A stretch of 64,000 nucleotides of DNA from Cyanobacteria bacterium P01_D01_bin.156 (GCA_039024555.1 JBCCQQ010000035.1:1-64000), one strand, 5' to 3'. Shown: positions 1-64,000, counted from the first letter of the stretch. Numbers and translations: made by a program. The notes: generated from the sequence alone by a model not told the origin.

Positions 1-798
1 GCTAAAGGCCACGGCATAAACCGCGCTGCGATGGCCCTCCAGGGGGTCGCCGATGGGGTTGCCCTCCGGGTCCCATAGCCGCAGGGTGGTGTCAGCGCTG
101 CCGGAGACAATGCAATCTCCCTTGGGGCTAAAGGCCACGGCTCTAACCGAGCTGCGATGGCCCTCCAGGGGGTCGCCGATGGGGTTGCCCTCCAGGTCCC
201 ATAGCCGCAGGGTGGTGTCACGACTGCCGGAGACAATCCGATCCCCCTCGGGGCTAAAGGCCACGGCATCAACCGAGTTGCGATGGCCCTCCAGGGGGTC
301 GCCGATGGGGTTACCCTCCAGGTCCCACAGCCGCAGGGCGGTGTCATGGCTGCCGGAGACAATCCAATCTCCATCGGGGCTAAAGGCCACGGCATTAACC
401 GAGTCGCGATGGCCCTCCAGGGGGTCGTCGATGGGGTTGCCCTCCAGGTCCCACAGCCGCAGGGTGTTGTCAGAGCTGCCGGAGACAATGCGATTTCCAT
501 CGGGGCTAAAGGCCACGGCTCTAACCGAGCTGCGATGGCCCTGGAGGGGGTCGCCGATGGGGTTGCCCTCCAGGTCCCACAGCCGCAGGGTGTTGTCATT
601 GCTGCCGGAGACAATGCGATTTCCCTGAGGGCTAAAGGCCACGGCTCTAACCGAGCTGCGATGGCCCTGGAGGGGGTCGCCGATGGGGTTGCCCTCCAGG
701 TCCCACAGCCGCAGGGTGGAGTCAGAACTGCCGGAGACAATCCGATCCCCATCGGGGCTAAAGGCCACGGCCAAAACCGAGTCGCGATGGCCCTCTAG
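1..798 (-). repeat. Tandem 126-bp (42-aa) WD40-coding repeats, at least 6 full units, continuing beyond the window
   Basis: GCTAAAGGCCACGGC recurs at 1, 127, 253, 379, 505, 631 and 757. Confidence 0.97.
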
Positions 799-3165
799 CT
801 TTAGCCGTTCACAAATTTTCTGCCAGGTTTGGTTCAGGGCATACTGGGCCGAGTGTTTTACCTCATCCTTAAACGCCACCAGGCTATCGTTCACCGTGTC
901 CATGGCTTCCAGGGTGGCTTCTACGGTGTACTGAGGCAAGTTGATTAGCTTGTCACGAATTTTACGAGAGCGGTTCTGAATTTGAGCATCGGCTAAAGCC
1001 TTTTCCAACACTGCTTTTTTTCGCTGCTCTTGATTGTCACTACGGGTAAAAAATGTGCGCAGCCCCGTATCCAAAAGCACATCGTTTCGTGCTGTACCAG
1101 GCAGTTCCCTTAATTCTGCTAATAACCCGCTGGGTATCAGGTACTCTATCTGCCGGTCGTGCTCCATCCACTCCTCATAGGCATCCCGCGTCCGCTGCCC
1201 CAGCCGCTGCAAATCCCGATCCTCCTGACGCCAGTCAGCAAAATGCTGCCACCCATCCATCAGCGCCTCATGGGCAATATCCACATAGCGGTTTTCGTCA
1301 TCACCACCGGTCACCAGCAGCCGTGCCCCCACCAGCCGATCAATCACATAGTCAATCAGCTCTTTTTCGCTATCCGTCTGTCCCATAGCCAAGAGCTTTT
1401 CCCGGGGCTGCCGCTGCCGGGTATCCTTCCCTTCCTTACCAATGCGGATCAAACTTAAACAGATGCGACGGCACCAGCCCTGCTCATTCTTCGCCAACTG
1501 GTCATACACCTTTGTCGCCTGACTGTTTAGCGTCCCCTTCAGCCGGTCCATCGCCGCATAGGCATTCACCGTCAAACAATGGTTCTGCGTATCCCGCTGA
1601 TCCCACAGCGCTTCCAACGCAAATTCCAACAGCGGCAATGCATTACTCGCCACTTTCATATCATCGGCAATCAGCTGCAGCAAACCGTTCTCAATGCGGT
1701 GCCCCTGCACCAGTGCCGGTTTCTCCACTGCATCCAGCAGCGCCTGCCCCTGCAGCCGCCCCAGAAATACCGCATCTGCCTGAATTGCCTCGATCAGCTC
1801 CCCATAGCTCAGCCAGTCTGGCAAAAAGTCCGCCCGCATGGTGGTCACAATCGCCAGCGGCGAGTCTTCAACCCTGGCAATCTTTGTCAAGCAGTCGATA
1901 AACCATTGCTTTTCTAACTCTGACGAGCCTAGGGCAAAAACCTCTTCAAACTGGTCCACCACCAGCAATATTTTTTGGGTGTCGAGACTGTCCGGCAACA
2001 GCGCCACCGCCCCCAGCAAATCTTTCTCACCAATGCACTCCGCTATCCGGTTTATATCCCGACTGTGGCTCACCAACTGACAAAACGCATTTTTCAGCAT
2101 CGCCATAGGCTCTATCCCTGGCTTTATCGGCTCTAGAATCCGCCAATTTCCCATTTGCCGTAAAGCTGGCAGCAGCCCTGCCCGCACCACCGATGATTTA
2201 CCACTGCCCGACACCCCAATCACCGGCACAAAATTCGTTGCATTGAGCTTTGCCAGCAACAGCTCAATCTCTTTTTCGCGACCAAAAAAGAACGCTTTAG
2301 AATTTTCGTCAAATGCCTTTAGACCTTGATAGGGATTCTTTTCACTTATCTGGGCTTTGCGCTGAAGATCTGCCGCAACTGTGCCATGGCGAACAATCTC
2401 AATTGCCCGACCATGGCCCATCTGCAGGGGTTCTTGCTTTTCTGTTCTAAGCTGCCTAGGAACAATCTCAATTGCCCGACCATGGCCCATCTGCAGGGGT
2501 TCTTGCTTTTCTGTTCTAAGCTGCCTAGTAATATAGTCAAACAACCCCGTTGCCGTAATCGCCTCACCTTCCGGCGCATTCTCAGCAGCCAACCCACTCA
2601 GCACCGCTGCCGTAAATACGCTGTGCTCGGCACCACGCTTAGCCCAGGCAGACTCAGAACTGCGCGCAGCAGTCATAAAAAAGTAATCAGTCTTTTGACC
2701 AAAGCTAGTAAAACTCTGCTGAAACAGCCCCCGCTCAATTAGCCCCCCGCTGTGGCACGTATCCAACAGCAGCACTAAATTACTCAGGTCCGCCTTAGCA
2801 ATCAGCTTGTTAAAGTTCACAAACGGAATGCCATGGCGCTGCTCAACAATCGTGTTGTTTTCCCGTCGCACCCGACAGTTCGACGTAGCAATATAGCCCG
2901 TCTGCTCCTCAGTAAAGTCATCCTGCACCAAAAAGCTGTGGCCCGTAATGTAAATCAGCGCCTCATTTTTATGGGCCGTCTGCTGCAAAAAAGTTTTTAG
3001 CTGGGCAACAATTTCGTCGTAGTCTGCTGCTTCTAAAATCGACGTAATGCGATATCCACCAGTTTTTAATACCTGCGCCACTGCCTGGGCATCTGTTGCC
3101 GGTCGGGTCAGCTCATTAAAGTCACTGTAATCAGTCAGACCCATCACCAGGGCGTATTTGGCCAT
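1..3165 (-). CDS. Caspase-like (peptidase C14) + STAND (nSTAND1-type) NTPase + WD40-repeat protein; 3' end runs off the window
   Basis: Translated by hand from ATG at 3165; same frame down to base 1. Starts MAKYALVMGLTDY; His in YITGHS (2938-2940); Cys in LLDTCHSG (2755-2757); NPYQGLKAF..FFGRE; Walker A GVSGSGKSS (~2191-2217); Walker B LLVVDQFEE; LPLLEFAL; DIAHEAL; then GH..SV.AVAFSPDG.RIVSGS.D.TLRLWD repeats. Missing from the ORF track because there is no stop in the window. Confidence 0.92.
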   Translation of the reverse strand, partial: MAKYALVMGLTDYSDFNELTRPATDAQAVAQVLKTGGYRITSILEAADYDEIVAQLKTFLQQTAHKNEALIYITGHSFLVQDDFTEEQTGYIATSNCRVRRENNTIVEQRHGIPFVNFNKLIAKADLSNLVLLLDTCHSGGLIERGLFQQSFTSFGQKTDYFFMTAARSSESAWAKRGAEHSVFTAAVLSGLAAENAPEGEAITATGLFDYITRQLRTEKQEPLQMGHGRAIEIVPRQLRTEKQEPLQMGHGRAIEIVRHGTVAADLQRKAQISEKNPYQGLKAFDENSKAFFFGREKEIELLLAKLNATNFVPVIGVSGSGKSSVVRAGLLPALRQMGNWRILEPIKPGIEPMAMLKNAFCQLVSHSRDINRIAECIGEKDLLGAVALLPDSLDTQKILLVVDQFEEVFALGSSELEKQWFIDCLTKIARVEDSPLAIVTTMRADFLPDWLSYGELIEAIQADAVFLGRLQGQALLDAVEKPALVQGHRIENGLLQLIADDMKVASNALPLLEFALEALWDQRDTQNHCLTVNAYAAMDRLKGTLNSQATKVYDQLAKNEQGWCRRICLSLIRIGKEGKDTRQRQPREKLLAMGQTDSEKELIDYVIDRLVGARLLVTGGDDENRYVDIAHEALMDGWQHFADWRQEDRDLQRLGQRTRDAYEEWMEHDRQIEYLIPSGLLAELRELPGTARNDVLLDTGLRTFFTRSDNQEQRKKAVLEKALADAQIQNRSRKIRDKLINLPQYTVEATLEAMDTVNDSLVAFKDEVKHSAQYALNQTWQKICERLKLEGHRDSVLAVAFSPDGDRIVSGSSDSTLRLWDLEGNPIGDPLQGHRSSVRAVAFSPQGNRIVSGSNDNTLRLWDLEGNPIGDPLQGHRSSVRAVAFSPDGNRIVSGSSDNTLRLWDLEGNPIDDPLEGHRDSVNAVAFSPDGDWIVSGSHDTALRLWDLEGNPIGDPLEGHRNSVDAVAFSPEGDRIVSGSRDTTLRLWDLEGNPIGDPLEGHRSSVRAVAFSPKGDCIVSGSADTTLRLWDPEGNPIGDPLEGHRSAVYAVAFS
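2391..2528. repeat. Exact 69-bp in-frame tandem duplication inside the caspase-STAND gene
   Basis: 2391-2459 equals 2460-2528; RQLRTEKQEPLQMGHGRAIEIV is encoded twice. Confidence 0.95.
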
Positions 3166-3287
3166 AGCAAACAAACAAAGGCTTAAGGATCGACAAATCT
3201 ATCAATTTCTCCAAATACCATAGCGAAGATTCCCGATCCGGTCTGATAACAAATCTGAATTGATTGAACCCAATTCAAAAGCGGCAT

Positions 3288-3362
3288 GTAGGGGCACTCC
3301 CTTGCGAATGCCCCTCAATATCAATTGAAAACCCTGTAGGGGCACTCCCTTGTGGATGCCCC
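3288..3362 (+). repeat. Two GTAG-type REP-like palindromes
   Basis: GTAGGGGCACTCCCTTGCGAATGCCCC at 3288 and GTAGGGGCACTCCCTTGTGGATGCCCC at 3336; GTAG head plus GGGCA...TGCCC stem. Confidence 0.75.
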
Positions 3363-3426
3363 CGATATCAATCGCTATCAGCCAGGATTTTGTAGAACAT
3401 TCAGAAATTTTGTAACTCCTCAACCC

Positions 3427-3825
3427 ATGAGCATCATTCAGCCCTATGTCGTCCAAGACGAAGACACCGGCACAGAATACACCGTCTACATCCAAACCGA
3501 TGATGAAGTAATACCTAAGACACCCGGCAAAGATGCAAAACGTGACGGAGGTCTCTGGGACGAAAACGAATCTTACGGGCCTAACTCAACCCGTTCTACA
3601 GTCTCCAAAGAAACCTTGGTCAAACTACGGGAAGTCAACGGCACCATTCGCACCTATGCCAAATTCGTCATCGACGCCTTCAAAAATATGGGTGGCGCGG
3701 AAGTCGAAGAACTCAACTTCAAATTTGGCCTCAAATTTAGCGGCGGCGCTAACGTCCCCGTTCTGGTTAAAGGCTCCGCCGAAAGCAATTTTGAGGTCGA
3801 AGTGAAATGTAAATTTCCCAAATAA
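3427..3825 (+). CDS. Trypco1 / CU044_2847-like peptidase-co-occurring protein
   Basis: C-terminal VEELNFKFGLKFSGGANVPVLVKGSAESNFEVEVKC matches the family pattern (E.EFG.K..GE.G.P...KG..E.N..V...W/C). ATG at 3427 preferred because the longer start at 3352 lies inside a REP. Confidence 0.75.
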   Translation: MSIIQPYVVQDEDTGTEYTVYIQTDDEVIPKTPGKDAKRDGGLWDENESYGPNSTRSTVSKETLVKLREVNGTIRTYAKFVIDAFKNMGGAEVEELNFKFGLKFSGGANVPVLVKGSAESNFEVEVKCKFPK

Positions 3826-3847
3826 ATCTTTATTATTCCAGCATTTT

Positions 3848-3956
3848 GTAGGGGAACGCCCTTGTGGATGCCCTCGATAACCTGCGCAATCATCCCGTAT
3901 CACCCTCGGCAAATGGCCAAACTATCGATGGGTTGGCACAAGGCACAACCCCTGCA
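3848..3956. repeat. REP-like palindrome (3848-3874) plus a degenerate inverted copy (3931-3956)
   Basis: GTAGGGGAACGCCCTTGTGGATGCCC on +; GCAGGGGTTGTGCCTTGTGCCAACC on -. Confidence 0.6.
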
Positions 3957-3981
3957 GGGTTTTATCAAACCCTATGAACAC

Positions 3982-4011
3982 AAAATTGCCCCAGGTATAC
4001 ACCTGAGGCAA
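3982..4011 (-). terminator. Intrinsic terminator of ftsH
   Basis: TTGCCCCAGGT-ATAC-ACCTGAGGCAA stem followed by a T run on the minus strand. Confidence 0.6.
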
Positions 4012-4048
4012 CCCACACTACTAAAAATGGTTGAAGCGAAGGGTAAAT

Positions 4049-5905
4049 CTAAACCGCCATTGCCTCTAATGACTTAATCTGAGCTAACATCTCCCGCAGC
4101 GTTTCCCCTTCAATCACTTCTTCTTTAAGCAACTGCTGCGAAATTGTCTCTAGCAGGTCTCGATTGCCACGAAGAATGGCCAATGCCCGCTCATGGGCAG
4201 CTTCCACCAAGCCCTTCACTTCGGCATCAATCGCTCGGGCTGTAGTTTCACTCATGTTGCGCCGCGCATTGGGCATACCACTATCCAAAAAGGAATTTTG
4301 CTGCCCCTTGTCATAGGCCAATGGCCCCAACACCTCGCTCATGCCGTAGGTAGTGACCATTTGCTCTGCAACTTCCGTTGCCCGCTGCAGATCGTTGGCA
4401 GCACCGGTAGTAATAGATCCAAATACGACTTCCTCAGCCGAACGACCGCCCAACAGTGTGGCAATCTGACCTTTTAGTTCATCAGCACTCCGCAAGAACC
4501 GATCTTCCGTTGGAAGCTGAAGCGTATACCCCAGGGCGGCCATGCCGCGAGGAACGATGGAGATTTTTTCTACCTGGCCACCGCCCTCCATGAGAGCCCC
4601 CACCATGGCATGCCCCACTTCGTGGTAAGCAACGATTTCCTTCTCTTTCTCGTTCAGGACCCGGCTTTTTTTCTCTAGACCTGCCACTACACGCTCAATG
4701 GCTTCGGCAAAGTCGGCCTGTTCCACAGCCTGACGATTGTTGCGGGCAGCGAGCAGTGCCGCTTCATTCACCAGGTTGGCCAGATCGGCACCAGCAAACC
4801 CCGGTGTGCGGGTAGCAATGACGTTTAGGTCTACGGTATCCCCCAATTTCACTTCCTGGGCGTGAATTTCCAAAATCGCCTGACGCCCTTTCAGGTCAGG
4901 ACGGTCTACCAGCACCTGCCGGTCAAAGCGACCGGGGCGGAGTAGTGCCTGGTCTAAGGTTTCAGGACGGTTTGTAGCGGCTAACACAATAATGGTGTTG
5001 TCCCCAGCACTAAAGCCATCCATTTCGGTAAGGAGCTGATTTAAGGTTTGCTCCCGTTCATCATTACCGCCGTAGAAACCACCAGAAGCTCGTGACTTAC
5101 CAATGGCATCTAGCTCATCGATAAAGATAATGCAGGGGGCCTGCTTTTTGGCTTGCTCGAATAGGTCGCGCACGCGAGAAGAGCCCACCCCCACAAACAT
5201 TTCGATAAATTCTGAACCGGAAATGCTGAAAAATGGGACACCCGCTTCTCCAGCGACAGCTTTGGCCAGTAGAGTTTTACCGGTTCCCGGAGGGCCTACG
5301 AGCAAAACACCTTTGGGAATTTTGGCTCCAATATCAGTAAAGCGCTTAGGAGTTTTGAGGAAATCAACGATTTCTACCAGTTCGGTTTTAGCTTCTTCGA
5401 CACCGGCCACATCCTCAAAGGTGATTTTGGTGTCTTCATCTTCGACATACACCTTGGCTTTGCTTTTACCAATGGACAAGGCACCCTGGGGACCACCCCC
5501 CCGAGCCAAGAAGAACCGCCACACGGCCACAAAGATTAATGGTGGCAATACCCAGCTGAGTAGGCTACCAATCCACTGATTTTGAGAGGGAGGAATGGCA
5601 GCAAACTCGACACCATTTGCTTCTAGTAAATCTGGCAACTTCAGATCAAAAATGGGGGTCGTTGAGTAGATAGCACCGGGTTCACCTAATTCATTTTTAA
5701 CCTGATACCGAATTTCGTTTTGCCCCACTGAAGCGGTCACAACTTCTTGTTCCTGCACCTGATGAATAAACATACTGTAGGGGGTGCGGGGAGTACGCTG
5801 AACGGGCAAAAAGATATTTACCGTCAGTAGGATTGCCCCCAGCAAAAACAGTAAGTTACTGATTTGGCGGGAGCGTGGCGGGCGTGGGTCCTTGTTTACC
5901 GGCAT
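4049..5905 (-). CDS. ftsH: ATP-dependent zinc metalloprotease FtsH (FtsH4 type)
   Basis: Two N-terminal TM segments, [32 protein letters not shown]; the N-terminal [16 protein letters not shown] segment is typical of cyanobacterial FtsH4. Confidence 0.97.
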
Positions 5906-6038
5906 AGCCTGAAGCTCCTTACAGATGTGTCCTCAGCCTATCAATGGGGCTGACGAAAAAGTAAATTGAAAACCGTACCCGATCGGTTGGGTTTCCAACG
6001 CTTTAAAGCACAAATTCCCTCGCTAAGTGTGGAACTTT

Positions 6039-7613
6039 CTATAGCTGCGCACCGATGTGGATTGCTAGGGCTTGATAGGGTTGCACTGTGATTTGGGCAT
6101 TCCCCAAACTGTCCACTTCAATAATTTCAGTGTCACAGCCTGGGGAAAGACTATTGGGTTCCATGGTGACTTCTGAGTCAACCATGTCAAGCATAGGCTC
6201 CGCCAAGATGTTGCAATATACCCCTGCTGACAGACCGGTCATCAAAGTCGCTTCTAATACGGTGTCTTCATTATTGATAGCGACAAACCCGCGCTGTCCT
6301 CGGGCAAAGGCTATTTGGTTATTACCGTTGTCCCACCAATGCTCGACTGTGGATGCTCCTTGGGTCACATTGCGGAACTCAACCATGTTGGCAATCTGGG
6401 GCCAACGATGTTCACACACCCAGCCATCACCACAGCTTACAGGTAAAGTATTTCCTTGGTCATCGGCTGGGGGACCAGCTGCAGTGCCCACTTCTCGGGT
6501 CCAGTCGTAGCTAGACATGACACGGGGCGTACCGTAGGGCCAGGCCAACATAAAAATATTGGCTAATCGATAGCGGGCACCGTTATCCGGTGGCGCAAAG
6601 AAAGTAACAATGTTGCGATCGCGGCTCCGCTGGGTGACGTGATTATCCGTAAACACCACCGCCTTATGGCTCGGCATTAATCCCCACGCTTCTCCAAACA
6701 GCACTAAATTTTTAAGCTGTCCGTAACGTACCTGCTCACCCAAATGACGGCCATAGCCAAACTCTGTTACTGCACCATGGGTAAAATAAGCGCTCGACTG
6801 AATAGGCTCAGCCCCCTTACGAGCAACTTCTTGGTAGATAAATGGACGGGCACCATGCCCATGAAACTTAGGGTTCAGGGGCTTTAATTGCCGCAAAATC
6901 TTTGCTAAGTGGTCCGGCGAAATCTGCTCAGCAGCATTAATGTGGAAACCGGCCACACCTATTGCCAGCAGCTCATTCATAGCAGCTGCGATCTCAGTCT
7001 GCACCTTTTCACTGTCCGTTTCTAAATCCTGCTTATTCAGCAATTGACAGGACGGCTCCTCCCTATCATCAGACAACTCAATCGTACAGGTCCCGTTAAA
7101 ATCGCCTGGGTCATAGGGCACAGCACTAGATTGAGAGGTATCAAATTTACTTCCCTCACTGCCCTGGTAGGCACCGGCACTTGCTATGTGATTAATTACC
7201 ACATCGGCGTAGACCTTAACCCCGGCACGATGGCAGCGGTTCACCATATTGGCTAACTCAGAGCGATCACCACTGCGGCTCGATAATTTATAACTCACAC
7301 GCTCATATCGCTGATACCAGGGAAATGCGTTAGGCCCCTCGTCAATCACACGATGCTCATGGGGAGGCGAAATTTGTACAGCACCATAACCAAGGGGACC
7401 TAGCCACGCCTCACACTCTTGGGCAATGTCAGCCCAGCGCCACTCAAATAGCTGTACCATCACTGACCGCGAACTAGTAGGAAACGATCGACCACCGGTC
7501 GCTGGAGGCAACTGAGCCGCGACCTGACATCCCCCCAATCCCAGGGCAAATGCTATGGCGGCATATCGTCTGACAAGTTGAGCCAGACCCCCTGAAACTA
7601 CCCCAGGGTGCAC
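6039..7613 (-). CDS. GH13 alpha-amylase-like protein (animal/actinobacterial type), probable lipoprotein, predicted catalytically inactive
   Basis: VQLFEWRW, QISPP, DVVINH, YQEV, WPYG.PRVMSSY, WVCEHRW, WWDNGNNQIAFARG; lipobox-like LGGC; region II reads GFHINAAEQ and region IV reads FTDNHV. Confidence 0.88.
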   Translation of the reverse strand: MHPGVVSGGLAQLVRRYAAIAFALGLGGCQVAAQLPPATGGRSFPTSSRSVMVQLFEWRWADIAQECEAWLGPLGYGAVQISPPHEHRVIDEGPNAFPWYQRYERVSYKLSSRSGDRSELANMVNRCHRAGVKVYADVVINHIASAGAYQGSEGSKFDTSQSSAVPYDPGDFNGTCTIELSDDREEPSCQLLNKQDLETDSEKVQTEIAAAMNELLAIGVAGFHINAAEQISPDHLAKILRQLKPLNPKFHGHGARPFIYQEVARKGAEPIQSSAYFTHGAVTEFGYGRHLGEQVRYGQLKNLVLFGEAWGLMPSHKAVVFTDNHVTQRSRDRNIVTFFAPPDNGARYRLANIFMLAWPYGTPRVMSSYDWTREVGTAAGPPADDQGNTLPVSCGDGWVCEHRWPQIANMVEFRNVTQGASTVEHWWDNGNNQIAFARGQRGFVAINNEDTVLEATLMTGLSAGVYCNILAEPMLDMVDSEVTMEPNSLSPGCDTEIIEVDSLGNAQITVQPYQALAIHIGAQL

Positions 7614-7830
7614 CGAGTGCTACTATCTGCGATCGCAGATAAACTAATCACGTTGTCAAACACCATACGTATTACATAGCCCCAAAGTAAGGTTTGCAGT
7701 GACCCTTAAGCCAGTATTTATCGGGATGACCGATCAGCTTAGCAAGTAATATTTTTTACATAGATTACGATACCCGAGTTGGACTTCTTGAGATCTTTTT
7801 AGACTTTCGAACTCTACATTACCCAATACA

Positions 7831-7872
7831 AAAACCTGCTCCTAGGGGGGGAACACCCCTAAAAACAGGTTT
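7831..7872 (-). terminator. Probable petJ terminator hairpin
   Basis: AAACCTG..TAGGGG/CCCCTA..CAGGTTT with a T run on the minus strand. Confidence 0.5.
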
Positions 7873-7947
7873 GAGAGTCAAATATTTAACGTTTTACTTA
7901 AGTAAAAACCGTAGCCTCACAATAGGCAGACGATTCAAGCAACTTAG

Positions 7948-8277
7948 TTACCAACCCTTGTCAGCCTGAGAAAGCACGTACGCGGCTACATTTTCAATCT
8001 GCTCAGGCGTTAAACGACCACCAAACGGCGGCATGCCGCCATTGCCATTGGTAACCTGGGTAATAATGGCTTCGGGAGTGTCCTTACCGTACTGCACTAG
8101 GTCATCCTTCTTTAGGGTTTTAGCAGGATTAACCGCGTTACCGCCACCAATATGGCAAGCGGCACAGTTAGCGGAAAATACCTGAGCACCTGCGGCTGCA
8201 TCAGCGGCCATAGCAGGGGATGCGAAGAAAATAGCACTGGCCACAAACGCTACAAACGCAGTCAAAATAGATTTCAT
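7948..8277 (-). CDS. petJ: Cytochrome c6
   Basis: Signal peptide, FSANCAACH heme motif, QVTNG.G.MPPFGGRL, terminal KGW. Confidence 0.95.
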   Translation of the reverse strand: MKSILTAFVAFVASAIFFASPAMAADAAAGAQVFSANCAACHIGGGNAVNPAKTLKKDDLVQYGKDTPEAIITQVTNGNGGMPPFGGRLTPEQIENVAAYVLSQADKGW

Positions 8278-8378
8278 CGGGTCCTCCTCTCAAAACAAGG
8301 TTTAAGAGCAAACACTCAACAAGCAAGAATTTGTTTACTCAAAAAGCATCATCAGCAGTTTGCCTGACCCAAATCCAA

Positions 8379-8391
8379 TGACAATCAGTCA
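8379..8391. promoter_or_regulatory. Palindrome TGAC-N5-GTCA, candidate copper-switch (PetR) operator
   Basis: TGACAATCAGTCA in the petJ/petE divergent intergenic region; assignment to PetR is inference. Confidence 0.4.
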
Positions 8392-8703
8392 AAGATAAAC
8401 AAATGTAACTTTATAAAGACTTAGGCTTTGAAAGGTTTGCCATAACAGCACGGCAACTGTACTGACATCTAAAGAACGCCTAAAGCCTTCTATTACGAGG
8501 CGTTGATTACAAAATACATTTCCTGCTAAACAGGTCTGCTTTCTCTAAACGCACTCATAAAGCCGACGCTAGCAGACAAAACCCCGGTAAAAACACTTTA
8601 TTTTTAGTTTCTTTGCCTACGGAGACAGCAGGCATTCTAAAATAACGAAGCATACGTAGTTAAGCTTTTTAACTACACCTAAACTCAACCTTGAGAAATT
8701 ACC

Positions 8704-9108
8704 ATGACCTTTATCAACCGAGCTTTGCGAGCTATGGGTGCATTGCTGGTAACAGCTGCCCTAGTTTTTGCTAGCACTGTTTTTAACGCAGCTCCTGCTT
8801 ACGCAACTGATCACACAGTTAAGATGGGCTCCGATGCAGGTCTGCTTCAGTTTGAACCTGCCACTATCACCATCAAGGCTGGCGACACCGTCACTTGGGT
8901 CAACAATAAGATGGCCCCCCATAACGTTATTTTCGACGCCGCTGCAGTACCCGGTGGCAAGTCTGTCGCTGATAGCCTCTCCCAAGAGCAGCTAACTTTT
9001 GCGCCTGGTGAGTCCTATTCCTCCACATTCAGTGATGCTGGTGAGTATAGCTACTTCTGTGCCCCTCACCGTGGCGCTGGCATGGTAGGCAAGATTATTG
9101 TTGAATAA
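8704..9108 (+). CDS. petE: Plastocyanin
   Basis: Signal peptide, PHNVIFD, Cu ligands in [13 protein letters not shown]. Confidence 0.97.
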
Positions 9109-9143
9109 TCTGTTTAACCGCTAATTTTAATTGAATTAGTTTC

Positions 9144-9178
9144 AAGGCCGATTTCCATTTCGATGGGATCGGCTTTTT
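9144..9178 (+). terminator. petE terminator
   Basis: GCCGAT..CCAT/ATGG.ATCGGC stem followed by TTTTT. Confidence 0.65.
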
Positions 9179-9278
9179 GCATGACGGCATCTGCTTTCGG
9201 GGTAGCCACTTGAGACGGAGAACCTTTGCTAGGGCTAAATTCGGATGTCGGAGAATCAATCCTGCTTTGTGCGGCCTG

Positions 9279-10910
9279 CTAGGTTTGCTTTGCTAGCAGA
9301 GGCGCAGCAGACAGCAACGACTTTGTATAAGGGTGTTGGGGGACCGTGAATAGCTTCTCTGTCGGGCCAAGTTCAACAATCTTGCCAGATTGCATTACCG
9401 CAATGCGATCGCACAGATATCGTGCCACCCACAAATCGTGCGTAATAAATAAGTAGGTCAGATCCAGCTCCTTTTTAAGCTTTAATAGCAGCTCCAGTAC
9501 TTGAGCTTGAATACTGGCATCTAGCATACTGACCGGCTCATCACAAATGACCAGCTTAGGCTTTGTAATCAATGCTCGGGCAATCGCCACTCGCTGCTGC
9601 TGACCTCCTGACAAATCATCAGGGTAACGCTGATAGTACTCTTCTGTAGGCGTCAGCCCCACTTGCCTTAACATGGCATGGACCTGCTGTTTCGCTTCAT
9701 TAGCCGTGGCTAAACCATGGATCAGTAAAGGATCTGCAATCCCCCGACCAACGGTCATCATCGGGTTAAGACAGGCGTGGGGGTCTTGAAAAATCATCTG
9801 AAAGTTGCGCCGTTGTTGCTGGAGCTCGCCCCGCGACAGACCGACTAAATTTTGCCCCAGAAATTCTACGCGCCCCGATGTGGGGGGAATGATTTGCATC
9901 AACGTACGCGAAAAGGTGCTCTTACCGCAGCCCGATTCACCCACCAATCCGAGGACTTCACCAGGGTGCAAATCGACGGAAATACCATCTACGGCCTTAA
10001 TTGTTTCCGGTGGCCTGCGGTTAAACACCTTGGCCAATAGTCCCGGCTCTATGGTGTAGTGCTTCACCAAATCCTGCACTCGCAACAGGGGCGCTTGAGC
10101 TGTAGCGGATTCACCAGCTTCAACTTCATAGTTCTGTAGCTGATGGGCGGCCTGCAGTAGCCCCTGGGTGTAATCGGCTTGGGGACTATATAGTACCTGT
10201 TGCGTAGGGCCAATCTCCACTAGCTTGCCCTGATACATAACGGCAATGCGATCGCAATATTCCCCTACAAGCGCCAAATCATGGGAAATCAAGATCAGTG
10301 CCATCCCCCGCTCTCTGCATAGCTGGGTGAGTAAATCTAAAATTTGGGCCGATACTGTCACATCCAGACTCGTTGTCGGCTCATCCGCCACAATCAATTT
10401 AGGATCTAGCAACAGAGCTAGGGCAATCGCCACTCGCTGCCGCATGCCACCACTAAACTCATGGGGATACTGCTCCCAACGATTGGCTGGGATATTGACT
10501 GATTCAAGGGTAGCAACAGCAATTTCCTTGGCCTTTTGTTTAGATAGCTCCGATCGATGGGCCCGTAGCGTTTCCACACAATGGCCCCCAATGGTCATCA
10601 ACGGATCTAAGCGCGTCATCGGATCTTGAAATACCAATGACACCGCTTCTCCACGGAAACGCCGCATCTCAGAGGCTGAAAACCCAAATACATCCTGCCC
10701 TTCAAACAACGACTGCCCTTGGAGTCGGCTCCCTTTAGGTAGTAGGCGTAATGCAGCTCTTCCCAAGGTAGACTTGCCACACCCTGACTCCCCCACTAGC
10801 CCCAACATTTCCCCAGGTTGCAATGACAGCGAAACCTTCTCCACAGCCCAATCGGTCTGTTTTGGATACGCCACACAAAAGCTATCGAGCTGGAGTAAGG
10901 GAGGACTCAT
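9279..10910 (-). CDS. Peptide/nickel ABC transporter ATP-binding protein, fused double ATPase
   Basis: Two GESGCGKS Walker A motifs; FSGGMRQR and LSGGQQQR signatures; HPYT tail. Confidence 0.93.
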   Translation of the reverse strand: MSPPLLQLDSFCVAYPKQTDWAVEKVSLSLQPGEMLGLVGESGCGKSTLGRAALRLLPKGSRLQGQSLFEGQDVFGFSASEMRRFRGEAVSLVFQDPMTRLDPLMTIGGHCVETLRAHRSELSKQKAKEIAVATLESVNIPANRWEQYPHEFSGGMRQRVAIALALLLDPKLIVADEPTTSLDVTVSAQILDLLTQLCRERGMALILISHDLALVGEYCDRIAVMYQGKLVEIGPTQQVLYSPQADYTQGLLQAAHQLQNYEVEAGESATAQAPLLRVQDLVKHYTIEPGLLAKVFNRRPPETIKAVDGISVDLHPGEVLGLVGESGCGKSTFSRTLMQIIPPTSGRVEFLGQNLVGLSRGELQQQRRNFQMIFQDPHACLNPMMTVGRGIADPLLIHGLATANEAKQQVHAMLRQVGLTPTEEYYQRYPDDLSGGQQQRVAIARALITKPKLVICDEPVSMLDASIQAQVLELLLKLKKELDLTYLFITHDLWVARYLCDRIAVMQSGKIVELGPTEKLFTVPQHPYTKSLLSAAPLLAKQT

Positions 10911-10962
10911 AAACTATAGAAAAAGCACTAATTAAAAAAATCAGGAATGTGGCCAGAGACCG

Positions 10963-11535
10963 TTAAGGATTCTCAAAACGTCGCATCAAATAGGCCACTC
11001 CAAAATCTCCATTGGGATGGTCTTCCAAGAGTTTGGCTAATTCAAATAGCTTTGCCGCAATCTCTGGCCCCAACTTTTCAGCCGTAGCAGTCTGTTCCCG
11101 AAATTCCGCTTCTGCTGCTCGTACATGCCCCTGCCATTCATCCGTAAACAAAAATGGGATATAGGCACTCAATCCTAAAGTTGTCAGCGCCTCCCATTCC
11201 CCTTCATCCAACCAAGTTCCCTTACAGCCAGGGCAGCGCTCAATAAAAAAGGAAACCTGCCCTAAATTGATGCGCCCTCTGACTAAATAGAAGCCACAGC
11301 TGGGGCATAATCCAGCCCGGTTATCGTAACGCGATGGTTGATAGTCAATGGATTGAGAGATCGGTACGGCTAACCCTTTAATGCCTAATTTTGGATCTGC
11401 ATTACCAGCCTGCCAAACTTGATAATCTTCAGATGTGACCCAGGATCCATTACAGATATGACAACAGTAGGCTTTCAATTCACCGCCTAATTCACCTGAT
11501 TGAAGCGCCTCTTGAGGATGTTTTGGACAGTGCAT
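10963..11535 (-). CDS. zf-TFIIB-type zinc-ribbon protein
   Basis: CPKH..CHICNGSW and CPSC..RCPGCKGTWLDEGEW ribbons. Confidence 0.8.
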   Translation of the reverse strand: MHCPKHPQEALQSGELGGELKAYCCHICNGSWVTSEDYQVWQAGNADPKLGIKGLAVPISQSIDYQPSRYDNRAGLCPSCGFYLVRGRINLGQVSFFIERCPGCKGTWLDEGEWEALTTLGLSAYIPFLFTDEWQGHVRAAEAEFREQTATAEKLGPEIAAKLFELAKLLEDHPNGDFGVAYLMRRFENP

Positions 11536-11667
11536 CGTCCCTAAATATGATGAGGAATAGAAAATCTAACGTGGATCTAAACGGACTCTATCCACATCAG
11601 CACTGTAGTTTTTCCTAGGAGTAAACTCAAGACTGAAATTCAAAATTGACCGCCCACCAAGGCTTTA

Positions 11668-12030
11668 CTAAGTGGTATCTTCATCCGCAAGCAGTGACCC
11701 CAGCACCGTTGCAAACTCCTGCAGTCTCCCTATACGACTACTTAACTTTTCCAGACGAAGCTGACGGCTTTGCCCTTGGGACGCAGCTTGCACAAAGTTA
11801 ACATCCAACAAAAATAAACGCATATCGCGATGCAGTTCTGTCAGTACCGCATCCCATTGAGCCTGCTGAGATAGCTCTGCCTGAGTCAGCTGCTCCCATA
11901 GAGTGTGACTGAAAAACTGCTGTAACGCCTGTGCATGCTGGACTAAACCATCTTCACCAATGCCTGCCTGGATTTTTTCAAGGCGATTTTTATACGTCTC
12001 AATTGCCTCTGCACTCCCCTGCAGTCCCAT
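11668..12030 (-). CDS. patD: PatD-like protein
   Basis: TELHRDMRLFLLDVNFVQAA...RLEKLSSRI resembles the PatD core; divergent from rel, as recalled for Anabaena; ATG at 12030 chosen. Confidence 0.65.
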   Translation of the reverse strand: MGLQGSAEAIETYKNRLEKIQAGIGEDGLVQHAQALQQFFSHTLWEQLTQAELSQQAQWDAVLTELHRDMRLFLLDVNFVQAASQGQSRQLRLEKLSSRIGRLQEFATVLGSLLADEDTT

Positions 12031-12550
12031 AGTGATGCCACATAACTTACAAACTAAATAAACAAGAGGCACTACTCAGATGAGGCGCTCACTCAGACTA
12101 CGCTTGACTCGCGTACGGTATCTACATTTTTTTACAAAAATCTCTGGAAACTAAACGATTGGATTACTACACAACCCACAAACCGTTACCTTTCGAAAAC
12201 AGCTGATTGTCTGTATCATTTTTAACAGTTCACCTAAAAAATTTATTTAATGTGTCAGTAAGCCTCTTTAATTAGAGATGCTGGTTTTTGTAAATTTTTA
12301 TATTTTTAATCTAGAATAAAAGATTACATCTCTTGACTGAGATGATTCTGCCAAAATTTGGCGTTAACTTGAAATTAACTTGCTACAGAAAAAATTTTCT
12401 TAGGGACTTAGATTGCTTCTGGATCTTATCTTGATAGGCAGATACCACCACCTTTAGGGTTGAGTCGTAAGGACTACTGCTCGGGGCTCGGTATACATTA
12501 GCCAATCCAGAGTCAATCAGGCCTTCATTATCTCTCAACCCCTACCTACC

Positions 12551-14851
12551 ATGACTTCAGCGGCTCCTGTCCTGCCATATGATTGCACCTTACCCACATG
12601 GCTGAGGTCATGCATCCTGGAACATAGTCAATGTTCCCCCCTCGAAGAAGACAGAGAAGATGGTGCGCCCATAGAAATCCCCAAGGACAACAATCAACTG
12701 GTGTGTCAGGCCTTTACCTTTGCCTATCAGCTCCATAAAGGACAGATGCGAGCTTCAGGAGACCCTTACATTGCCCATCCCGTAGCTGTAGCCAACATCT
12801 TACGTGGCTTGGGAGGAGACAGCGCTATGATTGCCGCTGGGTTTCTTCACGATGTGGTGGAAGACACCGATGTAACAGCGGACGAAATTGAAGCTCACTT
12901 TGGCACAGAAGTTCGCCAGATGGTAGAGGGGGTCACTAAGCTTTCAAAATTTCAGTTCAATAGCAAAACAGAGCGTCAAGCTGAAAACTTCCGCCGCATG
13001 TTTTTGGCGATGGCTCAAGACATTCGAGTCATCGTTGTCAAGCTGGCAGATCGTCTGCACAATATGCGCACCCTGCAGCACATGCCCTCTGAAAAACAGG
13101 TGCAGAAAGCTCGCGAAACCATAGAAATTTTTGCTCCCTTGGCGAATCGTCTAGGCATCGGACGCATCAAGTGGGAACTGGAAGATCTATCCTTCAAATA
13201 CCTAGAAGAGGCAGCCTACCAAGATATTAAAAGTCTAATTTCTGAAAAGCGCACCGATCGAGAAGCCAGACTACAGCATGTGGCTGGCGTACTCAAAACT
13301 CAGCTAGAGGCTGAAAATATCAACTGCGTTGAGATCAGCAGCCGCCCCAAACACCTCTACAGCATCTATCGCAAGATGCAGCGTCAGCAGAAAGACTTTC
13401 ATCAGATTTATGACATTGCAGCTGTACGCATTATTGTTGGAACGAAAGTTGATTGCTATCGCGCCCTAGCAGTAGTACATGATCGATTTAAGCCAATTCC
13501 TGGCAGATTCAAAGACTACATTGGTTTACCCAAGGCAAACCGCTATCAATCACTTCACACAGCAGTGATTGGGGAACAGGGACGGCCTATTGAGGTGCAG
13601 ATTCGTACGATGGACATGCACCGTATTGCTGAATATGGGATTGCCGCCCACTGGAAATATAAAGAGACTGGCAATAGTAATACCAAAGTTAATGCGGAAG
13701 ACGAAAAGTTTACTTGGCTACGTCAGCTCCTGGAATGGCAAAGTGAGCTTAAGGATGCTCAGGAATATCTCAGTGATGTCAAAGACAACCTTTTTGATGA
13801 AGAGGTCTATGTGTTTAGTCCAAAGGGTGATGTTTTCGCCCTCAGCCAAGGGGCTACACCTGTAGATTTTGCTTATCGCATTCACACAGAGGTTGGCAAC
13901 CATTGTGCCGGTGCTAAGATAAATGACCGCATCGTCACCCTAGACACCCAGCTCAACAATGGAGATATCGTCGACATTTTAACCAACAAAAATAGCCATC
14001 CCAGCTTAGATTGGCTCAATTTTGTGGTGTCTGCCGGGGCGCGTAGTCGTATTCGTCACTGGTACAAGCAATGTCACCATGATGAAAATATGGCTCGGGG
14101 CCACGCCATGCTGGAAAAAGTGATGGGACGCAATGGTCTGGATTCTCTGCTGAAATCTTCTCCAGCGCAAGCAGCGGCTCAGCGCAGTAATTACCCTTGT
14201 GTAGAAGATATGCTAGCGGCCCTAGGCTATGGGGAAATCACGCTAAATTCCGTGGTTAATCGCCTCCAAGAAGCTGCCAAGGAGCTACAACCCGTTGAGG
14301 AAATCGATGACGAAGCCTTAGCTGAACAAATCAGTAATGATGGTGCCGTTGTACGGACGCACTGGGGGGGAGCCTCCACTGGAGATGCTTCAGATAGTTC
14401 CATTATGGGAGTGGAAGGGTTACTCCATTACATTGCTGGTTGTTGTAATCCGCTGCCGGGGGAATCTATTCTTGGGGCTGTGTCCATGGGGGCACGCGGA
14501 ATTGCGATCCATCGCCAGGGCTGTCCAAATGTGGCATCGATTCCAGGAGAGCGGCTAATCCCAGTGCAGTGGAATTCATCGGATGCAACGACTGGCCGCC
14601 CCCAAACCTATCCAGTCACGCTTAAGCTTGAGGTGATAGACCGGGTAGGAGTGCTCAAGGATATTTTGAGCCATTTATCTGACTTAAAAATCAATGTGCA
14701 TCGTGCAACAGTCACCACATTTCCTGATCAAATCGCTGAAATTGACTTGGGGCTCGATGTGAAAAACCATGCCCACTTTGATCAAACAATGAAAAAGCTA
14801 CGGAAAATGACCGATGTGCTCAAGCTGAAGCGCATTAGTCAGATGGACTAG
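12551..14851 (+). CDS. spoT: Bifunctional (p)ppGpp synthetase/hydrolase (RSH)
   Basis: HDVVED hydrolase motif; RFKDY and EVQIRT synthetase motifs; TGS domain (DFAYRIHT), CCNP, C-terminal ACT domain. Confidence 0.96.
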   Translation: MTSAAPVLPYDCTLPTWLRSCILEHSQCSPLEEDREDGAPIEIPKDNNQLVCQAFTFAYQLHKGQMRASGDPYIAHPVAVANILRGLGGDSAMIAAGFLHDVVEDTDVTADEIEAHFGTEVRQMVEGVTKLSKFQFNSKTERQAENFRRMFLAMAQDIRVIVVKLADRLHNMRTLQHMPSEKQVQKARETIEIFAPLANRLGIGRIKWELEDLSFKYLEEAAYQDIKSLISEKRTDREARLQHVAGVLKTQLEAENINCVEISSRPKHLYSIYRKMQRQQKDFHQIYDIAAVRIIVGTKVDCYRALAVVHDRFKPIPGRFKDYIGLPKANRYQSLHTAVIGEQGRPIEVQIRTMDMHRIAEYGIAAHWKYKETGNSNTKVNAEDEKFTWLRQLLEWQSELKDAQEYLSDVKDNLFDEEVYVFSPKGDVFALSQGATPVDFAYRIHTEVGNHCAGAKINDRIVTLDTQLNNGDIVDILTNKNSHPSLDWLNFVVSAGARSRIRHWYKQCHHDENMARGHAMLEKVMGRNGLDSLLKSSPAQAAAQRSNYPCVEDMLAALGYGEITLNSVVNRLQEAAKELQPVEEIDDEALAEQISNDGAVVRTHWGGASTGDASDSSIMGVEGLLHYIAGCCNPLPGESILGAVSMGARGIAIHRQGCPNVASIPGERLIPVQWNSSDATTGRPQTYPVTLKLEVIDRVGVLKDILSHLSDLKINVHRATVTTFPDQIAEIDLGLDVKNHAHFDQTMKKLRKMTDVLKLKRISQMD

Positions 14852-15215
14852 CTTGATGCAGGATCAAGCGATTACCAGCGGGATCATACGCATAAATTTC
14901 TTGGCCATGGCTAGCTTGAATAACTTGCCCCGGAGGCGGATAGCCCAAGGTTGTGAGTGTAGCGATCGCAGCGTCTAAATCGACCACCTCCAAACAAAGA
15001 CTCATACTGGCCGCTGTGCCTAGAAACTCTTCACAGTGACCGGTACTAGGTCTAAATAGGGCAAGTTTACATCCCGGTAGTTTAAATTCCGCATAGCGGT
15101 CTGGACTGTAGACATCTGGTAGTTGCCCAAAGAATTCCTGATAAAACGCTACCAGCTCTGATAAATTCTCCCCAGCCAGCGTGACAAACACTGTTTGAAT
15201 CCTTAATTCGCTCAT
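14835..15215 (-). CDS. VOC/glyoxalase family protein
   Basis: FYQEFFG, LCLEVVDLD, YAYDPAGNRL. Confidence 0.85.
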   Translation of the reverse strand: MSELRIQTVFVTLAGENLSELVAFYQEFFGQLPDVYSPDRYAEFKLPGCKLALFRPSTGHCEEFLGTAASMSLCLEVVDLDAAIATLTTLGYPPPGQVIQASHGQEIYAYDPAGNRLILHQASPSD

Positions 15216-15289
15216 TCTCTATTCTTTGGCAGTGAGCTTTGCCCACGCTACCAAACCCTGATATTGCCTGAACGGTAAAGCCCGCATAC

Positions 15290-16687
15290 CTATTTGCCAA
15301 TGCAGAATCGGCTAAAAATTTCATCTAACATTGATTCTGTAATTTCTTCCCCCGTCACCTCCCCTAGGGCTCGAATCGCATCCCGTAAATCAATGGTCCA
15401 AAAATCTAGCGGTAGGGATGCTTCAATCGTGGCTTGCACCTGTTTCAAAGAGCGTTGAGCGCAAGTCACAGCAGCAGCCTGACGCTGATTAATCGCTAAC
15501 TCCAGATTTGCAGCACTTAATTGGTCCTTCTGCACAATGCTTAAAATGGCATCCTCCAGATGTGAAATCCCCTGGCCCTGGGCAGCGGCAGTGTTAACCA
15601 CCGGAGCCTTAATATCAGGTAAAGGTACCGGTGGCCCCAAATCCACTTTATTCACCACCACCACATGAGGTTTGTGGTGCAAGGTACGGTAGAGCTCCTC
15701 TTCAGCGGCAGTCCAACCAACGGTTCCATCGACGGTCAACACTACTAAATCGGCTGTTTGAGCAGCTACCTGCGAGCGTTCAATACCCAGCTGCTCTACT
15801 TGTTCAGTGGCCTCGCGAATGCCAGCAGTATCCAGCACCTGCACTGGAATACCTCCCACCACGAGTTGGGATTCCACCACATCGCGAGTCGTGCCGGGTA
15901 ATGCAGTAACAATGGCGCGATCGCAACGACTCCAGGCATTGAGCAGACTCGATTTACCCACATTGGGTTGGCCCACAATCGCCACCTTTAAACCGGTGCG
16001 TAAAAGCTCCCCCTGATGGGCCGTGGATAAAACCTGGGTGACCTCTGTCAAAATCGCATCCAGCTGCAATTTCACGTCATTTTCATCCAGGGGAGGCAGA
16101 TCATCTGCAAAGTCGATGCGAGCTTCTACCTCAGCTAACACATCCAAACAGCGACTACGACAGTGGCGGATCACATCCGTGAGTTTACCCTGCAAACCGG
16201 CTAAGGCCGCTTGAGCAGCCTGGGGTGACTGGGCTCCCACCAAGTCCGCAATCCCCTCCGCCTGGGTTAAATCCAATCGTCCGTTGAGAAACGCACGCAG
16301 GGTGAATTCTCCAGGCTCTGCCAACCTTGCGCCCTGGGCAATACACAGCTGCAGCACCTGCTGCACGGCCATAATGCCACCGTGACAGTGAAATTCCACC
16401 ACATCTTCACGGGTGTAAGAACGAGGCGTGTGCATCAATAGCAGTAAGGCCTCATCGATTACTGATTGGGTGTCGGGATGATGAATGTAGCCATAAAGAA
16501 TGCGGTGGCTTTCCCAAACCTGATTACCCGGTGAAACAAAAAGTTGCTTGGCAATGAAGAGCGCTGTAGCCCCAGATAAACGCACAATTCCCACACTTCC
16601 CTGTTGAGGCACAATGGCAGTTGCGATCGCAGCAATGGTTTCTCCCTGTACGATGTGCCTATGCTGTGTTTTATCTTGACTAGGCAC
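15290..16687 (-). CDS. mnmE: tRNA modification GTPase MnmE
   Basis: [22 protein letters not shown], terminal FCIGK. Confidence 0.97.
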
Positions 16688-16864
16688 CTAACCCGATCTC
16701 CTGTTCACTATCATCAGCCGCTACCTTACCCCATCGCGTCTACGAAATAAGACCCAGGGAAAATTCATAAAATCCCTACGGCCTATTGTCATAATTAGGT
16801 TGGTAGGTCGCTACCTGGCAGTTGTGCCATTAAACCAAGACCAACTAACCCAAAAACTACTATC

Positions 16865-17410
16865 GTGGCGGCTCCCTCTGATTCTCCCAACCCTGAAGAT
16901 CCTAATACCCTACAAAAAACAACATCCAAAAAATCCCTACGCCACAAGCGATCTCGATTACAACGCCTAGTTAGATATATCTACATACGCTTTATTCGAC
17001 TCCGTAGTCATCCTCAAGCCATTGCTCGGGGATTAGCAGCTGGGGTATTTGCAGGTAGCTATCCCCTATTCGGACTACAGACCATCCTGGGAGTTGCGAT
17101 CGCCGCTGCAATCGGTGGCAATAAAATCATTGCAGCAGCAGGAACTTGGATTAGCAACCCCCTCACCTATGTCCCTATGTATGCATTTAACTACCAAATT
17201 GGGCGATGGCTACTGGGACAACCCATAGAAACAAACTTGATCAATCGCTCCCCAAAAGAATGGATGAGCCTTGGTCTGGACATCACATTAGCCTTAATGG
17301 TGGGTAGCACTATCGTCGGCATTATTTTGGCAACCATCAGTTACTACAGTGGCCTCTATCTAGCTCATCGAGTGAAAACTACCCGCAGCAGAGAAAGTCA
17401 TTCACCCTAA
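16865..17410 (+). CDS. DUF2062 membrane protein
   Basis: P.AIARGLAAGVFAG..P.FGLQT and WISNPLTYVP. Confidence 0.8.
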   Translation: MAAPSDSPNPEDPNTLQKTTSKKSLRHKRSRLQRLVRYIYIRFIRLRSHPQAIARGLAAGVFAGSYPLFGLQTILGVAIAAAIGGNKIIAAAGTWISNPLTYVPMYAFNYQIGRWLLGQPIETNLINRSPKEWMSLGLDITLALMVGSTIVGIILATISYYSGLYLAHRVKTTRSRESHSP

Positions 17411-17770
17411 AAGGGCTGTTAGCAATCTCCACCAATAGTTATCAAGTCTTGATTTTGGGATAGATAGATTATCAACGATGGTTCATCTACATGGGACATA
17501 CCAGCCTTCGTCACTAACTGACCTCGTAACCAGTCGCTTAACGCTCAGCCATAGGAGATCCAACACTGCTGTGTATTAAAAAGTGATCAAACAGAACTCA
17601 CTGTCAAGGTTACTTTTAACCACTGTGAACGATATAGTCTAGGTAGACCAAGGTTCGTTTATTAGTACTCGTCCAGAATATTAGATAGGATAGTTATACA
17701 AATCCTGTTAATCGTTAGCTAGCTGGTTAACTCTGATCGCTCTACCAGAATCTCGTTTTCCCACACCACA

Positions 17771-18124
17771 ATGTTCCCTAACACAGCTCGCCACACTATT
17801 AAATATCGTATTAGTAGCCAACAAAGCCCACCTCAAACCACGCGTCTAACGTTTCGAGAGACAGCACCTCGAAATCCAAATCGCTTAAAGCCTTATCTTT
17901 ACGCAGCCAACTACACCGTCAGAAGTATTGACGAAGCCTATCGGCTGCTGCGTGACTACCTGTATACCAATGGTGTAACTGCTGTCGAAAACCTTACGTT
18001 TCCCCATCGGGGCAAGATTGAAGTTATCCCTGGAGCTTCTTGGTGTGGGTCTCAGGTAAAGATCAAAGCAGAGGGAGACCCCACCGACCAAGACACCAGC
18101 AGAAGTAAGCGCTTAGCTAGCTAG
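17771..18124 (+). CDS. Hypothetical protein
   Basis: 117-aa ATG ORF filling the gap before ssb; no motif recognised. Confidence 0.55.
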   Translation: MFPNTARHTIKYRISSQQSPPQTTRLTFRETAPRNPNRLKPYLYAANYTVRSIDEAYRLLRDYLYTNGVTAVENLTFPHRGKIEVIPGASWCGSQVKIKAEGDPTDQDTSRSKRLAS

Positions 18125-18146
18125 TCATCATAGGCTTCAGGCAAAC

Positions 18147-18512
18147 TTAGAACTGATCGTCTTCATAGCTGTTGGACATAGGCGCAGCATTATCTCGCTT
18201 AGAACCTAGCAGATCCAAACGATCAACTCGAATAACTGGGCTAGAGCGCTGGGCACCTGTAGAACGGTCCTGCCAACTGTCCAATTTTAGAGCGCCAACG
18301 ATACCGACCAAGCTCCCTTTCTTGACATAGTTGGCAGCCACTTCAGCATTTCGTCCCCAAAGTTCTAAATTAAACCAATCGGGCTGATCGCTGTTGCGAG
18401 TACGCCGGTTTACAGCAATTGTGAACTTGCAGAGCACATTACCCGATTCAAAATAGCGCACTTCGGGATCCCGTCCGGCGCGACCAACAAGATTTACAAC
18501 ATTTAGACTCAT
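18147..18512 (-). CDS. ssb: Single-stranded DNA-binding protein
   Basis: NVVNLVGRAGRDPE, WFNLELWG, acidic tail EDDQF. Confidence 0.95.
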   Translation of the reverse strand: MSLNVVNLVGRAGRDPEVRYFESGNVLCKFTIAVNRRTRNSDQPDWFNLELWGRNAEVAANYVKKGSLVGIVGALKLDSWQDRSTGAQRSSPVIRVDRLDLLGSKRDNAAPMSNSYEDDQF

Positions 18513-18815
18513 CGCACATTTACTGCAATTGCGTTAACTACTTTATACAGAAGACTGAGATTAGCGTCTAGAATATTGTTCCTTCCCGCAATCTCCATAC
18601 CCCCACCACATAGAATAGAAAAACTAACCGATTCAAATCCTATCAGTCTCAAACTATCGGTTAGTATTTAGACGCTCTCGTAAGAGCACATATCTAGAAG
18701 GGTTCGATGTTTTCTGAATGTAGTCATTGGTCACAAGCCATAGATAAATGGCCAACGTAGGCTGAATTGAATCAACACCAAAATTCAAATGTGCAGACTG
18801 GACGGAACTCTATAA

Positions 18816-19943
<1,128 letters not shown>

Positions 19944-19976
19944 GGCTCTGTAATCAATTAACACACGTTTGCAAGG

Positions 19977-20768
19977 ATGTTTGCATTGAGACGCTGGTGG
20001 GATAGACATGCAGCAAGGGCGGGAGTGGCAACCCTTGCTATAGTCTTGGCGTGGGCAATGCGACAGAGCCAAGGGGCCGTTATCTACGAGCTATATCAAC
20101 TTATTACGTCTCCTCTACACCCTGGTTTAACTCAGGCAGAGCGGTTGGAAAATGCCTATGTTTTAGAGCTCCAGCAGCGGGTTATTGAATTAGAGAATCA
20201 AAATCGCAGCCTACGGGAAAATATTGATTACGCCGCTGGCCAAGGTAACGTAACTATTGCTGCAGTCATCGGACGGAGTGCTGATAATTGGTGGCAGCAA
20301 ATTACAGTCAATAAAGGTAACCGTGATGGCGTCACAGAGGGTGACATGGCGACCGGTCCTGGAGGACTAGTGGGGCGAGTCGTTGGGGTTTCTCAAAACA
20401 CCAGTCAGATTTTACTCATCACTGATCCGGTTAGTCAGATGGGGGTTAAAGTGAGCAGGAGCCGTGCTCTGGGAGTAGTCAGAGGTAATGTTGATGGCCG
20501 TGTGGTGATGCAGTTTTTTGAAACCACCCCTGACGTAAAACCGGGGGATGTCATTGTTACCTCCTCCTATAGCCGTTTGTTTCCCCAAGGTATTCCGGTT
20601 GGGCGCATTGAAAGTATGGACCTGAAGAAAAGTCCAGCCCCAGAAGCCGTTATCCAGCTATCTTCCCCGATCAGTTTTCTTGAATGGGTAACAATTCATC
20701 CATTTGAAGCCAAAACGGATGTTAATGCGCCCCCTGCAGAAATTGCTGATGATCTTCCCAAGCCGTAG
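19977..20768 (+). CDS. mreC: MreC
   Basis: Coiled coil ELENQNRSLR, GLVGRV, LFPQGIPVG; follows mreB. Confidence 0.93.
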   Translation: MFALRRWWDRHAARAGVATLAIVLAWAMRQSQGAVIYELYQLITSPLHPGLTQAERLENAYVLELQQRVIELENQNRSLRENIDYAAGQGNVTIAAVIGRSADNWWQQITVNKGNRDGVTEGDMATGPGGLVGRVVGVSQNTSQILLITDPVSQMGVKVSRSRALGVVRGNVDGRVVMQFFETTPDVKPGDVIVTSSYSRLFPQGIPVGRIESMDLKKSPAPEAVIQLSSPISFLEWVTIHPFEAKTDVNAPPAEIADDLPKP

Positions 20769-20783
20769 CCCTGCTTAGCACCG

Positions 20784-21341
20784 ATGACTACATCTCAGGG
20801 AAAGTCTAATCTTTCAGACTTTCAAAAAATGTGTCTGAATATCACCATTGTGGTGGGCTCGGGGTTGCTGTGCCTGCTCCTATCCCCAATGCGATTTCCA
20901 GGCATTGAACTCCTGGGAGTAGCCCCCAACTGGTTACTCATCTGGGTAGTCATTTGGAGTATTCATTATCCGATTGTTGATGGGGCTATCGCCGGGATCG
21001 TTTTAGGCCTGCTACAAGATGGATTGACAGGTCCCTTTCCCACCCACGCATTGAGCCTCATGCTTGTGGGGATGCTTACAGCCCGCCTTCAGCGTCAACG
21101 CCTTATTCAGGAAAATGTTGTCCTTGTTGCTTTTATTGTTTTTGGAATGGCCGTTGTAGCAACCACTGTAATCGCATTACAGATGAGTGTTCGTCACCTA
21201 CTATGGCCGGACTCACCTTACCTTAGTCTTTGGCAAATTTGGCGTACCCATCAACGGGTGGCGCTGAGTTCAGCTATTTTAAGTAGTCTGTGGACTCCTG
21301 CAATCTATTATCCACTACATCGCTGGTGGAAAAACCTATAG
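20784..21341 (+). CDS. mreD: MreD
   Basis: Hydrophobic; PNWLLIWVV and GLLQDGLT; follows mreC. Confidence 0.9.
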   Translation: MTTSQGKSNLSDFQKMCLNITIVVGSGLLCLLLSPMRFPGIELLGVAPNWLLIWVVIWSIHYPIVDGAIAGIVLGLLQDGLTGPFPTHALSLMLVGMLTARLQRQRLIQENVVLVAFIVFGMAVVATTVIALQMSVRHLLWPDSPYLSLWQIWRTHQRVALSSAILSSLWTPAIYYPLHRWWKNL

Positions 21342-21408
21342 GCATCTTCTACTGGCCTAGGTTTTCCTGATGCTCACTATAGCCATTAGTCATTAAAAGC
21401 TCATACAT

Positions 21409-22182
21409 TTAGGCAGCCTGCAGAACTTGATGCACATGATGGGTTTGTAAAGCTTGGAGCAGATTTGATGTGATCGCATTAGGCTGATGGCGTTTCAGGT
21501 AAGCATGGCTGCGAATACCATCGGTTACAGCCACCGTTGCAATACCCACCCGCTGACCAGCAATAATATCCGCTTCCGTATCACCAATCATGCACGTCGG
21601 GGTCACTCGATACCCTTGACTTTTCTGAGCAACGATTGCCTGTTCTAATAACGAAACCTTTTGCTCGGCACGGTTTAAGTGAGCTGCATCCACATCTAAA
21701 GCACCAAAAATCTCATCAATGTACTGACTGAGACCATGGGCTTGCAAAAAAGCCTGCACCTGACCTGGATGCCGTAGGGTAACAATAACCAACCGCAGCC
21801 CCTTAGCTTTGAGCTGCGCCATTGCCCTGTCTGCACCGATTTGCACCGTATCCCACTGCAGTAGATGGGGCTGGTTAACAATGCGTTGCACCTGAGACAG
21901 CAGAGTGTCCACTAAATCTGCCGGTACTCCAGAACGTAGAGCAATCTCAGCATCAGCGACACGATTACGCTTCATAAACCAAAATTGTTTTTTAGAGAGC
22001 AGTTGCAGCACTAGCGGCTCCCCATGCTGCTCTCTATAAGTGGCCTGCAAAGTTGAAAGACCGAGCTTATAGGTACGGTAATAACGTTCAGACACATCCA
22101 CAATAGGACCGTCAAAATCGCAAAATAAGACTTGCCCAGATACAGATTGAAACAAGGACATCTGATTATGAATGCACAACAT
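21409..22182 (-). CDS. HAD family hydrolase
   Basis: DFDGPIVD and MIGDTEADI. Confidence 0.88.
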   Translation of the reverse strand: MLCIHNQMSLFQSVSGQVLFCDFDGPIVDVSERYYRTYKLGLSTLQATYREQHGEPLVLQLLSKKQFWFMKRNRVADAEIALRSGVPADLVDTLLSQVQRIVNQPHLLQWDTVQIGADRAMAQLKAKGLRLVIVTLRHPGQVQAFLQAHGLSQYIDEIFGALDVDAAHLNRAEQKVSLLEQAIVAQKSQGYRVTPTCMIGDTEADIIAGQRVGIATVAVTDGIRSHAYLKRHQPNAITSNLLQALQTHHVHQVLQAA

Positions 22183-22258
22183 ACATGAACTTGAGAGAGT
22201 CGTGTTTCAAAATTCTTCCGTTGCCAATTTAGGAGATGACATTATCCGAATGACCATG

Positions 22259-22315
22259 CGCTAGCCAGAGCTTGGCACGCTAGCCAGAGCTTGGCACGCT
22301 AGCCAGAACTTGGCA
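22259..22315. repeat. Three tandem copies of a 19-bp unit
   Basis: CGCTAGCCAGAGCTTGGCA twice, then CGCTAGCCAGAACTTGGCA. Confidence 0.92.
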
Positions 22316-22678
22316 GTTGAACTCCTCCGAAGCTCAGTGCTGATGCACTAACTTCAAACAAGAGCTAGTTCTCTTATCATTTCTTTACCTTACCAAGTCC
22401 CACTCAAACTTGCACCACAACATTAAGACTAAATAAAGCGTCACACTTTGCTTTGAAGAATTCAGTGTTATTGCCACTAGCTAACTCAGTATGACTTGTC
22501 CCCAACAATACAAGCTCCCTACAGGTATGCCACGCTAATTATGCAGAATCAACCCAAAGCTAGTGATTTAAGGAAAAGGAAGTGCATCTCTGGGATAAAC
22601 TATGCTCCCGTGCCCGATCAGACATTTCCCAACTCGCCTGCTCAGAAAAACTCTCTATCGAACGACTAACCAGCAAAA

Positions 22679-23128
22679 CTAATCAGCATCGCGCTCTAGC
22701 ACCAACGTCACCGGACCATCGTTTTCAATGGTAACTTCCATATGGGCACCAAATTTCCCCGTCTCTATGTGTACTCCACTTTGTCGAAGTTGTGCCACAA
22801 AGTATTCATACAACTTCACAGCTCTCTCTAGAGCAGCAGCCTGAGCAAATGAGGGGCGGCGACCTTTTCGACAATCACCATATAAAGTGAACTGACTGAT
22901 GACCAATAATGAGCCCTGAATATCTTGGACTGATAAATCAAACCGTCCTAAATCGGATGATGGAAACACCCTAATAGAAAGGCATTTCTGCACCATCCAG
23001 TCCATTTCACTGTAAGTATCAGTCTCAGCGATCCCCACCAGCAGATTCAAACCAGGGCCAATACACCCAATAATTTCACCATCTACAACAACTTGAGACG
23101 CTTTAACTCGCTGCAGAATAACCCGCAC
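22679..23128 (-). CDS. dtd: D-aminoacyl-tRNA deacylase
   Basis: SQFTL, KGRRPSF, NDGPVT. Confidence 0.96.
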
Positions 23129-24276
23129 TATTTGCCAAACCCTTCCCCAAGACTTTTTGAGTCAAGGCAGAAACACTTATCAATTTCAGCTTTAAGAGCA
23201 TCATGATCAAGATTTTGACCAATCAGTACCAGCTGTGTTTTGCGAGGACGATTGTTCCATTCTTCATCTTCTAGGGAAAATCGCTTACCGCTGAGATGAA
23301 AAACATGTCGCTTTTCACTCTCGTCAAACCACAGAATGCCCTTTGCTCGAAATACATTTTCTGGCAGCTTATTATCTAAAAATTTCTGAAATTTACGAAT
23401 TGCCAACGGCTGATCCCGCGCAATTGACACTGATGTAAACCCATCTACATCTAAGTGAGAGTGGCCATGGTCATGATCGTGTTCACAATGGTCATGGTCA
23501 TGATCGCAGTTGGAATGATCGTGATGACCGTGCTCATGGTCATGATCGCCGTGATTGTGAGCATGGTCGTGATTGTCGTGACTGTGAGCGTGGCTGTCTT
23601 GGGTTATGGGTTCGAAATACTTATCGGACTCAAACAAACCCACACTCAAAATCAGTTGCAGAGGCACGTTAGATTGAGTCGTTCGTAAAATTCGAGCCCC
23701 TTCCTTGATATCTCGAACTTTCAGCTCCAGTTGGTCAAGGGCATCTCCCTTAACCAGATCTGCTTTATTGAGCAGAATGATGTCACCATAGGCGATCTGG
23801 TTATAGGCTGCCTGACTACTAAATAGATCAACGCTATAGTTTTCGGCATCTACTAAAGTGACAATAGAATCTAGCCGGGTCAAATCTCTCAGTTCAGTAC
23901 CCAGAAACGTCAACGCTACAGGCAGGGGATCCGCTAATCCTGTAGTTTCTACAACTAGATAATCAATCTTGTCCTTACGCTCTAACACCTTATAGACGGC
24001 TTCGAGTAAATCGTTATTAATGGTGCAGCAGATACAGCCGTTGCTCAACTCCACCATGTTGTCATCGTCGCCAGTGGTGATGAGCAAATCGTTATCAATG
24101 CCAATTTCGCCAAATTCATTCACCAGGACCGCTGTCTTCAACCCATCTTGGTTCGTCAAAATATGGTTCAGCAGGGTGGTTTTACCGCTCCCTAGAAAGC
24201 CCGTAATGATGGTTACTGGCAATCCATGTTTAGAGTCATCCATTCGCTTGGACGGAGCTGATACGGCGGCAGTCAT
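23128..24276 (-). CDS. CobW/COG0523 metallochaperone GTPase with His-rich insert
   Basis: [22 protein letters not shown], long H/D-rich tract, CobW C-terminal domain. Confidence 0.93.
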
Positions 24277-24512
24277 AGAGATCAGGTGTGGGGTTCACTG
24301 GTGCTGAGAAGGCATTACTGTTTACGGCCTTAATCGCCACGGTTTACAGCACCATTTTTATTATCTCGTATTTGTTAAAAAATTAGGGTGTGGCTTCATT
24401 GAAGTCAAAGGTTGCTCATTATTCCGCCAAAAAGACAGTCGCAACCATGGGTAAAGATAACTAAAAAATTGATAGCTTAGGCAACGCTGCTAGTTAGATA
24501 AACTTGGCCACA

Positions 24513-24956
24513 TCAACCACGATTCTTAATCGTTATTACTTCAACGATTGTCAGGGCTTGCTCACTAGAAATATCTAAAATACGATGCAAGTCATCTAGA
24601 AATGCTTGCTCTTGAGAGGTGACATTGCCATCAGCAAGGACCAAATCGGTTGCTAGGGTAAAAGCCGTTGGCTTTAGCTCTTTTGGCAGTACCGAGTTTG
24701 CCATTTCCACTAAATGACTTGGCCCATGTTGCTGGAGCTGTTGTAGTAGGCTGTCCTTCATGCGACTAACCATCTCGGACGAGTAGCTTTTGAAAAGACG
24801 CATGCGACTGAGCAGCATGTCCATCTCACGACTTTCTTGATCGGATAGATAACCATCAGCTGCGATCGCAACTAAGCATACTGCAGCCAAGGCTTCCGCC
24901 GGACTCAAAGTCGGTAACTCTGGTGAAGTATCAAAAACCTTATCGAACAGTCCCAT
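24513..24956 (-). CDS. TerB family protein
   Basis: AIAADGYLSDQE and LVLADGNVTSQE motifs; start MGLFDK at 24956. Confidence 0.85.
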   Translation of the reverse strand: MGLFDKVFDTSPELPTLSPAEALAAVCLVAIAADGYLSDQESREMDMLLSRMRLFKSYSSEMVSRMKDSLLQQLQQHGPSHLVEMANSVLPKELKPTAFTLATDLVLADGNVTSQEQAFLDDLHRILDISSEQALTIVEVITIKNRG

Positions 24957-25024
24957 AACACCCCTACAAGACAAACTTGGGTCACCATAGCCCAGCCCAG
25001 GCTGGTTGAGAACAGTATAGAAAT

Positions 25025-25052
25025 AAAAAGGAGAGGCAGTAATGCCTCTCCT
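25025..25052 (-). terminator. Terminator of the DUF4278 gene
   Basis: AGGAGAGGCA-GTAA-TGCCTCTCCT perfect stem with a T run on the minus strand. Confidence 0.75.
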
Positions 25053-25101
25053 CAAGTTAATCTAGCCACAAATCTAGGGAACTTAATGCCAACAAACTCG
25101 C

Positions 25102-25524
25102 CTAAGCCATCTGACGCATCTCATCTTCTAACTGCTGCAGTAGGTGAGCATTACCCTGTTCACGGGCAATAGCCATTCGACGATCTAAAGAACGCTGAAT
25201 ACTCTGACTATGACTGCGGGCAGACTCGCGCAGCATTTGATGACGCTCATCCATCATGGGAGTTAATTGGGCTAACCGACGCTGAAACGCAGAAAATACG
25301 GATTTTGACTCAGTTTGCTCAACCGCTCGACACTGGCCATAACGATTCGTCTGGTAAATAGCGCCCCGGTAAGTCAATTCCGCCTGAGGCTGAGGAAATG
25401 GGATATGGCGCACGTAGGTATAGCAGTGACTGTGTCCACGATAATTACAGAGGATATCGCTCTCCGAAACCTCTAGCATTGGCGGATTGTGGTCGTACTC
25501 GACACCACGATAAATCAGCTTCAT
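25102..25524 (-). CDS. DUF4278 protein with C-terminal PirA-like domain
   Basis: MKLIYRGVEY, YRG and LTYRGAIY repeats; C-terminus HSQSIQRSLDRRMAIAREQGNAHLLQQLEDE resembles the PII-interactor PirA. Confidence 0.8.
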   Translation of the reverse strand: MKLIYRGVEYDHNPPMLEVSESDILCNYRGHSHCYTYVRHIPFPQPQAELTYRGAIYQTNRYGQCRAVEQTESKSVFSAFQRRLAQLTPMMDERHQMLRESARSHSQSIQRSLDRRMAIAREQGNAHLLQQLEDEMRQMA

Positions 25525-25565
25525 AAGTATGTCTCCTCTTGTGTAAGCACTAATGGTTGGGAATA

Positions 25566-25676
25566 GTGCGTTCCTTCGGGCAAGACCAATGCAGCCTATG
25601 GGACGATAGGCTTTATGGACTAACCCTACTTCCGTCTCATCGCCGATAGGGAGCGAATCTCTAGAGATGAACGAGG
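25566..25676 (-). ncRNA. Glutamine riboswitch (glnA RNA motif)
   Basis: Minus strand reads CGTTCATCTC...GAGACGGAAGTAGGG...CCCGAAGGAACGC, the conserved glnA core; lies in the 5' UTR of a DUF4278 gene, the usual context. Confidence 0.9.
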
Positions 25677-25685
25677 ATATGTTCT

Positions 25686-25699
25686 GTATCTATTTTTAC
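25686..25699. promoter_or_regulatory. NtcA binding site
   Basis: GTA-TCTATTTT-TAC, a perfect GTA-N8-TAC, between a -10-like GATAAT (minus strand, ~25714-25719) and the riboswitch. Confidence 0.7.
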
Positions 25700-26002
25700 C
25701 GTTTTTCGCTTAAATTATCAACTCCTGATATTGTTAATTAGAAATTCTAATTAACAGCTAGACAGCAATAGCATCAACATATTTGGTCATTCAAGGATGT
25801 TAAGTACGGGAAAAGCGTGTCAAATCTTCATGACCTGACCAGTACCTACTCATTCTGGAATATGTTGGAAAGTCAAAAAGCGTAGACTGCCTTAAAGACA
25901 GTATTTCAGGTTATTTGGGACCAGCAATCGCTTCAATGGTCTATGCTGTAAGAAAACGACCTTATTAAAAATTAATATCTATCTATCAATTTTGGGATTG
26001 CC

Positions 26003-26890
26003 ATGAAATGCACTATCAATCGTCGGGCTCAGTTTTCTGCCAGCCATCGTTATTGGCTTCCTGAGCTTAGCGACACTGAAAACCAGGCTAGGTTTGGCCT
26101 ATGTACCCGTGCTCCTGGCCATGGTCACAACTATGAGCTGTTTGTATCCATGGAAGGAGAGTTGGACAAGTACGGCATGGTGCTGAACTTGTCCGACGTT
26201 AAAAAGGTGATCAAGCGTGAAGTTACAGGCCAATTAGATTTTTCATATCTAAATGACGTTTGGCCAGAGTTTCAGATTGATCGCCCCGATGCTGGATTGT
26301 CTACCACGGAAAACATTGCTCGGGTGATTTGGCAACGCCTCGCGCCTCACTTACCAATCACTAATGTTCAGTTATTTGAAACTTCAACACTCTGGGCCGA
26401 TTACCAAGGAAATGCCATGGAAGCTTATTTGACTATCTCTACTCACTTTAGCGCTGCCCACCGCTTGGCTTTGCCCTCACTTACGCTTGAGCAGAACAGC
26501 GAAATTTATGGTCTTTGCGCTCGTGAGCATGGCCATGGGCACAACTACCATTTAGAAGTCACCATCAAGGGTGAAATGGATGCACGTACTGGCATGATTG
26601 CCGACCTAGTGGAATTTCAAAACGCTGTGAACACCCATGTGGTCAAACCCTTTGACCACACCTTCTTAAATAAGGATATTCCTTATTTTGCAGAGGTTGT
26701 ACCTACAGCAGAGAATATTGCTGTTCATATTCGCGATCTACTGCGTCAACCAATTCAGGAAATCGGTGCAAGTTTGCACAAAGTGAAATTGATTGAGAGC
26801 CCCAATAATTCAGCTGAAGTTTACTGCGAAGATGTTGCTAAGCCTAGCATTCAGAACCGAGCAGCTACTCCCGAACTGGCAGCTGTTTGA
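26003..26890 (+). CDS. queD: 6-carboxytetrahydropterin/6-pyruvoyltetrahydropterin synthase, two-domain
   Basis: Two T-fold domains with FSA.H, C...GHGHNY and T.ENIA. Confidence 0.85.
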   Translation: MKCTINRRAQFSASHRYWLPELSDTENQARFGLCTRAPGHGHNYELFVSMEGELDKYGMVLNLSDVKKVIKREVTGQLDFSYLNDVWPEFQIDRPDAGLSTTENIARVIWQRLAPHLPITNVQLFETSTLWADYQGNAMEAYLTISTHFSAAHRLALPSLTLEQNSEIYGLCAREHGHGHNYHLEVTIKGEMDARTGMIADLVEFQNAVNTHVVKPFDHTFLNKDIPYFAEVVPTAENIAVHIRDLLRQPIQEIGASLHKVKLIESPNNSAEVYCEDVAKPSIQNRAATPELAAV

Positions 26891-27015
26891 GCTAGTCTTG
26901 CACACAACCAGGATCAATAGTTGTAATCCATAAAATAGCCTAAACGAAAAGACGTCATCTCTTTCAGACCTAGGCATGACGTCTTCATACTTGTTTTGTT
27001 GACTCCCAGAGCTGA

Positions 27016-27558
27016 CTATTGCTTCATGGGAATTGCTACACGCTTTCGCAAAGACTGTGCCCGTCGCTTTGCAGTTGAATTATCGGGTTCAATCTTTAGG
27101 GCCTGATCGTAACTCTCTAACGCCTGTACAGTCAGCTGCTTTTTCTCATAACTGTGTCCCAAATTATTGAGGGCCGTGACATAGCCAGGGGCTATCTTTA
27201 AGGCCGATTTGTATTGACGAATCGCTAAATCGTACTGGCCCTGAGCAAAGTAAGAATAGCCAAGAGCATTGTAGATAAGCGGAGCATTTTCAGCTTCTTC
27301 TTCCTCAGTCAGCGCTTTTATTGCTTGCTGTAGATATAGAGCTGACTGGGAAAACAACTTTTTATCCAGCAGTAGACTGCCTAGCTCATAGTATTCCTGG
27401 GCAGTTCCTTTTTCTTTAGTGAGTTTCTTTTGCAGACGGCCTAAGGTGCTTTCAATACGGCGAGTCTTGAATACCTGGCGAATAATAAAAAAGGCAGATA
27501 GTCCTAGCAGCACTAACAAAATGCCCAGGTATGTCAAAAATAGGGTGCTATTTTCCAT
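27016..27558 (-). CDS. ycf37: TPR protein, Ycf37-like (PSI assembly)
   Basis: N-terminal TM followed by TPRs (YYELGS, YNALGY, ALNNLG); start at 27558. Confidence 0.8.
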   Translation of the reverse strand: MENSTLFLTYLGILLVLLGLSAFFIIRQVFKTRRIESTLGRLQKKLTKEKGTAQEYYELGSLLLDKKLFSQSALYLQQAIKALTEEEEAENAPLIYNALGYSYFAQGQYDLAIRQYKSALKIAPGYVTALNNLGHSYEKKQLTVQALESYDQALKIEPDNSTAKRRAQSLRKRVAIPMKQ

Positions 27559-27610
27559 GAACTCGCTTAATCGGTTATTGCTATGTTCGGATTTTATTCT
27601 CCCATGGTAG

Positions 27611-28381
27611 CTACCGTAACCCCCAGTAGGTAGCTCGATCTTGTAACCAACCTTCGTCATCCCATTCACGCAGGGCATCGTTAACGGAGCGACGCAAACT
27701 ACTGTACTGCGTTCCCTTAGGCATGGCGATCGCAACTGGCTCCGCTGAAATCACCTCATCCAGAAGCCTGTAACGATTATTCTGCTGCTGCCACCCCGTT
27801 AGTAACGAGACATCTCCGGCAAAGGCATCTACTTTCCCAGCCTCCAACGCATCAATGGCGTCTTGATAGGACTCGACTGTGAGCAAGCTGGCATTCGGTA
27901 GCTGGGTACGCACATGGGATAAGGTACTAGAATCAGCGAGAACTGCGATACGCCCGAATGTGAGCTCGTCGAGATTATTAACTGTTTCTGATAGGGTTAC
28001 AAACCCAGCCCCATCCAAATAGTAGGGATCACTAAAGCTGGCAATACGCTGACGCTGAGCGGTAACAGTAATGCCTGAGATCGCAAGGTCCGCATCTCCA
28101 TCAGTCACTACATTTATTCGCTCCACATTGGGTACAGGTTTGAATTCTACAGCCGACTCATCGCCTAGCAGCTCTAACGCCAAACGCCGAGCAATATCAA
28201 TCTCAAATCCATGGAGTTCACCCGCTGTATCCCGATAAGCCAAGGGATAGTGATTGGCCCTAACCGCTACCACCAAACGACCCCGAGCCTGAATCTCAGA
28301 AAGTTCAGCAGATACGACAATTGGAGGCGCAGTCACCTGCACCCCCAACATTAGGGCTGATGTTAGCCAATACTTCCACAT
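27611..28381 (-). CDS. Polar amino-acid ABC transporter substrate-binding protein
   Basis: GFEIDIARRLA, FSDPYY, family 3 SBP pattern. Confidence 0.88.
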   Translation of the reverse strand: MWKYWLTSALMLGVQVTAPPIVVSAELSEIQARGRLVVAVRANHYPLAYRDTAGELHGFEIDIARRLALELLGDESAVEFKPVPNVERINVVTDGDADLAISGITVTAQRQRIASFSDPYYLDGAGFVTLSETVNNLDELTFGRIAVLADSSTLSHVRTQLPNASLLTVESYQDAIDALEAGKVDAFAGDVSLLTGWQQQNNRYRLLDEVISAEPVAIAMPKGTQYSSLRRSVNDALREWDDEGWLQDRATYWGLR

Positions 28382-28405
28382 AGAACCTCTATGGGGAAAC
28401 CATTA

Positions 28406-28759
28406 TTAACCTTTCTTATCAGCTAGCTCAACCACCTTAGTAAAGGTATCTGGGTCCAAAACCGCCATCTGAGCTAGCATTTTGCGATTGATCTGAATAT
28501 TCGCTGTCTTTAAATCACCGATCAAACGACTGTAGGTAGTGCCATTTAAACGCGCTGCAGCATTAATACGAGTAATCCACAACCGACGAAAATCACGCTT
28601 CTTATTTCGACGATCACGATAGGCATATCGCAGGGCCTTCATTACCTGCTGATTAGCCGTACGGAAGAGTTTAGAATGGGCTCCCCGATAACCCTTCGCA
28701 AGCTTGAGAATTTTCTTGCGGCGCTTGCGAGCTACATTGCCGCGTTTTACACGTGCCAT
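28406..28759 (-). CDS. rplT: 50S ribosomal protein L20
   Basis: MARVKRG and [16 protein letters not shown]. Confidence 0.99.
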
Positions 28760-28828
28760 ACTTGGTCGCTAATAACTAAAAAGACAATCAACTAAACAGT
28801 AGAAGCAAAATGCTTGATCATCGCGCTT

Positions 28829-29026
28829 CTACAAATAGGGCATCATACCCTCGATATTTGGAACATCGGCATCGACCACAACAGCCTTCTTAGAAAGACG
28901 GCTCTTACGACAAGATGACTTATGCTGCAGCAAATGGTTCTTAAACGCCTTGCGACGCATAATTTTGCCGCTTCCACTACGGCGGAAGCGCTTAGCAGCG
29001 GCCCGACGGGTTTTGAGTTTGGGCAT
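28829..29026 (-). CDS. rpmI: 50S ribosomal protein L35
   Basis: [14 protein letters not shown]; upstream of rplT. Confidence 0.98.
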
Positions 29027-29223
29027 GTACTTAGACCTTTAAACGCTTTTACACGGTCTATAAGCTTACTATGTTTACAGGTCTGGCTTCAAGCATTTCG
29101 AACAGAATCATCTGGGATATGATTTCGGGAAACAATGTTTGAAGCCGAGAATCGATTCTTTACTACTGGTCGCCCCCACATCTGTCACAATAGCCCTGAT
29201 TGAATCTTGCTGAAAAAAGACCC

Positions 29224-29973
29224 ATGACTATCCACCCCAACATCCACACAGCATTGACCCAAGGTCACGCACTTAAAATCATTAGCGGTTTGACTAACTT
29301 TGACATCGCTAATGTTTTAGCCGTTGCAAAAGCTGCCCAACAGGGCGGAGCAACATTTATCGATATTGCAGCGGATGCTGAGCTCGTTCGTCAGGTCAGT
29401 GAGCGAGTAAATCTACCCATCTGTGTCTCAGCCGTCGACCCTGAAGCATTCTTAGCTCCCGTTGCAGCTGGCGCTACTGTGATTGAAATTGGTAACTTTG
29501 ATGCATTTTATGCTCAGGGCATCGAGTTTAGCGCTAACGATGTTCTTAACCTGACTAAGCGAACTCGTGAACTACTGCCTCAAATTACGCTATCGGTTAC
29601 GGTGCCCCATACACTTCCCCTAGACAAACAGGTGAAGTTAGCTGAAGATTTGGTTGCCCTGGGGACCGACATTATTCAAACCGAGGGAGGAACTAGCAGT
29701 GAGCCCACCCATGCTGGCACTGTTGGCTTAATTGAAAAAGCTACACCCACCCTAGCGGCGGCCCATGCTATTTCACGGGCTGTCAATATTCCAGTACTCT
29801 GCGCATCTGGCATATCAGATGTTACGGCACCTATGGCAATTGCCGCCGGTGCAGCGGGTGTCGGTGTCGGCGCTGCAGTGCACAAGCTCAATGACGAAAT
29901 TGTTATGATTGCTGCTGTTCGAAGCCTAAGAGAAGCTCTACAGACGGTCACTCGCACAACCATAACTGTGTAA
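29224..29973 (+). CDS. ycf23: DUF561 / Ycf23 protein
   Basis: LKIISGLTNFD, IEIGNFDAFY, IQTEGG. Confidence 0.85.
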   Translation: MTIHPNIHTALTQGHALKIISGLTNFDIANVLAVAKAAQQGGATFIDIAADAELVRQVSERVNLPICVSAVDPEAFLAPVAAGATVIEIGNFDAFYAQGIEFSANDVLNLTKRTRELLPQITLSVTVPHTLPLDKQVKLAEDLVALGTDIIQTEGGTSSEPTHAGTVGLIEKATPTLAAAHAISRAVNIPVLCASGISDVTAPMAIAAGAAGVGVGAAVHKLNDEIVMIAAVRSLREALQTVTRTTITV

Positions 29974-29980
29974 CGTCAAC

Positions 29981-30025
29981 ATCCAAGACCAGGAGAGTCA
30001 ACATTGACCTCTTCTGGTCTTGGAT
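29981..30025. terminator. Strong hairpin between convergent ycf23 and prs
   Basis: ATCCAAGACCAG...CTGGTCTTGGAT. Confidence 0.6.
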
Positions 30026-30164
30026 TAACTGTTGCCATCATCAAGTTGAACCAATTTTGGCAAAACCCAACATTAGCCCCATTGCACTAGGGCTAATTAA
30101 ATATCAGGGTAGAGACAACCCCTTTGCAAACGTAGATATCTCTATGTCGATGTAGGGCGCTTAA

Positions 30165-31157
30165 TTAGCGAAACATACTGCTTACAGAACTTTCCTCGTG
30201 AATGCGCCAAATAGTTTCCCCCAACAAATTAGCAATGGTTAGGGTGGTCAACTGAGGAAACTGGCGCTCCGCAGCCACAGGAATCGTGTTTGTCACAATG
30301 ACTTCTTCAAACACACCACTTGACAACCGCTCAACTGCAGGCGGAGAGAATACAGCATGGGTAGCACAGGCATAAACCTGGCGAGCACCTTGAGCACGTA
30401 GCAAACGAGCTCCCTCAGAAATGGTGCCACCAGTGTCAATCATGTCATCGACTAATACGGCTGTCTTACCGCGAACATCTCCAATCAGATTCATAACTTC
30501 AGCAACATTATGAGCCTGACGCCGTTTATCAATAATTGCCAACGGCGCATCATTAAGGCGCTTCGCAAATGCACGTGCACGCGAAACACCACCAACGTCT
30601 GGAGAAACCACGACTAAATCACTTAGACACTTACTAGATAAATAATCCACTAAGACGGGTAAGCCGTAGATATGGTCACATGGGATATCAAAATATCCTT
30701 GAATCTGAGATGAATGCAAATCCATCGCTAGGACACGGTTTGCCCCTGCCTGGGTAATCAGATTTGCGACTAATTTTGCCGTAATTGACTCACGCCCAGC
30801 TGTTTTTCGATCAGCACGAGCGTAGCCATAGTAAGGAATTACAGCAGTAATTTGACGTGCGGAGGCCCGCTTACATGCATCAACCATGATGAGCAATTCC
30901 ATCAAATGATCGTTAACAGGTTGGCATGTAGGCTGAATCAAATAGACATCACACCCCCGAATTGACTCCTGAATTTGGACGTACAGCTCACCGTCGGCAA
31001 ACCGTTTACGAACCATCGGACCTAAATCAATTCCAAGATAACGAGCTACTTCTCTAGAAAGCAATGCGTTAGACGAGCCCGAAAATAACTTCAGGCGACT
31101 ATTATCTTCCAAACTTGGCAGAGTGGGTTTAGCAGGCAATGTTGCAGAGCGGATCAC
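30165..31157 (-). CDS. prs: Ribose-phosphate pyrophosphokinase
   Basis: FADGE, PYYGYARADRK, VDDMIDTGGT. Confidence 0.98.
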   Translation of the reverse strand: MIRSATLPAKPTLPSLEDNSRLKLFSGSSNALLSREVARYLGIDLGPMVRKRFADGELYVQIQESIRGCDVYLIQPTCQPVNDHLMELLIMVDACKRASARQITAVIPYYGYARADRKTAGRESITAKLVANLITQAGANRVLAMDLHSSQIQGYFDIPCDHIYGLPVLVDYLSSKCLSDLVVVSPDVGGVSRARAFAKRLNDAPLAIIDKRRQAHNVAEVMNLIGDVRGKTAVLVDDMIDTGGTISEGARLLRAQGARQVYACATHAVFSPPAVERLSSGVFEEVIVTNTIPVAAERQFPQLTTLTIANLLGETIWRIHEESSVSSMFR

Positions 31158-31772
31158 GGCAAGCCCTCAAAGCATACTGAGCGAGTTCATGCAAATCGTA
31201 ACATCGGTCCCAGGAAAATCTGACTGATTTTACCGATGCAGAATATTTTAGGGACACATTAGTGTCTGAAATTAGCAAAAGTATTAAACGTGTAACAGAC
31301 AGTTCAGTCGTGCAGCAGGCTGAAATAAATTCCACATCAGATAATGCTTTCATGACAATGGAATTCTTACTGACTGGATCAAACGTTCAAACTAACAGAC
31401 AAAGCTTAGCTAATTAGGCTAAGCCAATAATCAGAAATAGACGGCATCCCTATTTTGGAAATCTATTTCAGTTGTATATAAAAGAAGATTTATGGATTAA
31501 AAAAGGCTTTTATCTTAATTTCTGAGGCGATCAAAAACAGCCTACCTAGAGGCAAAACCTCAAACACACGTAATAAAAAAGCTTTAAAAAAAGCACTGCA
31601 ACCTATGGGTTAAGCACTTACCAATGTAGCCCTTAATACATTTTTAATCATAGTATCAGACCAATTCATCATTCAGTAGATTCATCTAGAACTTGAGCCC
31701 AGCGATTAGCGACTGAATGAGCCATCCTATGAAGCTACAACGTTGACTTTGTATCGTCATCCACAGGGGTAC

Positions 31773-32084
31773 CTAATCTAAGAGCCATTCGGATGCTCGG
31801 CGTCCTAAATCCATAGGGATACTCACCGCTTTGCCAAGTCTAGGACGCTCATTTGTTTGTTCTATTGCCATCTGTACCTGTGTTAGACAGCCCATCGCCT
31901 CCAAATACATCACGATTTCTTTGAGGTGAGCCAAATACTCTGCTTCATCCATGGGGAACGACACCTGTTCTAAGTAGCGCCACATGATTTGAAAAAAAAC
32001 TTTGGTAGGCGTCTTACGAATTTGCACATCAAAGGAGTATCCCCACTTATCAATAAGCAGTTCTTGAAATTCTTCAGGAGTCAT
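31773..32084 (-). CDS. DUF3067 protein
   Basis: KWGYSFDVQ, QIMWRYLEQVSFP, RPRLGKAVSIP; usual neighbour of petC. Confidence 0.85.
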   Translation of the reverse strand: MTPEEFQELLIDKWGYSFDVQIRKTPTKVFFQIMWRYLEQVSFPMDEAEYLAHLKEIVMYLEAMGCLTQVQMAIEQTNERPRLGKAVSIPMDLGRRASEWLLD

Positions 32085-32477
32085 AGAGATGATAGGGCTT
32101 TTACATTTATTTACATTTTTTCGGCAAGTCAAGCAACCTAAGGGCATAAGCGGATTACTGCTATTCCTGTTTGTAGGTATGCCCCTTAGCCTCACAGGGT
32201 AGCGCTACGGTGCTCTGCTTGAGAGGGTTTCCAAAGGTTTTCGAAGTACGCTGATGCAGCAAAATACTGCTAGCGCTGTGCCTGTTACAGCCGTAGGCAT
32301 CGGTCTCGCGTGGAAAGAGCGGTTTATCTGAGACGGTGAAATGTAATAATACTCATAGCAATTTGCAAACTTCTGTGACGACGTTGAAGCGAAACCCTTG
32401 CAACTTCTCGTCTCGGACTGTTTGGAACTAGGCAATGCAGCCTTTAGATTCATACTCGCATATATAGTCTGATAGTT

Positions 32478-33020
32478 ATGGCTCAAGCTTCTGGAAACCC
32501 TGATGTCCCTGATTTAGGGCGTCGCCAATTCATGAACTTGCTCACCTTTGGAGCAGCGACCGGTACAGCTGTGGGCGCACTTTATCCCATTGTTAAGTAC
32601 TTCCTACCTCCAAGCAGCGGTGCCGCTGGTGGTGGTGTGACGGCTAAGGATGAGCTAGGTAATGATGTTATCGCTAGCACTTACTTGGAAACCCATGGCG
32701 CTGGTGATCGCTCTCTGGTACAAGGACTGAAAGGTGATCCGACATACTTGGTTGTCACGAACGATGGCACTTTAGACAACTATGCTGTCAATGCAGTTTG
32801 TACTCATCTTGGCTGCGTTGTTCCTTGGAATGCTGGTGCAGACAAGTTTATGTGCCCTTGTCACGGTTCTCAGTATGATGCTGCCGGAAAGGTCGTCCGT
32901 GGCCCTGCTCCTCTTTCCTTGCCTCTAGCTCAAGCAGAGGTTGCAGAAGATGACAAGGTAATTTTGAGCCCTTGGATAGAAACTGATTTCAGAACAGGCG
33001 AAGCGCCTTACTGGGCATAA
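32478..33020 (+). CDS. petC: Cytochrome b6f Rieske iron-sulfur subunit
   Basis: Tat motif RRQFM; CTHLGC and CPCHGS. Confidence 0.98.
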
Positions 33021-33075
33021 GGCATCTGTTTCAGTTGATTTCTCTCTACATAATTGAATTGCTGGCGTGCGACGG

Positions 33076-34044
33076 ATGAAATTTGATTTTTTAAGTGTGT
33101 TCAATAAACTGCTAAAGGCAATTGTTTCTGGGACAGTGGTTGCGATCGCAGCTATGGGTCTGGTTTTAAGCAATGCTCAATCAGCAGCAGCCTATCCTTT
33201 CTGGGCTCAAGAAAACTACGAGACTCCTCGAGAAGCAACTGGCAAGATCGTTTGTGCCAATTGCCATCTTGGCAAGAAGAAAACTGAGATTGAAGTTCCT
33301 CAGGCTGTTCTGCCAGATACTGTGTTTGAAGCAGTGGTCAAGGTTCCCTATGACTTAGATGATCAGCAAGTGCTCGGCGACGGTAGTAAAGGTGGTTTGA
33401 ATGTGGGCGCAGTGCTAATGCTGCCCGATGGTTTCCAGCTAGCTCCCGAAGATCGTATTCCTGAAGAGATGAAGGAAGAGATTGGCAGCACCTTCTACAC
33501 CCCTTACAGCGACGAACATCCCAACTGGTTGCTAGTTGGTCCTGTACCTGGTGAACAGTATCAGGAAATTATCTTCCCAGTTCTGTCCCCTGACCCTGCT
33601 GCTGATAAGAACATCAGCTTTGGTAAGTATCAGGTGCATGTCGGCGGTAATCGTGGTCGTGGCCAGGTTTACCCCACAGGCCAAGCTACGAACAATGTCA
33701 TTTATACGGCTTCTAAAGGTGGCGTAATTGCTGGTATTTCAAAGGGTGACTACAGTACCGAGGTCACCATTAAAACTGCAGACGGTGAAACTGTTACTGA
33801 AAGCCTACAGCCCGGTCCTGAGCTCATCGTGTCCGAAGGTGATGCAATCGAAGCTGGTGCAGCTCTGACCAATGATCCTAATGTGGGTGGTTTTGGACAG
33901 CACGATACTGAGATCGTACTTCAGAGTCCTAATCGTATTAAAGGACTGCTTGCATTCTTGGCAGCTGCTGCCCTGACTCAGATAATGCTAGTACTCAAGA
34001 AGAAGCAGGTTGAGACCGTACAGGCTGCTAACATGACATTCTAA
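33076..34044 (+). CDS. petA: Apocytochrome f
   Basis: [24 protein letters not shown]. Confidence 0.98.
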
Positions 34045-34063
34045 ACCAATCTGATTGGATACT

Positions 34064-34100
34064 AAAAAAGGGAAGATGCTTAAAGCGTCTTCCCTTTTTT
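34064..34100 (+). terminator. petCA terminator
   Basis: AAAAAAGGGAAGATGC/GCGTCTTCCCTTTTTT. Confidence 0.8.
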
Positions 34101-34300
34101 AATGGGGTATTGCTTTCTTGAGAGGACATTGATGTAAGCCAAAAGCGACGTACCATATGAGTTACTTAGCTATAAATTTAGATATTACTTCCCTTGGCTC
34201 AGAATCCACTTACCTAAAGCAGGAGCGCCAGTAAACCTATTTCAGCTCGTTTCAACTCTTACACAACAACGGTTAAGCCCAGTTATTTAGTCCCTTTTCA

Positions 34301-35755
34301 ATGAGCGTAGTCCTTTACAACACCCTATCTCGTCGCAAAGAACCGTTTCAGCCACTGGAGGCTGGCACTGCCAAAATCTACTGCTGTGGTGTTACGGTCT
34401 ATGACTACTGCCATTTGGGTCATGCACGCTGCTATGTCGCCTGGGATACGGTCCGTCGTTATTTGAAATGGCGGGGCTACAATGTGCGCTACGTGCAAAA
34501 CTTTACAGATATTGACGACAAGATCTTGAACCGTGCCCGCAAAGAAGGCACCTCCATGGAAGCTGTTTCTCAACGGTTTATCGAGGCATATCACGAGGAT
34601 ATGGCACGTCTTAATATTCTCGAAGCCGATAAGTACACCTACGCCACCCATACTATTGACGGCATTAAGCGCCTGATTAGTGAGCTGGAGCAAAAAGGCT
34701 ATGCCTATGCAGCCGATGGGGATGTTTACTACAAAGTGCGCCAGTTTGAAGGCTATGGCAAGTTATCAGGCCGCAAACTGGAAGATATGCAGGCTGGCGC
34801 CAGCGGTCGCGTAGATAGTGGTGAGTCCAAAAAAGAGTATGCCTTTGACTTTGCCCTATGGAAGGGGGCAAAACCCGAAGAACCTTCCTGGGAATCTCCT
34901 TGGGGACCAGGGCGTCCAGGGTGGCACATTGAGTGCTCTGCCATGGTGCGAGATTGCATGGGAGATACCATTGATATTCACATGGGGGGCGGCGATCTCA
35001 CCTTTCCTCACCATGAGAATGAAATTGCCCAGTCGGAGGCCGCCAATGGCTGTACCCTATCTCGCTACTGGATGCACAATGGCATGGTGAATGTGAATGG
35101 GGAAAAGATGTCTAAGTCCTTGGGCAACTTTACAACCATTCGTCAGCTATTAGATGCAGAGGATGGGTTAGATCCCATGGCCCTCAGGCTATTCCTATGC
35201 CAAGCTCAGTACCGGAAACCAGTGGACTTTACAGCGGATGCAATTACATCTGCGACTAAAAGCTGGCAAACCCTACAAGATGGTTTGCTGTTTGGATATC
35301 ACCATGGAGAAAAACTCAACTGGGATACAACAAGTATTGGGGCATTAGATCCTGAAGTTCATGCACTACAACGTTTCCAGGCGTCGATGGATGATGATTT
35401 CAACACGCCAGAAGCCGTTGCTGTCCTATTTGAGCTAGCGAAAGAACTGCGTCGGCAAGGCAATCTCTTAGTCCATGAAGGCAAAGCGGACGCTGATGGG
35501 AGCATCCTAAAGCAGCAGTGGCAGACGCTGGTTGGTCTAGCTCAGGTACTTGGAATTGAAGCGGCACCAGAAGATAGCGCAGCCCCTGATGGTAGTGGTC
35601 CCAGTGACGATGAAATCGCCACATTAATCGAACAGCGCCGAGCGGCTAAAAAGACAAAAGACTTTGCACTAGCGGACAAAATTCGAGATGGCTTAACAGC
35701 TCAGGGAATTACCCTGATCGACAAACCAGGGGGTGTGACCGAGTGGCATCGGTGA
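34301..35755 (+). CDS. cysS: Cysteine--tRNA ligase
   Basis: HLGH, GWHIECS, KMSKS. Confidence 0.98.
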   Translation: MSVVLYNTLSRRKEPFQPLEAGTAKIYCCGVTVYDYCHLGHARCYVAWDTVRRYLKWRGYNVRYVQNFTDIDDKILNRARKEGTSMEAVSQRFIEAYHEDMARLNILEADKYTYATHTIDGIKRLISELEQKGYAYAADGDVYYKVRQFEGYGKLSGRKLEDMQAGASGRVDSGESKKEYAFDFALWKGAKPEEPSWESPWGPGRPGWHIECSAMVRDCMGDTIDIHMGGGDLTFPHHENEIAQSEAANGCTLSRYWMHNGMVNVNGEKMSKSLGNFTTIRQLLDAEDGLDPMALRLFLCQAQYRKPVDFTADAITSATKSWQTLQDGLLFGYHHGEKLNWDTTSIGALDPEVHALQRFQASMDDDFNTPEAVAVLFELAKELRRQGNLLVHEGKADADGSILKQQWQTLVGLAQVLGIEAAPEDSAAPDGSGPSDDEIATLIEQRRAAKKTKDFALADKIRDGLTAQGITLIDKPGGVTEWHR

Positions 35756-36520
35756 ATGGTGAACACGCAAAAACCGGTCATGACTGTGGGTGTATTAACC
35801 GCCAGTGAATCCCGTTCCATGGATGCTGGGCAGATCGCAGACCTGATTAATTATTTGGCCGATTTTCTGACATCTGAGCGAAAAACTAAAATTGAAAGGG
35901 TTATAGCCCACCGTACTCGGTATATTACCGTCGCCCTAGAAGACATTCACACTAGCCAAAATGCTGGAGCAGTCCTGCGCAACTGCGATAATTTTGGGAT
36001 CCAAGACATACACATTATTGAACAAACCACCAACTTTAAGGTGAACCTCAATGTGACTCGGGGCTGTCAAAAGTGGTTAACGACCTATCGGTACAAAAAC
36101 CAGCAAAATAATACTCATAGCTGTATTAACACTTTAAAGGAGCAGGGCTACTGTGTGGTGGCGACCACACCCCATACCGATGCTTGCAAACTGCCAGATT
36201 TACCGTTAAATCGACCTATTGCTTTGCTATTTGGTAATGAGCTGGATGGTTTGTCAGACACTGCTTTGGCCCAAGCAGATCAACATCTCAAAATCCCTAT
36301 GTATGGTTTTAGCGAGAGCTTTAATATTTCGGTGAGCACTGCGCTATGTTTACAAAGTATTTGCGATCTCATACACCAGTCATCTTATCCATGGCAGCTT
36401 TCACCCGCAGAACAGCAACTCCTAAAACTGGATTGGTATCGCAACTCCTGTAAACATCTACAACAGGTAGAAGCAGGGTTTTGGCAAGCACAGGCTCGCC
36501 AAGAACTGCAATACCCTTAG
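35756..36520 (+). CDS. TrmH/SpoU family RNA methyltransferase
   Basis: NAGAVLRNCDNFG, FGNELDG, IPMYGFSESFNISV. Confidence 0.9.
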   Translation: MVNTQKPVMTVGVLTASESRSMDAGQIADLINYLADFLTSERKTKIERVIAHRTRYITVALEDIHTSQNAGAVLRNCDNFGIQDIHIIEQTTNFKVNLNVTRGCQKWLTTYRYKNQQNNTHSCINTLKEQGYCVVATTPHTDACKLPDLPLNRPIALLFGNELDGLSDTALAQADQHLKIPMYGFSESFNISVSTALCLQSICDLIHQSSYPWQLSPAEQQLLKLDWYRNSCKHLQQVEAGFWQAQARQELQYP

Positions 36521-37626
36521 AATCCATACTCTTCTAGAACAGCATCATCAAGATCATCCATGGAATCTGCGCCCATCAAGTCGTAACACATGTCTTGTAA
36601 ATCCTGATGTTTCTGGCGACGGGACTTGCGGCGGTACTTTTTCGCTTCTAGCTTCGGTTCATGAAGGACCTGACCATCGCTACCCATCTTCACCTTTTCA
36701 ATAGCTTCTTCATCAGGTCGATGTTCTTGCTGTTGTTGGTAACGTAATACTTCATCTAACAACGATAGATAGTGAGGGTAACGCTCCCAATCTCCCCGCA
36801 CAGAACAACCCGGTTCATCACGATGCAAACAGTCATTGAACTGGCAATCACCTGAACGCTGACGAATTTCTGGAAAACACTGCATCAATGTTTTTACATC
36901 ACAAGTGACATCCGGTTGATTAAAACCAGGCGTATCAGCCAGTAGTCCTCCTAAAGGCAGGTCAAAGAGCTCTACATGTCGTGTGGTATGACGTCCTCGA
37001 CCCAGCTTCCCAGAAACTGCATTGGTGCGAGCCTCAACATCAGGCACTAAATGATTTAAAAGACTGGATTTACCCACACCCGATGGTCCAGCCACTACGC
37101 TCACTCGTTGGCTCAAAGCATCTATTAAGGTTGAAGGCAAATATTTATCATTTTGAACACTCGTCAAAACGGGCTCGTACCCCCAGCATCTCAAACGCTG
37201 TTTCCATTGCTCAAGAGCTTCCTCAGTAAGGAGATCTCTCTTATTAAGGCAAAGCTTGACGGGAATTCCAGTGGATTCTGCTTTGACTAAGAACCGGCTC
37301 ATCTGCATTGGTTCTAACTGTGGTTCAGCCAGCGCAAAGACTAGCAAAATTTGATCCACATTGGAAACAGGCGGACGGTCTAAGAGATTGGTACGGGGTT
37401 GAATCGTTGCGATCGCTCCGCGTTGATCTAACCAATCTAATTCTTCTACCAGTACCTGATCACCTACCACCACCTGCTGGCCTAGTTTCTTTAAGCGAGC
37501 CCGACGGGTACAAAGAAAATACACAGGGCTTGCATCATCAAATAAAAACCTAACCTGATAATAATTTGCCTGGCAGGCTACAACAGTCCCCTCTTTGCTA
37601 GATGGCCTTTGAGAGCTACATGTCAT
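36517..37626 (-). CDS. rsgA: Ribosome small subunit biogenesis GTPase RsgA
   Basis: NKRD, GPSGVGKSS, GRHTT, DTPGF, CQFNDCLH..EPGC. Confidence 0.96.
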   Translation of the reverse strand: MTCSSQRPSSKEGTVVACQANYYQVRFLFDDASPVYFLCTRRARLKKLGQQVVVGDQVLVEELDWLDQRGAIATIQPRTNLLDRPPVSNVDQILLVFALAEPQLEPMQMSRFLVKAESTGIPVKLCLNKRDLLTEEALEQWKQRLRCWGYEPVLTSVQNDKYLPSTLIDALSQRVSVVAGPSGVGKSSLLNHLVPDVEARTNAVSGKLGRGRHTTRHVELFDLPLGGLLADTPGFNQPDVTCDVKTLMQCFPEIRQRSGDCQFNDCLHRDEPGCSVRGDWERYPHYLSLLDEVLRYQQQQEHRPDEEAIEKVKMGSDGQVLHEPKLEAKKYRRKSRRQKHQDLQDMCYDLMGADSMDDLDDAVLEEYGF

Positions 37627-37630
37627 ACCC

Positions 37631-37882
37631 TCACTCCGCTGGCTGACGGACATGCATCACAAAATACCCTTCAGTTACAGCCTCTAGATTCTCAATCAAA
37701 AACCCTGAAGAACGCAAACTATCAGGGACTTGTTCGACCGGTTCACCAGCATCTAACCAAACTTCAAGTAACTCACCAGCCAACATTTGCTGCAACTTAA
37801 GCTTCGTGCGTACAAAGTTTAACGGACAAGGAGTTCCACGCAAGTCTAATGTTGCATCCGGGCTATGCAAAGTATCCGTCAT
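37631..37882 (-). CDS. TusA/SirA family sulfur carrier
   Basis: LDLRGTPCPLNF. Confidence 0.9.
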   Translation of the reverse strand: MTDTLHSPDATLDLRGTPCPLNFVRTKLKLQQMLAGELLEVWLDAGEPVEQVPDSLRSSGFLIENLEAVTEGYFVMHVRQPAE

Positions 37883-37888
37883 GCTCCC

Positions 37889-39016
37889 CTACCCCTTAAA
37901 AAGGCCACCCAGAAATCCTTCTAATCCCTTTTTAGAAATCGAATCGCCACGCACTTCTGCTAGCTTAGCAAGCAACTCACGCTCTTCGGCCTTAATCCGT
38001 GTAGGAATATCCACAGCGACGGTCAGTAGGTGATTACCACGACTAACCGGATTCCCCAACTTGGGTACCCCGCGATTTTCAAGCGTCAGTACCGTATTTG
38101 GTTGAGTCCCCGGCGGTACTTGAACTTCTATGGGTCCATCTACTGTTTCTACCTGTAAGTCACAGCCCAAAATTGCCTGCAAATAACTCACATTTAGATC
38201 AGACAACACATTGATACCATCACGCTTAAACTTGCTGTGCTCCTTAACAAACAAATACACATAAAGATCTCCCGGAGGACCGCCACGCATACCAGCATCA
38301 CCTTCATTGGAAACCCGAAGACGTGTACCGTTATCTACACCAGCAGGAACCGTTATCTTAAGCTTCTTAGTTTCTTGCTTGCGTCCAGCTCCGCCACAAA
38401 CTTCACAGCGATCCTCAACCACTTCACCAGTGCCATTACAGGTAGGGCAGGCAGATACCTGGGTAAAGCTACCAAAAGGCGTACGTGTTGCTCTTCTAAC
38501 TTGACCAGAACCATTGCAAGTAGAACAGGTACGGGGGCGAGTGCCTGGTTTAGCCCCTGACCCCTTACAGGCCATGCAATTCTCCAAATGACTAATCTTG
38601 ATTTCTTTCTCTCCACCAAAAATAGCTTCTGAAAAGTCAAGCTTCAAATCTAAACGTAAGTCATCCCCGCGAGTAGGACCACGACGCTTCGCTTGGGTTG
38701 GACCACCGGAAAAACCACTAAAGAAACTCTCAAATATATCGGCAAAGCCGCCCATATCTGAGAAATCTTGAAACCCTGCACCACCTGCAGCAGCTCCACC
38801 AACGCCGGCCTCGCCAAAGCGGTCATACCTGGCACGAATTTCAGGCTCTGATAGAACCTCATAGGCACGATTAATTTCCTTAAATGTATCTTCAGCGCCT
38901 GGATCCTTATTAACATCCGGATGATACTTACGTGCCAGTCGCCGATAAGCGCGTTTTACCTCATCCTGGTCGGCACCTCGGGAAACACCGAGCACCTCAT
39001 AGTAATCACGAGCCAT
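37889..39016 (-). CDS. dnaJ: Chaperone DnaJ
   Basis: HPD J-domain, G/F region, four CxxCxGxG repeats. Confidence 0.98.
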
Positions 39017-39118
39017 AGAGCGATAGCTTAACAACGACAACTGGAAACCTTTCCACTATTTTACGTAAGCATAGTACGTTGCTAATTAGCAATTCCCGTA
39101 CTTCAACCATTCGGTCTC

Positions 39119-41185
39119 CTATTCAATAGCTTCGTAATCAGTTCTAATCGTTGCATCCGGATCAAACTCAGGTTCATCAGCCAGTAGATCGATAGCATCA
39201 TCAGGAGTAGATGATGGCACAGAGGCTTCCATAGCCAAATCAAATGGATCATCACTAGCTACAGAATCTGAAACATCAACGGAATTCACTGCAGCATTAG
39301 AAATAGACGACTCTGGTGTTTCAGGCTGAACATCTGGAGACGTTGCATCCATAGCAATGTCGTAGCTGTCCTCATTAACTTGCCGATACATCTCGGCACC
39401 AATGGCAAAAATAGTCTGCTGGAGACCATCTAAAGCTGTTTGGAGCACTTCAGGAGTAATATCCTTGTCATTCAATGCTGTTCTCAAGGTTGCTTCAGAA
39501 TCCTGAGCCTGTATTTTTTGTTCTTCGCTAATCCACTCAGCGTTATCTCGCATCACGGAATCATAGCTATGGAAGAGGGCATCAGCCTTATTTTTCATTT
39601 CAGCAACCACCTTCCGACGAGCATCTTCATCGGCGTAGGCATCCGCCTCTTCGCGCATTTTGTCTATTTCATCAGAGGTTAACCCACCAGTGTTCGTAAT
39701 ACGAATACTCTGAGCCCGACCGGTGCCCTTATCCTTTGCCGCGACCTGAAGAATACCATCAGCATCAATTTCAAATGACACCTCAATTTGAGGTATTCCT
39801 CTAGGAGCAGGCGGAATACCCGTCAGCTCAAACCGCCCTAAACTCTTATTATCTCGAGCCATAGCCCGCTCACCCTGTAGAGCATGAACTTCCACCACAG
39901 TCTGGCCATCGGTAGCCGTTGAAAAAGTCTGCGACTTACTTGTTGGAATAGTTGTATTTCGCTCAATTACCTTAGTAAAGACTTCACCCAGGGTTTCAAT
40001 ACCTAACGACAGAGGGGTAACATCTAATAAAAGTAAATCCTTAACCTCACCACCTAGAACACCAGCTTGAATAGAAGCCCCTAACGCAACGGCTTCATCA
40101 GGATTGACAGAACGATCAGGTGATTTGCCTTTAAAGTACTCCGTAATTGCTGTTTGCACTGCTGGGATCCTCGTAGAACCACCAACTAGCAGAATTCTAT
40201 CAATATCTTCCGGGGCCAAATCTGCATCCTTCAACGCTTGAGCCACAGGCTTTAAAGTTGCTTCCACCAGCGGTTTAGCAAGCTCTTCGAATTTAGCACG
40301 AGATAAATCCGTCTCTAGGTGCTTAGGACCTGTTTCATCAGCTGCGATAAATGGCAAGTTAATAGATGTTGTAGCACGGCTAGATAGCTCAATTTTTGCC
40401 TTTTCAGATGCTTCGCGAATCCGCTGCAGTGCCATACGGTCAGCAGAGAGGTCCATCCCTTCATGCTCTCTAAACTGAGCTAGTAAAAAGGTCACAATGC
40501 AGTTATCAAAATCATCACCACCCAAATGATTATTACCAGAGGTAGCCTTTACCTCAAACACACCATCGCCAAGCTGCAGTATGGAAACATCAAATGTACC
40601 GCCGCCTAAATCAAAAACTAGAACAATTTGATCCTGGTCTAACTTATCAAGACCATAGGACAAAGCTGCTGCTGTGGGCTCATTGATAATGCGTAGGACT
40701 TCAAGACCAGCAATCTTACCCGCATCCTTAGTAGCTTGTCGCTGAGCGTCCGTAAAATAAGCAGGTACCGTAATGACAGCTTGAGTGACTTCTTCACTAA
40801 GGTACGCCTCGGCATCTTGCTTTAGTTTCTGTAACGTCATGGCTGAAACTTCTTGGGGCGTATAAGTTTTACCCCGGATCAGCACATCTACAGTGTCATC
40901 TTTACCCCGGACACAGGTGTAGGGCACTCGTGACCGTTCACTTTCAGTGTCTTCCCAACGTCGGCCAATGAAGCGCTTAATACTGTAAACCGTATTTTCA
41001 GCATTAGTCACAGCTTGACGCTTAGCAAGCTGTCCCACCAATCGTTCACCGTTCTTGGCAAACCCAACAATGCTAGGCATTGTCCGACCGCCCTCTGTAT
41101 TCGTGATTACTTCGGGTTTACCACCTTCTAAAACAGCAACACAGCTATTTGTGGTTCCTAAATCAATGCCAATAACTTTTCCCAT
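39119..41185 (-). CDS. dnaK: Chaperone DnaK (DnaK1-type, acidic C-terminal extension)
   Basis: [25 protein letters not shown]; grpE-dnaK-dnaJ order. Confidence 0.98.
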
Positions 41186-41267
41186 TGGAGAGACCGCTCA
41201 CTATAGCAAAATCACTTACTCTTTCAAAAACTTAAAAATCTGCAAATATAAGATATCAACTTAAGTC

Positions 41268-41294
41268 ATAGCATTCACACCTCAAGAGTGGAAA
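41268..41294. promoter_or_regulatory. Degenerate CIRCE-like inverted repeat upstream of dnaK
   Basis: ATAGCATTC-N9-GAGTGGAAA versus consensus TTAGCACTC-N9-GAGTGCTAA (7/9 in each arm, exact spacing). Confidence 0.45.
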
Positions 41295-41556
41295 ACGAGA
41301 CAACATCAATTACCAAATGCAACAAAACAAAAAAGTTTAGGTATACAGACATACTTGCGAATTCCACTAAACAAACATGCAAACGTATCATCTACCCCAG
41401 AAAGGTAGACTAATTAGCTCGATTTAGATGGCGTCATAGAAGGATCAACTCATTCAGACAGGCAGCATTCTGTATATAGATACTACCCAAATGAAAAAGT
41501 TCTGATAAAGGCTATTGTTTTCAAGAAAGCTTCACACCCTACCTAATACTTTCAGA

Positions 41557-41584
41557 ACCAAGCTAGCAAAACAGCTAGCTTGGT
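41557..41584 (-). terminator. Hairpin downstream of grpE
   Basis: ACCAAGCTAGC-AAAACA-GCTAGCTTGGT. Confidence 0.6.
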
Positions 41585-41621
41585 CTTCTCGATAATTTCA
41601 AAGTATGACACTAGTCCTTTA

Positions 41622-42305
41622 TTACTCTAGGGGCGTTGCAACTTTTACCATGGCATGACGCAAAACCTTTTCACCTAGCACGTAGCCCCTAACTAATTCT
41701 TCAAGAACCGTACCATCAGCATGTTCATCCGTTTGCTCTCGCATGACGGCTTCATGCAAATTTGGATCAAATTCTTTACCCTCTGCTCGCATAGGAGCTA
41801 CACCAATCCGCTTGAGAGCTTCAACCAGCTGTTTATAAACGCTTTGATAGCTCTTGTGAACGGACATCTCACCGTCATTCTGAGGTTTAATTTGAGCTCG
41901 AGCTCGCTCAAAGTTATCCACAACTTCCAGCATATTGCTGATGGTGTTGCATTTAATTTGAAGCTCTAAATCCTCTTTTTCGCGACTAGTCCGCTTACGA
42001 AAGTTCTCAAAATCAGCCGTGAGTCTAAGATACTGACTGTTTCTGTCTTCCAACTGAGTTTTGAGCTGTGCTACCTTCTCTTCCAGTGCGGTAATCGCAG
42101 CTCCTGCAGCTTCCCCAGCTTTTGGCGTATCGGAAACTACTTCATCACTGGCAGAACCATCAGAAAACTCACTATTGAAATCAATTTCGACATCAGCATC
42201 TTCTAGCTTTAGTTCTTCGATGCTAGCCTCCACATCGCCAGCAGCCACCGCCTCAGACTCTTCTTCAGCAGAACTATTTTCTGTTGGATTAACGTCCTCT
42301 ACCAT
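41622..42305 (-). CDS. grpE: Nucleotide exchange factor GrpE
   Basis: ADFENFRKR, FDPNLHEAV, GY..VLRHAMVKV. Confidence 0.97.
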   Translation of the reverse strand: MVEDVNPTENSSAEEESEAVAAGDVEASIEELKLEDADVEIDFNSEFSDGSASDEVVSDTPKAGEAAGAAITALEEKVAQLKTQLEDRNSQYLRLTADFENFRKRTSREKEDLELQIKCNTISNMLEVVDNFERARAQIKPQNDGEMSVHKSYQSVYKQLVEALKRIGVAPMRAEGKEFDPNLHEAVMREQTDEHADGTVLEELVRGYVLGEKVLRHAMVKVATPLE

Positions 42306-42757
42306 CGTCTAACCTCATCAATAACAAATCAAAAAAATACTTTTGGGACAGCTAATAAGTTTTTAAGAGGGGCGTGCACTAAAGACCTACCATTTTATAG
42401 AATTTTAGGAGCGCATGATCTAACAACTAGCAAATATACAACCCTACTAATAACTAGCCTGCGATCATAGCTCAAGTATATTAGCGGTATCACAATAATC
42501 CATTTTGCAACGTGATGGCCATAGAAGTTAATGGAGTTTGTCAAGGGCACCTATTCTTCAGTATCCAGTCAACGACGATTACGATCTTGCTAGCTGTATG
42601 CTGATGTTCAAGCTATTATCGATGGACGGGGTAGTGCTGACTAATAAGCTCGAGCACTGTAAGTTTTTCGAAATGTAAGATTCGGAATGTTTCCCGGTAG
42701 CTGTCTACAGAAAAGCGTTTTGTGGGCAACCTTCTGTAAGGATTTTCTGCGGCGACT

Positions 42758-44776
42758 ATGACCAATTCCCCCTCCTCTCGGAAAGCGCTTGTTCTACAGC
42801 GAAGCTTTTCTCCATTTAGCAATCAGCTGATTAAAGCTGGCTATGTTGATACAGACCAAATGCAACAAGCATTGGTTGAGAGTCGTAAGTCAGGACGCTC
42901 ACTGACAGACGTCTTAGAATCCTTAACAGGCCAACAGTTAAGTCCAGAGCTTCTACGTCAATATAAGAAGCAGCAGCTATTCGAGCTCAAAATTCTCTAC
43001 GGTGTGGAGTCACTGGATCCAGAGATCGAAAGCGTTTCTGATACCAAAGTAGGGAATTTAATAGACGAGCTGATTCCTGTCGATATCTGCCGTCGTCACC
43101 GCTTATTGCCTCTTTCAAAAATTGACCAAGACGGCGTTTCCACCATATTAGTCGCGATGGTGGACCCAGAGAATCTGGAAGCACAGGATGATCTAAATCG
43201 TATACTGCGCCCCAAGAACCTTAAGCTGCGTCGCATGGTAATCACTGTTGAAGATTACCAACGAACGATGTCGTCTTATTTAGATGACCAAGTTGCCAAA
43301 GAAAAGCAACGAGATTTTGAGCAGTCCGTTGATGTTAGTACAAGCTTAGAAGATTTGGATCTGGATGGGTCAGACCTTGAAGAAGCCATAGATGAGGAAG
43401 CAGATTTAGGGGCTGCAGTTCAGGATGCAGGTGCTGCTCCCGTTATTGCTCTGGTCAATAAAATTCTGGTGAAGGCACTGCAAGAAGGTGCATCGGATAT
43501 TCATGTAGAACCACAAGAGGAATTTTTACGTATCCGCTTTCGGCGAGATGGCGTTCTTAGACAAGCTTTCCAAAAGCTACCGAAAAAAATTATCCCAGCA
43601 GCTACAGCGCGTTTGAAAATTATTGCGGATCTCGATATTGCAGAACGCCGCATTCCCCAAGATGGACGGATTCGTCGCGTTTTCCAAGGACGTAAGGTCG
43701 ATTTTCGAGTCAGTACAATTCCTAGTCGATACGGGGAGAAGGTCGTTCTACGAATATTGGACAACAGTAATACACAGCTAGGTCTAGATAAGCTTATTAC
43801 TGACAACGAAACCCTGGAAATTGTCAGAGATATGACCAGTTCCCCGTACGGGCTAATTCTGGTTACAGGTCCTACTGGTTCGGGTAAAACAACCACACTC
43901 TATTCCGTTCTGTCAGAGCGCAACGATCCAAGCATTAACATCAGCACTGCCGAAGATCCCATCGAATATGCATTACCTGGTATCACTCAGGTACAGGTCA
44001 TCCGTGAAAAGGGAATTGACTTCTCCATGTTGCTGCGAGCATTTCTGCGGCAAGATCCTGATGTCATTTTAGTCGGTGAGACGCGGGACGCTGAAACCGC
44101 TAAAACAGCGATTGAAGCTGCACTGACTGGTCACTTGGTTTTGACTACTCTACATACTAATGACGCAGCAGGCGCAATTTCTCGACTGGGGGAAATGGAA
44201 GTTGAGGCTTTTCAGGTCTCAAGCTCATTAATTGGTGTCCTAGCACAGCGTTTGGTACGGCGAGTATGTTCTGATTGCCGCATAGCCTACTCGCCAAGCA
44301 GCGAAGAACTTGCAAGGTTTGGATTAAGTTCGTCCGGGGGTGACATTAAATTCTATCGGGCTAATACTATTCCTCCAGATCAAGTGGAGGCATTACAGGA
44401 TAGTGGCGAACTGTGTGAAACATGCCAAGGGGCAGGTTATAAGGGACGGGTCGGCGTTTATGAGGTAATGCGCATCACTGAAAACTTACAACAGATGATT
44501 TCTGATGGTGCACCTGCTGAGAGTATCAAGGAAGCTGCCGTCGAAGAGGGCATGCAGACGCTATTAGCATACAGTCTCAAGCTAGTTGAACAGGGCTACA
44601 CAACATTGGAAGAGGTGGAACGCGTTACCTTTACCGATACGGGATTAGAAGCTGAACTCAAAGCCAGACGGAAGAGCGTGCTCAGCTGCACTACCTGTGG
44701 AGCAGAACTCCATCATGAATGGCTTGATTGCCCATACTGCCTAACTCCACGCTTTCAAAATAGTTCATCAGAATAA
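42758..44776 (+). CDS. pilB: Type IV pilus assembly ATPase PilB with C-terminal Cys4 domain
   Basis: ASDIHVEP, GPTGSGKTT, LRQDPD, tail CTTC..CPYC typical of cyanobacterial PilB1. Confidence 0.95.
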   Translation: MTNSPSSRKALVLQRSFSPFSNQLIKAGYVDTDQMQQALVESRKSGRSLTDVLESLTGQQLSPELLRQYKKQQLFELKILYGVESLDPEIESVSDTKVGNLIDELIPVDICRRHRLLPLSKIDQDGVSTILVAMVDPENLEAQDDLNRILRPKNLKLRRMVITVEDYQRTMSSYLDDQVAKEKQRDFEQSVDVSTSLEDLDLDGSDLEEAIDEEADLGAAVQDAGAAPVIALVNKILVKALQEGASDIHVEPQEEFLRIRFRRDGVLRQAFQKLPKKIIPAATARLKIIADLDIAERRIPQDGRIRRVFQGRKVDFRVSTIPSRYGEKVVLRILDNSNTQLGLDKLITDNETLEIVRDMTSSPYGLILVTGPTGSGKTTTLYSVLSERNDPSINISTAEDPIEYALPGITQVQVIREKGIDFSMLLRAFLRQDPDVILVGETRDAETAKTAIEAALTGHLVLTTLHTNDAAGAISRLGEMEVEAFQVSSSLIGVLAQRLVRRVCSDCRIAYSPSSEELARFGLSSSGGDIKFYRANTIPPDQVEALQDSGELCETCQGAGYKGRVGVYEVMRITENLQQMISDGAPAESIKEAAVEEGMQTLLAYSLKLVEQGYTTLEEVERVTFTDTGLEAELKARRKSVLSCTTCGAELHHEWLDCPYCLTPRFQNSSSE

Positions 44777-44907
44777 CGCTGGATGTAATTCCCATCTGCA
44801 GATTGGGTAATATCATCACTATCGCGTACTCATCGACTGGAAGACCCCTGTCATTCCTCTTTATTTTTGTCCATAAAAATTTGTAGATATCTACCTGAGG
44901 TGGCGCT

Positions 44908-46050
44908 ATGGAAATGATGATTGAAGATTTGATGGAAGAGGTCGTTGAAAGAGGAGGCTCTGATCTTCATCTTTCGGCAGGGCTTCCACCCTATATCCGC
45001 ATCAGTGGTCACCTCACGCCTACAGAACATCCGCCGATGACACCAGAACAATGTCAGCGGCTGATTTTCAGTATGTTGAATAACACTCAGAGAAAACATT
45101 TGGAACAAAACTGGGAGTTAGACTGTTCCTACGGTGTTAAGGGGTTAGCACGTTTTCGAGTCAATGTTTATAAGGATCGAGGAACCTATGCAGCCTGTCT
45201 ACGTGCATTAAGTTCTAAAATCCCTAGTACCGAGCTTTTAGGACTGCCAGAGATTGTAATTGAGTTAGCTCGTAAACCTCGGGGGTTAGTTTTGGTAACT
45301 GGACCTACAGGTTCTGGTAAGTCAACAACTCTGGCCTCAATGATTAATGACATCAACCACACCAGAGCAGAGCATATCCTTACTGTTGAGGATCCGATTG
45401 AATTTGTATACGAACCTATTAAGAGCTTAATTCACCAACGTCAGATTGGTGAAGACACTAAAAGTTTTGCTAATGCTCTCAAAGCAGCACTACGGGAAGA
45501 TCCGGACGTTATTCTTGTTGGTGAAATGCGGGATTTAGAGACTATTTCCCTAGCAATTTCGGCAGCGGAAACCGGGCATTTGGTTTTTGGGACATTGCAC
45601 ACTAGCTCCGCCTCTCAAACAGTTGATCGAATGGTTGACGTCTTTCCTCCCGAGCAACAGCAGCAAGTGAGGGTACAACTCTCAAACTCGCTTGTTGCTG
45701 TATTGAGTCAAACACTTGTACCCAAGGCCAATCCAAAACCGGGTGAATTTGGTCGAGTCATGGCCCAGGAAATCATGGTGGTTACACCCGCAATTTCTAA
45801 TCTGATTAGAGAAGGGAAAACGGCCCAAATTTATGGTGCTATTCAAACGGGTGGAAAATTAGGGATGCAGACATTGGAAATGGTGCTGGCAGACCTCTAC
45901 AAGTCTGGTACCATCAGCTTTGAGAGTGCTATAGGTAAGTCGTCTCGTGCTGATGAACTACAGCGGCTGATTAATGCGGGTGGTGCAGGCACTGCTAATC
46001 GAAATCCAGCCCAGAGAGGACGTTCAGCGACAGGTGGCATGCGTCGATAG
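44908..46050 (+). CDS. pilT: Type IV pilus retraction ATPase PilT
   Basis: SDLHL, GPTGSGKST, LREDPD, AISNLIRE. Confidence 0.96.
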   Translation: MEMMIEDLMEEVVERGGSDLHLSAGLPPYIRISGHLTPTEHPPMTPEQCQRLIFSMLNNTQRKHLEQNWELDCSYGVKGLARFRVNVYKDRGTYAACLRALSSKIPSTELLGLPEIVIELARKPRGLVLVTGPTGSGKSTTLASMINDINHTRAEHILTVEDPIEFVYEPIKSLIHQRQIGEDTKSFANALKAALREDPDVILVGEMRDLETISLAISAAETGHLVFGTLHTSSASQTVDRMVDVFPPEQQQQVRVQLSNSLVAVLSQTLVPKANPKPGEFGRVMAQEIMVVTPAISNLIREGKTAQIYGAIQTGGKLGMQTLEMVLADLYKSGTISFESAIGKSSRADELQRLINAGGAGTANRNPAQRGRSATGGMRR

Positions 46051-46160
46051 GTTACAAAATTGACCCCATGCAGGATTGCTAGGGGTTGCTTACTTTTCAG
46101 GCGACACTGTATAAAGCCTTCAATGATGTCTATGCATAAAATATTGCAGAGGTAAAACCC

Positions 46161-47384
46161 ATGCCTACCTACGTTGCGACAGGGCGAGACACTACCGGAC
46201 GTACTCGACGTGAAAAGGTTGTAGCGGCGACTCCGGGAGAAGCTCGAGCAATGCTCAAGGAGCGTGGTGTTTTCATTGAAAATATCAAACAAGATCGAGG
46301 CCTTAGCTTTAACCTTAAAGATATTCAAACATCCCTGGCTCAGGTCTCTGTTAAAGATAAGGCGGTGTTTTCTCGACAGTTTGCAGCGTTGGTTGGTGCA
46401 GGTGTCGGTCTTGTTAGGGGAATTGGCATTTTGGGTGAGCAATGTCCGAACCCCAAGTTAAAAAAGGCGCTGTTGGCCATCAATGCTGATGTACAACAGG
46501 GTAATAACTTGTCTGATTCTATGCGCAAACATCCAGCAAGCTTCGATTTGTTGTATGTCAGCATGGTACAAGCTGGTGAGGTGGGCGGTGTCTTGGACGA
46601 AGTTTTGAATCGTCTGGCAAAACTCCTAGAAGACCTTAATCGTTTGCAAAATCAGATTAAGTCTGCCATGGCTTATCCGGTGACAGTTGCAGTCTTGGCG
46701 GTCACTATTTTTGTCGGTATGACGGTATTTCTGCTACCTATTTTTGAAAATATTTTTATTGAATTAGGAGCCGAGCTGCCTGCATTTACGCAATTCATGA
46801 TCAACATCAGCCGCTTTTTGCGCAATCCGGTTGCGGTTGTTTTGACTATTGTGAGCTTTATTGTCGCAGGTATTGCTTACAGGCAGTACTACAAAACTCG
46901 TGTAGGCCGAGAAACGATGGACCGTGTGTTTCTCAAGCTTCCTCTTTTTGGAGATCTCACACAGAAGTCAGCAACCGCTAGGTTTTGTCGAACATTTGGT
47001 TCTCTTTCACGTTCTGGTGTACCAATCTTGACAGCCTTAGAAATTGTAAGGGATACATCGGGCAACCAGGTCATTGCTAATGCCATTGATGAGGCTCGCG
47101 CTGAGATTCAAACGGGGGGAATGATCAGTCTGGCATTACAACAGCATCAGGTGTTTCCTGTAATGGCTATTCAGATGATTAGCATCGGTGAGGAAACGGG
47201 TGAACTAGATCAGATGCTGATGAAGGTTGCTGACTTTTATGAGGATGAAGTTGAGCAAGCGGTTAAGGCCCTCACCAGTATTATGGAGCCTCTCATGATT
47301 GTTTTCTTAGGGGGTATGGTGGGTTCTATTTTGATTGCCATGTATCTACCTATCTTTGCTTTGCCAAACGCGGTCGGTGGATAA
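46161..47384 (+). CDS. pilC: Type IV pilus platform protein PilC
   Basis: Two GspF domains: AGEVGGVL, AMAYP, GEETGEL. Confidence 0.95.
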   Translation: MPTYVATGRDTTGRTRREKVVAATPGEARAMLKERGVFIENIKQDRGLSFNLKDIQTSLAQVSVKDKAVFSRQFAALVGAGVGLVRGIGILGEQCPNPKLKKALLAINADVQQGNNLSDSMRKHPASFDLLYVSMVQAGEVGGVLDEVLNRLAKLLEDLNRLQNQIKSAMAYPVTVAVLAVTIFVGMTVFLLPIFENIFIELGAELPAFTQFMINISRFLRNPVAVVLTIVSFIVAGIAYRQYYKTRVGRETMDRVFLKLPLFGDLTQKSATARFCRTFGSLSRSGVPILTALEIVRDTSGNQVIANAIDEARAEIQTGGMISLALQQHQVFPVMAIQMISIGEETGELDQMLMKVADFYEDEVEQAVKALTSIMEPLMIVFLGGMVGSILIAMYLPIFALPNAVGG

Positions 47385-47414
47385 GCTTTAGAAGTCAAAA
47401 TCATCTGATACATG

Positions 47415-47448
47415 AAGCGGCTAGTACTAATACTACTAGCCGCTTTTT
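47415..47448 (+). terminator. pilBTC terminator
   Basis: AAGCGGCTAGTA...TACTAGCCGCTTTTT. Confidence 0.75.
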
Positions 47449-47473
47449 GATACGTTTGAGCCAAAGATTGTCT

Positions 47474-49228
47474 CTACTGGAGTACCTCTTTGAGCTTGTG
47501 TTGGTTCCATAACTGCTGATACAAGCCAGCGGTGCTTACAAGATTTGTGTGAGTACCTGTTTGTACAATACGGCCCTGGTCCATAACAATGATGCGATCG
47601 CAATTGGCTGCTGCCGACATTTGGTGAGTGATAAAAATCACCGTTTTTCGCTGAGTACCATAGGAAAGATTATCCAAAATTTGAGTCGCCGTTTGATTGT
47701 CAACACTCGACAACGCATCATCTAACACTAAAATTGGCGCATCAATTAACAACGCCCGCCCCAATGCCGTACGTTGACGCTGGCCACCGGACAACGTGAT
47801 CCCTCGCTCGCCCACCAGAGTTTCGTACTGTTTTGGAAAATTGAAAATCTCCCCTTGAATTTGAGACAGTTTAGCGGCTTGTTCAATTTCAGGCATTTCG
47901 GCAAGGGGTACCCCGTAGCGCAAATTATTTTTAATTTTTGTGCTGAATAAAAAGCTGTCCTGGGGCACAAATGCAATCGCCCGTCGCAGGTCTTCTAGCG
48001 CCACCTGCGTAATATCAAAACCGTCTAGAAACAACTGCCCTGGGGAAATTTCTAGAATTCGAGGAAGCGCTTTGGCCAGTGTGGATTTTCCTGAACCAAT
48101 CGGCCCCACAAGAGCCACGGTTTCACCAGGCTCAATCGTAAAGGAAATATCTCGAAGGGCAGGTATGGATGTTCCTGGGTACTGATAAGTTAATCCCTCA
48201 GCTTTTAGCTGCCCAGTAACTCCCGTAGCCGATAAAGACAGCGGTTGTTTTATATTGGCCACCTTTGGTTGAGCTGCAAAAATAGCCTCAATACGGTCAA
48301 CACTAACCTCCCCCCGCTGATACGCCGTGATGGTAAACCCAAGCAACGCAGTTGGAAAAACTAGATTATTGACATACAGCAGCAAGGTGACAAAATCTCC
48401 CACTGCCAAAGTACCAGCAGCAATACTGCGAGCACCCACCGCTAAAATGATTGCCAAACTCAAGCTAGCCAAACCACCTAAAAGTGGAAATAAGGTGTTG
48501 CGAGTGCGTGCTAGGGCTAAATTAGCATCGAGCACAGCTTGATTACGTTTAGAAAAAGCTTGCTGCTCATTGATCTCCTGAGCATAAATTTTGATCAGTC
48601 CAATCCCACTCATATCCTCTTGGATTAGCGTACTCAAATCCGAGAGAGACTGCTGGACATCTAACTGTTCTTGACGCAAACGATTGCTAAAAGACCCTAC
48701 CAGAAACATCATTACTGGATAAATAGCTAACGCTACAAGGGTTAATTGCACACTGATCCGCAGCATTGCAGGAATAGTAAAGCTGTAGGCAAAGAAGGTA
48801 TTCGCCAAACTCAGCACTGCAAACCCTAACAGTCGACGAATATTATCGACGTCGCTAGTAGCCCGGTTAATCAGATCGCCAATCGTATTCTCTGCGAAAT
48901 AGGCCGATTCTAAAGACAACAAGTGCTCAAAGATACGTTGTTTTAGGTCAAACTCAACTTTACGACCCACCCCAAATAGCAATACCCGTGAAGCCATACG
49001 AATTACCCACATCACTGTTGCCAGTAACAAAATGAGCACTACGTAGCGAAAAATTGTTCCCTGACTAAACGTAATCTTGAGGCGTTCTACAGCATCCCCA
49101 ATGATTAACGGGATCCACACACTCAGAATATTGACAAATAAGAGCGTCCCAACACCAAGCAATAGCTGGTTTCGATGGGGTTGAAGGTAGCTATTTAGAT
49201 ACTGCAGCCTAGACTGTGCCATAAACAT
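47474..49228 (-). CDS. ABC exporter, fused permease and ATPase
   Basis: TM domain, GPIGSGKST, LSGGQRQR, LDDALSSVD. Confidence 0.93.
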   Translation of the reverse strand: MFMAQSRLQYLNSYLQPHRNQLLLGVGTLLFVNILSVWIPLIIGDAVERLKITFSQGTIFRYVVLILLLATVMWVIRMASRVLLFGVGRKVEFDLKQRIFEHLLSLESAYFAENTIGDLINRATSDVDNIRRLLGFAVLSLANTFFAYSFTIPAMLRISVQLTLVALAIYPVMMFLVGSFSNRLRQEQLDVQQSLSDLSTLIQEDMSGIGLIKIYAQEINEQQAFSKRNQAVLDANLALARTRNTLFPLLGGLASLSLAIILAVGARSIAAGTLAVGDFVTLLLYVNNLVFPTALLGFTITAYQRGEVSVDRIEAIFAAQPKVANIKQPLSLSATGVTGQLKAEGLTYQYPGTSIPALRDISFTIEPGETVALVGPIGSGKSTLAKALPRILEISPGQLFLDGFDITQVALEDLRRAIAFVPQDSFLFSTKIKNNLRYGVPLAEMPEIEQAAKLSQIQGEIFNFPKQYETLVGERGITLSGGQRQRTALGRALLIDAPILVLDDALSSVDNQTATQILDNLSYGTQRKTVIFITHQMSAAANCDRIIVMDQGRIVQTGTHTNLVSTAGLYQQLWNQHKLKEVLQ

Positions 49229-49396
49229 ACTCGAAACGTGATTGCAGCCTGTGCCGCTTCACTATCCTAGTACTCCATCGTCAGACTTAGCAGAAACCAC
49301 TGACAATGAAAGGGTTAAACCCTCTATCAAAGCTTTGAAATAGCAGGAATAAAATGACTATTACAAGCCCAGGGCTCAGAAACATCGTCAGGCAAC

Positions 49397-50491
49397 TTAA
49401 ACCTCAATATTAGGATCCCAACCAAAATCAAATCCAGGTAACCATCCCCGTAAAAAGTAGTACGTTGAGGTTAAAACCTCGTCCCAATAACGGGATGTTA
49501 GCTGCAGAGCATCTACACTGGGAATGATGTCGGGCAGTCGCTCAAATGTATCGTTACCTGACCAAAGATTTAAAGCTTTGAAGTCAGTGGGCTTGGCAAT
49601 CACCTGTAGCCCCATTTTCTCAAAGGTCAGAGCTGAACGAGTCATAGTCATGGCAGGAGCCACTAAAACAATTCGTCGATCGGTTAATTCATTGCGATCA
49701 TTTTGAGCAGGTAATACTTGCTGTTGTCGCAAAAATTCATCAACTTCTCGAGCAGTTCTATGGGCATTCAATCCCGTAGACTCAAATACAATAACTCCTT
49801 CAGGCACACCATTGTTAAGTAGTACTGTTCTAATATTTTGCCTTTGCGCTTGACTAGTCTCACCGTCACCACCCGGATCAGCGGTAACAAAAACAAATGG
49901 ATCGGCCCCCTCACGGCGAGCATCGCCATACAGCTGCGCTGCATAGATTAGTCGAGGTACTAAAGTGGAGTTATAGGCTTGCTCACTAGCACTCTGAAAA
50001 CTAACTGTCTCCCTAAATGTCGTTGCATCATCTCCTAACACAACAATGGCACCCGCACGACTTAGCTGACCACCAATCACATCTACAGGACAAACGTCAG
50101 CACATTGTTCAGCTCGTCGAATAAATGCTTGTTGAATTTCTGCTTCTGAACTTCTGACAAAACTACGGCTCACAATTGGCACACTGGTTAGCAACAAAAT
50201 CGCTAGCGCTGCAACTACCTGGCGGCCTTTCACTTTTTCTATACCTTCGCTAATGGACGATCCCAATAGTAAAACTGTTGCCCCCAAGGGGGTTAGCGGC
50301 AGGGAAATCAAACGCCAAATTGTCCCTATCGTTTCATCATTGGGATTGGTATAAGCAGCGACGATCAGGGTTAAAACGACCACACCACCAAACCAAGTGA
50401 GATACTTTGGCGGGATGATTTTGGTCAAAATGTACCAAATCAACAGCCCAATAGTGGCCCAAAGTAGAACACGAGTAAGCAGGACAAGCAT
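49397..50491 (-). CDS. YdcF/DUF218 family membrane protein
   Basis: N-terminal TMs, AIVVLG, RLIYAAQLY, GVPE..I..E. Confidence 0.75.
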   Translation of the reverse strand: MLVLLTRVLLWATIGLLIWYILTKIIPPKYLTWFGGVVVLTLIVAAYTNPNDETIGTIWRLISLPLTPLGATVLLLGSSISEGIEKVKGRQVVAALAILLLTSVPIVSRSFVRSSEAEIQQAFIRRAEQCADVCPVDVIGGQLSRAGAIVVLGDDATTFRETVSFQSASEQAYNSTLVPRLIYAAQLYGDARREGADPFVFVTADPGGDGETSQAQRQNIRTVLLNNGVPEGVIVFESTGLNAHRTAREVDEFLRQQQVLPAQNDRNELTDRRIVLVAPAMTMTRSALTFEKMGLQVIAKPTDFKALNLWSGNDTFERLPDIIPSVDALQLTSRYWDEVLTSTYYFLRGWLPGFDFGWDPNIEV

Positions 50492-50689
50492 AGTGATCTT
50501 TTAGAGAACAGGCGCGGAGTTGTTCAAAAGTTAAGCACATTCGTTTCATTTCGGCTACTGGGCTAAGCCCTAAAGCCGGAACCAATATACATGGATCTGT
50601 ACGTAGATGGGTTCAAAACAGTTAAAAACATTTGGGAATCTTGCCTACTAAGACACCCCTTCTCCGCCTAGTTTGGGGCCTAATAAGAC

Positions 50690-50716
50690 AAAACGGGAGC
50701 CGTTCAAGACTCCCGC
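50690..50716 (-). terminator. Terminator of the DUF1517 gene
   Basis: CGGGAG...CTCCCG stem with a T run on the minus strand. Confidence 0.55.
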
Positions 50717-50758
50717 TGACCCATTAATAGCTTGATAGAGCCTGTCAGAGACAGGAAA

Positions 50759-51718
50759 TTACACCAACTTGAGATTGGGATATTGGGCAATCACTTCATC
50801 ACTGGTTAAGGTTTCACCACTGGCCTGTGGAGTCCACAATACCTCAACTGCCATCAGGGCATCACTAGAGATCGCACCAATTTGATTCAGAGCATCTTTT
50901 ACGGTCTGCTCAGACTTCACACTAGGTAGGGCCAGCTTACCTTGGGCCGCAACAATCAGCGTGGCGATAATATACTCTCCGGGCTCTTCACTAGCACCAG
51001 GTAGCGCAGCTGGGGTTTGGGTGCCAGACAGCTGGTTGTTTACATTGGACACGGCTTCATGACTAAACTTGCTACGTTCCATCAACGCCAACCGGTTAAA
51101 CTCCACTTCGGCAGATGTGAGTTTTGTGGTCACTATGTCTGTGTCGGCATAAGCCCAGTAGTCGGGGTGCCGTAATAATGACAACGTGCTTTCTTGCAAA
51201 ACTTTGGTAAGGCCAATCGATGAACTGGTATCCGCTGAGGTGGCTAGCTGGTTGAGATCATCCTGGAGATAGCGGGCTTTGGCTAACAGTCCAATCTGTA
51301 AACGGGCAATGGATACCGTGGGATTAGGGCTATAGGTCTCCCCCCCTAGGGCGCTATCGCCAAAGCCACTGGCCCGAAAGCTGCGGACAAGAAAGGATGC
51401 GATCGCAAAAAAGATCAGCAAACTAAACAACCCGCCACCGCCAAAGCCAAACAGCGGAATCATAAAGGGAAATCCAAAGCCAAAACCACCGCCTGGGTAG
51501 TAACCACTGGATGGCCCTCGATAGCTACGAGGAGTGGAATAGGTACGACCATAGGATGGTCGGCGCGCCCTAAAGCTACCACCACCAATTCGACCACCCG
51601 ACCTCGCAGCCCAAGCTGCATCAGCCTGAGAGAACACCATAACCAATGCCAGAACACATGCTAAAAAAGGTTTGAGCAGAGGACGTAGCCAAGACTTTAC
51701 TCGGATTAATCGACTCAT
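50759..51718 (-). CDS. DUF1517 protein (FLAP1/FlpA-like)
   Basis: SGGRIGGGSF, LLRHPDYW, ERSKF, EVLWTPQ, YPNL. Confidence 0.88.
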   Translation of the reverse strand: MSRLIRVKSWLRPLLKPFLACVLALVMVFSQADAAWAARSGGRIGGGSFRARRPSYGRTYSTPRSYRGPSSGYYPGGGFGFGFPFMIPLFGFGGGGLFSLLIFFAIASFLVRSFRASGFGDSALGGETYSPNPTVSIARLQIGLLAKARYLQDDLNQLATSADTSSSIGLTKVLQESTLSLLRHPDYWAYADTDIVTTKLTSAEVEFNRLALMERSKFSHEAVSNVNNQLSGTQTPAALPGASEEPGEYIIATLIVAAQGKLALPSVKSEQTVKDALNQIGAISSDALMAVEVLWTPQASGETLTSDEVIAQYPNLKLV

Positions 51719-51917
51719 AATGCAGATTGCTAAAATGCTGAGACTCCTTAGGGTTCCGCCAGGCTAGTGGCTGCATTTCTCAAAGCGTGAGGGATAACAG
51801 TAAACCTGACTCACAACTGGCGCTGCCAATTGCTATAGCTAACCACAATGTAGCCATTCTTACTTTAACGTGTTTAGCCAGGGCCAATCGATAGCTCCCA
51901 TAGGGGGGATTACCGAC

Positions 51918-52154
51918 CTAGCCCCCACCCACAATAGTCACTACCTCTAAACGATCATCGGTTTCCACGACCGTAATCTCCCAAAACTGACGATGGAGAA
52001 TTTCCCCGTTATATTCCACGGCCACCAATCGAGGATCCATCTCGAGTTGAGTCAACAATTGAGGTAGTGTAGTGCCTTTAGCACAAGCATGACGCTCACC
52101 ATTAACTTGCAGGGTGACCGTCTCTGAGTTTGAGCTTGAATCGATTGTGGACAT
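51918..52154 (-). CDS. thiS: Sulfur carrier ThiS
   Basis: VNGE, AVEYNGEI, C-terminal IVGGG. Confidence 0.93.
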   Translation of the reverse strand: MSTIDSSSNSETVTLQVNGERHACAKGTTLPQLLTQLEMDPRLVAVEYNGEILHRQFWEITVVETDDRLEVVTIVGGG

Positions 52155-52167
52155 AGTCTTGATGGGG

Positions 52168-53205
52168 TTAATCAAAATACTGATTGACTTCACGAGTAAT
52201 CTGAGTCGGATCGTCAGCTTGCATAATGGCTCTCACAATCGCCACACCAGGCGCTCCTGCCTCACGCACAGCCGCCACGTTGGTCAAATCAATCCCGCCA
52301 ATGGCAAACCAGGGCATGGGGGCATGCTCGACTGCGTAGCGAATATACTCATAGCCTGCCGCTGCTTTACCAGGCTTAGTGGGCGTAGCATACACTGGAC
52401 CGACACCAATATAATCAGCCCCTTCATCAATTGCCCGAGCCATCTCTGAAGGATTGGTAGTAGAACGCCCCACAATGGGTAATGGCCCTAGAATACGACG
52501 GGCGGCCTCCATCGGCAGATCCTGCTGCCCTAGGTGGACTCCATCCGCACCGACCACCGCCGCGATATCTACCCGGTCATTGACAATGAATAAACTATCG
52601 TAGCGGTGGCATAAATCCTTTAGCTGTACCGCCAACTGCAGGCGAATTTCGTCATCTGCCGACTTTTCTCGGTATTGCACAATATCTACCCCCCCTTTCA
52701 GAGCAGCTTCCACAATGGCTACCAGTTGATCGCTGGGTGAAGTTACCAGATATGAGCGCGCCCCAGCTAGACGCTGCCGTAGAGTATGCCCTAGCAGCTG
52801 ACTTTCTAGGGTGTAGAGCTGATAACGCATTTGTTTAGCGCCACTAGCCATCTCCAAAGAATATAGTTTGCCATATTCTTCTAGGACTCGTAGAGCTTCT
52901 TGAACTCGACAACAATTGACCTGAACAACAGTTTGTAACGTATCTCGCTGTTCTTCTTGAGGATGGCTGAGGGCAGTGCCTGGATCGCCGGGTGTATCGC
53001 GACTTTGCCGAATCAGCGAACTATGCCAGCTGCCCAATGTTTGCCGGAAATGTTTGATTTTCTCGGTCAGCCCAGCATCATTGAGACCAAAGCGGCACCA
53101 CTCTTCCAAAATACGTAGCCCTTCACGGGCGCGATCTAGATTGGCATCTAAAATTCGGTATAGCACTTGCTGAGAAGGTTGATCAGCAACGGTTACAGGG
53201 TTCAT
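52168..53205 (-). CDS. thiE: Thiamine phosphate synthase, cyanobacterial long form
   Basis: RILDANLDRAREGLR, QYREK, VND, GVHLGQQD, TPTK, AIGGI. Confidence 0.95.
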   Translation of the reverse strand: MNPVTVADQPSQQVLYRILDANLDRAREGLRILEEWCRFGLNDAGLTEKIKHFRQTLGSWHSSLIRQSRDTPGDPGTALSHPQEEQRDTLQTVVQVNCCRVQEALRVLEEYGKLYSLEMASGAKQMRYQLYTLESQLLGHTLRQRLAGARSYLVTSPSDQLVAIVEAALKGGVDIVQYREKSADDEIRLQLAVQLKDLCHRYDSLFIVNDRVDIAAVVGADGVHLGQQDLPMEAARRILGPLPIVGRSTTNPSEMARAIDEGADYIGVGPVYATPTKPGKAAAGYEYIRYAVEHAPMPWFAIGGIDLTNVAAVREAGAPGVAIVRAIMQADDPTQITREVNQYFD

Positions 53206-53518
53206 AACAGATTCAGGGCACCACAGGTTTCCTATGGTATCAGCTGTAAACTCTACATACGCAATCCCCAATACCTCCACACATTCAAGTCAATCCGTTA
53301 AAAGGGGTTGACAAATACCCAAGTCGCTACCACAATTCCAAACACAATCAGGGGTTGTTTAGACCCAGACGACATTTTGCTCCACGCACCCACAGCAAAT
53401 TTGCAGCGCTTACATTGATTTGGGAAGGTGGGCAGAGCGTCATCGTAACGAAGGCGGACGGTTCTATATGTCGCCGACCACTCACTTTGTGAATATGACG
53501 ATGTACGCAAAAAGCCAT

Positions 53519-55168
53519 ATGCGTTTAATTTGTAGCAAGATCAAGCCTATCGCTAGTGTGGTGGTGGTAATGGCCACTCTGTTGGCTCCTGTTAAAACAG
53601 TCGAAGCACAAACAGGGTCATCAACACCTCAAGTGCTCTCTAGAAACCAACAACCTCGGAATTACACTGTGCTCCATGTGGACGCAGCCAATGGCAACGA
53701 TCGTCAGGGAACTGGGGAAACAGGCAAGCCTTACAAAACTGTTACCCATGCGTTACAAAGGGCTCAGCCAGGGGTCAGTACAGTGATTTTGTTAGCTCCA
53801 GGTCACTACAGCCAAGCATCTGGAGAAACCTTTCCATTACATCTAAAACCCGGCATCACGATTCAGGGGAACGCTGGGGAAGCTCGCAATACGATGATTG
53901 TGGGTAGTGGTGAAGTGCACACCGACGACAGTGTCCAAAACGCCACTATTGTCACAGCTGATCGATCAGGCCTAGCCAATGTAACGGTTGCTAATCAAAC
54001 GGGAAATGGGGTGTGGATTGCAGCAGGCTCGCCCATTCTTCGCCGGGTGGCGCTGGTAGCCAACAGTGGCACCGGAGTCTACGTGAGTGATGGGACTCCG
54101 ATTATTGAAAATAGCTACTTTAACCGCAATCATCAGGGACTCGTTATTCAGGGAAGAAGTCGCGCTGTTGTTCGAGGCAATTATTTTGAAGCCACAGGAC
54201 GTGCCATTACGGTTTCTAGCCCAGCCACACCGACTATTAACAACAATAGAATTGCCAACAACAATGTAGGCATTGCCCTTCGCAACAATGCACGACCTAC
54301 CATTGAAGCCAATGTACTCAGTGAAAATCAGCGTAATGGTGTGGTGGAAGTCGACCCTGTTGCCGCTGAACCAAGCGTTAGGGCTGAGCAGCCTGACTTA
54401 CTTGCAATCAGGGCTACAGAAGTTTCTAGGACCACTACAGAGACACCAGCTGTGCCCACACAGGTGCTTAGAGAAGAGCCATCGGACTTGCCTGAAGTAG
54501 AGTCTGAATCTGCGGAGAGTCCAGTATCTCTCCCTCCAGTGGTCAACACCCCCCAACCACCTCTCAATGTTGCTGCAGCCCCTGTACTTGGTGCTACACC
54601 AGTAACCAACGAGAGACCTGAAGACAATCGTGCGGCACCAGGAAGCGCTGCTGAGAATACATCATCGGATAGGCGGGAAATCATCTCCTTGAGGACTAAC
54701 GCATCTTCAACAGCTGATGAAGCCATTCCCATTGCAGTGATTCCGGCCACTAGTGACGAGTACGATGCCAATATATCCAATGAAAGGACAACGGGCATTT
54801 CTAAATTACTAGCTCGCTTGAGTAATCCTTCACCTGCGGCTAACAGCAATCCACCGAGCGATGATAACCATCACCTTCCCAGTCAGAGATTACCCGTCCC
54901 TACGGCAGCAATTCCTAGCCGTCATACCTCGGGGCAGCTGCTACCGCCTGGTACTCGCTCACTGGCTCAAACCTTTCGCTACCGGGTTCTGGTCAATCTG
55001 AATGAAGCGGATAATCTGGAGGCTCTGGTACCGGATGCGTTTCGTACTCGGGTTGGTCGTCGTACCTATATGCAAGCTGGTGCCTATGTAGATGAAGCAG
55101 AAGCTCAAGAACGACTGGAATGGCTGGAAGCGAATGGCATTGAGGCCAGAATCAACATCAGGGACTAA
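53519..55168 (+). CDS. Secreted DUF1565 beta-helix protein with low-complexity linker and SPOR-like C-terminus
   Basis: Signal peptide; GND..G....PYKTVTHAL; PGHYS..SGETFPL; parallel beta-helix repeats; YRVLV..VPDAFRT..MQAGAY. Start position uncertain. Confidence 0.8.
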   Translation: MRLICSKIKPIASVVVVMATLLAPVKTVEAQTGSSTPQVLSRNQQPRNYTVLHVDAANGNDRQGTGETGKPYKTVTHALQRAQPGVSTVILLAPGHYSQASGETFPLHLKPGITIQGNAGEARNTMIVGSGEVHTDDSVQNATIVTADRSGLANVTVANQTGNGVWIAAGSPILRRVALVANSGTGVYVSDGTPIIENSYFNRNHQGLVIQGRSRAVVRGNYFEATGRAITVSSPATPTINNNRIANNNVGIALRNNARPTIEANVLSENQRNGVVEVDPVAAEPSVRAEQPDLLAIRATEVSRTTTETPAVPTQVLREEPSDLPEVESESAESPVSLPPVVNTPQPPLNVAAAPVLGATPVTNERPEDNRAAPGSAAENTSSDRREIISLRTNASSTADEAIPIAVIPATSDEYDANISNERTTGISKLLARLSNPSPAANSNPPSDDNHHLPSQRLPVPTAAIPSRHTSGQLLPPGTRSLAQTFRYRVLVNLNEADNLEALVPDAFRTRVGRRTYMQAGAYVDEAEAQERLEWLEANGIEARINIRD

Positions 55169-55197
55169 CTGAACGGCGATTTTTAGGTGAATTATCC

Positions 55198-56958
55198 CTA
55201 AAAGATCATATCTAACTCATAATCACGCAAATCCAAACAATGGAGAGCGCCTTGGTGGTTGTCTTGCCAGGTGGCTATTAAGAGCTCATGGGTGCTTATG
55301 GGTGCGATCTCAGTAATGCCCATAGGTCCCTGAATTCCACCAATAGAGTTCAAATCTCGATCGAGCAGTAAGATCCTAGCCTCAGCATCACTAAAAAGAT
55401 ATCCCCAGGGCAGCTCTAACATCAGACTTGGACAAATACCCACGTTCAAACGAGTGATCCGCAAGGGCTTAAGACTTAGGAAAATAATTGTTTGAGGAGC
55501 GTGGCGATCGAGCGCTAACCACTGATGGGACTGACTAGTTGGGGTCAGCTGGTGCAGAGTGACCCCAAGATCCAAGGACGTCAAATACATACAGCGTCGA
55601 TTCCATAGCTGAAGCTGAGTCCCTGTTTTTTGGGAATATCCCACAATCGTGAAGTGACCACCATCCACTGCCAGGATCTGATGAATATCGAGATCGGGTG
55701 ATAAGTTCAAAGATGTCGTGGGCGGATCTGACTGATAGGGGCTATCCAAAAGGCTCACCATCAACTGCTTCGTTTCAGGAATGACGGCTGCTGCCCAACG
55801 ATGCTTAGATTCAACCGTTACCAGGGTGGGCGCTGGCCATTGTCTCAGCGGCACTAGTGCATCCGCCTGAGTACCGTGCCATAGAGTTTTCTGTGTACTA
55901 ACAATTAAACGTGTTTGAGTAGGATAAATACCTTGGACAGGGCTATCTAACCCTGGCTGACAGACATGAAAATCAGCCATCTTTGAGGTGAGGGCAGCCA
56001 GCTGAGAACCATAGGCCAGCAGCCATGGTGACGTGGCCGACTGAGCAGAAAGCGTTCCAGGAACTTGACAAATATTGGTTACTGGCACACTTAACCGATG
56101 CCCCCCTTTGGGCTCGGAGGGTGAATACATTGTTTTTGGTGTACTCAGAGGTAAACACAGGTCTTGATCAAGGGAAGGCATGAGCTCCTTTAAATCCAAC
56201 AGCATTTCTGCAGCTGTAGGGTAGCGACGAGCTGGTAATTTTTCTAATGCCTTGGTGATGATAGGTTCGAACGATAGAAGTTGAGACTCGACGGGAGGAA
56301 CAGGCTGATTCAAATGAGCTGACTGCAATGCCGCAGGTGTTCCCCTAAACGGTCGATGCCCCATGAGTAATTCAAACAGTATGATCCCAACTGCATACAC
56401 ATCAGCAGAAGGAGAGTATTGTCTATAAAACCGTTCGGGAGCCATGTAGGCAGGCGATCCTGTTTGACCAGCACCAAAGCGATAGGGCTGCTCTTGTAAC
56501 AACTTCGCCGTACCAAAATCAGAAATTTTAGCTCGCCAGCGGCCCTGGTGATTCAGCAAAATGTTTTCAGGCTTGAGGTCACAGTGAACAATGCCCTGAT
56601 GATGGGCATGGGCCAGACCACACAGAACATCTATCACCAACCGCAAAATCTCTTCTAGGGTCAGGGGACCTAGCATTCGCGATCGCAAGGTTCCACCAGC
56701 ACAGTATTCCAGCACTAACCTACGACTATCATCACAATGCTCTACCCCATAGCAGGCAACAATATTAGGATGAGACAGACTCCACAAACAATGGAGTTCA
56801 CGCAAAAATGCATGGGTGGGCAAACCATGACGCTGAAGATATTTAATTGCCACTAACTGACCTGTTTTGCGGTGTACACCACAATAAACACGCCCAAATT
56901 GCCCATTGCCCACTAACCCCAACAGACGATAGCTAGACCGCTGACGGCTATTCTTCAC
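55198..56958 (-). CDS. Ser/Thr protein kinase (SpkG-like)
   Basis: GNGQFG, VAIK, HCDLKPEN, DFG, GSPAYMAPE; C-terminal beta-rich domain; overlaps the V4R gene by 4 nt. Confidence 0.92.
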   Translation of the reverse strand: MKNSRQRSSYRLLGLVGNGQFGRVYCGVHRKTGQLVAIKYLQRHGLPTHAFLRELHCLWSLSHPNIVACYGVEHCDDSRRLVLEYCAGGTLRSRMLGPLTLEEILRLVIDVLCGLAHAHHQGIVHCDLKPENILLNHQGRWRAKISDFGTAKLLQEQPYRFGAGQTGSPAYMAPERFYRQYSPSADVYAVGIILFELLMGHRPFRGTPAALQSAHLNQPVPPVESQLLSFEPIITKALEKLPARRYPTAAEMLLDLKELMPSLDQDLCLPLSTPKTMYSPSEPKGGHRLSVPVTNICQVPGTLSAQSATSPWLLAYGSQLAALTSKMADFHVCQPGLDSPVQGIYPTQTRLIVSTQKTLWHGTQADALVPLRQWPAPTLVTVESKHRWAAAVIPETKQLMVSLLDSPYQSDPPTTSLNLSPDLDIHQILAVDGGHFTIVGYSQKTGTQLQLWNRRCMYLTSLDLGVTLHQLTPTSQSHQWLALDRHAPQTIIFLSLKPLRITRLNVGICPSLMLELPWGYLFSDAEARILLLDRDLNSIGGIQGPMGITEIAPISTHELLIATWQDNHQGALHCLDLRDYELDMIF

Positions 56959-57647
56959 ACCGTTGCACCCATAGGTACGTCATCAACGCCTGCCTCTGTC
57001 AATAGATCCATAATGTCAGCATGGGATAACCGCTTCTCTACACCAGCCTTTGCAATGGTCAAGCGCTCTTCCAGACCCAGAACGAAGCAATTTTCTTCAG
57101 CCCCCAAAGATTCACAGGCAGTTTGTACACAGTGCAGCGTTTGACTGCTTAATTCACTAAAAATTGACTGCAGTGCCCCTGTTTCTAAAAAACCAACGGG
57201 TCGCTCCAATTTGGGAGCATACTCAATAAATGCTGAACCTCGAATTTTGATCACCAAAAATCCCTGGGGTCGGTAGTTTGCATCAAAACTAATCTGGCCC
57301 CAACCATGGGTTAACCAACACTGCTGTAAAGCCTGCATAAACTCAGCCATCGACAAACTAGTCACCGGGCGACCGTAATAGTCCATCAGCTCCTCGCAGA
57401 ACCGTGTATAAAAATTTTTTCCCCACCAGCGTCCACAGTTGTATAGCACCAGCATCGACGCCTGGCCCGTTTCATTATCTAGCCCAGCATAGATCGCTCG
57501 AATCAGCGTCTCAGGTAACGCCAACAAGCGATCACCTCGGCGATTCTCTAGCAGTCCCAGCTCAAGGGTACCGTTTACATAGACATCACTGGCAAAATAA
57601 TTTGCCGTTAGGTTTGTATCTGCCAGCAGGTCAGCAACTAATGTCAT
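56955..57647 (-). CDS. V4R domain protein (slr0147-like)
   Basis: GLLENRRGDRLLALP, CGRWWGKNFY, HGWG, LHCVQTACESLG. Confidence 0.85.
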   Translation of the reverse strand: MTLVADLLADTNLTANYFASDVYVNGTLELGLLENRRGDRLLALPETLIRAIYAGLDNETGQASMLVLYNCGRWWGKNFYTRFCEELMDYYGRPVTSLSMAEFMQALQQCWLTHGWGQISFDANYRPQGFLVIKIRGSAFIEYAPKLERPVGFLETGALQSIFSELSSQTLHCVQTACESLGAEENCFVLGLEERLTIAKAGVEKRLSHADIMDLLTEAGVDDVPMGATV

Positions 57648-57948
57648 GGCAATTGAATTCCTCGGATGTCGCTACCCCCAACACTTCTCTAATGCATGGA
57701 TACACTGTCATTGTGCGTTGAGAGCAATGAATCGAAACGACTTTATAAAACAGAGCATATACAAATAAAATCATACTGAGGAACTATCATGTAGCGAACA
57801 TAGCTTTACTTAAGCAGCTCCAAACACAATTCGCATGGGCTAGGTAGATTTCGGCAGGGAAACAGGCATCAAACATTTTTTCAATCAGAAATTAGTGATC
57901 GAATCACTATCAGCGACTAAGAAACCACACCTAATGTGTAGGCACTAC

Positions 57949-58419
57949 CTAAAATAAAAGCTGCTGTGCAGACTCCAAAGATGGCTGGAGTAAAGCTACC
58001 TGAGACGCTGTTAACAGCGTTGGCAACTGCTGATTGAGCGCACGATGCAGTAAAACATCGATTGACTGAGTTTGATACACCTCCACCATGGTAGGTAACC
58101 ATCCCTCTAGACGGCGCTTACCTAAGTTTGCATCATTCACCAGCATTCCCAAAGCGGCGTACCGCAAAATTAAAATAGCCTGCCGAATACTCTGGTCTAA
58201 AGAAAAGGTACTCTCCTTAAGATCCGCTGGTAGGCCATCCACTACGTTTTGCATCAGATCTACCTCCTGTTCCCGCAGCTGACGATAAATTCGCACACGC
58301 TCAGATAAACCACTTACATATCTACCTAGATTGGTCAATTCTTCGGTCGTAAGGTAGCTCTTGTCTGACTGCAGATCAAGCTGTCGAAGAATGTGTTGAG
58401 GTGGAAGAGAAGAGGACAT
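57949..58419 (-). CDS. Phycobiliprotein/globin-fold protein (slr0146-like)
   Basis: DKSYLTTEEL N-terminus and ILRYAALGML resemble phycobiliprotein helices; the ORF contains no Cys. Confidence 0.65.
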   Translation of the reverse strand: MSSSLPPQHILRQLDLQSDKSYLTTEELTNLGRYVSGLSERVRIYRQLREQEVDLMQNVVDGLPADLKESTFSLDQSIRQAILILRYAALGMLVNDANLGKRRLEGWLPTMVEVYQTQSIDVLLHRALNQQLPTLLTASQVALLQPSLESAQQLLF

Positions 58420-58471
58420 AACAATGCTAAGCGACTTTAGATAGGCAGAATCTCATTGAGTGCCAACAATA

Positions 58472-58774
58472 TTAGAACAGAGCGGACAAATCGTCTAAGG
58501 TAAAGTCACTCTCATCTGCCATCACGGCATCGAGCTCATCATCTTCAATTTCTGTTGCGAGAATACTAGGGAGCTTAACTCCCAGACCGGACCAGGGAAA
58601 TGTAGCAAAAAATTGTTCTACGGTCTCGTAAGGGGTCTCTGCCTCTAGCTGTACTTCGGATTTTGTGTAGCTTTTTATGCCAGACCAATTGGTTTGACTA
58701 AAAAAGTTACCAACCGTAATTTTTGAGAAAGATTTATCTTGGGAGCTAATGTAGGGGGTTAAGTCAGGCATCAT
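58472..58774 (-). CDS. Hypothetical acidic protein (slr0145-like)
   Basis: Two TV..FF...WSG motifs and tail FTLDDLSALF; overlaps the upstream V4R gene by 4 nt. Confidence 0.7.
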   Translation of the reverse strand: MMPDLTPYISSQDKSFSKITVGNFFSQTNWSGIKSYTKSEVQLEAETPYETVEQFFATFPWSGLGVKLPSILATEIEDDELDAVMADESDFTLDDLSALF

Positions 58775-59451
58775 AGTGTCTGCCCAGCCCGGAGTCGATG
58801 TTCAATATCGCTGGCGGTAGCCCCTTCATTTAACCAAAAGGCGGCGGCATCAATGCGCTCCTTAGCTCCCAGTAAAAATTTACAGTAGGTCTCTCCCATG
58901 GAGTAACACTGAATCTCAATACAACTCAGCTGTTTACGAACCATTTCTGTAAAGAAACCGGCGTAGAGCCCCGCATAGAGATAGCATACAGGCTTGCCCA
59001 CATCTCCTAGCGTTCTGGCTACAGCAGAGTCGAACAGATTAATAAACATAAATCCCTGTTGGCGATCGGTCATATCAATTTCCCAACGTCCCCATCCCTG
59101 AGCTGTAAAAGGCCACCACCAGGTTTCTAGCAGAAACATTAAGTTAGCTTGTTGCGGTCTGATTTTATATTCTTGCTCAAACCACTGATCAAAAAATAGG
59201 GAATCCTGCTTGCCCCATTCCACACCGATAGAGTACATGACTGCTGCTGATGCCGCTCCTACTTCCTCTTCAAGGCCCTCCAACAGACCGATAATAAAGT
59301 CTTCACTGGTAAGGATATTCCGACTGCCGTTCCAGTCAGCAATGGTGCCTTCAGAGGAATTGAACTGGAAAAATTCAGAAAATTTGTAGTGATTATGTTT
59401 CTGAGGGTATTGCTGGTGCAGCTTGTGGGCAAAAACCGACGGAGTATCCAT
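58771..59451 (-). CDS. V4R domain protein (slr0144-like)
   Basis: QGWG, SAVARTLG.VGKPVCYLYAG, SCIEIQCYSMGETYCKF. Confidence 0.9.
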   Translation of the reverse strand: MDTPSVFAHKLHQQYPQKHNHYKFSEFFQFNSSEGTIADWNGSRNILTSEDFIIGLLEGLEEEVGAASAAVMYSIGVEWGKQDSLFFDQWFEQEYKIRPQQANLMFLLETWWWPFTAQGWGRWEIDMTDRQQGFMFINLFDSAVARTLGDVGKPVCYLYAGLYAGFFTEMVRKQLSCIEIQCYSMGETYCKFLLGAKERIDAAAFWLNEGATASDIEHRLRAGQTL

Positions 59452-59486
59452 AGCCTTGATCTACCTGGGTCTATTTCAGGGTAACG

Positions 59487-59963
59487 CTATTGCCCTAACA
59501 AACGTCGCGCCTGGGCCAAAATTGGACAAAATAACTCGGCCTCTTGGGGATTGAGATATTGACGCACCACATCTTGCATCACCTTATAGGTGATATCGCA
59601 GCTCTGTTGTGCTTTGAACGCTCGCATAATTGACTGAAACCACAGTAAAAAGTTTTCTTCTAAACCGGCTTCATCTGCCACCAATAGTGCATGGGCACAG
59701 TAGCGTAGTCCTCGCACCGCGTCTCTCTGCCATTTAGCCGTCAGGTCTACCTTGCCCCGCCGCAGTAGTTGCGGATCAGTGGATTTTAGCTTTTGTTTAA
59801 CCTGTTGAATGATTGCTTGCTCAGCCTTCTGAATTTTGCGATAAGCACTAAACCGTAGACGGGCTGTTTGCAAATAGTCTTGTACGAACGTTAGCTCAGC
59901 ATCGGTAGCGTAGCGGCCATCGACTTCACGAATAAGATTTTCAATTTTGCTAAGCATACACAA
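59487..59963 (-). CDS. Phycobiliprotein-fold protein (slr0149-like)
   Basis: VDGRYATDAEL, KWQRDAVRGLRYCAHALL, LLWFQSIM. Confidence 0.75.
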   Translation of the reverse strand: MCMLSKIENLIREVDGRYATDAELTFVQDYLQTARLRFSAYRKIQKAEQAIIQQVKQKLKSTDPQLLRRGKVDLTAKWQRDAVRGLRYCAHALLVADEAGLEENFLLWFQSIMRAFKAQQSCDITYKVMQDVVRQYLNPQEAELFCPILAQARRLLGQ

Positions 59964-60131
59964 GAGAAGAAGGATGACACTGGCTGGTAGCTCTGACCTA
60001 AATTAGCAGAAAGGCTCAACCAAGGATGATTTGAGCTAGGGCTTGCAGCAGATGGCCTACAGTGGACGAATCATACCCAGGATCTGAAATATTACAGGTT
60101 ACATTTTCCTAACGTTCGGTAAAGTCAGCCA

Positions 60132-60476
60132 TCAATAACGAGGAACAGAGCGATCCACTAAACGCGAGTAGGCATCAATACCTCCAGATAAGTTTTTGGT
60201 ACGCTCAAAGCCCTGACGCTTAAGCCACTGACACATTTGGGCAGAACGCATCCCGTGGTGACACATGACAATGGTCTCTAGGCTGGGGTCTAAATGCGTG
60301 AAAATTTGCTCAGCCCAATCAGCATACTGACTTAAAGGTAAATGGATAAAATCAGGCAAGCTTGCGATCGCAACCTCCTCTGGCTCTCGCACATCTACCA
60401 GCTGTAGATCACTTTCCCCTAGACACTGGGCAAAATCAGCAACCGAGATTTCATCGACTCCCGCAATTCCGTACAT
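60132..60476 (-). CDS. Rhodanese-like sulfurtransferase
   Basis: LVDVREP, CHHGMRS, NLSGGIDAYS, VPRY. Confidence 0.92.
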   Translation of the reverse strand: MYGIAGVDEISVADFAQCLGESDLQLVDVREPEEVAIASLPDFIHLPLSQYADWAEQIFTHLDPSLETIVMCHHGMRSAQMCQWLKRQGFERTKNLSGGIDAYSRLVDRSVPRY

Positions 60477-60952
60477 AGTTATTCTCCGAGTGAAAGTTTT
60501 ACTGATTCCATTATGCCGTTGCTGATTTTGTGTATGAACGGATCAGTCAGTCAGTTCACATTGCAGTCTCTGTAGAGCAGATTCATACCAAGGGGCAATA
60601 ACCGCCCATGATCGATACAGCTAGCTACGAAGATGAAGGAGAAGGTACACTCTGTTCTGGACCATTGTGGAAACACTACCGGGAATCGGGCAATTTAAGC
60701 CTGTTCATTTGAGTAGAAACACATTACCAAATGGATCAAAACTATTTCATCACATCAAAAACCTCTTCGGGAAAATCACTATCACGTCGACCCGCCGGTT
60801 GATGAATGGATCTCACAGGATGATCCGGCAACAGGCGTTAGCAATGCGGGACATATAGACCATGGGTTCTACGGATTCCCAAGAACTTTGGAGCAAACGC
60901 AATGCAGGATACAGATGGTTAAGTGACTCTGTTTGTTGCTGTACTTTTTTCA

Positions 60953-61198
60953 CTAGGAGGCTAATGTCTTGCCTACATTAGGGCGAATGTCAGACGGATA
61001 GGGAAGATTATAAAACTCAGCCTGGTCCTGCAAATCGGCATTCAGGTCAAAGGTCACCGTTGTAGCATCGGGCGTTTGTGCCCAAATGGATGTCTGAGGA
61101 AAATGTGACGTAATTAAGAAGAGGCTAACCGTAATCGTGGGAGCTAGCCCTATTTTTTTCCAGTGTCGAAGGCATAGACGAAACAATGAAGACTGCAT
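60953..61198 (-). pseudogene. Probable truncated N-terminal fragment of a secreted protein
   Basis: Signal-peptide-like start, then FYNLPYPSDIR, then an early stop. Confidence 0.4.
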
Positions 61199-61459
61199 TT
61201 CAATCTAGGCTACACCGTCTTCAGTAGTATATGGGGCAACGTCATTGTGCCAATACAATCAGGCAGCTAACAAGGTAAAGCATGTATATGTCGTCGAAAA
61301 ATCTCAATTAGTGAAGCTGTTAACCTCTCTAGGCTAAACATTCCACCAAGACTTCTGGCACTCGCAAGAGACCGCAGCTGACCTAGGGGAGAAAACGATT
61401 CATATAGCTAGCCATAGAGCTGAAGATAATAGGCGTAAATCACGCCGAGGTAAATAACG

Positions 61460-61849
61460 TCACGCATTTTTTTGCTGGTGGACCTCTGCTACTAGATAGC
61501 CTAAAACTACACCTGCCAAACTACAGACCAAATCTAGAGCATCAAGAGTACGATAGGGTGACAGTCCTTGAACAATTTCTTCCGCAGTCATGACCAAGCC
61601 AAATAGGACGGAAAAAACAGGCAACCATCGTACTCCCTTAAAGTATCGATAGTTCAAAACACGATGCCCCAGATAGCTTGATATGGCATACAAAACCACA
61701 TGACCAATTTTGTCGTAATAGGAGATTTTCCTGAGCAGGGTCAAGGGTAAATTATTCGTATAAGCTCCCCATAAAATCAATAGAAATAAGACACCGTATC
61801 CTGTTGCTAATAAGGCGACAGGACGATTTAGTTTAGATAACGATTTCAT
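61460..61849 (-). CDS. VanZ-like membrane protein
   Basis: YDKIGHVVLY, EEIVQGLSPYRT, DLVCSLAG. Confidence 0.8.
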   Translation of the reverse strand: MKSLSKLNRPVALLATGYGVLFLLILWGAYTNNLPLTLLRKISYYDKIGHVVLYAISSYLGHRVLNYRYFKGVRWLPVFSVLFGLVMTAEEIVQGLSPYRTLDALDLVCSLAGVVLGYLVAEVHQQKNA

Positions 61850-61937
61850 AGAATGCTTGCTAGCCCATGGCACATTTCCAGTACTGCGATCTACAGTGGG
61901 AAGCGTTGCTATCTCGGACGCATCAACATTAAAGGCC

Positions 61938-62903
61938 ATGGCTAAGTTTAGACAGCAGGTAGGACTAGGGCTAGGACTGTTGGCCATCAGCATATTTTTG
62001 GTCTATGGGGTTTCCTCGTTAGCTCAGCCCAAAAGCCTAACCGTGGATAATGGGAAACTAACGGCACACCTGCAAAACTTAGCCACCGAACGCTATACCG
62101 ACCTAGAGCTTGCCCGGACCCGGACCTACCTGAGCCAACAATTAACAGCCTATGGCTATGAGCCAATATCCCAAGCATTTGGTTCTGGTGAAAGCATAGG
62201 AACTAACCTCAGCGTTATCAGGCTAGGAACCCGGACGCCCGAGCAGAAAATCTTGGTGGGTGCCCATTATGATACGGTAGCGGGCTCACCCGGTGCAGAT
62301 GATAATGCGAGCGCGGTGGCCACTGCCCTAGAAATTGCTCGCCTCTTTTCTACTTACCCCACCGACAAGAGTTTACAGATTGTCTTTTTTGACCAAGAAG
62401 AACTCCAGCCAGAAGGAGCAGGGCTATTAGGCAGCAATGCATTTGTCAATGAAGGCACTAATCTGGAAGGGCTAGACGGTGCAATTATTTTAGAAATGCT
62501 GGGCTATGCCTGCTACGAACCTGGCTGTCAGAGTTATCCACCCGGTTTAGAACAACAGAATTTACCCGATCAAGGAGACTTTATTAGCGTCATTGGAGAT
62601 ACGGAGCATCCAGACCTTTTATCCGCTTTTGTCACAGACGCCGACAACAATAACGAGCTAGACGCTGTCACCCTGCCAGTACCTATTGGCATACTACCCT
62701 TTCTGCCAGATTTATTTCGCAGTGACCATGCTCCCTTTTGGCTGAAGGGTATCGGCGCTGTGATGGTAAGTGATACCGCTAATTTTCGTAATCCGCACTA
62801 CCATCGCTCCACAGACACATTAGAGAATTTAGATGTAGTCTTTTTAGAAAAAACAGCTCAATATGTAGTGAAACGAGCTGCTAGTTTACTAGTCAATAAC
62901 TAG
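61938..62903 (+). CDS. M28 family metallopeptidase
   Basis: GAHYD, PGADDNAS, DQEE, LEMLG, RSDHAPF, YHRSTDT. Confidence 0.92.
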   Translation: MAKFRQQVGLGLGLLAISIFLVYGVSSLAQPKSLTVDNGKLTAHLQNLATERYTDLELARTRTYLSQQLTAYGYEPISQAFGSGESIGTNLSVIRLGTRTPEQKILVGAHYDTVAGSPGADDNASAVATALEIARLFSTYPTDKSLQIVFFDQEELQPEGAGLLGSNAFVNEGTNLEGLDGAIILEMLGYACYEPGCQSYPPGLEQQNLPDQGDFISVIGDTEHPDLLSAFVTDADNNNELDAVTLPVPIGILPFLPDLFRSDHAPFWLKGIGAVMVSDTANFRNPHYHRSTDTLENLDVVFLEKTAQYVVKRAASLLVNN

Positions 62904-63344
62904 ATACCCTTATCGTAGCGCTTCTGATGTTGAAGCCTATGCATTTGAAGGTATAAGCTTCAAGTCATTAACGGCCTGATGAGTGGAATACACGAACCCG
63001 ATATGATTCAGGTTGTTCTTTAATATCCCCACCAAGCAATGTCACCAAACTGTTTAGAGGAAAACAGTTGATTAGTCGTCATCTTATAATCGCCACCATC
63101 AATCTGTTCTTGCTGACGACTATCAAGATTTCCCCAAAGCTCTGGGCACTTCACTACATTGCGTTCTTTAACTTGAGAAGACCTATTTTGACTGAGATGT
63201 TTAGCAAAAATAGCTAATCTGTCAAGTAATGCTGTGTACTCAAATACACTCGCTGGCTTCGGAGGTATTTCTATTTATTAGAGCTAATACACCGGCTAAG
63301 GTCACGCAGAAGATTATGGAAGTAAGAGATAAAGTTAAGAAAAA

Positions 63345-63515
63345 GGTAGTCCTATAAGGGTAAGATGCACTGTAGTGATGGATAAAGTACCAAATCGCAC
63401 CAATGTGATTCTTAAGCTTTTTGGAGAACAATAAGGTCTTTCGCACTAGCCGAGATACCCGTTGTCTTAAGGTCGCATTGAACCGCTCAATATGATTGGT
63501 CTGTCTACTTTTTTG
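63345..63515 (-). mobile_element. IS1-family remnant: transposase C-terminus plus right end
   Basis: QTNHIERFNATLRQRVSRLVRKTLLFSKKLKNHIGAIWYFIHHY matches the InsB C-terminus; terminal GGTAGTCCTA at 63345. Confidence 0.85.
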
Positions 63516-63572
63516 GGGGAAGCTCATACAGCCATCATGACTCATGTCCTTACTCTTTAAGGACTAACAGCA

Positions 63573-64000
63573 TTACGATAAGAGTCTTTCAAGAAAAACC
63601 TTAATAACGCGATAATCGGAGTCTTGTTTGAGTTCTTCTAAAGCTGTTTGAGCCTCAGGTACATCAAAATGTATTAATAGTTGTGCGACTTTAGCTCGGA
63701 TGAGTGCATTACTATCGGTTGCTGCCTGAAGCAATATGTTAAGAGCTTCAGGAGCTTGTGCTGTTCCCCTTAATCTTTCCAAATTAGCAATTGCTGCTAA
63801 CTTAACTATTTGGTCCTCATCTTGGTAGCCTAAACGGCACAGTTGTACGAGGGCTGCAAAGCTTTCAGGATAGTCCAGTACAGGAAAAATGCTTTGTCGA
63901 ATCAGCCAATGAGAGTTTTTTTTGAACAGTGCTGTTAAGTGAGGAATAGCCTGCAACCCAAAATTAGCTAACGAATTAGCGACTTCGGCAATAACGTTCG
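63573..64000 (-). CDS. HEAT-repeat protein (NblB/phycobilin lyase-related); 5' end outside the window
   Basis: Frame open to the window edge: NVIAEVANSLANFGLQA..HWLIRQSI..LKQDSDYRVI. Confidence 0.75.
   Translation of the reverse strand, partial: NVIAEVANSLANFGLQAIPHLTALFKKNSHWLIRQSIFPVLDYPESFAALVQLCRLGYQDEDQIVKLAAIANLERLRGTAQAPEALNILLQAATDSNALIRAKVAQLLIHFDVPEAQTALEELKQDSDYRVIKVFLERLLS

Follow-up and report, generated by a model that had tools for sequence, protein, structure and literature searches.

A candidate cell-death module pairing a caspase-nSTAND1-WD40 protein with a divergently encoded Pepco protein in a cyanobacterium

The window, the whole stretch of 64,000 nucleotides of cyanobacterial DNA that was analysed, opens with a gene for a caspase-nSTAND1-WD40 protein and, on the opposite strand, a small gene of the Pepco (Trypco1) family. 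Arguing by analogy with a trypsin-linked homologue, we favour, at a probability of roughly 65%, the reading that the two form a Pepco-protease cell-death module of the abortive-infection type within the caspase-linked branch of the family, in which a STAND-activated caspase would cleave Pepco and so cause membrane damage and death. This kind of module is already known, and the locus is a good new example of it.

Results

The sequence-only reading had described a minus-strand ORF of more than 1055 aa missing from the ORF track. The frame was recovered, open at the contig edge; it was missing from the track because it is listed only when open ends are allowed, in which case it runs from a TTG start over 1..3174 (1058 aa) with no stop before the start of the window. 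Homologues start at ATG 3165, where M1 is nearly invariant (alignment A2), and since this is the homologue-supported start the protein was taken as 1055 aa, all 3165 nt of the gene being open. The frame breaks off at the end of the contig and not through a mutation, because the window (1-64000) begins at the start of contig C35; another contig of the genome, C88, opens with seven further WD40 repeats of the same type, then a 95-aa tail closed by a stop codon.

Searches with the Peptidase_C14, nSTAND1 and Trypco1 profiles returned all three identities above their curated cut-offs, and the C14 peptidase with a His/Cys dyad, the STAND NTPase and the WD40 sensor region that had been proposed were each recovered (Table 1). 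The N-terminal domain matches Peptidase_C14 (57.1 bits, cut-off 21.4) and carries the catalytic motifs ITGHS, with His76, and DTCHSG, with Cys137; across the 38 partner caspase domains of alignment A2, G75, H76, D135 and C137 never vary. Among proteins of solved structure, metacaspases and the MALT1 paracaspase come closest to this domain in sequence. The end of this domain and the following linker contain a tandem duplication that repeats 23 aa. The nSTAND1 match (PF20703, 350.3 bits, residues 281-675) covers nearly the full profile and includes a Walker A motif, GVSGSGKS (residues 317-324, nt 2194-2217, minus strand), and a Walker-B-like LLVVDQ at residue 400 (nt 1951-1968, minus strand). 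The WD40 profile matches in six stretches (E 1.8e-75), which indicates six or more repeats, and the underlying DNA is a tandem repeat over 1-795 with a 126-bp period, 6.3 copies and 89% nucleotide identity. PADLOC 2.0 matched the large protein only through HEAT-ARM_XIII (via the WD40 part), 'caspase' PDLC02987 (E 6.2e-9) and a weak mad3; none of its Avs models matched the locus and none of its models matched the small protein.

Table 1. Features of the Pepco-caspase locus, in window coordinates
Feature	Position	Strand	Description
Caspase-nSTAND1-WD40 gene	1..3165	-	open frame, domain matches, homologue-supported start; 3' end absent
WD40 repeat array	1..816	-	42-aa units; runs off contig
nSTAND1 NTPase domain	1150..2334	-	E 2.6e-104; profile 1-377 of 379
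Perfect 69-bp tandem duplication	2391..2528	-	2.0 copies, 100% identical, in frame
Peptidase_C14 (orthocaspase-type) domain	2497..3159	-	E 2.8e-15; His76 codon 2938-2940, Cys137 codon 2755-2757
Divergent intergenic spacer	3166..3426		261 bp; 54-nt block, then ~155-bp insertion
Pepco / Trypco1 / CU044_2847-family gene	3427..3825	+	132 aa; both profiles above cut-off
Third, diverged copy of 27-nt repeat	3848..3874	+	3 mismatches; 23 bp past Pepco stop

The small gene was confirmed as the divergent Trypco1/CU044_2847-like neighbour that had been suggested. Its product matches Trypco1 (PF19493; E 9.7e-17, 61.8 bits, cut-off 24.6) and CU044_2847_fam (NF041216; E 3.2e-17, 63 bits, cut-off 23), its start at ATG 3427 is backed by relatives and lies 261 bp from ATG 3165, and the gene shares 83-88% identity with its three nearest relatives. 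The name Trypco1 dates from 2020; the family now goes under the name Pepco, which reportedly goes back to Nicastro et al. 2023. The locus had been delimited as 1..3956; its gene content stands, and the outer end does not, the Pepco stop codon already lying at 3825. The flanking genes, read by eye, resemble housekeeping genes, among them an FtsH-like one, and the surroundings do not have the appearance of a defence island.

No solved relative of Pepco was found by sequence. A poor monomer model (mean pLDDT 52.4) places strands at residues 3-10, 17-24, 92-109 and 113-129 and a helix at 61-86, so that two short strands come first, followed by a disordered loop, then a long helix and finally a long beta-hairpin; this low-confidence prediction would suit a small barrel-forming subunit. 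The loop (residues ~26-60) is long and acidic and has one nearly invariant Gly, which is directly preceded by K or R in 26 of 50 Pepco rows (alignment A1) and by Tyr in the window protein. The C-terminus extends merely 1-3 residues beyond the last predicted strand, with K alone after FP. Members of the caspase-linked clade end in ...SAESN[FL]E[IV]EVKCKFP, and trypsin-linked cyanobacterial members in E[IV]TL[KE]W plus a short tail. No conserved acidic or basic residue that could serve as P1 was present in the C-terminal strand in the Pepco alignment.

The sequence-only reading had staked its case in part on a Trypco match and on recurring linkage of the two genes. The match was found, and so was the linkage. 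First, an intact caspase-nSTAND1(-WD40) gene lies upstream and divergent at 7 of 10 loci with close Pepco relatives; there is a caspase remnant in the matching position at L018 and a caspase N-terminus at a contig edge at L019, and the upstream region of L013 is not visible because the Pepco match sits 93 bases from the contig edge. Second, Trypco1 is present in 58 of 301 cyanobacterial genomes, and among the 101 surveyed of the 115 Trypco1 places outside the source genome, 72 have an intact protease neighbour: Peptidase_C14 in 29, always upstream and divergent (29/29, gaps 12-424 bp), and Trypsin_2 in 43, always downstream on the same strand (43/43). Four more surveyed places carry protease remnants in the matching position, and at 17 of the 101 neither a protease nor a remnant of one lies within 6 kb and SWIM is not among the neighbours. 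Third, the source genome itself contains a second, paralogous Pepco-caspase pair (contig C7), a Trypco1 gene paired with a trypsin-NB-ARC-TPR gene (C40), a third caspase-nSTAND1 paralogue without a Pepco gene (C36) and one Pepco gene without a protease nearby (C10). The Pepco-caspase pair is conserved as a unit across cyanobacteria, and the linkage of Pepco to a protease is not obligatory.

In the Pepco tree, 38 caspase-linked rows and 12 rows with no visible protease form one branch (SH-aLRT 97); it holds no trypsin-linked row, and a single change of partner type suffices. The window Pepco falls in a clade of this tree whose linked members are all paired with caspases. The C-terminal sensors of the caspase partners are WD40 repeats (12), pentapeptide repeats (3), FGE-sulfatase (3) and HisKA+HATPase_c (2), varying on a constant Pepco-caspase-STAND core. 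Many surveyed trypsin partners carry VMAP-M1, which was found in none of the 29 caspase partners over the first 420 residues examined. The locus and its relatives are a coherent caspase-linked branch with its own clade, C-terminal motif, fixed divergent order and interchangeable sensors.

The divergent layout had been taken to imply a shared bidirectional promoter. The layout holds; the promoter found no support, a consensus scan giving 0 sigma-70-like sites in 3000-4100 and the spacer being split by an insertion. The inserted segment is absent from orthologous loci and carries 27-nt repeats at 3288-3314 and 3336-3362, a repeat found 17 times in the genome when up to 4 mismatches are allowed. 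No Rfam match was found in the spacer. The 54-nt block (3190-3243), which adjoins the caspase gene and is almost invariant in four genomes, would be compatible with a shared control region without proving one.

Discussion

The mechanism we favour is modelled on the Pepco of Streptomyces subrutilus, SsPepco. A Pepco is expected to be a small, non-enzymatic, beta-rich protein with an amphipathic helix that assembles into a stable 9-10-mer barrel, and according to the preprint of Evans et al. (bioRxiv 10.1101/2025.11.14.688446) SsPepco forms beta-barrels of 9-10 subunits. The trypsin domain of SsAvs4 cuts SsPepco after Ile97 and the cleaved protein kills the cell as a pore; toxicity requires both Pepco and the catalytic serine and is abolished by Pepco deletion, and serine-protease-linked Pepco is described as licensed when the C-terminal tail that follows a conserved Ile is removed (10.1101/2025.11.14.688446). 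By analogy, the WD40 propellers would bind a trigger, for which a phage protein is the likeliest candidate, the STAND module would oligomerise with NTP, oligomerisation would gather and thereby activate the caspase domains, and the caspase would cleave Pepco. Pepco itself would be a latent beta-barrel pore that, once cut, permeabilises the membrane and kills the infected cell. The sequence-only reading had named substrate, adaptor and executor as possible roles of the small protein; of these, substrate and executor fit the trypsin-linked SsPepco findings.

The licensing step may take a different form, a reading we hold less likely than not. SsPepco has a 20-residue C-terminal tail and a conserved Ile before the cut (Evans et al.), neither of which is seen in the window Pepco, and on this comparison of sequences tail removal would not carry over. 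Tentatively, the caspase-linked clade may instead be licensed by a putative orthocaspase cut in the loop or the last strand, and the divergent order and the 54-nt block may mean that toxin and sensor are expressed separately and under regulation. MaOC1 and metacaspases cleave after basic residues, Arg or Lys (PMC8283722), and a cut of this specificity in the acidic loop or the last strand might open or remodel the barrel.

The same chain from sensor through caspase to Pepco pore could have a use other than antiviral, serving the stress-induced or developmental programmed cell death of a filamentous cyanobacterium or its recognition of kin or self, which we consider improbable. Cyanobacterial orthocaspases are discussed mainly under programmed cell death, with WD40 as their commonest accessory domain (83 of 473 proteins; Bhattacharjee et al. 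2021, PMC8283722), and Evans et al. raise stress-response roles for related modules (10.1101/2025.11.14.688446); the apparent housekeeping surroundings of the locus and the histidine-kinase modules that replace the repeats in two caspase partners point the same way. However, the relatives tested in that preprint answer to phage portal or tail proteins, Kaur et al. 2020 (eLife, PMC7159879) place Trypco domains in predicted conflict systems, and sensor swapping on a constant core, with several diverged copies per genome, is typical of such systems.

Pepco might alternatively regulate the caspase or serve as its adaptor or decoy, for example as a pseudosubstrate restraining the protease, with the lethal substrates elsewhere in the proteome. 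We give this quite a low probability. It would be in keeping with the missing SsPepco-type tail and Ile in the caspase-linked clade, with a divergent order at 29 of 29 places that permits separate dosage control, as suits an inhibitor, and with the C36 paralogue that exists without Pepco. Against it, caspase- and trypsin-linked proteins belong to one family with a common Pfam model and secondary-structure order, deletion of Pepco in the one member for which the preprint describes it abolished toxicity and did not raise it, and 12 Pepco genes in the caspase-type clade survive with no protease in view, which would be odd for a dedicated inhibitor. That the locus is decaying or inactive is very unlikely: the frame ends at the window edge, the 69-bp duplication is perfect and looks fresh, the insertion with its two repeats splits the possible control region and degraded pairs are known elsewhere (L018, L053, L116), yet the truncation is a contig end with a candidate continuation on C88, the 3165 nt are all open, the duplication keeps the frame, neither the catalytic nor the Walker residues are lost, and the Pepco gene retains its 83-88% identity to relatives.

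The locus can be annotated confidently as a Pepco-caspase-STAND module, and the preferred reading of it as a cell-death module has a wider bearing. The one Pepco tested so far is trypsin-linked; in the part of the literature searched, no experiment on a caspase-linked Pepco was found. The caspase-linked branch offers a concrete set of candidates for asking whether a true caspase homologue activates a bacterial pore-forming executioner, and lets the rule of Pepco cleavage be worked out.

Comparison with known systems

SsPepco-SsAvs4, as described by Evans et al., shares with this locus a small Pepco gene adjoining a STAND NTPase with an N-terminal protease and a C-terminal sensor, and the proposed logic of sensing, oligomerisation, cleavage, pore formation and death. 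The protease of SsAvs4 is trypsin-like, with Pepco upstream on the same strand, whereas here the protease is a divergently encoded C14 caspase homologue with a STAND of the nSTAND1 clade and a WD40 sensor; SsPepco-type and caspase-linked Pepco are separate branches of the family tree. The VMAP (vWA-MoxR) ternary systems with Trypco1 or Trypco2 and trypsin have PF19493, a predicted conflict-system role and enrichment in multicellular bacteria in common with it (PMC7159879). In that paper Trypco accompanies trypsin-like peptidases and caspases accompany an alpha/beta-hydrolase, in contrast to the Trypco1-caspase pair described here, and no vWA, MoxR or hydrolase gene lies beside the locus.

Cyanobacterial orthocaspases with WD40 and AAA_16 show the same layout of an N-terminal C14 domain with an HC dyad, an NTPase and WD40 repeats, the commonest multidomain orthocaspase type in cyanobacteria (PMC8283722); the available parts of that study treat orthocaspases singly and name no small partner gene, whereas the protein here has Pepco. 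In EACC1-caspase systems, including KrAvs12, the caspase is likewise fused to a STAND and a small non-enzymatic partner forms a pore after cleavage (Kaur et al. 2020; Evans et al. 2025), and nSTAND1 has been reported in them (PMC8195603). EACC1 is a single-transmembrane-helix partner and the partner here is Pepco. An EACC1-caspase identity for the large protein was rejected, its score against NF047832 caspase_w_EACC1 (79.7 bits) falling below the 140-bit cut-off and its neighbour being Trypco1.

The Apaf-1 apoptosome and the animal NLR inflammasomes with gasdermin combine a WD40 or other repeat sensor, a STAND NTPase, induced-proximity activation of a caspase and a pore former released by cleavage. 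Pepco and gasdermin are not related, the comparison does not imply that the pathway as a whole is of common descent, and the protease here is fused to the sensor and not recruited via CARD or death domains. In their logic, protease-licensed pore toxins with NLR-like sensors are a bacterial counterpart of the inflammasome-caspase-gasdermin pathway.

A truncated caspase-nSTAND1-WD40 gene beside a Pepco gene

The window covers bases 1–64,000 of contig C35, part of an assembly of 6.6 Mb and 149 contigs. With open ends allowed, the ORF listing recovered, on the minus strand, a frame of 1058 aa (1..3174, beginning at a TTG) that reaches base 1 without meeting a stop, the same frame that the sequence-only reading had found missing from the ORF track. 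The contig end truncates the gene, which is not itself broken. Since homologues start at the position of the ATG at 3165 (M1 is nearly invariant in 38 aligned sequences), we take the product as read to be 1055 aa. Pfam matches identified a Peptidase_C14 domain (E 2.8e-15), an nSTAND1 domain spanning nearly the whole profile (E 2.6e-104) and six WD40 stretches. The catalytic and NTP-binding residues are intact, with His76 (ITGHS), Cys137 (DTCHSG), a Walker A motif (GVSGSGKS) and a Walker-B-like motif (LLVVDQ), confirming the earlier description of a caspase with its His/Cys dyad joined to a STAND and WD40 repeats. G75, H76, D135 and C137 are invariant in all 38 aligned partner caspase domains. 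A PDB search by sequence placed the caspase domain nearest to metacaspases and MALT1 and returned no relative of the STAND region.

A perfect 69-bp tandem duplication inside the gene (2.0 copies, 100% identity) is in frame and doubles a 23-aa stretch in the last part of the caspase domain and the linker. It appears to be absent from the nearest orthologues, as their nSTAND1 begins at residues 254–267 compared to 278, counted from the ATG, in the window protein; either the duplication arose very recently or the assembly introduced it.

The WD40 array forms a 126-bp tandem repeat of 89% nucleotide identity that reaches base 1. Another contig of the same genome, C88, opens partway through a WD40 array, in coding sense, with repeats 90.7% identical to those of the window. 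Its frame of 412 aa has seven WD40 stretches of the window type, followed by a 95-aa tail and then a stop. Because C88 shares this repeat type and the paralogue on C7 has a visibly different one, C88 probably supplies the 3′ end that the window gene lacks, a join that we infer. The full-length protein would then be about 1450 aa or more; a complete orthologue in locus L017 has 1410 aa and 14 WD40 stretches.

The neighboring gene, on the opposite strand and 261 bp away, encodes 132 aa. It had been called Trypco1/CU044_2847-like, and both models of this family, here called Pepco, matched above cut-off: Trypco1 at 61.8 bits (cut-off 24.6) and CU044_2847_fam of NCBIfam at 63 bits (cut-off 23). A low-confidence monomer model (mean pLDDT 52.4) places strands at 3–10 and 17–24, disorder at 26–60, a helix at 61–86 and a long hairpin at 92–129. 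Searching the PDB by sequence gave no real relative of Pepco, the sole row being a designed scaffold (E 0.83).

Coordinates of features in the window, in the source genome and in other cyanobacterial loci
Feature	Position	Strand	Description
Caspase-nSTAND1-WD40 gene	window 1..3165	-	divergent pair with Pepco gene on C35
69-bp tandem duplication	window 2391-2528		inside large gene
54-nt block	window 3190-3243		intergenic, beside caspase start
27-nt repeat copy 1	window 3288-3314		within ~155-bp insertion upstream of Pepco gene
27-nt repeat copy 2	window 3336-3362		within ~155-bp insertion upstream of Pepco gene
Pepco gene	window 3427-3825	+	divergent pair with large gene on C35
27-nt repeat copy 3	window 3848-3874		after Pepco stop codon
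FtsH-like AAA protease	window 4049-5905	-	translation by eye
Alpha-amylase-like protein	window 6039-7613	-	translation by eye
Cytochrome c-like protein	window 7948-8277	-	with CAACH; translation by eye
Plastocyanin-like protein	window 8704-9108	+	translation by eye
Second pair (L008)	C7:144688-148490		176-aa Trypco1 gene divergent from second caspase-nSTAND1-WD40 gene, 128-bp gap
Trypsin pair (L007)	C40:1-2830		Trypco1 gene directly upstream of trypsin-NB-ARC-TPR gene, same strand
Lone Trypco1 gene (L006)	C10:60586-60936		overlaps HTH gene, no protease nearby
Trypco1 fragment	C68		with stop codon
Third caspase-nSTAND1 paralogue (L120)	C36:58655-61249		864 aa, without WD40, without Pepco gene
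Probable 3′ end of large gene (L121)	C88:1-1241		WD40 repeats
Caspase-nSTAND1-HisKA-HATPase_c	L096:3097-5886	-	Pepco-linked
Caspase-nSTAND1-HisKA-HATPase_c	L102:6328-9201	+	Pepco-linked
GH116 beta-glucosidase	L017:7533-10112		after Pepco gene
GH116 beta-glucosidase	L019:1213-3690		after Pepco gene

Intergenic region and surroundings

The divergent gap measures 57–99 bp in the three nearest orthologous loci compared to 261 bp in the window, where the spacer is enlarged by an insertion of ~155 bp carrying two copies of a 27-nt repeat; the insertion is absent from the orthologous loci L010–L012. The repeat bears a GGGGCA...TGCCCC inverted pair. It has three copies close to the Pepco gene, where chance predicts 0, and 17 copies on 12 contigs genome-wide at ≤4 mismatches. 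Beside the caspase start, a 54-nt intergenic block hardly varies among four genomes with proteins just 75–88% identical; it is a candidate shared control element. The block holds no sigma-70 consensus, Rfam gave no match in 3100–3950 (E up to 1), and a consensus scan of 3000–4100 found no promoter and no terminator site, with 1.4 of each expected from shuffles. Since many caspase-Pepco pairs have gaps as short as 57–69 bp, their two promoters must share or abut one region. The shared bidirectional promoter proposed from the divergent layout is a reasonable guess, and stays one because no consensus promoter was found.

Read by eye from their translations, the genes at 4049–9108 look like housekeeping genes, placing the module outside any obvious defence island. 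A GH116 beta-glucosidase gene follows Pepco in two distant relatives, and Pepco has alpha-amylase genes nearby in L045, L103 and on C10 of the source genome; these neighborhoods are probably plain synteny.

Recurrence of the pair in the source genome and close relatives

Trypco1 matches fall at five places in the source genome, and the large genes on C7 and C40 likewise run off contig ends. Pairing is not obligatory: the C36 caspase-nSTAND1 gene counts against it. The pairing itself is conserved. An intact divergent upstream caspase-nSTAND1(-WD40) gene was present at 7 of the 10 public loci encoding close Pepco relatives. A caspase remnant lies upstream of Pepco in L018 and a caspase N-terminus at the contig edge in L019; L013 is uninformative, its match being too near a contig edge.

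Pepco partners across cyanobacteria

Of 301 cyanobacterial genomes, 58 carried Trypco1, with 120 places in total. We surveyed 101 of the 115 places outside the source genome with 6 kb on each side, setting aside five interrupted by internal stops plus the nine that matched most weakly, and called partners from Pfam matches within the N-terminal 420 aa of the closest flanking gene on either side. Partners fell into three classes. First, a Trypsin_2 partner was found at 43/101 places, always downstream on the same strand (43/43; gap −40 to 305 bp, median 9). Second, a Peptidase_C14 partner was found at 29/101, always upstream and divergent (29/29; gap 12 to 424 bp). The linkage that the sequence-only reading had proposed to survey does recur. 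Third, a protein of ~280 aa, with a SWIM zinc-finger match in 7 cases, lay upstream on the same strand at 8/101 places (L071, L080, L087, L098, L099, L105, L108 and L113; gap 66 to 522 bp), with no protease within 6 kb; the Pepco proteins of these loci form their own sub-branch inside a trypsin-linked clade. The other 21 places had no partner of these classes, though at four of them protease remnants sat in the expected position (trypsin in L021 and L028, caspase in L053 and L116). The 29 caspase-linked pairs represent 24 genomes in 9 family codes; as the genomes are kin, the survey counts are not counts of independent events.

Among the 29 caspase partners, 24 run on into nSTAND1, three into iSTAND and two consist of the caspase domain alone. 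The C-terminal part of the caspase-nSTAND1 partners was WD40 in 12 (11 by a local repeat model, one by Pfam), pentapeptide repeats in three, FGE-sulfatase in three and HisKA plus HATPase_c in two; these classes leave out nine partners, eight short or near-duplicate and one, L085, with no match in its last 65 residues. Conflict systems show this pattern, in which the effector core stays constant and the sensors are swapped. In the two Pepco-linked proteins with HisKA and HATPase_c ends, these domains replace the repeat sensor; a death protease fused to two-component signalling parts is unusual.

Phylogeny and C-terminus of Pepco

A Pepco tree of 108 rows, from which four truncated rows were dropped (L028, L116, L117 and L118), placed all 38 caspase-linked rows on one branch (SH-aLRT 97) together with 12 lacking a visible protease and no trypsin-linked row. 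The window Pepco lies within an all-caspase branch of 30 rows (SH-aLRT 98). As a single change of partner type accounts for the labels, the divergent caspase-Pepco unit seems to have arisen once, long ago, and to have been retained since, rather than invented repeatedly.

At the C-terminus, the caspase-linked clade has ...G[ST]AESN[FL]E[IV]EVKCKFP plus a short tail, a single K after FP in the window protein, and the trypsin-linked members have ...E[IV]TL[KE]W. The loop from strand 2 to the helix is more acidic in the caspase clade than in the trypsin-linked group and has a median of 28 residues compared to 23.5 (41 in the window Pepco). K or R precedes a nearly invariant loop Gly (G51) in 26 of 50 Pepco rows; the window protein has Tyr there. 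The caspase-linked alignment contains no clade-wide acidic or basic P1 candidate in the C-terminal strand or the loop, and we therefore leave the cleavage site unassigned.

Proposed mechanism and comparison with known systems

The sequence-only reading detected a real feature and read it correctly: the locus is a Pepco-protease module of the caspase-linked branch, a kind already known. Trypco1 and Trypco2 were named as trypsin-co-occurring domains of predicted conflict systems in multicellular bacteria (Kaur et al. 2020, PMC7159879), nSTAND1 was named by Kaur et al. 2021 (PMC8195603), and multidomain orthocaspases of cyanobacteria are most often fused to WD40 and AAA-type NTPases (PMC8283722). 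In the text of the literature searched we found no experimental work on caspase-linked Pepco; the figures or supplements of Nicastro et al. 2023 (PMC10681802), the source cited for the name Pepco, and Figure 5A or the supplementary figures of Evans et al. 2025, may already show divergent caspase-linked pairs.

Two other assignments were rejected. An EACC1-type system does not fit, with the caspase model scoring below cut-off and the partner belonging to the Trypco1 family. The VMAP ternary system was rejected at the window locus: the stretch separating the pair from the FtsH-like gene contains no further long frame, so no vWA or MoxR gene is adjacent.

By analogy, a trigger would be bound by the WD40 propellers, nSTAND1 would oligomerise, proximity would activate the caspase domains, and Pepco, once cleaved, would permeabilise the membrane. 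The closest characterised pair is the trypsin-linked SsPepco-SsAvs4, described in a preprint that calls the family Pepco (Evans et al. 2025, bioRxiv 10.1101/2025.11.14.688446). SsPepco is a pre-assembled, denaturation-resistant 9–10-mer beta-barrel; the SsAvs4 protease cuts it after Ile97, removing a 2-kDa C-terminal tail, toxicity depends on Pepco and the catalytic serine, and a truncated form whose last residue is Ile97 kills E. coli (bioRxiv 10.1101/2025.11.14.688446). For the non-animal caspase homologues that have been characterised, the preferred P1 residues are basic (PMC8283722). To this known kind of module our analysis adds a family split cleanly by partner protease and gene order, a clade-specific C-terminal motif and the swapping of sensors; the SsPepco rule of licensing by tail removal after Ile probably does not apply to the window Pepco or its clade.
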